Source: Eledone cirrhosa
Lineage: Eukaryota
Direction of reading: 5' to 3'
Assembly (NCBI GenBank): GCA_964016885.1
Contig: OZ024740.1
Coordinates: 215,946,001 to 216,010,000 of the forward strand
DNA length: 64,000 nucleotides
Below the pieces are notes generated by a model that ran no database searches, had not been told where the DNA came from, and saw only the letters and a program-made list of their open reading frames with translations. The position numbers and the translations under genes are program-made. Below are positions 1 to 64,000 of this stretch, one piece after another. How positions within the stretch are numbered: the stretch's first letter is position 1; every line of letters begins with the position of its first letter.

Positions 1-12859: not shown

Positions 12860-13877
12860 TGAGTCATCAAATATTATTCAATGTGTCATGGTTACATATC
12901 GGTATGTCAGCTGTCCACTGTGTGGTCAATATCTGTCTTGAATCACGAAATATTATAAATGTGTCATGGTTGTTGTTCAGTATATCGGCCATTGTGTGGT
13001 CAATGTTGACTCACCAAATATTATACAATATGTCATGGCTGTTGCTCGGTATGACGGTTGTCCACTGTGTGGTCAATGTTGACTCACCAACTATCATACA
13101 ATGTGTCATGGCTGTTGTTCAGTATATCGGCCATTGTGTGGTCAATGTTGACTCACTAAATATTATACAATATGTCATGGCTGTTGTTCAGTATATCGGC
13201 CATTGTGTGGTCAATGTTGACTCACCAAATATTATACAATATGTCATGGCTGTTGTTCAGTATGACGGCTGGCCATTGTGTGGTCAATGTTGACTCACCA
13301 ACTATTATACAATATGTCATGGTTGTTGTTCAGTATATCGGCCATTGTGTGGTCAATGTTGACTCTCCAAATATTATACAATGTGTCATGGCTGTTGTTC
13401 GGTATGTCGGCCATTGTGTGGTCAATGTTGACTCACCAACTATCATACAATGTGTCATGGCTGTTGTTCAGTATGACGGCTGCCATTGTGTGGTCAATGT
13501 TGACTCACCAACTATCATACAATGTGTCATGGCTGTTGTTCGGTATGTCGGCCATTGTGTGGTCAATGTTGACTCACCAACTATCATACAATATGTCATG
13601 GCTGTTGTTCAGTATGTCGGCTGTCCACTGTGTGGTCAATGTTGACTCACCAACTATCATACAATGTGTCATGGCTGTTGTTCAGTATGACGGCTGTCCA
13701 CTGTGCGGTCAATGTTGACTCACCAACTATCATACAATGTGTCATGGCTGTTGTTCAGTATGACGGCTGTCCACTGTGTGGTCAATGTTGACTCACCAAC
13801 TATCATACAATGTGTCATGGCTGTTGTTCAGTATGACGGCTGGCCATTGTGTGGTCAATGTTGACTCACCAACTATC
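12860..13877. repeat. 69/73-bp minisatellite running into the assembly gap
   Basis: Unit GTCAATGTTGACTCACCAACTATCATACAATGTGTCATGGCTGTTGTTCAGTATATCGGCCATTGTGTG; periods 13141 to 13210 (69) and 13210 to 13283 (73). Confidence 0.95.
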
Positions 13878-14077
13878 NNNNNNNNNNNNNNNNNNNNNNN
13901 NNNNNNNNNNNNNNNNNNNNNNNNNNNNNNNNNNNNNNNNNNNNNNNNNNNNNNNNNNNNNNNNNNNNNNNNNNNNNNNNNNNNNNNNNNNNNNNNNNNN
14001 NNNNNNNNNNNNNNNNNNNNNNNNNNNNNNNNNNNNNNNNNNNNNNNNNNNNNNNNNNNNNNNNNNNNNNNNNNNNN
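13878..14077. other. Assembly gap (200 N)
   Basis: Run of N. Confidence 1.
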
Positions 14078-14150
14078 CCTCTGAGGGGATGACAGTAGGG
14101 TGGGATGGTGTCATAGACAGGGTATTTGATCCCCATATATACATGCACTT

Positions 14151-14187
<37 letters not shown>

Positions 14188-14229
14188 AATACATATGTAT
14201 ATATAATGATGATGATGTATATATATATG

Positions 14230-14291
<62 letters not shown>

Positions 14292-14779
14292 TGCATTAAT
14301 AACAAATATACAGTAGATACACATACACACACACACATACATACATACATATAAATATCAGCATATATCTATATAAACAGAAATATATACACACACACAC
14401 ACACATATGTATATATACATGCATGCATAAATGTGTGTGTGAGTGTATATCCATACACATACACTCACTACTACACCCCTTCCCCGCCACCAGTAGAAGT
14501 AAACCCACCCCCCACCAGTAGCAGTACCCCCTCCCGCCCCCGCCACCAGTAGCAATACCCCTCTCCCCTCCCTCTGCCACCAGTAACAGACACAAGACTC
14601 TCAGGATTCTTCAGTCTTTGTTTGTCTAGTTTAGTTTTAGTATTTACTCCACCCTCAATGTAAATAAATATATAAAAAGGTACACACTGGTAGAATGTGG
14701 GGGGGTGGGGGGATAGGGGGGGATTTGAGGATGATTGTGATGAGGATGTGTGTGAGAAGGAGGAAGAAAGAGAAGAATT

Positions 14780-15072
14780 ATGCTAATGGTAATGGCAGTG
14801 ATGATGATAAATGGTAATGGATGTGGTGATGATGATGATGATGATGGTAGTGGTTGTGGTGGTGATGATGGTAGTGGTAGTGGTTGTGGTGGTGATGATG
14901 ATGATGATGGTAGTGGTTGTGATGATGATGATGGTGATGATGATGATAATGATGGTGATGATGATGATGATGATAATGATGATGGTGATGATGATAATGG
15001 TGATGGTGATGGTAATGATGGTAATGATGGTGATGGTGATGGTAATGGTTGTGTGGTTGATGATGATGATGT
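14780..15072. repeat. (GAT/GGT)n low-complexity tract
   Basis: Directly visible. Confidence 0.9.
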
Positions 15073-15271
15073 GTTAGGAGGAGGAGGAGGGGGGAGAGAC
15101 AAAAATAAAGAATTATGCCAATGCTAATGGCAGTGATGCTGCTGACATTGTTGTTGGTATGTGTGTGAGAGACAGAGAGACAGAGAGAGAGGGAGAGAGA
15201 AGGAGAGAGAGACGGAGAGGGAGAGAGAGTGCGAGAGAGAGGGGATGAAGAGAGTTATACCAATGCTAATA

Positions 15272-15432
15272 ATTGTTTCTACTTTAGGCACAAGGCCAGC
15301 AATTACCCAGTGCATTACTGGCACTTTATTCTATCGACCCTGTAAGGATGAAAGGCAAAGTCAACCTCGGTGGGATTTGAACTCAGATCGTAAAGGGACG
15401 TAACTAGGCTGGAAAGCATGGCGTCCGATGCT
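15272..15432 (-). mobile_element. SINE family A copy
   Basis: Diagnostic central block and B-box in reverse orientation. Confidence 0.9.
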
Positions 15433-15879
15433 AATAATGTTGGTAGTTGTGATAATGATGATATGATTATTCCCCTGATGATGATGAGAATGGTAAGATC
15501 AGTTACACTCCACTCATCTGAGTAGCAGCTGTTCACCTATAATAGATATACTCTGTAAAGTTGTAACAATTACATTCCACTCTTCTAAATATATTTGTTG
15601 TTACAGAGTTACACCATACTATCTCTCTCCCCGACTCACTCTTTCTCACTCTGCCTCTCCTCCTTCCCACACACATCATCATAATTCTGTACAGGTGTGA
15701 AAGTTGAGCCCTTGGAGTTGACAGGAAATGACAAGTCCAGGCATTTGAGCACAAGTGCTTGAGAAGGACTTGTCAGTTTGAGCTTTATGAAACAACTCAT
15801 GTAAGAGCTTTTCCATATGAGGAATATAATTGTCTGCAGCTCAGGTATTATGTGTTTACTCCCCAGAGTTATAAAGATA

Positions 15880-18800
15880 GTAGAACCAGGATTACAGTGA
15901 ATGGTAGAGTCTAGTAGAATGAGGGTCACTTTGAACTGTAGTGTCAAGTAGAACCAGGGTCACTGTTAACTGTAGTGTCAAGTAGAACGAGGGTCACTTT
16001 GAACTGTAGTGTCTAGTAGAACAAGGGTCACTTTGAACTGTAGTGTCAAGTAGAACCAGGGTCACTGTTAACTGTAGTGTCCAGTAGAACCAGGGTCACT
16101 GTGAACTGTAGTGTCAAGTAGAACCAGGGTCACTGTGAACTGTAGTGTCAAGTAGAACCAGGGTCACTGTTAACTGTAGTGTCCAGTAGAACCAGGGTCA
16201 CTGTTAACTGTAGTGTCCAGTAGAACCAGGGTCATTGTTAACTGTAGTGTCCAGTAGAACCAGAGTCACTGTGAACTGTAGTGTCAAGTAGAACGAGGGT
16301 CACTGTGAACTGTAGTGTCAAGTAGAACCAGGGTCACTGTGAACTGTAGTGTCAAGTAGAACGAGGGTCACTGTGAACTGTAGTGTCAAGTAGAACCAGA
16401 GTCACTGTGAACTGTAGTGTCAAGTAGAACCAGGGTCACTGTTAACTGTAGTGTCAAGTAGAACGAGGGTCACTTTGAACTGTAGTGTCTAGTAGAACAA
16501 GGGTCACTTTGAACTGTAGTGTCAAGTAGAACCAGGGTCACTGTTAACTGTAGTGTCAAGTAGAACGAGGGTCACTGTGAACTGTAGTGTCAAGTAGAAC
16601 TAGGGTCACTGTTAACTGTAGTGTCTAGTAGAACCAGAGTCACTGTTAACTGTAGTGTCCAGTAGAACCAGGGTCACTGTTAACTGTAGTGTCAAGTAGA
16701 ACCAGGGTCACTGTTAACTGTAGTGTCTAGTAGAACCAGAGTCACTGTGAACTGTAGTGTCAAGTAGAACCAGGGTCACTGTTAAAACTGTAGTGTCAAG
16801 TAGAACGAGGGTCACTGTGAACTGTAGTGTCCAGTAGAACCAGGGTCACTGTTAACTGTAGTGTCTAGTAGAACAAGGGTCACTGTGAACTGTAGTGTCA
16901 AGTAGAACCAGGGTCACTGTGAACTGTAGTGTCAAGTAGAACCAGGGTCACTGTGAACTGTAGTGTCAAGTAGAACGAGGGTCACTTTGAACTGTAGTGT
17001 CAAGTAGAAAAAGGGTCACTGTGAACTGTAGTGTCAAGTAGAAGCAGAGTCACTTTGAACTGTAGTGTCAAGTAGAACCAGAGTCACTGTGAACTGTAGT
17101 GTCCAGTAGAACCAGGGTCACTGTTAACTGTAGTGTCAAGTAGAACCAGAGTCACTGTGAACTGTAGTGTCAAGTAGAACCAGGGTCACTGTTAACTGTA
17201 GTGTCAAGTAGAACCAGGGTCACTGTGAACTGTAGTGTCAAGTAGAACCAGGGTCACTGTGAACTGTAGTGTCAAGTAGAACCAGGGTCACTGTGAACTG
17301 TAGTGTCAAGTAGAACGAGGGTCACTTTGAACTGTAGTGTCAAGTAGAAAAAGGGTCACTGTGAACTGTAGTGTCAAGTAGAAGCAGAGTCACTTTGAAC
17401 TGTAGTGTCAAGTAGAACCAGAGTCACTGTGAACTGTAGTGTCCAGTAGAACCAGGGTCACTGTTAACTGTAGTGTCCAGTAGAACCAGGGTCACTGTTA
17501 ACTGTAGTGTCCAGTAGAACCAGGGTTACTGTTAACTGTAGTGTCCAGTAGAACCAGGGTCACTGTGAACTGTAGTGTCCAGTAGAACCAGGGTCACTGT
17601 TAACTGTAGTGTCCAGTAGAACCAGGGTCACTGTGAACTGTAGTGTCCAGTAGAACCAGGGTTACTGTTAACTGTAGTGTCCAGTAGAACCAGGGTCACT
17701 GTGAACTGTAGTGTCCAGTAGAACCAGGGTCACTGTTAACTGTAGTGTCCAGTAGAACCAGGGTCACTGTGAACTGTAGTGTCCAGTAGAACCAGGGTCA
17801 CTGTTAACTGTAGTGTCCAGTAGAACCAGGGTCACTGTGAACTGTAGTGTCAAGTAGAATCAGGGTCACTGTGAACTGTAGTGTCAAGTAGAACGAGGGT
17901 CACTTTGAACTGTAGTGTCAAGTAGAAAAAGGGTCACTGTGAACTGTAGTGTCAAGTAGAAGCAGAGTCACTTTGAACTGTAGTGTCAAGTAGAACCAGA
18001 GTCACTGTAAACTGTAGTGTCAAGTAGAACCAGGGTCACTGTTAACTGTAGTGTCAAGTAGAACCAGAGTCACTGTGAACTGTAGTGTCAAGTAGAACCA
18101 GGGTCACTGTTAACTGTAGTGTCAAGTAGAACCAGGGTCACTGTGAACTGTAGTGTCAAGTAGAACCAGGGTCACTGTGAACTGTAGTGTCAAGTAGAAC
18201 CAGGGTCACTGTGAACTGTAGTGTCAAGTAGAACGAGGGTCACTTTGAACTGTAGTGTCAAGTAGAAAAAGGGTCACTGTGAACTGTAGTGTCAAGTAGA
18301 AGCAGAGTCACTTTGAACTGTAGTGTCAAGTAGAACCAGAGTCACTGTGAACTGTAGTGTCCAGTAGAACCAGGGTCACTGTTAACTGTAGTGTCCAGTA
18401 GAACCAGGGTCTCTGTTAACTGTAGTGTCCAGTAGAACCAGGGTTACTGTTAACTGTAGTGTCCAGTAGAACCAGGGTCACTGTGAACTGTAGTGTCCAG
18501 TAGAACCAGGGTCACTGTTAACTGTAGTGTCCAGTAGAACCAGGGTCACTGTGAACTGTAGTGTCCAGTAGAACCAGGGTCACTGTTAACTGTAGTGTCC
18601 AGTAGAACCAGGGTCACTGTGAACTGTAGTGTCCAGTAGAACCAGGGTCACTGTTAACTGTAGTGTCCAGTAGAACCAGGGTCACTGTGAACTGTAGTGT
18701 CCAGTAGAACCAGGGTCACTGTTAACTGTAGTGTCCAGTAGAACCAGGGTCACTGTGAACTGTAGTGTCAAGTAGAATCAGGGTCACTGTGAACTGTAGT

Positions 18801-19146
18801 GTCAAGTAGAACGAGGGTCACTTTGAACTGTAGTGTCAAGTAGAAAAAGGGTCACTGTGAACTGTAGTGTCAAGTAGAAGCAGAGTCACTTTGAACTGTA
18901 GTGTCAAGTAGAACCAGAGTCACTGTAAACTGTAGTGTCAAGTAGAACCAGGGTCACTGTTAACTGTAGTGTCAAGTAGAACCAGGGTCACTGTTAACTG
19001 TAGTGTCAAGTAGAACCAGGGTCACTGTGAACTGTAGTGTCAAGTAGAACCAGGGTCACTGTGAACTGTAGTGTCAAGTAGAACCAGAGTCACTGTTAAC
19101 TGTAGTGTCAAGTAGAACCAGGGTCACTGTGAACAGCAGTGTCTAG
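15880..19146. repeat. 34-bp satellite, about 95 copies, with higher-order structure
   Basis: Unit GTAGAACCAGGGTCACTGTGAACTGTAGTGTCAA; period checked 15948 to 15982; diverged first unit at 15880-15913. Confidence 0.98.
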
Positions 19147-19164
19147 ACTGTCACATTAGAGTGA

Positions 19165-19653
19165 ACACACCACACTATACTGTACACAACACTATATCAC
19201 ACAGCACACCACACTACAATACATTACACCACACTACACCACACCACATCACACTACACCTCACCACACCACACTACACCACACCATACCTCACCACACT
19301 ACACCACACTACACTATACTACACTACACTACATAACACTACACCACAACTCACTACACCTCACCACATCACACTACACCCCACCACACCTCACTACAAT
19401 ACATTACACCACACTACACCACATCACACTACACTACACCACACCACACTACACAACACCACATGACACCTCACCACACCACACTACATTAACTGACACC
19501 AGACCACACCACACCACACCACACTACATCACACCACACTACGCCACACCACACCACACTACATTACCTTACACCAGACCACACCACACTACACCACACT
19601 ACACTACATTACCTTACACCACACCACACTACACCACACCACACCACACTACA
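19165..19653. repeat. Degenerate pentanucleotide (CACAC/CACTA)n tract
   Basis: Directly visible. Confidence 0.9.
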
Positions 19654-19739
19654 TCCCCCCATTTACAGTGTCTCTCTTCCATAAATTGTTTACAACAGCC
19701 AAGCAAAATCAATACCAATGTCAGCAACTTTGTAAGCCA

Positions 19740-20746
19740 TAACAACAACAACAGCAGCAATAACAACATCAACAATAATATCAGCAATAACAACAACAAT
19801 AGCTGCAACAACAACAACAATACCAGCAACAACAACAATACCAGTGACAATAACAACAACAATAATAATAATACCAGCGACAATAACAACAACAACAATA
19901 ATAATAATACCAGCGACAATAACAACAACAACAATAATAATACCAGCGACAATAACAACAACAACAATAATAATAATACCAGCGACAACAACAACAACAA
20001 CAATAATAATACCAGCGACAATAACAACAACAACAACAACAACAATAATAATACCAGCGACAATAACAACAACAACAACAACAATAATAATACCAGCGAC
20101 AATAACAACAACAACAACATCAATAATACCAGCGACAATAACAACAACAATAGCAGCAACAACGATAATATCAGCAATAACAACAATAACAACAACAATA
20201 TCACCAGCGACAACAACAACAACAATATGAAGAAGAATATAATTAGCAAGACAAGAACACTAGAAACATTAGCATCTCTACCTACACACCTTACAATAAC
20301 AACAACACCATTGTTTCTATTGTTCATAATGATTGTAGCATCATAACATTAACACTATTAACAACAACAACAACAACATTAAGAACAACATAAAACAAAG
20401 CTGCCAACAATAACAGTCACATGAAAAACCATTAGCAACAACAACAGCAAAACCAGCAGCAGCAGCAAAACCAGCAACAACAACAAAACCAGCAACAACA
20501 ACACCTGAACCAGCAGCAGCAACCACAACAACAACAACAAAACCAGCAACAATAACAAGACCAGAGTTAGCAACAACAAAAACAAAAATCAGCATTAGCA
20601 ATGACAACAATATCAACAACAACACCAGCAACAGCACCAGTATTACCAACAACAGCAACATTAACAACAACAACAGTATTACCAACATCAACAGCAGCAT
20701 TAACAACAACAGCACCAGTATTAACAACAACAACAACACCAGAATT

Positions 20747-20778
<32 letters not shown>

Positions 20779-20968
20779 CAGCACCAGTATTACCAACACC
20801 AACAGCAGCATTAACAACAACAGCACCAGTATTAACAACAACAACAACACCAGAATTACCACCACCACCAACAACAACAACAGCACCAGTATTACCAACA
20901 CCAACAGCACCAGTATTACCAACAACAACAACAGCACCAGTATTAACAACAACAACAACACCAGAATT

Positions 20969-20999
<31 letters not shown>

Positions 21000-21793
21000 C
21001 CAACAGCACCAGTATTACCAACAACAACAGCAGCATTAACAACAACAGCACCAGTATTAACAACAACAACAACACCAGAATTACCACCACCACCACCACC
21101 ACCACCAACAACAACAGCACCAGTATTACCAACAACAACAGCAGCATTAACAACAACAGCACCAGTATTAACAACAACAACAACACCAGAATTACCAACA
21201 CCAACAGCACCAGTATTACCAACACCAACAGCACCAGTATTACCAACACCAACAGCACCAGTATTAACAACAACAACAACACCAGTATTACCAACACCAA
21301 CAGCACCAGTATTAACAACAACAACAACACCAGTATTACCAACACCAACAGCACCAGTATTACCAACACCAACAGCACCAGTATTACCAACACCAACAGC
21401 AGCATTAACAACAACAGCACCAGTATTAACAACAACAACAACACCAGTATTACCAACACCAACAGCACCAGTATTACCAACACCAACAGCACCAGTATTA
21501 CCAACATCAACAGCAGCATTAACAACAACAGCACCAGTATTAACAACAACAACAACACCAGAATTACCACCACCACCAACAACAACAACAGCACCAGTAT
21601 TACCAACACCAACAGCAGCATTAACAACAACAGCACCAGTATTAACAACAACAACAACACCAGAATTACCACCACCACCAACAACAACAACAGCACCAGT
21701 ATTACCAACACCAACAGCACCAGTATTACCAACAACAACAGCAGCATTAACAACAACAGCACCAGTATTAACAACAACAACAACACCAGAATT

Positions 21794-21824
<31 letters not shown>

Positions 21825-24030
21825 CCAACAGCACCAGTATTACCAACAACAACAGCAGCATTAACAACAACAGCACCAGTATTACCAACAACAACAGCAG
21901 CATTAACAACAACAGCACCAGTATTAACAACAACAACAACACCAGAATTACCACCACCACCACCACCACCACCAACAACAACAGCACCAGTATTACCAAC
22001 AACAACAGCAGCATTAACAACAACAGCACCAGTATTAACAACAACAACAACACCAGAATTACCACCACCACCACCAACAACAACAACAGCACCAGTATTA
22101 CCAACAACAACAGCAGCATTAACAACAACAGCACCAGTATTACCAACAGCAACATTAACAACAACAACAACAACAGTATTACCAACATCAACAGCAGCAT
22201 GAACAACAACAGCACCAGTATTACCAACATCAACAGCACCAGTATTAACAACAACAACACCAGAATTACCACCACCACCAACAACAACAACAACAGTAAG
22301 AGCAACAGTAGTAACAACAACAACAGTAAGAGCAACAGTAGTAACAACATCAGCAGTAAGAGCAACAGTAGTAACAACAACAACAGTAAGAGCAACAGTA
22401 GTAACAACAACAACATCAGCAGTAAGAGCAACAGTAGTAACAACAACAACAACAACATGGTAAAGGATATTTGATCGACAAGAAACAAGTGTCCAAGTAT
22501 TTTGTATATTTTGAATTCTCTTGGATTCTGTATCACCACCACCACTACCACCACCACTACCATCACCACTACCACCACCACCATCATCACTACCACCATT
22601 ACTACCAACACCACTACCACCAACACCACTACCACCACCACTACTACCACCACTACCACCATCACTACCAACACCACCATCACCACTACCACCACCACCA
22701 CCACTACCATCACCACTACCACCACCACCAACACCACTACCACCATCATCACTACCACCATTACTACCAACACCACTACCACCACCACTACCACCACCAC
22801 CATCATCACTACCACCATTACTACCAACACCACTACCACCAACACCACTACCACCACCACTACTACCACCACTACCACCATCACTACCAACACCACTACC
22901 ACCACCACCACCACTACCACCACTACCACCACCACCATCATCACTACCACCATTACTACCAACACCACTACCACCAACACCACTACCACCACCACTACTA
23001 CCACCACTACCACCATCACTACCAACACCACCATCACCACTACCACCACCACCACCACCAACACCACCACTACCACTACCACCACCACCATCACTACAAA
23101 CACCACCACACCACTACCACCACTACCACCACCACCATCATCACTACCACCATTACCACCACTACCACCATCACCACTACTACCACCACCACCATCATCA
23201 CTACCACCATTACTACCAACACCACCATCACCACTATCACCATCACCACTACTACCATTACTATCATCACCACCACTACAACCACTACTGCCATCACCAC
23301 TACCACCTCTACCAACACCACCACTGTTATTACCACCATTACCAACACTACCATCATCACCACCACCACCATCACCACCATTACCAACACTACCATCACC
23401 ACCATCACCACTACCACCATTACCAACACCACCACTGCTATTACCATCATCACCATTACCACCATTACCAACACTACCATCACCACTACCACCATTACCA
23501 ACACCACCACTGCTATTACCACCATCACCACTACCACCACCAATGCTACCAACATTGCTCCTACCATTACTGCCAACACCCAAAACAGCAGCTATACCAC
23601 CACCTACAACAATACCACCACCACCACCACCACTACCACCACCAACAACAGCTACAATACCACCACCACCACCATTACCACCACCAACAACAGCAGCTAT
23701 ACCACCACCACCACTACCACCAACAACAACAGCAGCTATACCACCACCACCACCAACAACAACACCAGCTATACCACCACCACCACCAACAACAACAACA
23801 CCACCACCACCATTACCACCACCAACAACAACAACAGCAGCTATACCACCACCACCAACAACAACAACAACAACAACACCACCCCCACCACTACCACCAC
23901 CAACAACAACAGCAGCTATACCACCACCAACAACAACAATACCACCTCCACCACTACCAACAACAACAGCAGCTATACCACCACCACCACCAACAACAAT
24001 ACCACCACCACCACCAACAACAACATCAGT
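19740..24030. repeat. Compound C/A-rich triplet arrays punctuated by fixed motifs (ATACCAGCG, CACCAGTATTA, CCAGAATTA, CAGCTATA)
   Basis: Directly visible; produces spurious Thr/Pro/His-rich ORFs on + and Leu/Val-rich ORFs on -. Confidence 0.93.
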
Positions 24031-24554
24031 AGTAGTTTCCTACACCAACCTTTCAAAGGTTTAAACCCCATCATGTCCCTGTATAGTGGGATTATCTCAA
24101 TGTTCCCTCCCCCCCAGGGAAATAATAGTTGATTTAGTTAGAGAGAAAACTCCTGTTACTGTTGTTGTTGCTGTTGTTGTTATAACTGTTGTTATTACTA
24201 TTGTTATTGCTGTTACTATTGTTACTGTTGTTGTTATAACTGTTGTTGTTACTGTTGCTGTTATAACTGTTGTTGTTGTTACTATGTTACTGTTGCTGTT
24301 GTTGTTGTTGTTGTTGTCCCTAGTGTTGTTACTGAACTAGTGGAACATCTAGGATGTGACAGCTGGAATGAGAGAGGGTTACAGGCTAAATCCTAAAAGG
24401 ATAAAAGCAAAGTGGACCTCGACAGTATTTGTACTCAGAGCACAGAAAGCAGGACCAAATATTCAACACTAACATTTGTGTAAATTGGTTTCATTCACAA
24501 AGTCGCTTATGTTTAAAGGTAACTTTTTATCCTATTGTGACTATTATTTCTCTC

Positions 24555-25350
24555 TAGTCCTCTGCAATCACACCCATGTTTCACTACCGTGCAGCATTGC
24601 ACTTCACACACAGGCGTCACACGGTTGTCATTTTGTACGTAAGGAGAAACTTTTTGTTGTCAACAGTGGGAGTAGTTCTCTAAACTCCTTCCATCCTATT
24701 TTTATACTATCAATTATGCCCTCAGAGCACCCTCAATTACTCCTGTGTATTTTTTACATACAAAGTCTTCCCTTCTTGTTAGTCTACATCTCTCGTGCAC
24801 CCAAGATTTACATTGTGTACATTGTATGGAGTTTATGCCTATTCCTTTTCTAAATATTGAGCAGGGCCACTTCCCCGAAGTAATCGGCATCCTATCTTCT
24901 TTTCTACTTACTAACACTTTAGTTTTGGCTAAGTTTACTCTCAGCCCATTTGAGCCCAAATTCTGTTTCCATAATTGGAACTTATTTTTTAGTTCTTTAA
25001 TGGACTCAACTATAAGGACCAGAACATCCTCATAGAGAAGTTCCCATGGATAACCAATATTAAACTCCTCTGTTATAACATAGAGAACTATGATGAATAG
25101 TAACGGGCTAAGAACTGAACCTTGATGAACTCCTACATGTACTCTGAATTCCTCACTAAACTCACTTCCTACTCTCACTTTACTGACAGCTCCTCTGTAC
25201 ATAGCTTGCACTGCTCTTACAAGCAATTCTTCTACACCTTATTTCCTTAGGGACCACCATGCAATAGATTGACGTACTCTGTCAAAGGATTTTTCTAGAT
25301 CAACAAAAGTTAAGTATGGTTTACTCTTGACTAGGAACTTCTCTTGTAGT
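24555..25350 (-). mobile_element. RTE-clade LINE reverse transcriptase fragment
   Basis: ORF 24714..25226: AVQAMY..VGVHQGSVLSPLLFIIVL..PWELLYEDVLVL (YADD degenerate)..GLRVNLAKTKVL, followed by a Cys-rich insert. Confidence 0.92.
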
Positions 25351-25406
25351 ATTATTATTAACTATATTATTAATATTTTTATTAATTATATTTTATTAAC
25401 AGCATT

Positions 25407-25655
25407 GGCGGTGGATTGGCAGTATCGGTAGAGGGTCGGACGCCATGCTTTGACGCAAAGAGTTACGGCCCTTGTCATTCTGAGTTCAAATCCCGCCGAG
25501 GTTAACTTTGCTTTTCATCCCTACGGGGGTCGATAAAATAAAGTACCAGTAATACACTGGATTATTGCTGGCCTTTTGCCAAAAGTAGAAACAATTAGTG
25601 TTTACAGCATTATTTTCAACATTTTGATGGCCTTGTGCCAAAAGTAGAAACAATT
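25407..25655 (+). mobile_element. SINE family A full copy plus duplicated tail
   Basis: GGCGGTGGATTGGCAGTATCGGTAGAG..GAGTTCAAATCCCGCC..AAAGTAGAAACAATT. Confidence 0.92.
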
Positions 25656-25666
25656 ATCAATATAAC

Positions 25667-25951
25667 GAAGGTGCACGGCTTAGTGGTTAGAGTGTGTAGG
25701 TTCACAAACATGAGGTCATGACTTCAACTCCTAGACCAGATGGTGCATTGTGTCCTTCAGCATAACATTTTCTTTCATGTTGCTTCATTTCACTCAGCTG
25801 TAGAAATGAGTTGCGACGTCACTGGTGCCAAGCTGTATCAGCCATTGCCTTTCCCTTGGACAACAACAGTAGCATGGAGAGGGGGAAACTGCTGGTCTTC
25901 CACAAAAACACCTTGCCCGGGCTTGTGCCTTCAAGGGGAACTTTCTAGGTG
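25667..25951 (+). mobile_element. tRNA-derived CORE-type SINE (family B)
   Basis: A-box-like GGCTTAGTGGTTAGAG, degenerate B-box GACTTCAACTCC, then CORE-like TGTGTCCTTCAGCATAACATTTTCTTTCATGTTGCTTCATTTCACTCAGCTG. Related heads occur on - at ~52460-52499 and ~62100-62188. Confidence 0.75.
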
Positions 25952-26021
25952 GATAACTGTAGTGGAAATTAGGTAAGCAATGACTATGCTATTTATTTTA
26001 ACTACTTTAACTAACAATAAT

Positions 26022-26360
26022 AATTGTTTCTACTTTTGGCACAAGGCCAGCAATTACCCAGTGTATTACTGGCACTTTATTTTATCGACCCCGTAAGGAT
26101 GAAAGCAAAGTTAACCTCAGTAGGATTTGAACTCAGACCATAAAGGGCCGTAACTCTTTGCCACAAAGCATGGCGTCAGACCCTCTACTGATACTGCCAA
26201 TCCACCGCCCTAACAATAATAATAATTGTTTTTACTTTTGGCACAATTACCCAGTACATTACTGGTACTTTATTTTATCGACCCCGTAAGGATGAAAGGC
26301 AAAGTTAACCTCAGAATGGCAAGGGCCGTAACTCTATGCGTCAAAGCAATCCACCGCCCT
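26022..26360 (-). mobile_element. Two SINE family A copies
   Basis: Reverse complement of family A; the second copy is internally deleted. Confidence 0.9.
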
Positions 26361-26590
26361 AACAACAATAATAATAAAGTATATTATATTTCAACATCAA
26401 AGTGAACAATATTATTTAACAATACAATGTTCATATCTAAAATTAGTAAATATTTTGCTGATATTTAAAGTAATTTAATTTCATGTTGCCATGTAACAAC
26501 ATATTTGAGGACACAAACCAAGCTGACTGGTTTAGAAGTTCACTTTGCAATCATGGAGTGTCATGGGGAAATATTTTAACCATATAAGAG

Positions 26591-27175
26591 TAGGCTGAAT
26601 ATGAAGGAGTGATGCTAGAGCTGGGAAATCTTACATGCCTTAATTTCAACTCTTCTTATTAATAACAGCATTGTTTCTTTCCAGGGACTATATTGAAAAT
26701 TAAACCTCATTTGATCATTCCATGAGAGTATCTTGGACATCCTATGAAGGAGTGATGCTAGAGCTGGGAAATCTTACATGTCTTAATTTCAACTCTCCTT
26801 ATTAATAACTGCATTGTTTCTTTCCAGGGACTATATTGAAAATTAAACCTCATTTGATCATTCCATGAGAGTATCTTGGTCATCCTATGAAGGAGTGATG
26901 CTAGAGCTGGGAAATCTTACATGTCTTAATTTCAACTCTTCTTATTAATAACTGCATTGTTTCTTTCCAGGGACTATATTGAAAATTAAACCTCATTTGA
27001 TCATTCCATGAGAGTATCTTGGTCATCCTATGAAGGAGTGATGCTAGAGCTGGGAAATCTTACATGTCTTAATTTCAACTCTTCTTATTAATAACTGCAT
27101 TGTTTCGTTCCAGGGACTATATTGAAAATTAAACCTCATTTGGTCATTCTTGGTCAGCCAATGAATTTTTCAGCT
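26591..27175. repeat. 143-bp tandem repeat (4 copies) derived from the interior of a mariner-type MITE
   Basis: Unit starts at 26601, 26744, 26887 and 27030; homologous to 52080-52417; ends in the TIR remnant GGTCAGCCAATGAATTTTTCAGC. Confidence 0.92.
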
Positions 27176-27390
27176 TACTGTGTGGAAGCCTGACAGATAG
27201 ATAATACATAATTCAAAGGTTCTATTTTATCAAGAGTATGCATGTCTGTGGAATACTCAACCACGTTAATGAAGCTGATCAGACAACAGAATACTCATCA
27301 TTAACAGCCATGAAGGATCCTAAATCACATAACTTATCACCAGTCATCGATGTTGGATAATTTTAATACGAGAAACATTTGTGGTTAAAC

Positions 27391-27421
<31 letters not shown>

Positions 27422-27744
27422 TAAATAAATAAATAAATAATAATAAACTGAATTCCTAAATAAACAAAAATGAAACAAAAATGAAACACAAATGAAACAC
27501 AAATGAAACAAAAACTAAAAATTGAACCAATTAAAAGAAGATATGAAGTAAAGTTTATTTTTTAATAAACTTCTTTAGATTAATGTTAGAAATAAACTGA
27601 AATGAAATAGTTTTATCACTTCATCTATATTACATATACTGTGTGTATTATATATATATTGTATGGTTGTGTCTGTTGAGTGAGTGTATTATATATAGAT
27701 TGTATGTGTTGTGTGTGTATTATATATAATGTATGGTTGTGTGT

Positions 27745-27786
<42 letters not shown>

Positions 27787-27859
27787 TGTGTTGTGTGTGT
27801 GTATATATGTATATATATATATAGATAAAATGTATGTTGTCTGTGTTATGTATAGTAAA

Positions 27860-28240
27860 ATTATGTGTGTATTAATGCATATATGTGTGTAAAATTATGT
27901 GTGTATTAATGTATGTGTGTATTAATGTATGTGTGTGTAAAATTAAGTCTGTGTATTAATGTATGTGTGTGTAAAATTAAGTGTGTATTATTGTATGTGT
28001 GTGTAAAATTAAGTCTGTATTAATGTATGTGTGTAAAATTAAGTCTGTATTAATGTATGTGTGTGTAAAATTAAGTCTGTATTAATGTATGTGTGTGTAA
28101 AATTAAGTCTGTGTATTAATGTATGTGTGTATAAAATTAAGTCTGTGTATTAATGTATGTGTGTGTAAAATTAAGTCTGTGCATTAATGTATGTGTGTGT
28201 AAAATTATGTGTGTATTAATGTATGTGTGTGTAAAATTTT
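27860..28240. repeat. About 30-34-bp minisatellite GTAAAATTAAGTCTGTGTATTAATGTATGTGTGT
   Basis: Directly visible, about 11 copies. Confidence 0.9.
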
Positions 28241-28470
28241 GTCTGTGTGAATGATTGAGTGTATAAAATTGTAGGGAAAATAACTGAGATGTTTTGTCTG
28301 GATATTAATCACACAAACACACATATAGACATATACATGCATACATACATACATATAGAGATGTACATACACACACTTATAGACATGTACATACACACAC
28401 ACATATATATAGACATGTACATACACACACAATAGTGATGGGCAGTAGATACTCATTGTCTTCTTTCTCT

Positions 28471-28501
<31 letters not shown>

Positions 28502-28869
28502 CAGTGTATCCGTGGCAATTACGGTCCTGACATCCATGGTCCCAGTTATTCATGGAATTTTCCATAGAACCTAACTAATAATTGTTCATGGAAACTACCT
28601 CATGGAATCATAAATATCTTCCGCGATTTTTTCATGGCTTTTTTCGTAGCAATATATATTTTTTAAAACTAAATTATTAATAACAATATACCATATTTGC
28701 TGGTCTATTGGATACCCCTCCACATAAGACGCTCCCTCTTTTTTAATCATATTTTACACTATATTTTGACGTTTATAGGCATTTTTATGGACCATGTCCA
28801 ATATTCGCAGTTTTTCACTCTTCGTGAGCGCTCTAGGAACGTAACCCTGTGAATAGCGGGGGACACTTG
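28502..28869. mobile_element. pogo/Tigger-like non-autonomous DNA transposon (MITE)
   Basis: TA-flanked; left end CAGTGTATCCG, right end GGAACGTAACCCTGTGAATAGCGGGGGACACTTG-TA resembles recalled Tigger-type termini; the TIRs are imperfect. Confidence 0.6.
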
Positions 28870-28883
28870 TATATGTATGAATG

Positions 28884-28920
28884 CTGTATACATTTCAGGA
28901 CTTTTGTCCATCTTCAGCAG
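28884..28920 (-). ncRNA. Minimal type I hammerhead ribozyme motif
   Basis: The minus strand reads CTG CTGAAGA T GGAC AAAA GTCC T GAAA TGTA T A CAG: intact core, 4-bp stem II, near-palindromic short stem III (ATGTAT), 3-bp stem I. Confidence 0.65.
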
Positions 28921-29439
28921 GTACCTAATAGTATGGTATACTGAGGCCTGTCTTCAGCAGGTACCTACATAGTATGGTGTATTGAGGCCTGTCTTCAGCA
29001 GGTACCTACATAGTATGGTATACTGAGGCCTGTCTTCAACAGGTACCTACATAGTATGGTATACTGAGGCCTGTCTTCAGCAGGTACCTACATAGTATGG
29101 TGTATTGAGGCCTGTCTTCAGCAGGTACCTACATAGTATGGTATACTGAGGCCTGTCTTCAGCAGGTACCTACATAGTATGGTATACTGAGGCCTGTCTT
29201 CAACAGGTACCTACATAGTATGGTATACTGAGGCCTGTCTTCAACAGGTACCTACATAGTATGGTATACTGAGGCCTGTCTTCAGCAGGTACCTACATAG
29301 TATGGTATACTGAGGCCTGGCTTCAGCAGGTACCTACATAGTATGGTGTATTGAGGCCTGTCTTCAGCAGGTACCTACATAGTATGGTATACTGAGGCCT
29401 GTCTTCAACAGGTACCTACATAGTATGGTATACTGAGGC
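28911..29439. repeat. 41-bp minisatellite, about 13 copies
   Basis: Unit TCTTCAGCAGGTACCTACATAGTATGGTATACTGAGGCCTG; period checked 28951 to 28992. Confidence 0.97.
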
Positions 29440-30877
29440 ACAGAAGTCAATGACTTCTTATATAGGTCTTGTAAATATACTATTTTTGATGAAAGTCTAC
29501 TAACGAGCTTATTTTCAACGACCATTCCACATATTACAATGAAGCTCTTGCTCGGAGTGGATTTGTCGATAAGGTAGCATATACAGAGTATGAGAATAGA
29601 CCTAGAAGAAATAGATCCCGATGCATTATATGGTATAACCCACCATATAATATGGAGGTGGCCACACCATTAGCTAAGATCTTTCTCTCCCTTATTACGA
29701 AGCATTTTCCCCCTACACATAAATATAGTAACATTTTTAATAGAAATACTATTAAAATTTCTTACTCTACGACTCCTAACCTTGCACATAACATCACAGC
29801 TTCAAATTTAGCTAAACTACCTAGCCGTAGGAACACGTGCAACCCTGTAGTTAGTACTAACTGTAATTGTAGGAATCGGGTTGATTGCCCCCTATCCGGG
29901 AAATGCCTCTCTAGTAACATTGTCTACAAATGTAAGGTTGAAACACCCACGTCCCGTAGGGCCTACATTGGGTTAACCGCCAATAGATTCAAGCAGCGTC
30001 TTTACATGCATACCCATTCGTTACCCTCTAAGAAGGAATATGACGTCACTTTCAGCTTATATCTGGAGTCTAAAAGACAACCAGACCCAATATAAGTTAC
30101 ACTGGGAGATCCTAGCTAGGGCTAGATCATATAACGGAAATAAAAAACCATGTGACCTCTGCGCCGCTGAGGCCCTGGAAATACTCTACACCACAGACCA
30201 CATCTTAAACAAAAAATCTGAGGCAATTTCGGCTTGTAAACATAAATTGCACAACACTTTCCTGTATTACAGCCCCACATTATACCCTAACGGATAGTAC
30301 GATCTATACGTGGATATTTTACGTCTTGATGTGGTAGCTAAGTATATGTTATGTTTATACCATTACTTATTTGCATAGGTAAGTAATATATTACCTGTAT
30401 GTTTTGTGAAGGTATGTATACTTTCTAGTACGTATATTTGATTGTATATGTTATGGCGTATATTTTATATATTCTGGTACATATGCTTTTGGTTATGTGT
30501 ATACGTGAGTTTTGCGTCTGTGTGAGTATGCGAGTTCGTACGTATGTAGGGTGTGTGTATATGTGTACTTCGTGTTTTGGTTGACGTGCGTCTCCGAACA
30601 TTTGTGTATTTACATGTAGGTATCTGTGTGCGCTTGTTATATAAGTATTTATTTATTTATATATGTTTATTTAATTATTTGTATACACGCACACACACAC
30701 ATATTTATATGTGCATGTATTTGTATACCTATGACGAGTGTTTTCGCGTATGCTTGTGTATGTACGTATTTGGATGCATGTATGTATTTATTTAATTTCA
30801 ATTACCTCTGTATTGTATTTTATTTACTTTATTCTTAACTCTGAAGCGGAGAATCATTCGGTTTCCTAGTTAGAATT

Positions 30878-31148
30878 TTAGTCTACGACTTCAGTTATAC
30901 CATTTACGTGGTTTTGTCTTTGCGTGCAATTGTTCTCCACGCTCCACATGTGACGTATTATCTTCGTTTTTTCCGTTCATTGCCAGAGAACGTCTCTATG
31001 AACCACCTAAGAGAATATTAGTCTACGACTTCTTTTATACCATAAACGTGGTTCTGTCTTTGCGTGTAATTGTTTTTCACCGCTCCAAATAGTGACGTAT
31101 TATATTCGTTTTTTCCCTTTCTTTGCCAGGGAACGTTTCCACGAACCA
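30878..31148. repeat. Diverged 140-bp tandem duplication in the Penelope-like 3' region
   Basis: TTAGTCTACGACTTC..GAACCA occurs at 30878 and 31018. Confidence 0.85.
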
Positions 31149-31210
31149 AAGTATCATCTTCCTGTCTTCCTCTGGTTGCAACGTTTTTTGAAATATTCAC
31201 TTCTGCGTTC

Positions 31211-31286
31211 ACAGATTGACTTTGTTAGTTTCAGAAGATCCCGTTAAGGGTGAAAGCAGCGATTCTTTGCTTAAACTTTAATCTGT
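31211..31286 (+). ncRNA. Type I hammerhead fold with one core substitution (CAGAAGA)
   Basis: ACAGATTGA-CTTTGTT-AGTTT CAGAAGA T CCC GTTAA GGG T GAAA GCAG CGATTCT TTGC T T AAACT TTAATCTGT: stem I of 5+9 bp with a 7-nt bulge, 3-bp stem II, 5-bp stem III. Confidence 0.75.
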
Positions 31287-31841
31287 TATTTTAATAAATA
31301 TTTGCTCTACGGTTCTTATATATTTGATATATATTTATCCTTATCGAGCCCTCTTTGGATTTTAGTCTTCAAATTTATTATTATTACACACACATATATG
31401 TATATATGTGTGAGAGTATGTAAGTGTGTCTATATTCATGTATGATGATGATGATGATGGTGACAATGATAATGATGCTGATGCTGATGACAATGATGAT
31501 GATGATGGTGATGACAATGATGATACTTTACAAGGGGGAAATAATTTATTGGGTCATTCCCCCCCTCCCAGCAACAAATTGATTAGTGTTGAAATATGAG
31601 AAACCACAAAAGATACCAATTGTTGTTATGTCAGCAGTATTTCTAACATTCATTGTGCTGTTGTTGTTGTTGCTGTTTATTAATATTGCTAACATTCATC
31701 CTGTTGTTGTTGTTGTTTAGTAACATTTTATGCTTTATAATATTGTACACAGGCCTGGTGAGAGTGTTGACATCAGAGAAAGGGTTAATGAAAGACTAAT
31801 TAAAATACACAAATGCACATATACATACATATATATAGGTG

Positions 31842-31872
<31 letters not shown>

Positions 31873-31885
31873 GTACATATACACC

Positions 31886-31917
<32 letters not shown>

Positions 31918-31946
31918 TATATATATATATATAGGTGTATATGTAC

Positions 31947-31993
<47 letters not shown>

Positions 31994-32156
31994 TATATAT
32001 ATATATATATAGGTGTATATGTACATATATATATATATACACACACACATATTTATATAGGTGTATATATACAATCATGTGAATTGGGATATATATATAT
32101 ATTTATATACATACATACATATTTCTCTATATATGTATATATATATACACCTATAA

Positions 32157-32225
<69 letters not shown>

Positions 32226-32289
32226 TTATTCCGGGTTGAATCGGAGGTAACCACAGTAAGTAAGGTACTCAATACAAAGCAGAGTACAA

Positions 32290-32377
32290 AAGTTTTAATA
32301 TAGGACAGCCAGCTTCCTGATGATTTCTCACGAATGAAACAGTTCTAGTCCTGTAGAAGCTCTTCTATATTAAAACT

Positions 32378-32378
<1 letters not shown>
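32290..32378 (+). ncRNA. Type I hammerhead ribozyme with intact core and extended stem I
   Basis: AAGTTTTAATATAGGA-CAGCC-AGCTTC CTGATGA T TTC TCAC GAA T GAAA CAG TTCTAGTC CTG T A GAAGCT-C-TTCTATATTAAAACTT. Predicted cleavage is after GUA at 32355. Confidence 0.85.
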
Positions 32379-32418
<40 letters not shown>

Positions 32419-32502
32419 GTATATATATCTAGGTGCATATGTACATATATGTATATATATGTACATATACACCTATATATATATGTATATATATGTACAT
32501 AT

Positions 32503-32540
<38 letters not shown>

Positions 32541-32548
32541 CTATATAC

Positions 32549-32689
32549 GGCAAAAAAGCACCCAGCACTCACTGTAAATGAGGTTGGTGTTAGGAAGGGC
32601 ATCCAGCTGTAGAAATCAAGCCAGCATCAGTTTCCGTCCCACCCTTGCAAGCAGGGAAAAAGCGGACGTAAAATGAAATGATGATGATG

Positions 32690-32690
<1 letters not shown>
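32549..32690 (+). mobile_element. RTE LINE 3' end fragment with (GAT)n tail
   Basis: GGTTGGTGTTAGGAAGGGCATCCAGCTGTAGAAA..GGACGTAAAATG(ATG)n; shared with the RTE 3' ends at 52760, 55390 and 57647. Confidence 0.8.
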
Positions 32691-32728
<38 letters not shown>

Positions 32729-32730
32729 GG

Positions 32731-32806
<76 letters not shown>

Positions 32807-32841
32807 GGTGTATATATATATATATATATATGTATATATAG

Positions 32842-32910
<69 letters not shown>

Positions 32911-33636
32911 AGTTCACATGATTTCCAAAGAGTCATTGTGTTGTGAAAATGTTCTCTGTGACAGTGAAAATCACCATCACAGCACATGATGAAATACATA
33001 AAAAAACATGTGTATCTCTGTAGTTTAAATAAAGCTTTTCTATTCAATGCATTCAGCTGTTTACAATGGTAAAACTAATTGAGGAAGGAATATTAATTAA
33101 AATAAACCTGAAACTGATTATGAAATATTGCTAGCAAGATGAAGTTATCTTTTACAATTTCACAGTAGAATATTTTTTTCGTATTTTCAGTTTTGTTTCG
33201 TTTGTTTGTTTCAAGCTTCTTGTTCCATGTCAACCTGTGTTTTATTTTAACCTGTAGGTTGTTGTTAGTGGTGGTGGCGGTGGTGATGATGAGGGTGGCG
33301 GTGACAGTGATGGTGGTGGTAGAGGGAGGATTGGTAGTGATGGTGGTGGCAGCAGTGATGATGAGGGCTTGGAGTGGTAACCTGTGTTACAGAAATGTGT
33401 TACAGAGCTGTGTTACAAATGTATGTTACAGAACTGTGTTACAAAGGTATGTTTCAAAAGTATATTATAGAGTTCTGCTACAAAGGTATGTTACAGAGTT
33501 ATGTTACAAAGGTTATGTTACAAAGGTAAATTTAATAACTGTGCTTTATAAATTTATGTTACAGATATGTAAAGGCTTCAACTCATCACAAGAAACTTTA
33601 TGAATATCAAAAGTACATGATTCTAACATCAATCCA

Positions 33637-34295
33637 TGTTAACCTGTGTTACACCTTAACCTGTGCTACATCTTAACCTGTGTTATATGTTAACCTGTGT
33701 TACATATTAACTTGTGTTACATATTAACCAGTGCTACATGTTAACCTGTGCTACATATTAACCTGTGTTACATATTAAACTGTGTTATCTGTTAATCTGT
33801 GTTACATATTAAACTGTGTTATCTGTTAATCTGTGTTACATATTAACCTGTGTTACATCTTAACCTGTGTTACATATTAACCTGTGTTACATATTAAGCT
33901 GTGCTACATGTTAACCTGTGTTATATGTTAACCTGTGCTACATATTAACCTGTGTTACATATTAAGCTGTGCTACATGTTAACCTGTGTTATATGTTAAT
34001 CTGTGTTGCATTTTAACCTGTGCTACATGTTAACCTGTGTTACATCTTAACCTGTGTTACATATTAACCAGTGCTACATGTTAACCTGTGTTACATATTA
34101 ACCTGTGTTACATATTAACCTGTGTTATATGTTAATCTGTGTTACATATTAAGCTGTGCTACATGTTAACCTGTGTTATATGTTAATCTGTGTTACATAT
34201 TAACCTGTGCTACATGTTAACCTGTGTTATATGTTAATCTGTGTTACATCTAACCTGTGTTACATATTAACTAATATCCTATGTTAACCTGTGTC
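33637..34295. repeat. 17-bp minisatellite TTAACCTGTGTTACATA, about 38 copies
   Basis: Directly visible; a degenerate TGTGTTACA precursor tract lies at 33380-33565. Confidence 0.96.
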
Positions 34296-34406
34296 CCAAA
34301 CTAGCATGGTTTTGACAAGTAGTCCTGTTGTGAGTCACATCAAGTCAGATGACCATGTCTTGCTCATACAGAACAGTTTCTGGTTTGGTTTCCAACCACA
34401 TTTACA

Positions 34407-35160
34407 GGACTGGGTGTCTTTTATCATGACACCAACATAACCAATTTACAGTGTGTACTGGGTGCCTTTTATCATGACACCAACATGACCACTTTACAGT
34501 GTGGACTGGGTGTCTGTTATCATGACACCAACATGACCAATTTACAGTGTGGACTGGGTGCCTTTTATCATGACACCAACATGACCAATTTACAGTGTGT
34601 ACTGGGTGCCTTTTATCATGACACCAACATGACCAATTTACAGTGTGGACTGGGTGCCTTTTATCATGACACCAACATGACTAATTTACAGTGTGTACTG
34701 GGTGCCTTTTATCATGACACCAACATGACCAATTTACAGTGTGGACTGGGTGCCTTTTATCATGACACCAACATGACCAATTTACATTGTGGACTAGGTG
34801 CCTTTTATCATGACACCAACATGACCAATTTACAGTGGGGACTGGGTGCCTGTTATCATGACACCAACATGACCACTTTACATTGTGGACTGGGTGCCTG
34901 TTATCATGACACCAACATGACCACTTTACAGTGTGGACTGGGTGCCTGTTATCATGACACCAAAATAACCACTTTACAGTGTGGACTGGGTGCCTGTTAT
35001 CATGACACCAAAATAACCACTTTACAGTGTGGACTGGGTGCCTGTTATCATGACACCAAAATAACCACTTTACATTGTGGACTGACACCAATATGACTAC
35101 TTTACAGTGTTGACTGGGTGCCTGTTACGACACCAACATGACCACTTTACAGTTTGGACG
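34407..35160. repeat. 48-bp minisatellite, about 15 copies, derived from an RTE 3' UTR
   Basis: Unit GGACTGGGTGCCTTTTATCATGACACCAACATGACCAATTTACAGTGT (16-aa periodicity in ORF 34485..35096); similar to 52905-53000 and 57812-57900. Confidence 0.93.
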
Positions 35161-36084
35161 AGGTGCTTTTTTGTGTGTTATAATAAGATAATATTAATTA
35201 AATAATTAAAAAGTAATATTTAAATGAAACAAAAAAAGGGAAAGGAAAAAAAGAGAACCAAACAATGAAGGTGAGGGAGGAATTGACAGATTCTGCCCCA
35301 CCGTCAGACCAGTGATTCGTCCAAGACCTGCAGATAAAATGGTTGAAGGCATTGCCACATAGCATAGCCAGTGACACAGGAATTGAAAAGGATTCTGTAA
35401 AATAAATTTTATATCATGAAGCTGCACTTTAGAGCATAACATAACAAAGATTCTTGCATAAAATTATGATGGAAATGTTTTAGATAAATATGAACACTTT
35501 AAAATAAACAGTTTAGTTACATAGAACAAGAAGCAGTTTCATGCAGTTTGGTATCAAAAGGGTAAATTCCATCTACCCAAGAACAAAGGTAGTAGGTAAA
35601 AGCTATTTTATACTTTTATTAACAGATATAAAGTAACGTGGTTAGCTAAGAGACATAACCCAAAATATTGTCAAATCTAGTTTTGGATTACTGTTTTAAA
35701 CTAAAGACTCTGTAACTCACACTTGTAACATATCTCTGTAACACACCACTGTAACACACACTGTCACCTGTAACAGACCACTGTCACAAAGATCTATAAT
35801 TCAACTTTGTAACACACTTCAATTACATACATCTATAACGTGCCTCTTGCAACACACCTCTGTAACATACACCTTGTAACACACCTCTGTAACACAATTT
35901 TAACACACTTCTGTCACATAAATCTATAATGTACTTCTTGTAACACACTGCTCTAACACACTGCTGTAACAATGGATCTCTCTGCCCCCCAATCCCCCAA
36001 GCCACCACCCCTGCTATATGAATGATGCAATAGTAAAAATTGATAACAATTATTAAATATAACTTGAGGAAGGATGGGGCAAGA

Positions 36085-36410
36085 AAAGGGAGGGTGTTGG
36101 TAGCAGGGAGGGTGGGGAAAAGAAATGGCGTTGGAAGCAGGGAGGGTGGGGAAAAGAGAGGGTGTTGGTAGCAGGGAGGGTGAGGGTAAAGAGAGGGTGT
36201 TGGTAACAGCAAGGGTGGGACAAGAGAGGGTGTTGGTAGCAGGGAGGGTGGGAGAAAGAGAGAGTGTTGGTAGCAGAGAGGGTGGGACAAGAGAGGGTGG
36301 GGGAAAGAGAGGGTGGGGGAAGCAGGGGAAAGAGAGGGTGTTGATAGCAGGGAGGATGGGGTAAGAGAGGGTGTTGATAGCAGGGAGGGTAGGGGAAAGA
36401 GAGGGTGGGG
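36085..36410. repeat. Degenerate purine-rich ~33-bp repeat (GAGGGTGTTGGTAGCAGGGAGGGTGGGGAAAAGA)
   Basis: Directly visible. Confidence 0.8.
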
Positions 36411-37019
36411 TGTTGTATTAGAAGCTAGTGAAACCAAAATAATAAAACCTGAAGAAATAAACTAGAGATAAATAATGTAGAGTTGGTCTGAGAAGTGGAG
36501 CGGTCAGTTGATGACCACCACCACGGGACCAGAGGTTAACTTGAAATGACTGAACGATAACCACCACCACCATTGCTCTCACCAGCACTATCACCATCAT
36601 CACCACTACCACAATCACCACCATCATCATCACCATCACTACCATGATCACCACCACTACCACCACCACCACTCCCACCCACACCACCATCACTCCCACC
36701 CCCAGTAACACCACCACCAAGGGAGAAAAGGAGGAGTGAAAGGGAGAGAGAAAAAGGGAGAACAGAGGGAGAGAGAAAGGGGAGTGAGAGGAAGAGAAGA
36801 GGGAGAGGAGGGTGAGAGGGAGAGAAGGGAGTGAGAGAGAGAGAGAGAGAAAGAATGGTAAAAGGAAGAAGAAATAAACAAACAAAAAAATCAATATCTC
36901 TCTCTCTGTGAGAAATCGATATTCCTGCCATTATTATAACACTATTACCTTGGTTGCTGCAATTAAGAGAGAATGGGGGGGGGGGGGGTCTATTCTTACA
37001 TGTTGTTGTTGTTGTTGAT

Positions 37020-40000
37020 GATGGTCAGTTACTATAGCTGTTGTGTGGTGGTCAGTAAATATAGTTGTCCTTCTGTATTGAGGTAGTGGTGATGGTGTTA
37101 TTGGTCAGTTACTATAGCTGTTGTTGTGTTGTGGTGGTGATAGTCTTGGTGGTAGTGGTGATGGTGTTATTGGTCAGTTACTATAGCTGTTGTTGTGTTG
37201 TGGTGGTGATAGTCTTGGTGGTAGTGGTGATGGGATTATTGGTCAGTTACTATAGCTGTGGTGGTAATGGTGGTGTTATTGGTCAGTTACTATAGCTGTT
37301 GTTGTGTGGTGGTGGTGATAGTCTTGGTGGTAGAGGTGGTGGTGTTATTGGTCAGTTACTATAGCTGTGATGATAGTGGTGGTGGTAGAGGTGGTGGTGT
37401 TATTGGTCAGTTACTATAGCTGTGGTGGTAATGGTGGTGTTATTGGTCAGTTACTATAGCTGTTGTTGTGTGGTGGTGGTGATAGTCTTGGTGGTAGAGG
37501 TGGTGGTGTTATTGGTCAGTTAATATAGCTGTGATGATAGTGGTGGTGGTAGAGGTGGTGGTGTTATTGGTCAGTTACTAGAGCTGTGGTGGTAATGGTG
37601 GTGTTATTGGTCAGTTACTACAGCTGTGCTGGTAGTGGTGGTTGTGTTAGTGGTGTTACTAGTCAGTTACTAGAGTTGTTGTGTGGTGGTGGTAGCGGTG
37701 TGACTGGTCAGTTACTGGAGCTGTTGTTGTGTGGTGGTGGTAGTGGTGTGACTGGTCAGTTACTAGAGCTGTTGTTGTGGTGGTGGTGGTGGTATTACTG
37801 GTCAGTTACTAGAGCTGTTGTTGTGTGGTGGTGGTAGTGGTGTGACTGGTCAGTTACTGGAGCTGTTGTTGTGGTGGTGGTGTTACTGGTCAGTTACTAG
37901 AGCTGTTGTTGTGGTGGTAGTGGTGTTACTGGTCAGTTAATAGAGCTGTTGAGTTGTGGTGGGGGTGGTAGTCGTGTTACTGGTAAGTTACTAGAGCTGT
38001 TGTTGTGTTGTGGTGGTGGTGGTAGTGGTGTTACTGGTCAGTTACTAGAGCTGTTGTTGTGTTGTGGTGATGGTGGTGTTACTGGTAAGTTACTAGAGCT
38101 GTTGTGTGGTGGTGGTGGTAGCGGTGTTACTGGTAAGTTACTAGAGCTGTTGTGTGGTGGTGGTGGTGGTGGTAGTGGTGTTACTGGTCAGTTACTAGGG
38201 CTGTTGTTGTGTGGTGGTGGTAGTGGTGTTACTGGTCAGTTACTAGGGCTGTTGTTGTGTGGTGGTGGTAGTGGTGTTACTGGTCAGTTACTAGGGCTGT
38301 TGTGTGGTGGTGGTAGTGGTGTTACTGGTAAGTTACTAGAGCTGTTGTGTAGGGGTGGTGGCGTTACTGGTCAGTTACTAGAGCTGTTGTGTTGTGGTGG
38401 TAGTGGTGTTACTGGTCAGTTACTAGAGGTGTTGTTGTGTTGTGGTGGTGGTGGTGTTACTGGTCAGTTACTAGAGCTGTTGTGTTGTGGTGGTAGTGGT
38501 GTTACTGGTCAGTTACTAGAGCTGTTGTTGTCTGCTGGTGGTGGTAGTGGTGTTACTGGTCAGTTACTAGAGCAGTTGTTGTGTTGTGGTAGTAGTGGTG
38601 TTACTGGTCAGTTACTAGAGCTGTTGTTGTGTTGTGGTGGTAGTGGTGTTACTGGTCAGTTACTAGAGCTGTTGTTGTCCGGTGGTAGTGGTGTTACTGG
38701 TCAGTTACTAGAGCTGTTGTGGTGTTGTGGTGATGGTGGTGTTACTGGTCAGTTGCTAGAGCTCTTGTGTGGTGGTAGTGGTGTTACTAATCAGTTACTA
38801 GCGCTGTTGTTGTGGTGGTGGTAGTGGTGTTACTGGTCAGTTACTAGAGCTGTTGTGTGGTAGTAGTGATGTTACTGGTCAGTTACTAGAGCTGTTGTTG
38901 TGGTGGTGGTGGTAGTGGTGGGAGTGGTCAGTTACTAGAGCTGTTGTGTGGTAGTAGTGTGACTGGTCAGTTAGAACAGTTGTTGGGTTGTGGTGGTGTT
39001 ACTGGTCATTTACTAGAGCTGTTGTTGTGTTGTGATGGTAGTGGTGTTACTGGTCAGTTACTAGAGCTGTTGTTGTGTGGTAGTGGTGTTACTGGTCAGT
39101 TACTAGGTGCTGTTGTTGTGGTGGTGGTGTTACCGGTCAGTTACTAGAACTGTTGTGGTGGTGTTACTGGTCAGTTACTAGAGCTGATGTGTTGTGGTGG
39201 TGTTACTGGTCAGTTACTAGAGCTGTTGTGTGGTGGTGGTAGTGGTCTGGTCAGTTACTAGAGCTGTGTGGTGGTGGTAGTGGTGTGACTGGTCAGTTAC
39301 TAGAGCTGTTGTTGTGTGGTGGTGGTAGTGGTGTGACTGGTCAGTTACTGGAGCTGTTGTTGTGGTGGTGGTGTTACTGGTCAGTTACTAGAGCTGTTGT
39401 TGTGGTGGTAGTGGTGTTACTGGTCAGTTACTAGAGCTGTTGAGTTGTGGTGGGGGTGGTAGTCGTGTTACTGGTAAGTTACTAGAGCTGTTGTGTTGTG
39501 GTGGTGGTGGTAGCGGTGTTACTGGTCAGTTACTAGAGCTGTTGAGTTGTGGTGGGGGTGGTAGTCGTGTTACTGGTAAGTTACTAGAGCTGTTGTTGTG
39601 TTGTGGTGGTGGTGGTAGTGGTGTTACTGGTCAGTTACTAGAGCTGTTGTTGTGTTGTGGTGGTGGTGGTGTTACTGGTAAGTTACTAGAGCTGTTGTTG
39701 TGTGGTGGTGGTGGTAGCGGTGTTACTGGTCAGTTACTAGAGCTGTTGTGTGGTGGTGGTGGTAGTGGTGTTACTGGTCAGTTACTAGGGCTGTTGTGTG
39801 GTAGTGGTGGTGGTAGTGATGTTACTGGTCAGTTACTAGGGCTGTTGTGTGGTGGTTGTGGTGGTAGTTATGTTACTGGTAAGTTACTAGAGCTGTTGTT
39901 GTGTGGTGGTGGTGGTGGTAGTGGTGTTACTGGTAAGTTACTAGAGCTGTTGTGTGGTGGTGGTGGTGGTGGTGGTAGTGGTGTTACTGGTCAGTTACTA

Positions 40001-43000
40001 GGGCTGTTGTTGTGTGGTGGTGGTAGTGGTGTTACTGGTCAGTTACTAGAGCAGTTGTTGTGTGGTGGTGGTAGTGGTGTTACTGGTCAGTTACTAGGGC
40101 TGTTGTGTGGTGGTTGTGGTGGTAGTTATGTTACTGGTAAGTTACTAGAGCTGTTGTTGTGTGGTGGTGGTGGTGGTAGTGGTGTTACTGGTAAGTTATT
40201 AGAGCTGTTGTGTGGTGGTGGTGGTGGTGGTAGTGGTGTTACTGGTCAGTTACTAGGGCTGTTGTTGTGTGGTGGTGGTAGTGGTGTTACTGGTCAGTTA
40301 CTAGAGCAGTTGTTGTGTGGTGGTGGTAGTGGTGTTACTGGTCAGTTACTAGGGCTGTTGTGTGGTGGTGGTAGTGGTGTTACTGGTCAGTTACTAGAGC
40401 TGTTGTGTTGTGGTGGTAGTGTTACAGGTTAGTTACTAGAACTGTTGTGTTGTGGTGGTGGTGGTAGTGGTGTTACTGGTAAGTTACTAGAGCTGTTGTG
40501 TAGGGGTGGTGGCGTTACTGGTCAGTTACTAGAGCTGTTGTGTTGTGGTAGTAGTGGTGTTACTGGTCAGTTACTAGAGGTGTTGTTGTGTTGTGGTGGT
40601 AGTGGTGTTACTGGTCAGTTACTAGAACTGTTGTTGTGTTGGTGGTGGTAGTGGTGTTACTGGTCAGTTACTAGAGCAGTTGTTGTGTTGTGGTGGTAGT
40701 GGTGTTACTGGTCAGTTACTAGAGCTGTTGTTGTGTTGTGGTGGTAGTGGTGTTACTGGTCAGTTACTAGAGCTGTTGTTGTCTGGTGGTGGTGGTAGTG
40801 GTGTTACTGGTCAGTTACTAGAGCAGTTGTTGTGTTGTGGTGGTAGTGGTGTTACCGGTCAGTTACTAGAACTGTTGTTGTGTTGTGGTGGTAGTGGTGT
40901 TACTGGTCAGTTACTAGAGCTGTTGTCTGGTGGTAGTGGTAGTGGTGTTACTGGTCAGTTACTAGAGCTGTTGTTGTGGTGGTGGTGGTGTTACTGGTCA
41001 GTTGCTAGAGCTCTTGTGTGGTGGTAGTGGTGTTACTAGTTAGTTACTAGCGCTGTTGTTGTGGTGGTGGTAGTGGTGTTACTGGTCAGTTACTAGAGCT
41101 GTTGTTGGGTTGTGGTGGTGTTACTGGTCATTTACTAGAGCTGTTGTTGTGTTGTGATGGTAGTGGTGTTACTGGTCAGTTACTAGAGCTGTTGTTGTGT
41201 GGTAGTGGTGTTCCTGGTCAGTTACTAGGTGTTGTTGTGGTGGTGGTGTTACCGGTCAGTTACTAAATCTGTTGTGGTGGTGGTAGTGGTGTTACTGGTC
41301 AGTTACTAGAGCTGTTGTTGTGGTGGTGGTAGTGGTGTTACTGGTCAGTTACTAAATCTGTTGTTGTGGTGGTGGTAGTGGTGTTACTAGTCAGTTACTG
41401 GAGCTGTTGATGTGTGGTAGTCGTGTTACTGGTTAGTGACTATAGCTGCTGTCGTGTGGTAGAGGTGTTACTGGTCAGTTAGAGCTGTTGTTGGGTTCTG
41501 GTGGTGTTACTGGTCAGTTATTATAGTGGTGGTTGTGGTGTGACTGGACAGTTACTGGAGCTGTTGTGGTGTGGTGGTGTTACTGGTCAGTTACTAGAGC
41601 TGTTGATGTGTTGTGGTGGTGTTACTGGTCAGTTACTAGGTGTTGTGTTGTGGTAGTGTTACTGGTAAGTTACTAGAGCTGTTGTTGCTTTGTGGTGGTG
41701 ATGGTGTTACTGGTCAGTGACTAGAGCTGTTGTGTGTGGTGGTAGTGGTGTTACTGGTCAGTTACTAGAGCTGATGTGTTGTGGTGGTGTTACTGTTCAG
41801 TTACTAGAGCTGTTGTGTGGTGGTGGTAGTGGTCTGGTCAGTTACTAGAGCTGTTGTGTGGCAGTGGTAGTGGTGAGTTACTAGAGCTGTTGTGGTGGTG
41901 ATGGTAGTGGTGTTACTGATGAGTTAATAGAGCTGTTGTTGTCTTGTAGTGGTGGTGTTACTGGTCAGTTACTAGAACTGTTGTTGTGTGGTGGTTGTAA
42001 TGGTGTTACTGGTCAGTTACTAGTGGTGTTGTTGTTGTGGTGGTGATGGTAGTGGTGTTACTGGTCAGTTACTAGAGCTGTTGTGTTGTAGTGGGGTTAC
42101 TGGTCAGTTACTAGAACTGTTGTTGTGTTGGTGGTAGTGGTGTTACTAGTCAGTTACTAGAGATGTTGTGTGGTAGTGGTATTACTGGTCAGCGACTAGA
42201 GCTGTTGTGTGGTAGTGGTGTTACTGGTCAGTTACAAGAGGTGTTGTTGTGTTGTGGTGGTGGTGGTGTTCCTGGTCAGGAACTAGAGCTGTTGTTGTGT
42301 TGTGGTGGTAGTGGTGTTACTGGTGAGTTACTAGAGCTGTTGTTGTGTTGTGGTGGTAGTGGTGTTACTGGTCAGTTACTAGAGCTGTTTTGTTGTGGTG
42401 GTAGTAGTGTTACTGGTCAGTTACTAGAGCTGTTGTGTTGTGGTAGTAGTGGTGTTACTGGTCAGTTACTAGAGCTGTTGTTGTGTTGTGTTGTGGTAGT
42501 AGTGGTGTTACTGGTTAGTTACTAGAGCTGTTGTGTGGATGGGGTGATGGTGTTACTGGTCAGTTACTAGAGCTGTTGTGTGGATGGGGTGGTGGTGTTA
42601 CTGGTCAGTTACTAGAGCTGTTGTGTGGATGGGGTGGTGGTGTTACTGGTCAGTTAGAGATGTTGTCTGGTGGTAGTGGTAGTGATGTTACTGGTCAGTT
42701 ACTAGAGCTGTTGTTGTGTTGTGTTGTGGTAGTAGTGGTGTTACTGGTTAGTTACTAGAGCTGTTGTGTGGATGGGGTGGTGGTGTTACTGGTCAGTTAC
42801 TAGAGCTGTTGTGTTGATGGGGTGGTGGTGTTACTGGTCAGTTACTAGAGCTGTTGTGTGGATGGGGTGGTGGTGTTACTGGTCAGTTAGTAGAGATGTT
42901 GTCTGGTGGTGGTGGTAGTGATGTTACTGGTCAGTTACTAGAGCTGTTGTGTTGTGTTGTGTTGTGGTAGTAGTGGTGTTACTGGTCAGTTACTAGAGCT

Positions 43001-46000
43001 GTTGTTGTGTGTTAGTAGTGGTGTTACTCGTCAGTTAATAGAGCTGCTGTTGTGGTGGTGGTAGCAGTGGTGTTACTGGTCAGTTACTAGAGCTGTTGTT
43101 GTGGTGGTGGTAGTGGCGTGACTGGTCAGTTACTAGAGCTGTTGTGTCGTGGTGGTAGTGGTGTTACTGGTCAGTTACTAGAGCTGTTGTTGTGTTGTGG
43201 TGGTGTTACTAGTCAGTTACTAGAGCTGTTGTTGTGTTGTGGTGGTAGTGGTGTTACTAGTCAGTAACTAAATCTGTTGTAGCAGTGGGGTAGTGTTACT
43301 GGTCAGTTACTAGAGCTGTTGTTGTGTGGTAGAGGTGTTACTGGCCAGTTAGAGCTGTTGTTGGGTTCTGGTGGTGTTACTGGTCAGGTACTAGAGCTAC
43401 TGTTGTGGTGGTAGTGGCATTACTGGTCAGTTACTAGTGTTGTTGTTGTGTTGTGGTGGTGTAACTGGTCAGTTACTAGAGGTGTTGTAGTGGTGTGGTG
43501 GTGGTAGTGGTGTTATTGGTCAGTTACTAGAGCTGTTGTGTGGTGGTAGTAGTGGTGTTACTGGTCAGTTACTAGAGCTGTTGTGGTAGTGGTGTTAATG
43601 GTCAGTTACTAGAGCTGTTGTGTGGTGGTGGTGGTGGTGGTGTTACTGCACAGTTACTAGAGCTGTTGTTGTGTGGTGGTGGTAGTGGTGTAACTGGTCA
43701 GTTACTAGAGCTGTTGTGTGGTGGTGGAAGTGGTGTTACTGGTCAGTTACTAGAGCTGTTGTGTTGTGGTGGTAGTAGTGTTACTGGTCAGTTACAAGAG
43801 GTGTTGATGTGGTGGTGGCAGCTGTGTTACTGGTCAGTTACTAGAGCTGTTGTTGTCTGCTGGTGGTGGTGGTAGTGGTGTTACTGGTCAGTTACTAGAG
43901 CTGTTGTTGTGTGGTGGTGTTAGTGGTGTAACTGGTCAGTTACTAGGGTTGTGGTTGTGGTAGTGGTGTTACTGGTCAGTTACTAGATTTGTGGTTGTGG
44001 TAGTGGTGTTACTGGTCAGTTACTAGAGTGGTTGTGGTGGTGGTGGGGGGGTTACTGGTCAGTTACTAAATCTATTGTTGTGTTGTGGTGGTAGTGGTGT
44101 TACTGGTCAGTTACTAGAGCTGTTGTTGTCTGGTGGTAGTGGTAGTGGTGTTACTGGTCAGTTACTACAGCTGTTGTTGTGTTGTGGTGGTGTTACTGGT
44201 CAGTTATTATAGATGTTGTGGAGGTGGTGGTGGTTGTGGTGGTGTGACACGTCTGTTACTAGAGCTGGTGTTGTGTTGTGGTCAGTTACTAAAGCTGTTG
44301 TGTTGGGGTGGTAGTGGTGTTACTGGTCAGTTACTAGAGCAGTTGTGTTGTGATGGTAGTGTTGTTATTGGTCAGTTACTAGAGCTGTTGTTGTGTGGTG
44401 GTGGTAGTGGTGTAACTGGTCAGTTACTAGAGCTGTTGTTGTGTGGTGGTGCTAGGGGTGTTACTGGTCAGTTACTAAAGCTGTTGTCGTGGGGATGGTA
44501 ATGGTGTTACTGGTCAGTTACTAGAGCTGTGGTGTTGTGGGGGTAGTGGTGTTACTGGTCTGTTACTAGAGCTGTTGTTGTCTCCTGGTGGTGGTAGTGG
44601 TGTTACTGGTCAGTTGCTAGAGCTGTTTTTGTGTTGTGGTGGTGATGGTGTTACTGGTCTGTTACTAGAGCTGTTGTTGTCTGCTGGTGGTGTTAGTGGT
44701 GTAACTGGTCAGTTACTAGAGCTGTTGTTGTGTGGTTGTGGTAGTGGTGTTACTGGTCAGTTACTAGAGCTGTTGTTGTGGTGGTGGTGTTACTGGTGAT
44801 TTACTAGAGCTGTTGTGGTGGTGATGGTAGTGGTGTTACTGATCAGTTACTAGAGCTGTTATTGTGTTGTGATGGTATGTGGTGTTACTGGTCAGTTACT
44901 AAAGCTGTTGTCGTGGGGATGGTAATGGTGTTACTGGTAAGTTACTAGAGCTGTTGTGTAGGGGTGGTGGTTTTACTCGTCAGTTACTAGAGCTGTTGTG
45001 GTGGTGGTGGTAGTGGTGTTACTGGTTAGTCACTAGAGCTGTTGTTGTGGTGGTGGTGGTGGTGTTACTGGTGAGTTACTAGAGCTGTTGTTGTGTGGTA
45101 GTGGTGGTGTTACTGGTCAGTTACTAGAGCTGTTGTGGTGGTGGTGGTGGTAGTGGTGTTACTGGTCAGTTACTAGAGCTGTTGTGTTTTGGTGGTGTTA
45201 CTGGTGAGTTACTAGAGCTGTTGTGGTGTTGTGGTGGTGGTGGTGTTACTGGTCAGTTACTAGAGCTGTTGTTGTGTGGTGGTAGTGGTGTTACTGGTCA
45301 GTTACTAGAGCTGTTGTGTTGTGGTGGTGATGGTGTTACTGGTCAGTTACTGGAGCTGTTGTGTTGTGGTGGTAGTGGTGTTACTGGTGAGTTACTAGAG
45401 CTGTTGTGGTGTTGTGGTGGTAGTGGTTTTACTGGTCAGTTACTAGAGCTGTTGTGTTGTGGTGGTAGTAGTGTTACTGGTCAGTTGCTAGAGCTCTTGT
45501 GTGGTGGTAGTGGTGTTACTGGTCAGTTACTAGATCAGTTGTGTTGTGGTGGTTGTGGTGTTATTGGTCAGTTGCTAGAGCTCTTGTTGTTGTGGTGGTA
45601 GTGGTGTTACTGGTCAGTTACTACAGCTGTTGCATTGTGGTGGTGGTGTTACTGGTCAGTTACTACAGCTGTTGCATTGTGGTGGTGGTGTTACTGGTCA
45701 GTTACTAGAGCTGTTGTGTTGTGGTGGTGGTAGTGGTGTTACTGGTCAGTTACTAGAGCTGTTGTTGTGTGGTGGTGGTGGTGTTACTGGTCAGTTACTA
45801 GAGCTGTTGTTATGTTGTTGTGGGGGTAGTGGTGTTACTGGTCAGTTACAAGAGCTGTTGTGTGGACGTGGTGGTGGTGTTACTAGTCAGTTAGTAGAGC
45901 TGTTGCGTTATGGTGGTAGTGGTGTTACTGGTCAGTTACTAGAGCTGTTGTTGTGTTGTGGTGATAGTGGTGTTACTGGTCAGTTGCTAGAGCTGCTGTT

Positions 46001-46952
46001 CTGTTGTGGTGGTAGTAGTGTTGTTACTGGTCAGTTACTAGAGCTGTTGTTGTGGTGGTAGTGTTGTTACTGGTCAGTTACTAGAGCTGTTATTGTGTTG
46101 TGGTGGTAGTGGTGTTACTGGTCAGTTACGAGAGCTGTTGATGTGTTGTGGTGGTGGTGGTGTTACTGGTCAGTTACTAGAGCTGTTGTTGTGTTGTGGT
46201 GGTGGTGGTGTTACTGGTCAGTTACTAGAGCTGTTGTGTGGTGGTGGTGGTAGTGGTGTTTTTGGTCAGTTGATGTGTTGTGGTGGTGGTGGTGTTACTG
46301 GTCAGTTACTAGAGCTGTTGTGTTGTTGTGGTGGTAGTGGTGTTACTGGTCAGTTACTAGAGCTGTTGTTGTGTTGTGGTGGTGGTGGTGGTAGTGGTGT
46401 TACTGGTCAGTTACTAGAGCTGTTGTTGTGTGGTGGTGGTAGTGGTGTTACTGGTCAGTTACTAGAGCCTGTTGTGTTGTGGTGGTGGTCAATTATTATA
46501 GCTGTTGTTATGTTAAGGCGGTGGTGGTGGTGGTGGTGGTCAGTTATTACAGCTGCTGTTGTGTGTGGTGGTACTAGTCAGTTACTGGAGCTGTTGGTGT
46601 GTGTTGGTGGTGATGGTGTTGGTAGTGGTCAGTTATTACAGCTGCTGTTGTGTGTGGTGGTACTAGTCAGTTACCAGAGCTGTTGGTGTGTGTGTTGGTG
46701 GTGATGGTGTTAGTAGTGGTCAGTTATTACTGCTGTTGGTGTTGGTGGTGATGGTGTTGGTAGTGGTCAGTTATTACTGCTGTTGTTGGTGATGGTGTTG
46801 GTAGTGGTCAGTTATTACTGCTGTTGGTGGTGGTGGTGGTCAGTTATTACTGCTGTTGGTGGTGGTGATAGTGTTGGTAGTGGTCAGTTATTACTGCTGT
46901 TGGTGGTGGTGGTGGTGATGGTGTTGGTAGTGTTGGTCAGTTACTGTAGCTG
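37020..46952. repeat. About 10-kb composite satellite: constant 23-bp core GTTACTGGTCAGTTACTAGAGCT with variable (GTT)n(GT)(GGT)n spacers
   Basis: The core recurs roughly every 35-55 bp (an estimated 200-250 units); diverged cores occur at both ends. Confidence 0.97.
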
Positions 46953-47043
46953 TCCTTAACAATGCCGGACATAGCTGGACACTTTTGGACTTGGCAAGAC
47001 ATAAGCTAGAAACTATGCTGGAAATGAATCTAATTAGAAATAT

Positions 47044-47532
47044 GGGAGAGAGAGAGAGAGAGATGGGGGAGGGAGAGAAAACATAAAGAAGGTGAAAAGG
47101 AGAGAAAGAAATGAGAGGGGAGAAGAGAGAGAGGAGTAAAACCTAAAAGGGGAGAGGAGAGAGAAGGTGAGATAGTGGGAGGAAAACAAGAGCCTCAAGA
47201 AAGTGAAGAGAGATAGATAGATAGAGAGACACAGATAGATAGGTAGAGAGAGAGAGAGAGACATCAGATAGAGAGAGGTAGAGAAGTAGAGAGAGAGAGA
47301 GAGAGAGAGGTAGAGAGAGATGAGATAGATAGAGAGATAGAGACATCAGATAGAGATAGATAGAGAGGTAGAGAGAGAGAGAGAGAGATAGAGAGATGGG
47401 ATAGAGATAGATAGAGTGAGAGAGAGAGACATCAGATAGAGATAGATACATAGACACACACACACACATCAGATAGAGAGAGAGAGCAAGAGAGAGTGAG
47501 TGAGAGAGAGAGAGAGAGGGGGGGAGTGAGAG
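47044..47532. repeat. (GA)n/(GATA)n purine-rich tract
   Basis: Directly visible. Confidence 0.93.
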
Positions 47533-47784
47533 AGGTGTGCCTGTATGGAGGAGGGAATTCAGTGGTCAGCTTCCAAAGAAATTATGAGTTGCATTAGTAT
47601 GTGTTTACTTGGAGATGTATTGCTGATTATTGTTGTCGTTGTTGTTTCTATGGTTGCTGGCAGTAGTAGTGATGATGGTGGTGGTGGTGGGGGTGATGAT
47701 TGTGCTGATGGCGATGATGATGATAATGGTGGTGGAAGGAGTGTTGGTGGCTACGATGATTGGGGGGGGGGGATTATCGTGACG

Positions 47785-49064
47785 GTGATGGGGACTATGG
47801 TGGTGGTGATGGAGATTATGGTGGTGGTGATGGAGATTATGGTGGTGGTGATGGGGATTATGGTGGTGGTGATGGGGAGTATGGTGGTGGTGATGGGGAC
47901 TATGGTGGTGGTGATGGGGACTATGGTGGTGGTGATTGTGATGATGGTGGTGATGGGGACTATGGTGGTGGTGATGGGGACTATGGTGGTGGTGATGGGG
48001 ACTATGGTGGTGGTGATGGGGACTATGGTGGTGGTGATGGGGACTATGGTGGTGGTGATGGGGATTATGGTGGTGGTGATGGGGACTATGGTGGTGGTGA
48101 TGGGGATTATGGTGGTGGTGATGGGGACTATGGTGGTGGCGATTGTGATGGTGGTGGTGATTGGGACTATGGTGGTGGTGAAGGGGACTATGGTGGTGGT
48201 GATGGGGGTTATGGTGGTGGTGATGGGGACTATGGTGGTGGTGATGGGGAGTATGGTGGTGGTGATGGTGGAGATTATGGTGGTGGTGATGGTGGGGATT
48301 ATGGTGGTGGTGGTGGTGGAGATTATGGTGGTGGTGATGGTGGAGATTATGGTGGTGGTGGTGGGGATTATGGTGGTGGTGGTGGTGGAGATTATGGTGG
48401 TGGTGATGGTGGGATTATGGTGGTGGGGATTATGGTGGTGGTGATGGTGGAGATTATGGTGGTGGTGGTGGTGGGGATTATGGTGGTGGTGGGGGGGGGG
48501 ATTATGGTGGTGGTGGTGGGGATTATGGTGGTGGTGGTGGAGATTATGGTGGTGGTGGTGGAGATTATGGTGGTGGTGGGGATTATGGTGGTAGTGATGG
48601 TGGGGATTATGGTGGTGGTGGTGGTGGAGATTATGGTGGTGGTGGTGGTGGGGATTATGGTGGTGGTGGAGATTATGGTGGTGGTGGTGGTGGGGATTAT
48701 GGTGGTGGTGATGGTGGAGATTATGGTGATGGTGGTGGTGGAGATTATGGTGGTGGTGGTGGGGATTATGGTGGTGGTGGTGGTGGAGATTATGGTGATG
48801 GTGGTGGTGGAGATTATGGTGGTGGTGGTGGTGGGGATTATGGTGATGGTGGTGGTGGAGATTATGGTGGTGGTGATGGTGGAGATTATGGTGGTGGTGA
48901 TGGTGGGGATTATGGTGATGGTGGTGGTGGAGATTATGGTGGTGGTGATGGTGGGGATTATGGTGATGGTGGTGGTGGAGATTATGGTGATGGTGGTGGT
49001 GGAGATTATGGTGGTGGTGGTGGAGATTATGGTGGTGGTGGTGGAGATTATGGTGGTGGTGGTG
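47785..49064. repeat. G-rich ~18-24-bp minisatellite GGRGAYTAT(GGT)nGAT
   Basis: Directly visible; source of the GDYGGG and His-rich pseudo-ORFs. Confidence 0.95.
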
Positions 49065-49164
49065 AATGATGGAGTGGTTGCTGTGAATAATGCAAGTTTG
49101 ATTGTAATTAGTTGTAGCTTTTGATGTATGCCTTTTGATAATGTAACCACCACCATGAGCAGTG

Positions 49165-49216
<52 letters not shown>

Positions 49217-49358
49217 AGGCATACACATATAGACACAATCATTATTTTACATATTAAACATACATATACACAATTTAGATATATTTCAAACATTTCTTAT
49301 GTTCTAACCTGGATAGTGGCCCAATATATATATATATGTGTGTGTGTATATATATATA

Positions 49359-49421
<63 letters not shown>

Positions 49422-49462
49422 GTGTGTGTGTATATATATATATGTATGTGCGTGTGTGTGTG

Positions 49463-49493
<31 letters not shown>

Positions 49494-49694
49494 AAATGAA
49501 GTATTTCTGTCGGAAAGGTACAGGAAAGAAGAGTTCATCTCATTTTTTATATATATATATATATATATTGAGTTCTTCATACGGATTGGATACTACCGTA
49601 AACTCTTGGTAGATTTATCTACATATATATATATATATATATATAAACAAGGTTTAGCAAATAATGAAAAAGTTTCAATATATATATATATATA

Positions 49695-49930
49695 CCTGCC
49701 AGACAGTCCACGCTGTAATGTGGTCGTGTAGGCAACACGGTAAAAACCTCCCAGCCCCACACTGTAAATGTGGTTGGTGTTAGGAAGGGCATCCAACTGT
49801 AGAAAACCCGCCAGACAGTCCTATGCGAGCAAGACAACCACTCTTGCCTCAAGTGGGAAAACTCCCGTCCAAACCCATGCAAGCATGGAACACGGACGTT
49901 AAACGATGATGATGATGATGATGATGATGA
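49695..49930 (+). mobile_element. RTE LINE 3' UTR with (GAT)n tail
   Basis: Near-identical to the reverse complement of 52761-52970. Confidence 0.88.
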
Positions 49931-49931
49931 T

Positions 49932-49963
<32 letters not shown>

Positions 49964-49979
49964 GTATATATATGTATAT

Positions 49980-50073
<94 letters not shown>

Positions 50074-50077
50074 GTAT

Positions 50078-50126
<49 letters not shown>

Positions 50127-50161
50127 TATATCTATATATAAACATATATCTTTATAGATAT

Positions 50162-50325
50162 AATTGTTTCTACTTTTGGCACAAGGCCAGCAATTATCCC
50201 AGTGGTACTTTATTTTATCGACCCTGTAAGGATGAAAGGCAAAGTTAACCTCGGCGGGATTTGAACTCAGACCATAAAGGGCCATAACTCTTTGCTGCAA
50301 AGCATGGTGTCTGATCTTCTACCGA
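50162..50325 (-). mobile_element. SINE family A copy
   Basis: Diagnostic central block and B-box. Confidence 0.9.
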
Positions 50326-50329
50326 ATAT

Positions 50330-51570
50330 AATAATAATAATGAAATTATTGTGTACACTGCTCAGGTGCACTACAACTCTTCAAAGGTGCATGTATAGTG
50401 CATAGAATAATGTACAAATGTCAGGAAAGTGAACAGTGTATGATACATATTAGGTGTAGTGTTGGCAAATTTCAGGAAGCATGGATGTTTTAAAGGATGT
50501 AGTGTCGCGGCAGCTAACAACTGATGTAGTTAGTTTGTTCCATGCTTCAACAACTCTGAGCATGAAAAAATTGTTTCAAAATGTCATGGGAGCTGTGTTG
50601 TTTTCTGACTTTGTAAGCATGCCTATGGGTGTTAGACACACGGAATTCAAAAAGGTGCTCAGGGTTGTTGTTGGAAAGATGGTTAATAATTTTGTGGGTG
50701 TTTACCAAGTCAATTGCCAGATGTCGGAGCTTCAATGTATCCATGCCCCAGGAAGGAAGGCAATCAGAGTATGGTAGATGCTTGATGGAGGGTATTCTCT
50801 TGGTTGCACATCCCTGAAGAGTTTCCAGGAGGTCAATATTCTGAGCAAGATAGGGGTTCCAGACTTGTGATTCAAGTTTGGCTGTACCATGGTTATATAC
50901 AGCTTTAAATAGATGGCTGGAGAGCGACTGACAAAGGCCTTGCTCAGTGATGCCAAGACACCCTCAACCTTCTTGACAATTTAGAGATGTGCTTCGCCCA
51001 ACGCAAATTGCTGCTGACAGTAATGCCCAGGTCACGTTCACAAGAGGAGTTCTTGAGATTAGTGTTGTGAAGGGAGTATGTGGACACTGGGTTTTTCCTC
51101 CCAAAATGCATAGTGGAACACTTACCACAGTCAGCTGGAGTGAGCCATTGCTGCGTTGTGTCCAAGTGTGATTGCAGGAAAGATCTATAGTGTTCAGGAT
51201 CTGTCCTTTCTATCTCAAGGTACAGCTTGATGTCATCTACATATTTCAGCACTGTGGCACCCTTTAAGTTGGCATCTATGTCATTAATATATGCAACAAA
51301 CAAAAGGGGATCAAGAACAGATCCCTGCAGTACACCAGATAACATCTCATAGGGTGAAGAATGCTGTCCTACCTCTTTTCAACCGAGTTAAAAAGATCAT
51401 CCTTCACACCCATTGCAGAGAGTTTTGCCATCAGTTTTTTTGTGTGGCAAAGTTAAGGTAAACAACATCCACCCATAAGCCGCCATCAGTGATCCGGGTG
51501 ATGTCTTCAAGAAACTCAATAAGTTGATCACAGCAGCTGGAGTTAGGGATAAATCAAAATTGTGAGGGCC
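50330..51570 (-). mobile_element. CR1-clade LINE, 5'-truncated, RT to 3' end
   Basis: SGVLQGSVLDPLLFVAYINDI..KYVDDIKLY..KCSTMHFGRKNP..ERDLGITVSSNLRWAKHI..LKLRHLAIDLVNTHKII; ends in an (ATT)n tail at ~50330. Confidence 0.9.
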
Positions 51571-51685
51571 GGATATATATATATCATCATCATCATCATT
51601 TCATTTTACGTCCGCTTTTTCCCTGATATATGACCTTTTGTAAAGACTAACAGAAACATCCTCTTTTAGGTGATTTTCTACTGGT

Positions 51686-51975
51686 ATCATCATCATCATC
51701 ATCATCATCATCATTTTGACGTCCATTTTTCTACAATTGCATGGGTTGGACAGGCCCTTTTCAGCACAGCATTTCTCCACTCATCACATTCATTTGTCAT
51801 CTCCTCTGTGAGTCTCAGTGATTTAAGATCAGCTCTCACCACATCTGCCCAGCTCTTCTTTGGTCTACCTCTACTGCAGCTTCTTTTCACTGAGATTTCC
51901 TGGCACTTCTTTATCCAGTGACTGTCATCCATTCACATCACATGTCTGTACCAATGTAGTCATCTCTCTTGCTTA
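51686..51975 (-). mobile_element. RTE LINE 3' end
   Basis: WIKKCQEISVKRSCSRGRPKKSWADVVRADLKSLRLTEEMT..EWRNAVL, then a (GAT)n tail. Confidence 0.88.
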
Positions 51976-52079
51976 CCACTTTCGATAAGGTATATAGGTA
52001 TGCATGTGTGCATGTATTTGATAGTGTATATATTAATGTATACTATTCTATGAAAAGGGAAAATTTCATTTTTGATGTA

Positions 52080-52417
52080 CAAGGGTCAGCTGAAAAGTTC
52101 ATAGGCTGACTATGGAGAGATACTAGTGCTGTGAAATCTTGCATACATTAATTTCAACTCTTCTTATTAATAACTGCATTGTGTCTTTCCAGGGACTATT
52201 TTGAAAAATAAACCTCATTTGGTCATTCTATGAGAGTATCTTGGTTAGCCTATGATGGAGTGATGCTAGAGCTGTGAAATCTTGCATGCATTAATTTCAA
52301 CTCTTCTTATCAATAACAGCATTGTTTCTTTCCTGGGATCATGTTGAAAAATAAACTTCATTTGTTCATTCCATGAGAGTATCTTGATCAGCCCATGAAC
52401 TTTTCAACCGACCTTCA
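52080..52417. mobile_element. Mariner-type MITE with TA target duplication and an internal two-copy ~143-bp repeat
   Basis: TA-CAAGGGTCAGCTGAAAAGTTCATAGGCTGA ... TCAGCCCATGAACTTTTCAACCGACCTTCA-TA form ~30-bp TIRs. Confidence 0.88.
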
Positions 52418-52759
52418 TATACAAATGTATGAAAAGAGAAAATTTGATTTTTGAATGATTGTGAATCTAGTTCTCTAACCACGAAGCCATGTACCTTCAC
52501 AATTGATAACTTCATAATGATGTAGATGGTTGGGACACATCTGCAGATGAGATGCAAGCCTTGTTCACAATGTACCCAGTAGGAGGCAGATGGCAGAAGA
52601 GGGTGGCTCTCAAGAAATGTGGATAAGTACAGTAGTAAATGAGGAAATATTTTGGGATGACTTATGACAGATGGAATAAGATTTGTGTTTGGTCAAAATT
52701 CATCAGTCCTATGCACCCTATAGATGCAATGGGATTATACGTATGTATGTAAGTATGTA

Positions 52760-53997
52760 TATCATCATCGTTTAACGTCCATCTTCCACGCTTGCATGGG
52801 TTTGGACGGGAGTTTTCCCACTTGAGGCAAGATTGGTTGTCTTGCTCGTATAGGACTGTCTGGCAGGTTTTCTACGGCTGGATGCCCTTCCTAACACCAA
52901 CCACGTTTACAGTGTGGACTGGGAGGTTTTTACCATGCTACCTACACAGCCACATTACAGCGTGGACTATGTGTTTTTTTGTCATGACACCTACACGACC
53001 TCATTTATTTAGGACTGGATGTTGTGGTACCAACATAACTTTACATCGAAAGGGGTGGTGTGGATGGGGTGGGGGTAGTTGGACGGGGGTGTATTTTGGT
53101 TAAGAGGTGTCTACTGACTGTTGGTTTTGCTTTGTACTTAGGCAAGGCGGGTCTTCTGTATTACTGTGTAGCGCCAAAGATCTCGGTCCAGTGACATTGT
53201 CTTGGAGAGGTGTAAGTGTGTGAGGTCGGAATTTATCAAGTCGTCCCAGGTTTTTCTGGGTCTGCCTACTCCGTGGCTACCGTCTATTTTTATCACCCTG
53301 CACTTTTTTATACAGCTGTCGTCTTTCATGCGCATCACATGGCCATACCAACGTAGTCTTCTCTCGAGTAAACAGCATCTGATCCCTCTTATTCCTAATT
53401 TCTCACTTAGTTCATTTATGCTTTGCCGTTCACGTATATTACTATTACACATCCAACGGAGCATGCAAGCTTTGTTCCTCTCCAGTCTGCATAGATCCTC
53501 TGCACACAATTCCCAAGTCTCACTGCCATGTAACATTGCTGTTCGTATACAGGCACCACGTAGCCTGCCTTTCATTCTTAGAGAGAAACCTTTAGCGGCC
53601 AATAGTGGTATAAGCTCTCTGAACTTTTTCCATCCCGTTCTGACTCTAGCTATTGTATTTTCAGAGCACCTTCCCCCACTGCTGATTTTATCACCCAGGT
53701 AACGGAAGCTGTCCACTATTTCTATAGAACCATCTTTGCAATGGAATGAGCTAGTATTCTCTGGGCACTTGCTGCTACTTAGTGCACCTGAGCACCGGCC
53801 ACATATAAAATTTATATTCTTAGTTAGCTTACCTGTGATCCCACTACATATTTTATGCACCCATACTTTGCATTTGGAACATAAAATGGAGTTTCTGCCT
53901 ACTCCTTTCCTACACACTGAGCATGGTCATTTCCCAGATGGGACCAGTGCCCTATTTTCCTTCCTACATACTAGAACTTTAGTCTTAGACAGGTTAA
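52760..53997 (-). mobile_element. RTE LINE, 5'-truncated, with ORF2 C-terminus and complete 3' UTR
   Basis: ORF 53138..53917: Cys-rich insert, IEIVDSFRYLGD, AMLHGSETW, RRLRWYGHVMRM, GRPRKTW. Confidence 0.93.
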
Positions 53998-54189
53998 ATA
54001 TATATATAGAGAGAGAGGGGGAGAAAAAGAGAGAGAGGTCGATCAGGGGAACACACCAGCCAGTTAGATTTTATCCTTACTAGAAGACGAGACAGAGTGT
54101 CTGTTGTAAACATGAAGTCCCTCCCTGGTGAAGAATGCACCTACCAACATTACCTAATAGTTAGTGACCTCATAGTCAGGACTAGATGA

Positions 54190-55320
54190 ACTCAATGACA
54201 GAGGACAACCTTGAGGAGAAGAATGAGGAAGTTGATGGACCACACAGCCAGTAACAAATTTAAAGGCATATTACTTGATGCTTTTGACAGTAAGGAAGAG
54301 CAATTAGAGCCGTACAATATAGAGGAACAGTGGGAATTCCTGAAAATTAATCTGCGGAAGACAACATGAAATCTGTGGCTGGAGCAGACCTTCAGCGAGG
54401 AAGAGACTTGGTGTTGGAACAGTAAGGTGGAGGAGACAATCAAGGCCAAAAGGCATGCTTGGAAAGTATGGCGGGATGGGGGAAGTAGAGAACACTATCT
54501 GGTGGCTAGAAGAGAAGCTAGGAAACAAATGTACTTTGCAAGAAGGGAAGCAGAGGATAGAAAGTTCAAGCATGTTCTACAACGCAAGGACAAAAAACGT
54601 GAGGTGTTCAACATTGCGAGGCAATGTTTCAAAGAAAATTTTGATATTGTTGAGGAGAAGTGTGTCCATAATGATGATGGTGAACTTGCCTTCACTGATA
54701 AGAAGGTAGCTTGGAAGTATCACTACAAGAGACTACTAAATGAGGAGAATGAATGGGATAAACATAGTTTGACCACCTGTGCAAGTTAGTGGTAGCATAG
54801 TAAGTAAGGCAATCAAAGATATGAAGACAGGCAAGGCAGCTGGGCCTTCAGGGATAGTTGCTGGATGTTGAAAGCATCTGGAATGGTGGGGTATACCATG
54901 GTCACCTGGATAGTAAACCAAGTAATACCAAATGACTGGCATAGCAACATTATTGTTAATTGCTACAAGGGCAAAGGAGAAAACTATAGAGGCATTAAGT
55001 TAGTTGACCAGGTCACGAAAGTCACAGAAAGAGATATTACACAACTAATTAGAGACCGAATTGATCTAGATGAAATGCAGTTTGGGTTTGTGCTAGGTAA
55101 AAGTACCATGGATGCTTTCTTCCTTGTACAGCAACTACAAGTGAAGTACCTAACTAAAAGTAAACCCCTCTACTTAGCTTTTGTTGACTTGGAGCAATCC
55201 TTTGACAGAGTCCCCTGCTCCATTATCTGATGGGCTCTAAGAAAACTAGGAGTAGATGAGTGCCTTGTGAAAGCAATACAAGCCATGTATAGAGGAACAG
55301 TTAGCAAGGATGGAATTAAC
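54190..55320 (+). mobile_element. RTE LINE ORF2 fragment (linker and RT domains 0-3)
   Basis: AIKDMKTGKAAGPSG..IPNDWHSNIIVNCYKGKG.NYRGIKL..DEMQFGFVLGKSTMDAFF..LAFVDLEQSFDRVP. Confidence 0.92.
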
Positions 55321-55389
55321 AAGTTCCGCTCTTCTGTGTTCGAATCTGGTGTGTAGTGTCAGTTGTCCGTAAGTAGGTAGTGATTCATA

Positions 55390-56025
55390 TCATTATCATC
55401 ATCATTTTATGTCTGCTTTTCCCTGCTTGCAAGGGTGGGATGGGTCTTATTTAGCACAGCATCTCTCCACTTGTCACGGTCCTTCATCATCTCCACCACG
55501 AGCTTCAGTGATCTGAGGTCTGTTCTCACCACCTCCGCCCATGTTTTTTGTGGTCTACCTCTACTACGTCTTCCTTCAACTGGCATTTCCTAGCACTTCT
55601 TCACCCATCGGTCATCCTCCATGCGCATCACATGTCCATACCACCTCAGTCTCCTCTCTCCACACTACATTCTATCCCTCTCAGTTTCTCTCTGAACACA
55701 TTCATGCTGGGTTGTTCACGCACATTGAAACTGCACATCCAATGGAGCATGCTTGCCTCATTTCTCTTCAGCCGTCACATATCCTCTGCAGTTGCTGCCC
55801 ATGTCTCACTACCATGCAGCATTGCGCTCCTCACACAGGCATCATATAACCGGCCTTTCGTACGCAGGGAGAAACCCTTTTTCATCAGCAGAGGAAGCAG
55901 CTACCTAAGCTTCTTCCAACCCATCCTTATTCTAGATACTATGGCCTCGGAACACACCCCTCCCATGCTAATCTGATCTCCCAGGTACCGGAAGCTATCC
56001 ACCACTTCTATAGCACCCGCCAGCA
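55390..56025 (-). mobile_element. RTE LINE 3' portion (different subfamily) inserted within the + strand RTE
   Basis: The reverse strand encodes VVDSFRYLGDQIS..YDACVRSAMLHGSETW..WYGHVMRMEDDRWVKKC..GRP.KTW, followed by a (GAT)n tail. Confidence 0.88.
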
Positions 56026-56169
56026 TTTGAAAAATGTGTCTATCATATATATATATATATATATATTGTTATACTTGGGGAGGATCATATTGCCAGAAAT
56101 AATAACAGAACACACTCACTGTTTGGTTGGTTTTCGCTTCTGTATCTTTTATATCTCCATAGTTATATG

Positions 56170-56229
<60 letters not shown>

Positions 56230-56371
56230 CATATATATACACACACACACACATATATATATATATCTAGCGTCCGAAACGTTAAGACCCTCTTCCTGCT
56301 ATATCAAGCATTAATCTAATATATACCTTCCATATACTGTACCGATTGTGTTTTTATTTCAGTTTACCTTT

Positions 56372-56409
<38 letters not shown>

Positions 56410-56454
56410 GTATTATATAATTAACAATGAATATATGAAGAATTTAGCGAAAAC

Positions 56455-57350
56455 GTTGGTGTTCACCAAGGCTCTGTCCTTATCCCCCTCCTGTTTATTA
56501 TTGCCCTAAAGGCTATAACAGATGAGTTTAAGACTGGCTGCCCATGGGAACTTCTATATGCAGATGATCTAACTCTCATAGCTGAATCTATGGCAGAACT
56601 AGTGAAGAAATTCCAAACCTGGAAGCATGGTCTTAAAGTTAACCTTTCTAAGACTACAGTGCTAGTATGTAGAAAGGAAAATAGGGCACAGGTTCCCTCT
56701 GTGAAATGGCCTTGTTCCCGGTGTGTCGGAAAGGAGTAGGTAGAAATGCCATTCTAGGTCCCAAATGCAAGCTATGGGTACATGAAAGGTGTAGTGGGAT
56801 CACAGAAAAGCTATCAAAGAATGTAGGTTTTATAGGTGGCCGATGCTCAGGTGCAGTAAGTAGCAAGTGCCCACAGGATACTAGCTCCTTCTATTGCCGA
56901 GATGGTTCTATAGAAATAGTAGACACTTTCCATTACCTGGGTGACAAAATCAGCAGTGGAGGAGAGTGTTCTGAAAGTTACAGTAGCCAGAGTCAGAACG
57001 GGATGGAGAAAGTTCAGAGAGCTAATACTGCTGTTGGTCACAAAAGGTTTCTCTCTAAAAATGAAAGGCAGATTGTATGATGCTTGTAAATGAACAACAA
57101 TGTTACATGGTAGTGAGACCTGGGCATTGTGTGTAGAGGATCCGATGGATGTGTAATAGTAATATACACAAACCGCAAAGCATAAACGAACTAAGTGAGA
57201 AATTAGGCATAAGAGGGATCAGATGCAGTTTACTAGAGAAGAGATTGTGTTGGTATGGTCATGTGATGTGTATGAGGATAACAGTTGTATAAAGTGCAGG
57301 GCAATCAAAATTGGTGGAAGCTACGGAGTAGGTAGACCTGGGATGAGGTT
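56455..57350 (+). mobile_element. RTE LINE ORF2 fragment (RT domain 4 to C-terminus), probable continuation of 54190-55320
   Basis: VGVHQGSVLIPLLFIIAL..GCPWELLYADDLTLIAES..CRKGVGRNAIL..IEIVDTFHYLGD. Confidence 0.9.
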
Positions 57351-57549
57351 ATAGTGTAATAGTTCACAATTTGAATTGGTAAGATGAGATAAGCTTGATG
57401 TGTGTTCTTTCACCCTTCGTTCTTCACGAACGAACAGAAGCTGGATTAATAAAGGGCAGTTCCAGTAGCAGAGCATTTACAATTCAAAATTATAGAAAAC
57501 CAAGGATTGGTATTAATAATAATAATACTATCCTTGGCCTTCCTGAATT

Positions 57550-57584
<35 letters not shown>

Positions 57585-57646
57585 AAATTCAAGAAATATA
57601 TATATAGGCAGTAAGACTAAGATAGCAATAAGCATAATAAAGCAGT

Positions 57647-58715
57647 ATCATCATCATCATCATCATCATTTAACGTCTATCTTCCACGCTAGCATGGGTT
57701 AGACAGGAGTTGTCCCACTTGAGGCAAGATTGGTCGGGTGACCATGTCTCGCTCATATAGGACTATCTGGCAGGTTTTCTATGGCTGGATGCCCTTCCTA
57801 ACACCAACAACATTTACAGTGTGGACTGGGAACTTTTTACCATGTTACCTACATGGCCACATTACAGCGTGGACTATGTGGTTTTTTGCCATGACACCTA
57901 CACAATCTCATTAGTTTGGACTGGATGTTGTGTTACCAACATAACTTTATAGAGAAAGGGTGGTGTTAGCGGGAGTGGGAGGATGGTGTGGGGTAGTGGG
58001 TTGGGGTGTGTTTGGTTTGGAGGGGCCTATTGACTGTAGGTTAACTTTGCACGTAGGGAAGGTGGGTCTTCTGTAATACTGCATAGCACCAAAGATCTCG
58101 ATCCACTGACATTGTCTTAGAGAGGTGCAAGTGTGTAAGGTCGGAATTTATCATGTCGTCCCAGGTTTTTCTGGGTCTACCTACTCTGTAACTTCCCTCA
58201 ATTTTGATCGCCCTGCACTTTTTTATACAGCTCTCGTCTTTCATGCGCATCATGTGACCATACCAACGTAGTCTTCTCTCATGTAAACAGCATATGATCC
58301 CTCTTATTCCTAATTTATCACTTAGTTCATTTATGTTTTGCCGTTCGCATATATTACTATTACACATACAACGGAGAATGCATGCTTCATTCCTTTCCAG
58401 TCTGCGCAGGTCCTCTGCACACAATGCCCATGACTCACTGCCATGTAACATTGTTGTTCATATACAAGCATCATACAATCGGCCTTTCATTTTCAGAGAG
58501 AAACCCTTTGTGGCCAACAGCAGTATAAGCTCTCTGAACTTTTTCCATCCCGTTCTATCTCTGGCTACTGTACTTTCAGAACACCCACCACCACTGCTGA
58601 TTTTGTCACCCAGGTAACGGAAAGTGTCCACTATTTCTATGGAACATTCTGGGCAGTAGAAGGAGCTAGTATCTTGTGGCCACTTGCTACTTATTGCACC
58701 TGAGCATCGGCCACT
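57647..58715 (-). mobile_element. RTE LINE, 5'-truncated, with 3' UTR and (GAT)n tail
   Basis: ORFs 58041..58451 and 58458..58742 are close paralogues of 53138..53917. Confidence 0.93.
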
Positions 58716-58848
58716 GAAAGCAAATACTATATTTATATACAATAAACATATGAGAGTCTTGCTATCAAAGGAAAAATGTTTTTATTATGAAAAAATGATT
58801 CGCTCTTTTGCACTGTGAACATGTAACACATACCTCAGTAGCCGTTGA

Positions 58849-58899
58849 GAATGTCAGATAGCTGTTTCAAGATTCGTTAAACTCTCATCAGTGACGTTC
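58849..58899 (-). ncRNA. Type I hammerhead motif at the 3' end of a Penelope-like remnant
   Basis: The minus strand reads GAACGTCA CTGATGA GAGTTTAACGAATCTT GAAA CAGCTA T C TGACATTC: intact core, stem I 7 of 8 pairs, stem III one substitution from the palindrome ACAGCTGT. Confidence 0.7.
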
Positions 58900-59440
58900 A
58901 CTCTCTATGAAACAGTGGAGGTAGAACTTAGTTCCATTCTGAAATGCTTGTACTCTGTCTATAATTTCCCAGGTGATATTTTTCTTCCTTGCTACATCCT
59001 TTGGTTTCCAAATATGTTTGGACAGTGATGTAGCAGTATTTTATAGGTGGTGATGGTTAAACAAGCTGTTCTGTTGATGTAGATGGAATTTTAATGAGAT
59101 CCTTGTCAGCCTTATTTAGGATATTGAAGTGTTATTAGAAGAAAAGTAAGTGTGATATACAAGGTTTCTTTCTAGATATTTACTTTCCAAGAGAAAGACA
59201 TCTGCACAGTGGCAACTAAATGTTAGGTTCTTGCTGTTTTTGGTATTGCTGCAATATACCTACATTACTGAAACATTATGAAGCTGGATATATTCCTCGT
59301 TGTACAGCTGTATTTCAGCATTATGGTCTTCCTGTTGAATAGCTGGTGCAATGTGTAACTGCATGAAAACAATGCTGATTCAGGATAGAATTTTTTTTAC
59401 AGCTCTTGTTTTATATTAGTGTTGTAAGAAAGGAATCTAC
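58900..59440 (-). mobile_element. Heavily decayed Penelope-like GIY-YIG region
   Basis: Fragments TLHQLFNRKTIMLKYSC, YLERNLVY, TSLSKHIWK and ITWEIIDRVQAFQNG are collinear with the element at 29652-30297. Confidence 0.75.
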
Positions 59441-60241
59441 ACACACTTTAGGAAGAAATGTCTATCTGAACTTTTCTATTACACTTAACCTAACTTTTGT
59501 CAATCTAGTCTTACTCTCTGTTATTTTATAAAGAAGCTCCAAAAGCTATGGACCGACTACCATATCTTTACTGGAATTACTTATAGATAAGAAAACAAAC
59601 TACGAATGAGAATTACGTTACCCACAAATTACGTCAAATCTTTCATGGCTATTACCATCTGAAGACACATACATACACGCATAGACACATAATACATACA
59701 TACATATATATAATCTACATTTATACATACACATGTCCATGCATACAAACACATACCCATTTAATTTTCGCATTCAAGTACACAAAAACAAACGCACACA
59801 CATTTAATTTTGACACCGAGTTTCTTAATGATTAGTATATTGATAAGGTGTTTATTTTGAGTGGAAGAGTGGGAGTGTGGGGGGAGATGGTATAAGATGA
59901 AGGGGGAGGAGGTAGAGAAAATTCTATTGATTTCTGTCCTTTCCGTCCCCACCCCATCCCATCCTTTGGCCCTACACCTTCCCCCCTCCCTGCACTAGTC
60001 TCTGACGTCATTAGGCATTCTGTACAGAGAACAGTCCTTGGCAACTGGCAACAGGGCAACAACAATAACAACAACAACAATAATAATAATGCCAGTCTTG
60101 TTGTCTATATGGACATTGTGAAATGGAGGGGGGTTAGAGGAATGGTAGGAGATGGTACAGGGGGAGGGGGTTAGAGACCAACAGAAGAAGAAGAAGAACT
60201 GAAAGGGAAGGAAATAATACAAAGGTGCCGGATTAAAGGAA

Positions 60242-60584
60242 CACCACCACCACTACTACCACCACCAATACTACTTCCACAACTACTTACTATCACCACC
60301 ACCACCACTACTACCACCACTATCACTACTACGACCACCACTGCTACTACTACCACCACTTTCACTACTACCACCACCACCACTACAACCACCACCACCA
60401 CTACCACCACTATCACTACTACCACCACCACCACTACTACTACTACCACCAACATCACCACCACTGCAACTACCACCACCACCGCTACCACCACCACTAC
60501 TACTACAACCACCACCACCGCTACCACCACCACTACTACTACAACCACCACCACCACTACTACCACCACCACCACCACCTCCAC
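60242..60584. repeat. (CCA/CTA)n tract
   Basis: Directly visible. Confidence 0.93.
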
Positions 60585-61881
60585 TGATACACTATTTCTA
60601 TTCCACTACAGCTCTAGAAATCAATGAATTCAAAAGATCAAATAATAAACCTACCTCACTAATAAACAAACTTTACAGAAATAATGTACTCAGAGTATAA
60701 TCCCCCCCACCACCACCACCAAAAAAACCCCTAAACGATTGTGGGGTATTTAGGGTGTGTTGTTTTAACTCTTAACCTCCCATGATTGAGCAGAAAAGGA
60801 CTAAAATTTGGTTTCTATCTTTTAATAAATGAAAAATAAATGTTGTCTCTGATCGAGACGAAGCAAGAGTCTTTTTGAATACATATAAAAATGAGAAAAC
60901 TCGTCGCTAGAGCAGCCGTTAAAACAGCTAAATACTGTCAGACAGTGATGTGAAAAAATACCTCAGACGACAGAGACCAGTGGCCAGTGGTCAACAGAGA
61001 GAGACAATCCACAAGGTGGGTGACAGGCAGATGAAATATAGAAAAGATTGAAAGAGGAAGAGGATAATGAGAAGTGTGCCGCTGCACAGAAGTGACTTGA
61101 AGAAGGAAATAAAGAAAGGTGATGTACAAGACAAGTTTATACACACACATCTTCATCCTCATCAGATCTCAAACCAGTAAAATGGTTTTGCACACAATTT
61201 AACTGAGAGTACGATTTTAAAATGCTGGATAGTGCAACAGAAAAATAAATCTTTCTGCTGGTATGATGTGTGTGTGATAAGACAAACAGTATAAAGAGAA
61301 GAACGAAAGAAAACAAATAAAATAAAATAATGGGATAGTGAATGTCAAGCTGTGGTGTCTGTCCTAAATAGCGGTGAGTTTTCTCATTTTTATATGTATC
61401 TTTTAATGTCATTGAACCTGTTTTCTTGATCCCTGTATCACCACCCACCACTTAATTCTATCAGGACAGAGCTGGTCATCTGTATGAGTGAGACCTGTGA
61501 TTTGGAATGGCTATTTCAGTGTATCTCCTTTGTTATTTTCTCTTCTCTATTCTGTCCACTGGAACCATGAGACAACTTGCACCTGAGGTTCTCTGTATGT
61601 CAGAGAGTGTTCTCCCACAATCTCCGGCCTCATATCATTACGATAATGATGGTGTAGGTTACTGATTGTAGGTAAACAATTCATTGATGTTTATATTATC
61701 ATTTGAACAATATTCAAATATAGTAAAAGAATTGTTAAAAAAAAAAAGAAATCAATCGTAAAATCCAAGACCTCATTCGCTTACCAAGTGAGGAGGAACT
61801 CATCAAGTCAGACCGACAAAACACTGTTTCCATTGGTTTCTCCAATTGCTGATACTAGTCACAACTCCTGGCAGAAGGAGA

Positions 61882-62188
61882 AACATGAAATAAAGCATCT
61901 TGCTCAAGGACATAATGCAACATGAAACAGAGTGTCTTGCTCAAGGACATAATGCAACATGAAATAAAGTGTCTCGCTCAAGGACATAATGCAACATGAA
62001 ATAGAGTGTCTTGCTCAAGGACATAATGCAACATGAAATAGAGCGTCTTGCTCAAAGACACACCACATCATGCTACAAGAGATAAAGTATCTTGCTGAAA
62101 GACATAACACATCGCCAGGTCCGGGAATCAAACTTGCAACCTCACAATTACAGATACAATTCTCTAACCGCGAAGCTAAACACCTTCA
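61882..62188 (-). mobile_element. CORE-type SINE (family B) whose CORE segment is tandemly amplified as a 37-bp unit (5-6 copies)
   Basis: tRNA-like head on - at 62188-62110; unit AACATGAAATAGAGTGTCTTGCTCAAGGACATAATGC. Confidence 0.8.
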
Positions 62189-62374
62189 TAAGAGAATTAT
62201 AACTACAAAACAAAAAGAACATCAGAGATATTTTTGATATCAGTGAATTATACTAAAAATAATGTTCTATGTGGACAGTTGTTGATTTATTACATAATAA
62301 TTAGAGTAAAAGGAGGGGAAGAGCAAGGACTATTAGACTATTAGGTGAGAGTGGTGTTTTGGCTGCACCTATTG

Positions 62375-62720
62375 GACAAAATGGCAAAGACATTTCCACA
62401 GACAAGGGTCAGCAACACCCATTGCAACAGCCATCCCACCTTGCAGAGTTCCTCTTCAGGTGGGGCGCGATTGATCCAATTTTACAGAGATGGTCAGCTG
62501 TCCAGAGTCTAAGGATACCTGAGGTTTCAACAGCGACATGTGTGAAGTGGAAGTGGCCAGACAGGCCCTGGTATTTGCTTGTCTTTCTGTCCTCTGCATT
62601 GTGGGCTGTGATGCCAGGGTTTGTGACCAAGACAACAAAATTGGAGGTGGAGAACGTCACAGCATGTCGTGTCCCAGATCAGACATTTATCTCCTTCAAA
62701 AGGGAGGAGGGTAATTCCAT
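62375..62720 (-). mobile_element. CRE-like non-LTR retrotransposon, restriction-like endonuclease fragment
   Basis: GITLLPFEGDKCLIWDTTCCD.FSTS..AHNAEDRKTSKYQGL..FTHVAVETSG..LCKIG..LVCGNVFAIL matches the recalled pattern DG.TL.P...G..L.WD.TC.DT..AE.RK..KY..VETxG..RGNA. Confidence 0.7.
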
Positions 62721-62777
62721 CTGTATTATATTAGAGTTCATTGTTATTATGTACATAGTTGTAAATTTATTACACAA

Positions 62778-64000
62778 CACTGTGTAACAAAAAAAAAAAT
62801 GTGTTCTCTGTTCCTGGCTTGTAATCACATTTTTTGTGTTGCTTCGGTCCCAAATAAATAAAAAAGTGCTATTAAACAGTTAAAAGTTTGGGTTTGTAAA
62901 AATTCTAAGCTATTCGCTAGAATTTGTTGTATGATGGATTTTACATTGTATGTAAGTTTAATTTGCTTATGTTAAATGATTTTTTTATACATGTTTCAGG
63001 TTAAATTAAAATTATAAAATAAAGAGTAATACCTAAAGAAAATTATAAAAGTGAAATAAAGTATAAAATTGTTAAAAAGTGGATTAAAGAGATTTATTGA
63101 TTCTGGATTTTCGCACCCTGAATAAAGGGTAAGTTGTGTTTTAAGCACACATTTTCATTAGTATGATTAGTGTTCTTTTATATTATTTAAATATGTATTT
63201 CCCTTTCCAATATTTATTTTGTATTGCATATCAAATTTATTTTCCAAGACAAGTATTCTGATGAAGAGGAGGTGATGGATGCTAAGGACTTGGATTACCT
63301 GCCTGAGGTACCAGAAAAAGTTCCTCACTTCCCAAACCAAAAAGAAGTCAATGACTTGGTCAGGGATATGGGTCCAATGCAGAGCTATTCGTCTCCAGGA
63401 TGAAGCAGTGGAACTTGGTCAAGAAGGAAGTGCAGGTGACAAGTCCGAGAAGTCGACACAAACCTTTCTCAGGCTTTTACACTCTTAGGCATGGCCTCTG
63501 CTATGACGTGCCTGGACTGTTTGACGTTATTGGGGTGCCGTTTGTGCCCAAGGAGTGGCTATTTATAGACAGCTCCACCACAAGTTTGAAGGCTGTCCTC
63601 CTCCACAATGAAAACAAGTTCCCGACACTGCCCCTAGCTCATTCAGTCTGCCTGAAGGAAGATTACTACAGTGTGAAAGTCGTCTTGGAAGCTCTACAAT
63701 ACAACCAGTACAATTGGAAAATCATTGGAGACTTCAAGATGGTGGCTTTCCTGCTTGGACTCCAAGGAGGCTTTATCAAATTCCAATGCTTCCTCTGCCT
63801 TTGGGACAGCAGAGCCACCTCTGACCACTACAAAAGAAAGAACTGGGAGCAGCAAACAGAATTTGTAGTTGGGACGCGGAACGTTAGGTGGGAGCCACTG
63901 GTTGATCCCAGGATTGTGCTCATGCCGCCACTGCACATTAAGTTGGGGTTGATGAAGCAGTTTGTGAAGGCTCAACCAAGAATCAGCCGCTTTTAAGTAC
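62778..64000 (+). mobile_element. Chapaev3-like (CMC group) DNA transposon: putative left end and decayed transposase
   Basis: PHFPNQKEVNDLVRDMG..KQWNL..EW(R)LFIDSS..SLKAVLLHN..GDFKMVAFLLGLQGGF.KF.CFLCLWDSRA..HY..PLV..LMPPLHIKLGLMKQFVKA; candidate terminus CACTGTGTAACAA at 62778. The family name is from memory. Confidence 0.75.

What the first reader, a model, noticed from the sequence alone, without database searches (positions are those of the whole stretch)
32223..32378. A ~155-nt, fully structured hammerhead-ribozyme mini-element inserted in (TA)n
Seen: between two (TA)n runs lies a non-coding island made almost entirely of stems. It has hairpin GTTATTCCG/CGGAGGTAAC, hairpin GTACTC/GAGTAC, and then a complete type I hammerhead. 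The hammerhead has core CUGAUGA at 32317-23 and GAAA at 32336-39, cleavage triplet GUA at 32353-55, stem I of 6 bp plus a further 16 bp after an internal loop, and a real monomeric stem III ACAG/CTGT. A second, diverged copy at 6841-6923 shows it is a dispersed family. Established: animal type I hammerheads are carried by Penelope-like element termini and by small non-autonomous retrozymes. Inference: this is a very small self-cleaving retroelement (retrozyme or solo pseudo-LTR) that targets TA microsatellites and may be mobilised by the Penelope-like elements present in the window.
Basis: partly seen in the sequence, partly recalled or inferred. Interest (0 to 1): 0.85.

Follow-up and report, generated by a model that had tools for sequence, protein, structure and literature searches.

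The report
Broken end of a Penelope retrotransposon
This short island is a one-off, folded-back fragment of the end of an abundant Penelope-like jumping gene whose terminal repeat carries a predicted self-cutting hammerhead RNA, so it is ordinary debris of a known kind of element rather than a new mini-element.

Summary
The hammerhead motif is real at the stated coordinates, but the 156-nt island is not an element in its own right. It is two pieces of the 3' end of a long Penelope-like element (PLE) joined head to head: 32223-32303 is the inverted 'tail', 32303-32378 the sense hammerhead. Its junction occurs once in the genome; the hammerhead core occurs 19,444 times. The long stem I extension is a 14-nt duplication made by the inversion. 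The parent has an RT plus C-terminal GIY-YIG ORF with Hydra-clade motifs, inserts in (TA)n, and its hammerhead has the U.U closing pair and 4-bp stem III already tabulated for Hydra PLEs. No tandem retrozyme arrays were seen. One useful by-product: 66 of 100 sampled cores lose upstream homology within 8 nt of the core, about 30 nt below a TATA box, and 43 of 47 short head-to-head inserts have one tailed and one tail-less end. That fits two target-primed cDNAs running off the RNA 5' end (inferred, no RNA data). Cleavage untested. Verdict: new family of a known clade; low interest.

The parts
31819..32222 (.). (TA)n-rich microsatellite, left part of the target
32223..32303 (-). Inverted arm: 3' tip of the pseudo-LTR plus the ~68-nt tail, ending at the family's outer (tailed) end; 1-3 mismatches to 22 places in fetched loci
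32225..32251 (-). Terminal tail hairpin at the tailed end; one pair is T-A in 25 and C-G in 4 of 32 copies; likely an RT start signal (inferred)
32265..32287 (-). Second tail hairpin (5-6 bp); no two-sided change seen
32290..32303 (-). 14-nt inverted duplicate of 32365-32378; makes the apparent long stem I extension; junction unique in the genome
32303..32378 (+). Sense arm: from 14 nt upstream of the core to the family's inner (tail-less) end; identical to 13 places in fetched loci
32311..32361 (+). Type I hammerhead motif, Hydra-clade form: stem I 6 bp, stem II 3 bp plus U.U, stem III 4 bp, predicted cut after A32355
32379..32547 (.). (TA)n-rich microsatellite, right part of the target
6841..6923 (-). 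Independent, shorter head-to-head fragment of a sister subfamily (loop CCC): ~28 nt of tail tip joined to a hammerhead lacking its first three core bases

Best explanation
The island is a single 5'-truncated, head-to-head insertion of the 3' end (hammerhead plus tail) of an abundant Hydra-type Penelope-like retrotransposon in a TA microsatellite, likely made when both cut ends of the target primed reverse transcription. Shown: the two halves, the unique junction, the long parent (pseudo-LTR, RT plus GIY-YIG ORF, long low-complexity spacer, pseudo-LTR with hammerhead, tail), two classes of 3' end, and a sharp 5' limit at the first bases of stem I. Inferred: the endonuclease cuts (TA)n on both strands; one end primes at the tail tip (+127 from the core), the other at an inner site (+53 to +66); each cDNA usually runs off the RNA 5' end, predicted to be a start site 30 nt below a TATA box; the two cDNA ends are joined by microhomology. 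In this copy the tail-primed cDNA stopped early (+48) and the other ran 8 nt past the usual limit. The hammerhead would trim the parent transcript 45 nt after its start and at the 3' repeat; in the island it is likely a passenger with no promoter of its own.
For: Halves map in opposite orientation on a long copy. Junction 1 hit against 19,444 core hits, controls 0. 13 of 20 extended ORF-end loci have the body plus hammerhead downstream on the same strand, 5 of 20 an inverted copy just upstream of the ORF, and L086-L088 and L090 run from tail straight into the ORF start. 47 of 58 short insertions are head to head, 43 of 47 with one tailed and one tail-less end (p about 1e-9 against 50:50); 4,827 head-to-head core pairs 2-24 nt apart genome-wide. 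66 of 100 cores lose upstream homology within 8 nt, 34 at 5-6 nt; TATA-like box 30 nt above stem I in 16 of the 22 copies listed, 3,519 exact box-to-core hits. Two-sided changes in stem I (A-U 39, C-G 13 of 54; 12 cells, 0 of 500 shuffles). Published: inverted 5' copy and one-sided tail (PMC8557442, PMC3846280), both-strand extension and two internal RT starts in vitro (PMC11167929).
Against: No RNA data, so start site, expression and cleavage are untested. The window's own sense arm starts 8 nt above the usual limit. Weak predicted fold and no Rfam match. Covariation rests on a few subfamily lineages; pairs with two-sided change 4, reached by 30 of 500 shuffles; stems II and III are invariant partly because the search pattern fixed them. 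Both arms of an insert usually share subfamily variants, which self-priming would also give. No copy with an unbroken full ORF among the 9 loci translated. Clade assigned by motifs and by eye against printed alignments, no tree.
Confidence: 0.85

Rival explanations
1. Same identity (PLE fragment) but made by self-priming or fold-back of one cDNA or of an antisense template, as proposed for rotifer Penelope palindromes, with the 5' limit set by stem I complementarity rather than by a start site.
For: Junctions are often near-palindromic at the 5' arm of stem I and both arms share variants; PMC3846280 discussion.
Against: In the window copy, the 6841 copy and 5 of 47 sampled inserts the tailed arm does not contain the hammerhead, so the other arm cannot be copied from it. 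Long copies also end at the inner site.
Confidence: 0.25
2. A stand-alone non-autonomous retroelement (retrozyme or mini-PLE) of about 155 nt that is transcribed, self-cleaves and is copied as a unit.
For: Thousands of short inserts of 130-200 nt in (TA)n; some junction strings recur; animal retrozymes are argued to derive from PLE pseudo-LTRs (bioRxiv 10.64898/2026.07.22.740005).
Against: Junction unique. Only 3 of 100 cores have another same-strand core within 500 nt, none as an array. The same junction string occurs with tailed and tail-less ends swapped (L098 against L123), which points to independent events. One hammerhead cannot release a monomer; the TATA box is missing from the island.
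Confidence: 0.05
3. A MITE-like DNA element with short terminal inverted repeats and a TA target duplication.
For: The island starts with AAGTT and ends with AACTT, between TA runs.
Against: Both ends are the two 3' ends of the retroelement; the parent encodes RT and GIY-YIG, not a transposase; copies are 5'-truncated at variable points.
Confidence: 0.01

Closest known systems
Hydra clade of C-terminal EN+ Penelope-like elements (Craig et al. 2021, PMC8557442), e.g. Penelope-1_HM, Penelope-1_NV, Penelope-13_HM, Hydra-1_Obim
   Same: RT then GIY-YIG; DKT, CxCx5C linker, CxxC and CxH motifs; (TA)n target; canonical 3' hammerhead; U.U at the base of stem II (most Hydra magnipapillata families) and ACAG/CTGT stem III (Penelope-1_NV, -1_SK, Hydra-1_Amil); 5'-truncated inverted copy noted for Penelope-13_HM.
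   Different: Not the same family as Hydra-1_Obim (other hammerhead, other protein N-terminus, by eye). RWR instead of RWK. Longer than the usual <3 kb because a 0.9-5 kb TA/TG-rich spacer lies between ORF and 3' repeat. 8-nt loop III and ~68-nt tail are longer than those tabulated (loops of 1-3 nt; tails of 30-40 nt).
PAc, Poseidon element of Anolis carolinensis (Frangieh et al. 2024, PMC11167929)
   Same: Hammerhead near the repeat-ORF junction; two internal ends that define a tail; outer end about 88 nt below the predicted cut (85-92 nt in PAc); AT-rich target.
   Different: Other clade; in PAc the ORF starts inside the hammerhead and the RT starts lie in the ORF, here the ORF starts about 45 nt below the tail.
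Animal non-LTR retrozymes (Cervera and de la Pena 2020, PMC7229834)
   Same: Type I hammerhead, AT-rich, high copy number; a U.U at the base of helix II is described for axolotl HHR_Amex2, which cleaves weakly as a monomer.
   Different: Retrozymes are head-to-tail repeats of 150-450 nt giving circles; here copies are head-to-head fragments with variable junctions tied to an ORF-bearing parent.

Membership tests
Type I hammerhead ribozyme | Core CUGANGA / GAAA / UH with three stems | tested here: met
Type I hammerhead ribozyme | Standard G10.1-C11.1 pair | tested here: not met
   U.U at 32324/32335; same variant in many Hydra-clade hammerheads and axolotl HHR_Amex2
Type I hammerhead ribozyme | Compensatory changes in stems | tested here: met
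   stem I, two pairs; few independent lineages; stems II and III not testable because the pattern fixed them
Type I hammerhead ribozyme | Match to an Rfam hammerhead model | tested here: not met
Type I hammerhead ribozyme | Self-cleavage in Mg2+ | not testable with these tools
   needs a bench assay
Penelope-like element (EN+) | Single ORF with RT and GIY-YIG endonuclease | tested here: met
   587-aa open stretch with RT motifs (L087); weak Pfam GIY-YIG hits below cut-off, E about 0.002; all copies read are broken
Penelope-like element (EN+) | Pseudo-LTRs in partial tandem, inverted 5' copy, tail at one end | tested here: met
Hydra clade | DKT, CxCx5C linker, CxxC and CxH, no CCHH, C-terminal EN | tested here: met
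   read from translations against section 11 of PMC8557442
Hydra clade | RWK motif | tested here: inconclusive
   RWR in all copies read: conservative change
Hydra clade | (TA)n insertion and canonical hammerhead | tested here: met
   82 of 100 arms end in a TA run
Hydra clade | Generally short (<3 kb); a tendency, not a diagnostic | tested here: not met
   ORF about 2.1 kb plus 0.9-5 kb spacer plus repeat
Hydra clade | Groups with Hydra RTs in a tree | not tested
   reference sequences were seen only in a paper's supplement and were not entered; compared by eye
Non-LTR retrozyme | Head-to-tail repeats with two or more hammerheads | tested here: not met
   3 of 100 cores have a same-strand core within 500 nt, no arrays; sample is the first 29 Mb of one contig
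Non-LTR retrozyme | Fixed unit amplified in many copies | tested here: not met
   junction unique
Non-LTR retrozyme | Abundant small linear and circular RNA | not testable with these tools
   no RNA run listed

The most novel reading that the evidence does not exclude
This family leaves thousands of frozen reaction intermediates that spell out the Penelope cycle: transcription starts at the first base of the hammerhead, both target ends prime at two sites near the RNA 5' end, and the resulting 'strong-stop'-like cDNAs either jump to the 3' repeat (long copies, pseudo-LTRs) or are joined head to head (about 5,000 short palindromic inserts). That would explain pseudo-LTRs, one-sided tails and head-to-head inversions in one model without an antisense template.
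Probability: 0.4. Interest if true: 0.55.

Novelty: new member of a known kind. Interest (0 to 1): 0.27.

Why it matters
The island itself matters little: it is one of many thousands of broken ends. The family is a usable natural data set on an open question, how Penelope-like elements make pseudo-LTRs, tails and inverted ends and what their hammerhead does. Its sharp 5' limit under a TATA box and its strict one-tail rule give predictions that a 5'-end mapping experiment can settle. It also warns that inversion duplications can mimic well-structured small RNAs.

Tried and rejected
Rfam, whole window and island alone: no hammerhead family; only microsatellite-driven miRNA noise. Pfam on the 587-aa RT stretch: no family. 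Protein search: 1,403 relatives among 8,000 scored, none of the 120 listed named. Sequencing runs: no RNA holder listed; four contig runs of one study laid on the island show both halves deeply covered, a trough at the junction, no listed piece spanning the whole and several other joints into 32310-32314; contigs, so used only as a side check. Earlier findings of the scan: nothing. Window PLE at 29.5-31.3 kb as parent: rejected. Naiad: rejected, endonuclease is C-terminal and a hammerhead is present. Cap copying: G precedes the 6-nt arm in 11 of 20 short arms against 0 of 30 long copies, but several of these G's can come from the partner arm, so it is not counted as evidence. Genome-wide tandem arrays were not searched beyond the 100-core sample.

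Full report
Observation. The island 32223-32378 lies between TA runs. Stem II has three pairs and a U.U at its base. The island folds at -38.9 kcal/mol, z -2.82, but the hammerhead fold lies 2.7 kcal/mol higher, and the sense half alone is no more stable than shuffles (z 0.43). Rfam finds no hammerhead.

What the halves are. A genome search with the island gave 845 candidates, 40 scored. Many hits were split into two pieces of opposite orientation. On a long copy (547 nt taken from L030) the window's 32303-32383 matches positions 405-485 in sense and 32223-32309 matches 461-547 inverted. In long copies the hammerhead is followed by a ~68-nt tail, which is the reverse complement of the island's left half. 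So the two left hairpins belong to the inverted tail, and the long extension of stem I is a 14-nt stretch present in both arms.

Not a unit of its own. The 23-nt junction has 1 match in 3.0 Gb with up to 1 mismatch, the window itself. A 30-nt core pattern has 19,444 exact matches, control 0. The copy at 6841-6923 has another junction and a broken core. Of 100 cores, 3 have another same-strand core within 500 nt and none forms an array.

The parent. The sequence upstream of the hammerhead (1,839 candidates) runs into TA/TG-rich low-complexity DNA; in 4 of 20 loci inverted PLE ORF pieces abut it, 3 of one family. A search with that ORF's end gave 1,520 candidates, 40 listed, 25 fetched; I extended 20 of the 25 to about 10 kb. 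In 13 of 20 the body and hammerhead follow on the same strand, 0.9-5.4 kb below the stop codon, and in L091 almost directly; in 5 of 20 an inverted copy sits just upstream of a truncated ORF; in L086, L087, L088 (the last two probably a local duplicate) and L090 the tail runs straight into the ORF start. At one exact core per ~150 kb such linkage is far above chance (inference). The ORF encodes RT then GIY-YIG (weak Pfam hits, E about 0.002, below cut-off) with RWR, DKT, CxCx5C, CxxC and CxH and no CCHH, the motifs given for the Hydra clade, apart from RWR for RWK. The supplement of that paper lists Hydra hammerheads with the same U.U and the same stem III, (TA)n targets, an inverted 5' copy in Penelope-13_HM, and an octopus family, Hydra-1_Obim, whose hammerhead and protein differ from this one by eye. 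The host looks like a cephalopod from genome size and microsatellite load; this is my impression, not a test.

How the fragments arise. I took all 100 core matches listed (first 29 Mb of one contig). Upstream homology ends within 8 nt of the core in 66 (34 at 5-6 nt), at 9-20 nt in 4, 21-45 in 5, 46-100 in 5, beyond 100 in 20. The 21-45 class looked like spurious alignment to one reference, so L103, L157, L159 and L165 were treated as short in the next count. After dropping second members of pairs and one duplicate (L173), 58 short insertions remained: 47 head to head, of which 43 have one tailed and one tail-less end, 3 two tail-less, 1 two tailed; 11 showed no partner by BLAST (p about 1e-9 against 50:50). 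3' ends cluster at +53, +58 to +66 and +127; 82 of 100 arms end in a TA run. Genome-wide there are 4,827 head-to-head core pairs 2-24 nt apart. The 5' limit is the first base of stem I. A TATA-like box starts 30 nt above it in 16 of the 22 copies listed, 22-37 nt in the rest (3,519 exact box-to-core matches), and in the commonest subfamily the base sits in an initiator-like context (consensus recalled, not from a call). I infer that this is the start of transcription, that both target ends prime at the two 3' sites and that the cDNAs run off the RNA. This agrees with both-strand extension and two internal RT starts in vitro (PMC11167929). Against it: no RNA data, the window's arm starts 8 nt higher, and self-priming has been proposed for such palindromes (PMC3846280), although it cannot make inserts whose tailed arm lacks the hammerhead (the window, the 6841 copy, 5 of 47).

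Is the ribozyme under selection? Stem I pair 4 is A-U in 39 and C-G in 13 of 54 arms with a full 5' strand; a tail hairpin pair is T-A in 25 and C-G in 4 of 32. On 14 hand-picked copies, 12 cells change on both sides (0 of 500 shuffles), but only 4 pairs do (30 of 500), and relatedness inflates these figures. It is likely functional in the parent; published PLE hammerheads cleave weakly or need protein.

Papers seen. PMC8557442: passages, section 11, supplement hits and part 2 of 59. PMC4209133 and PMC11167929: parts 1-2 of 4 each. PMC7229834: passages and section 15. PMC3846280 and PMC13282606: passages. bioRxiv 10.64898/2026.07.22.740005: part 1 of 5; its supplements were not seen. Six searches showed no description of this family's hammerhead; 'strong-stop' had 0 occurrences in the 6 papers listed. 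Subscription papers, Repbase and Dfam were not searchable, so the family and the run-off idea may be in print. TATA plus initiator in a pseudo-LTR, head-to-head inversions and one-sided tails are already published.

Verdict. Real hammerhead motif, wrong unit. A fragment of a new or uncatalogued family of a known PLE clade. Interest 0.27; the mechanistic reading would deserve about 0.55 if confirmed.

Noticed in passing
window 29493-31345: 5'-truncated copy of a second Hydra-like PLE family (44-53% amino-acid identity to the parent). Its 3' end has a hammerhead-like motif near 31231-31260 whose core reads CAGAAGA (U4 changed to A) with no U before the cut position; the same form is in all fetched copies shown, so the family seems to have spread with a non-canonical core.
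   Followed up: partly
L091:8441-9292 (G000:C1210): Parent copy in which the ORF end joins the 3' repeat almost directly, the low-complexity spacer being absent.
   Followed up: partly
L036 and L044, upstream of the 3' repeat: Inverted ORF pieces of other PLE families abut this family's repeat (a second GIY-YIG type in L036, a different RT in L044): chimeric or nested insertions between families.
   Followed up: no
L097-L182: At least five subfamilies differ in loop II (AAA, AAT, CAC, CCC, TTT); both arms of one insert nearly always carry the same variant. The AAA/AAT types are the most numerous and uniform in the sample, probably the youngest.
   Followed up: partly
window 50547-51378, 53138-58457, 24714-25238, 63355-63996: Fragments of other mobile elements: LINE-type RT pieces and a transposase-like stretch (by eye).
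   Followed up: no
window 58891 (- strand): Another CUGAUGA...GAAA string found by the motif scan, in a context resembling a PLE end; not folded or searched.
   Followed up: no
L035, L039, L047, L024 flanks: Other repeats in the flanks also appear as head-to-head pairs between TA runs, suggesting that several PLE families in this genome make the same kind of insert.
   Followed up: no
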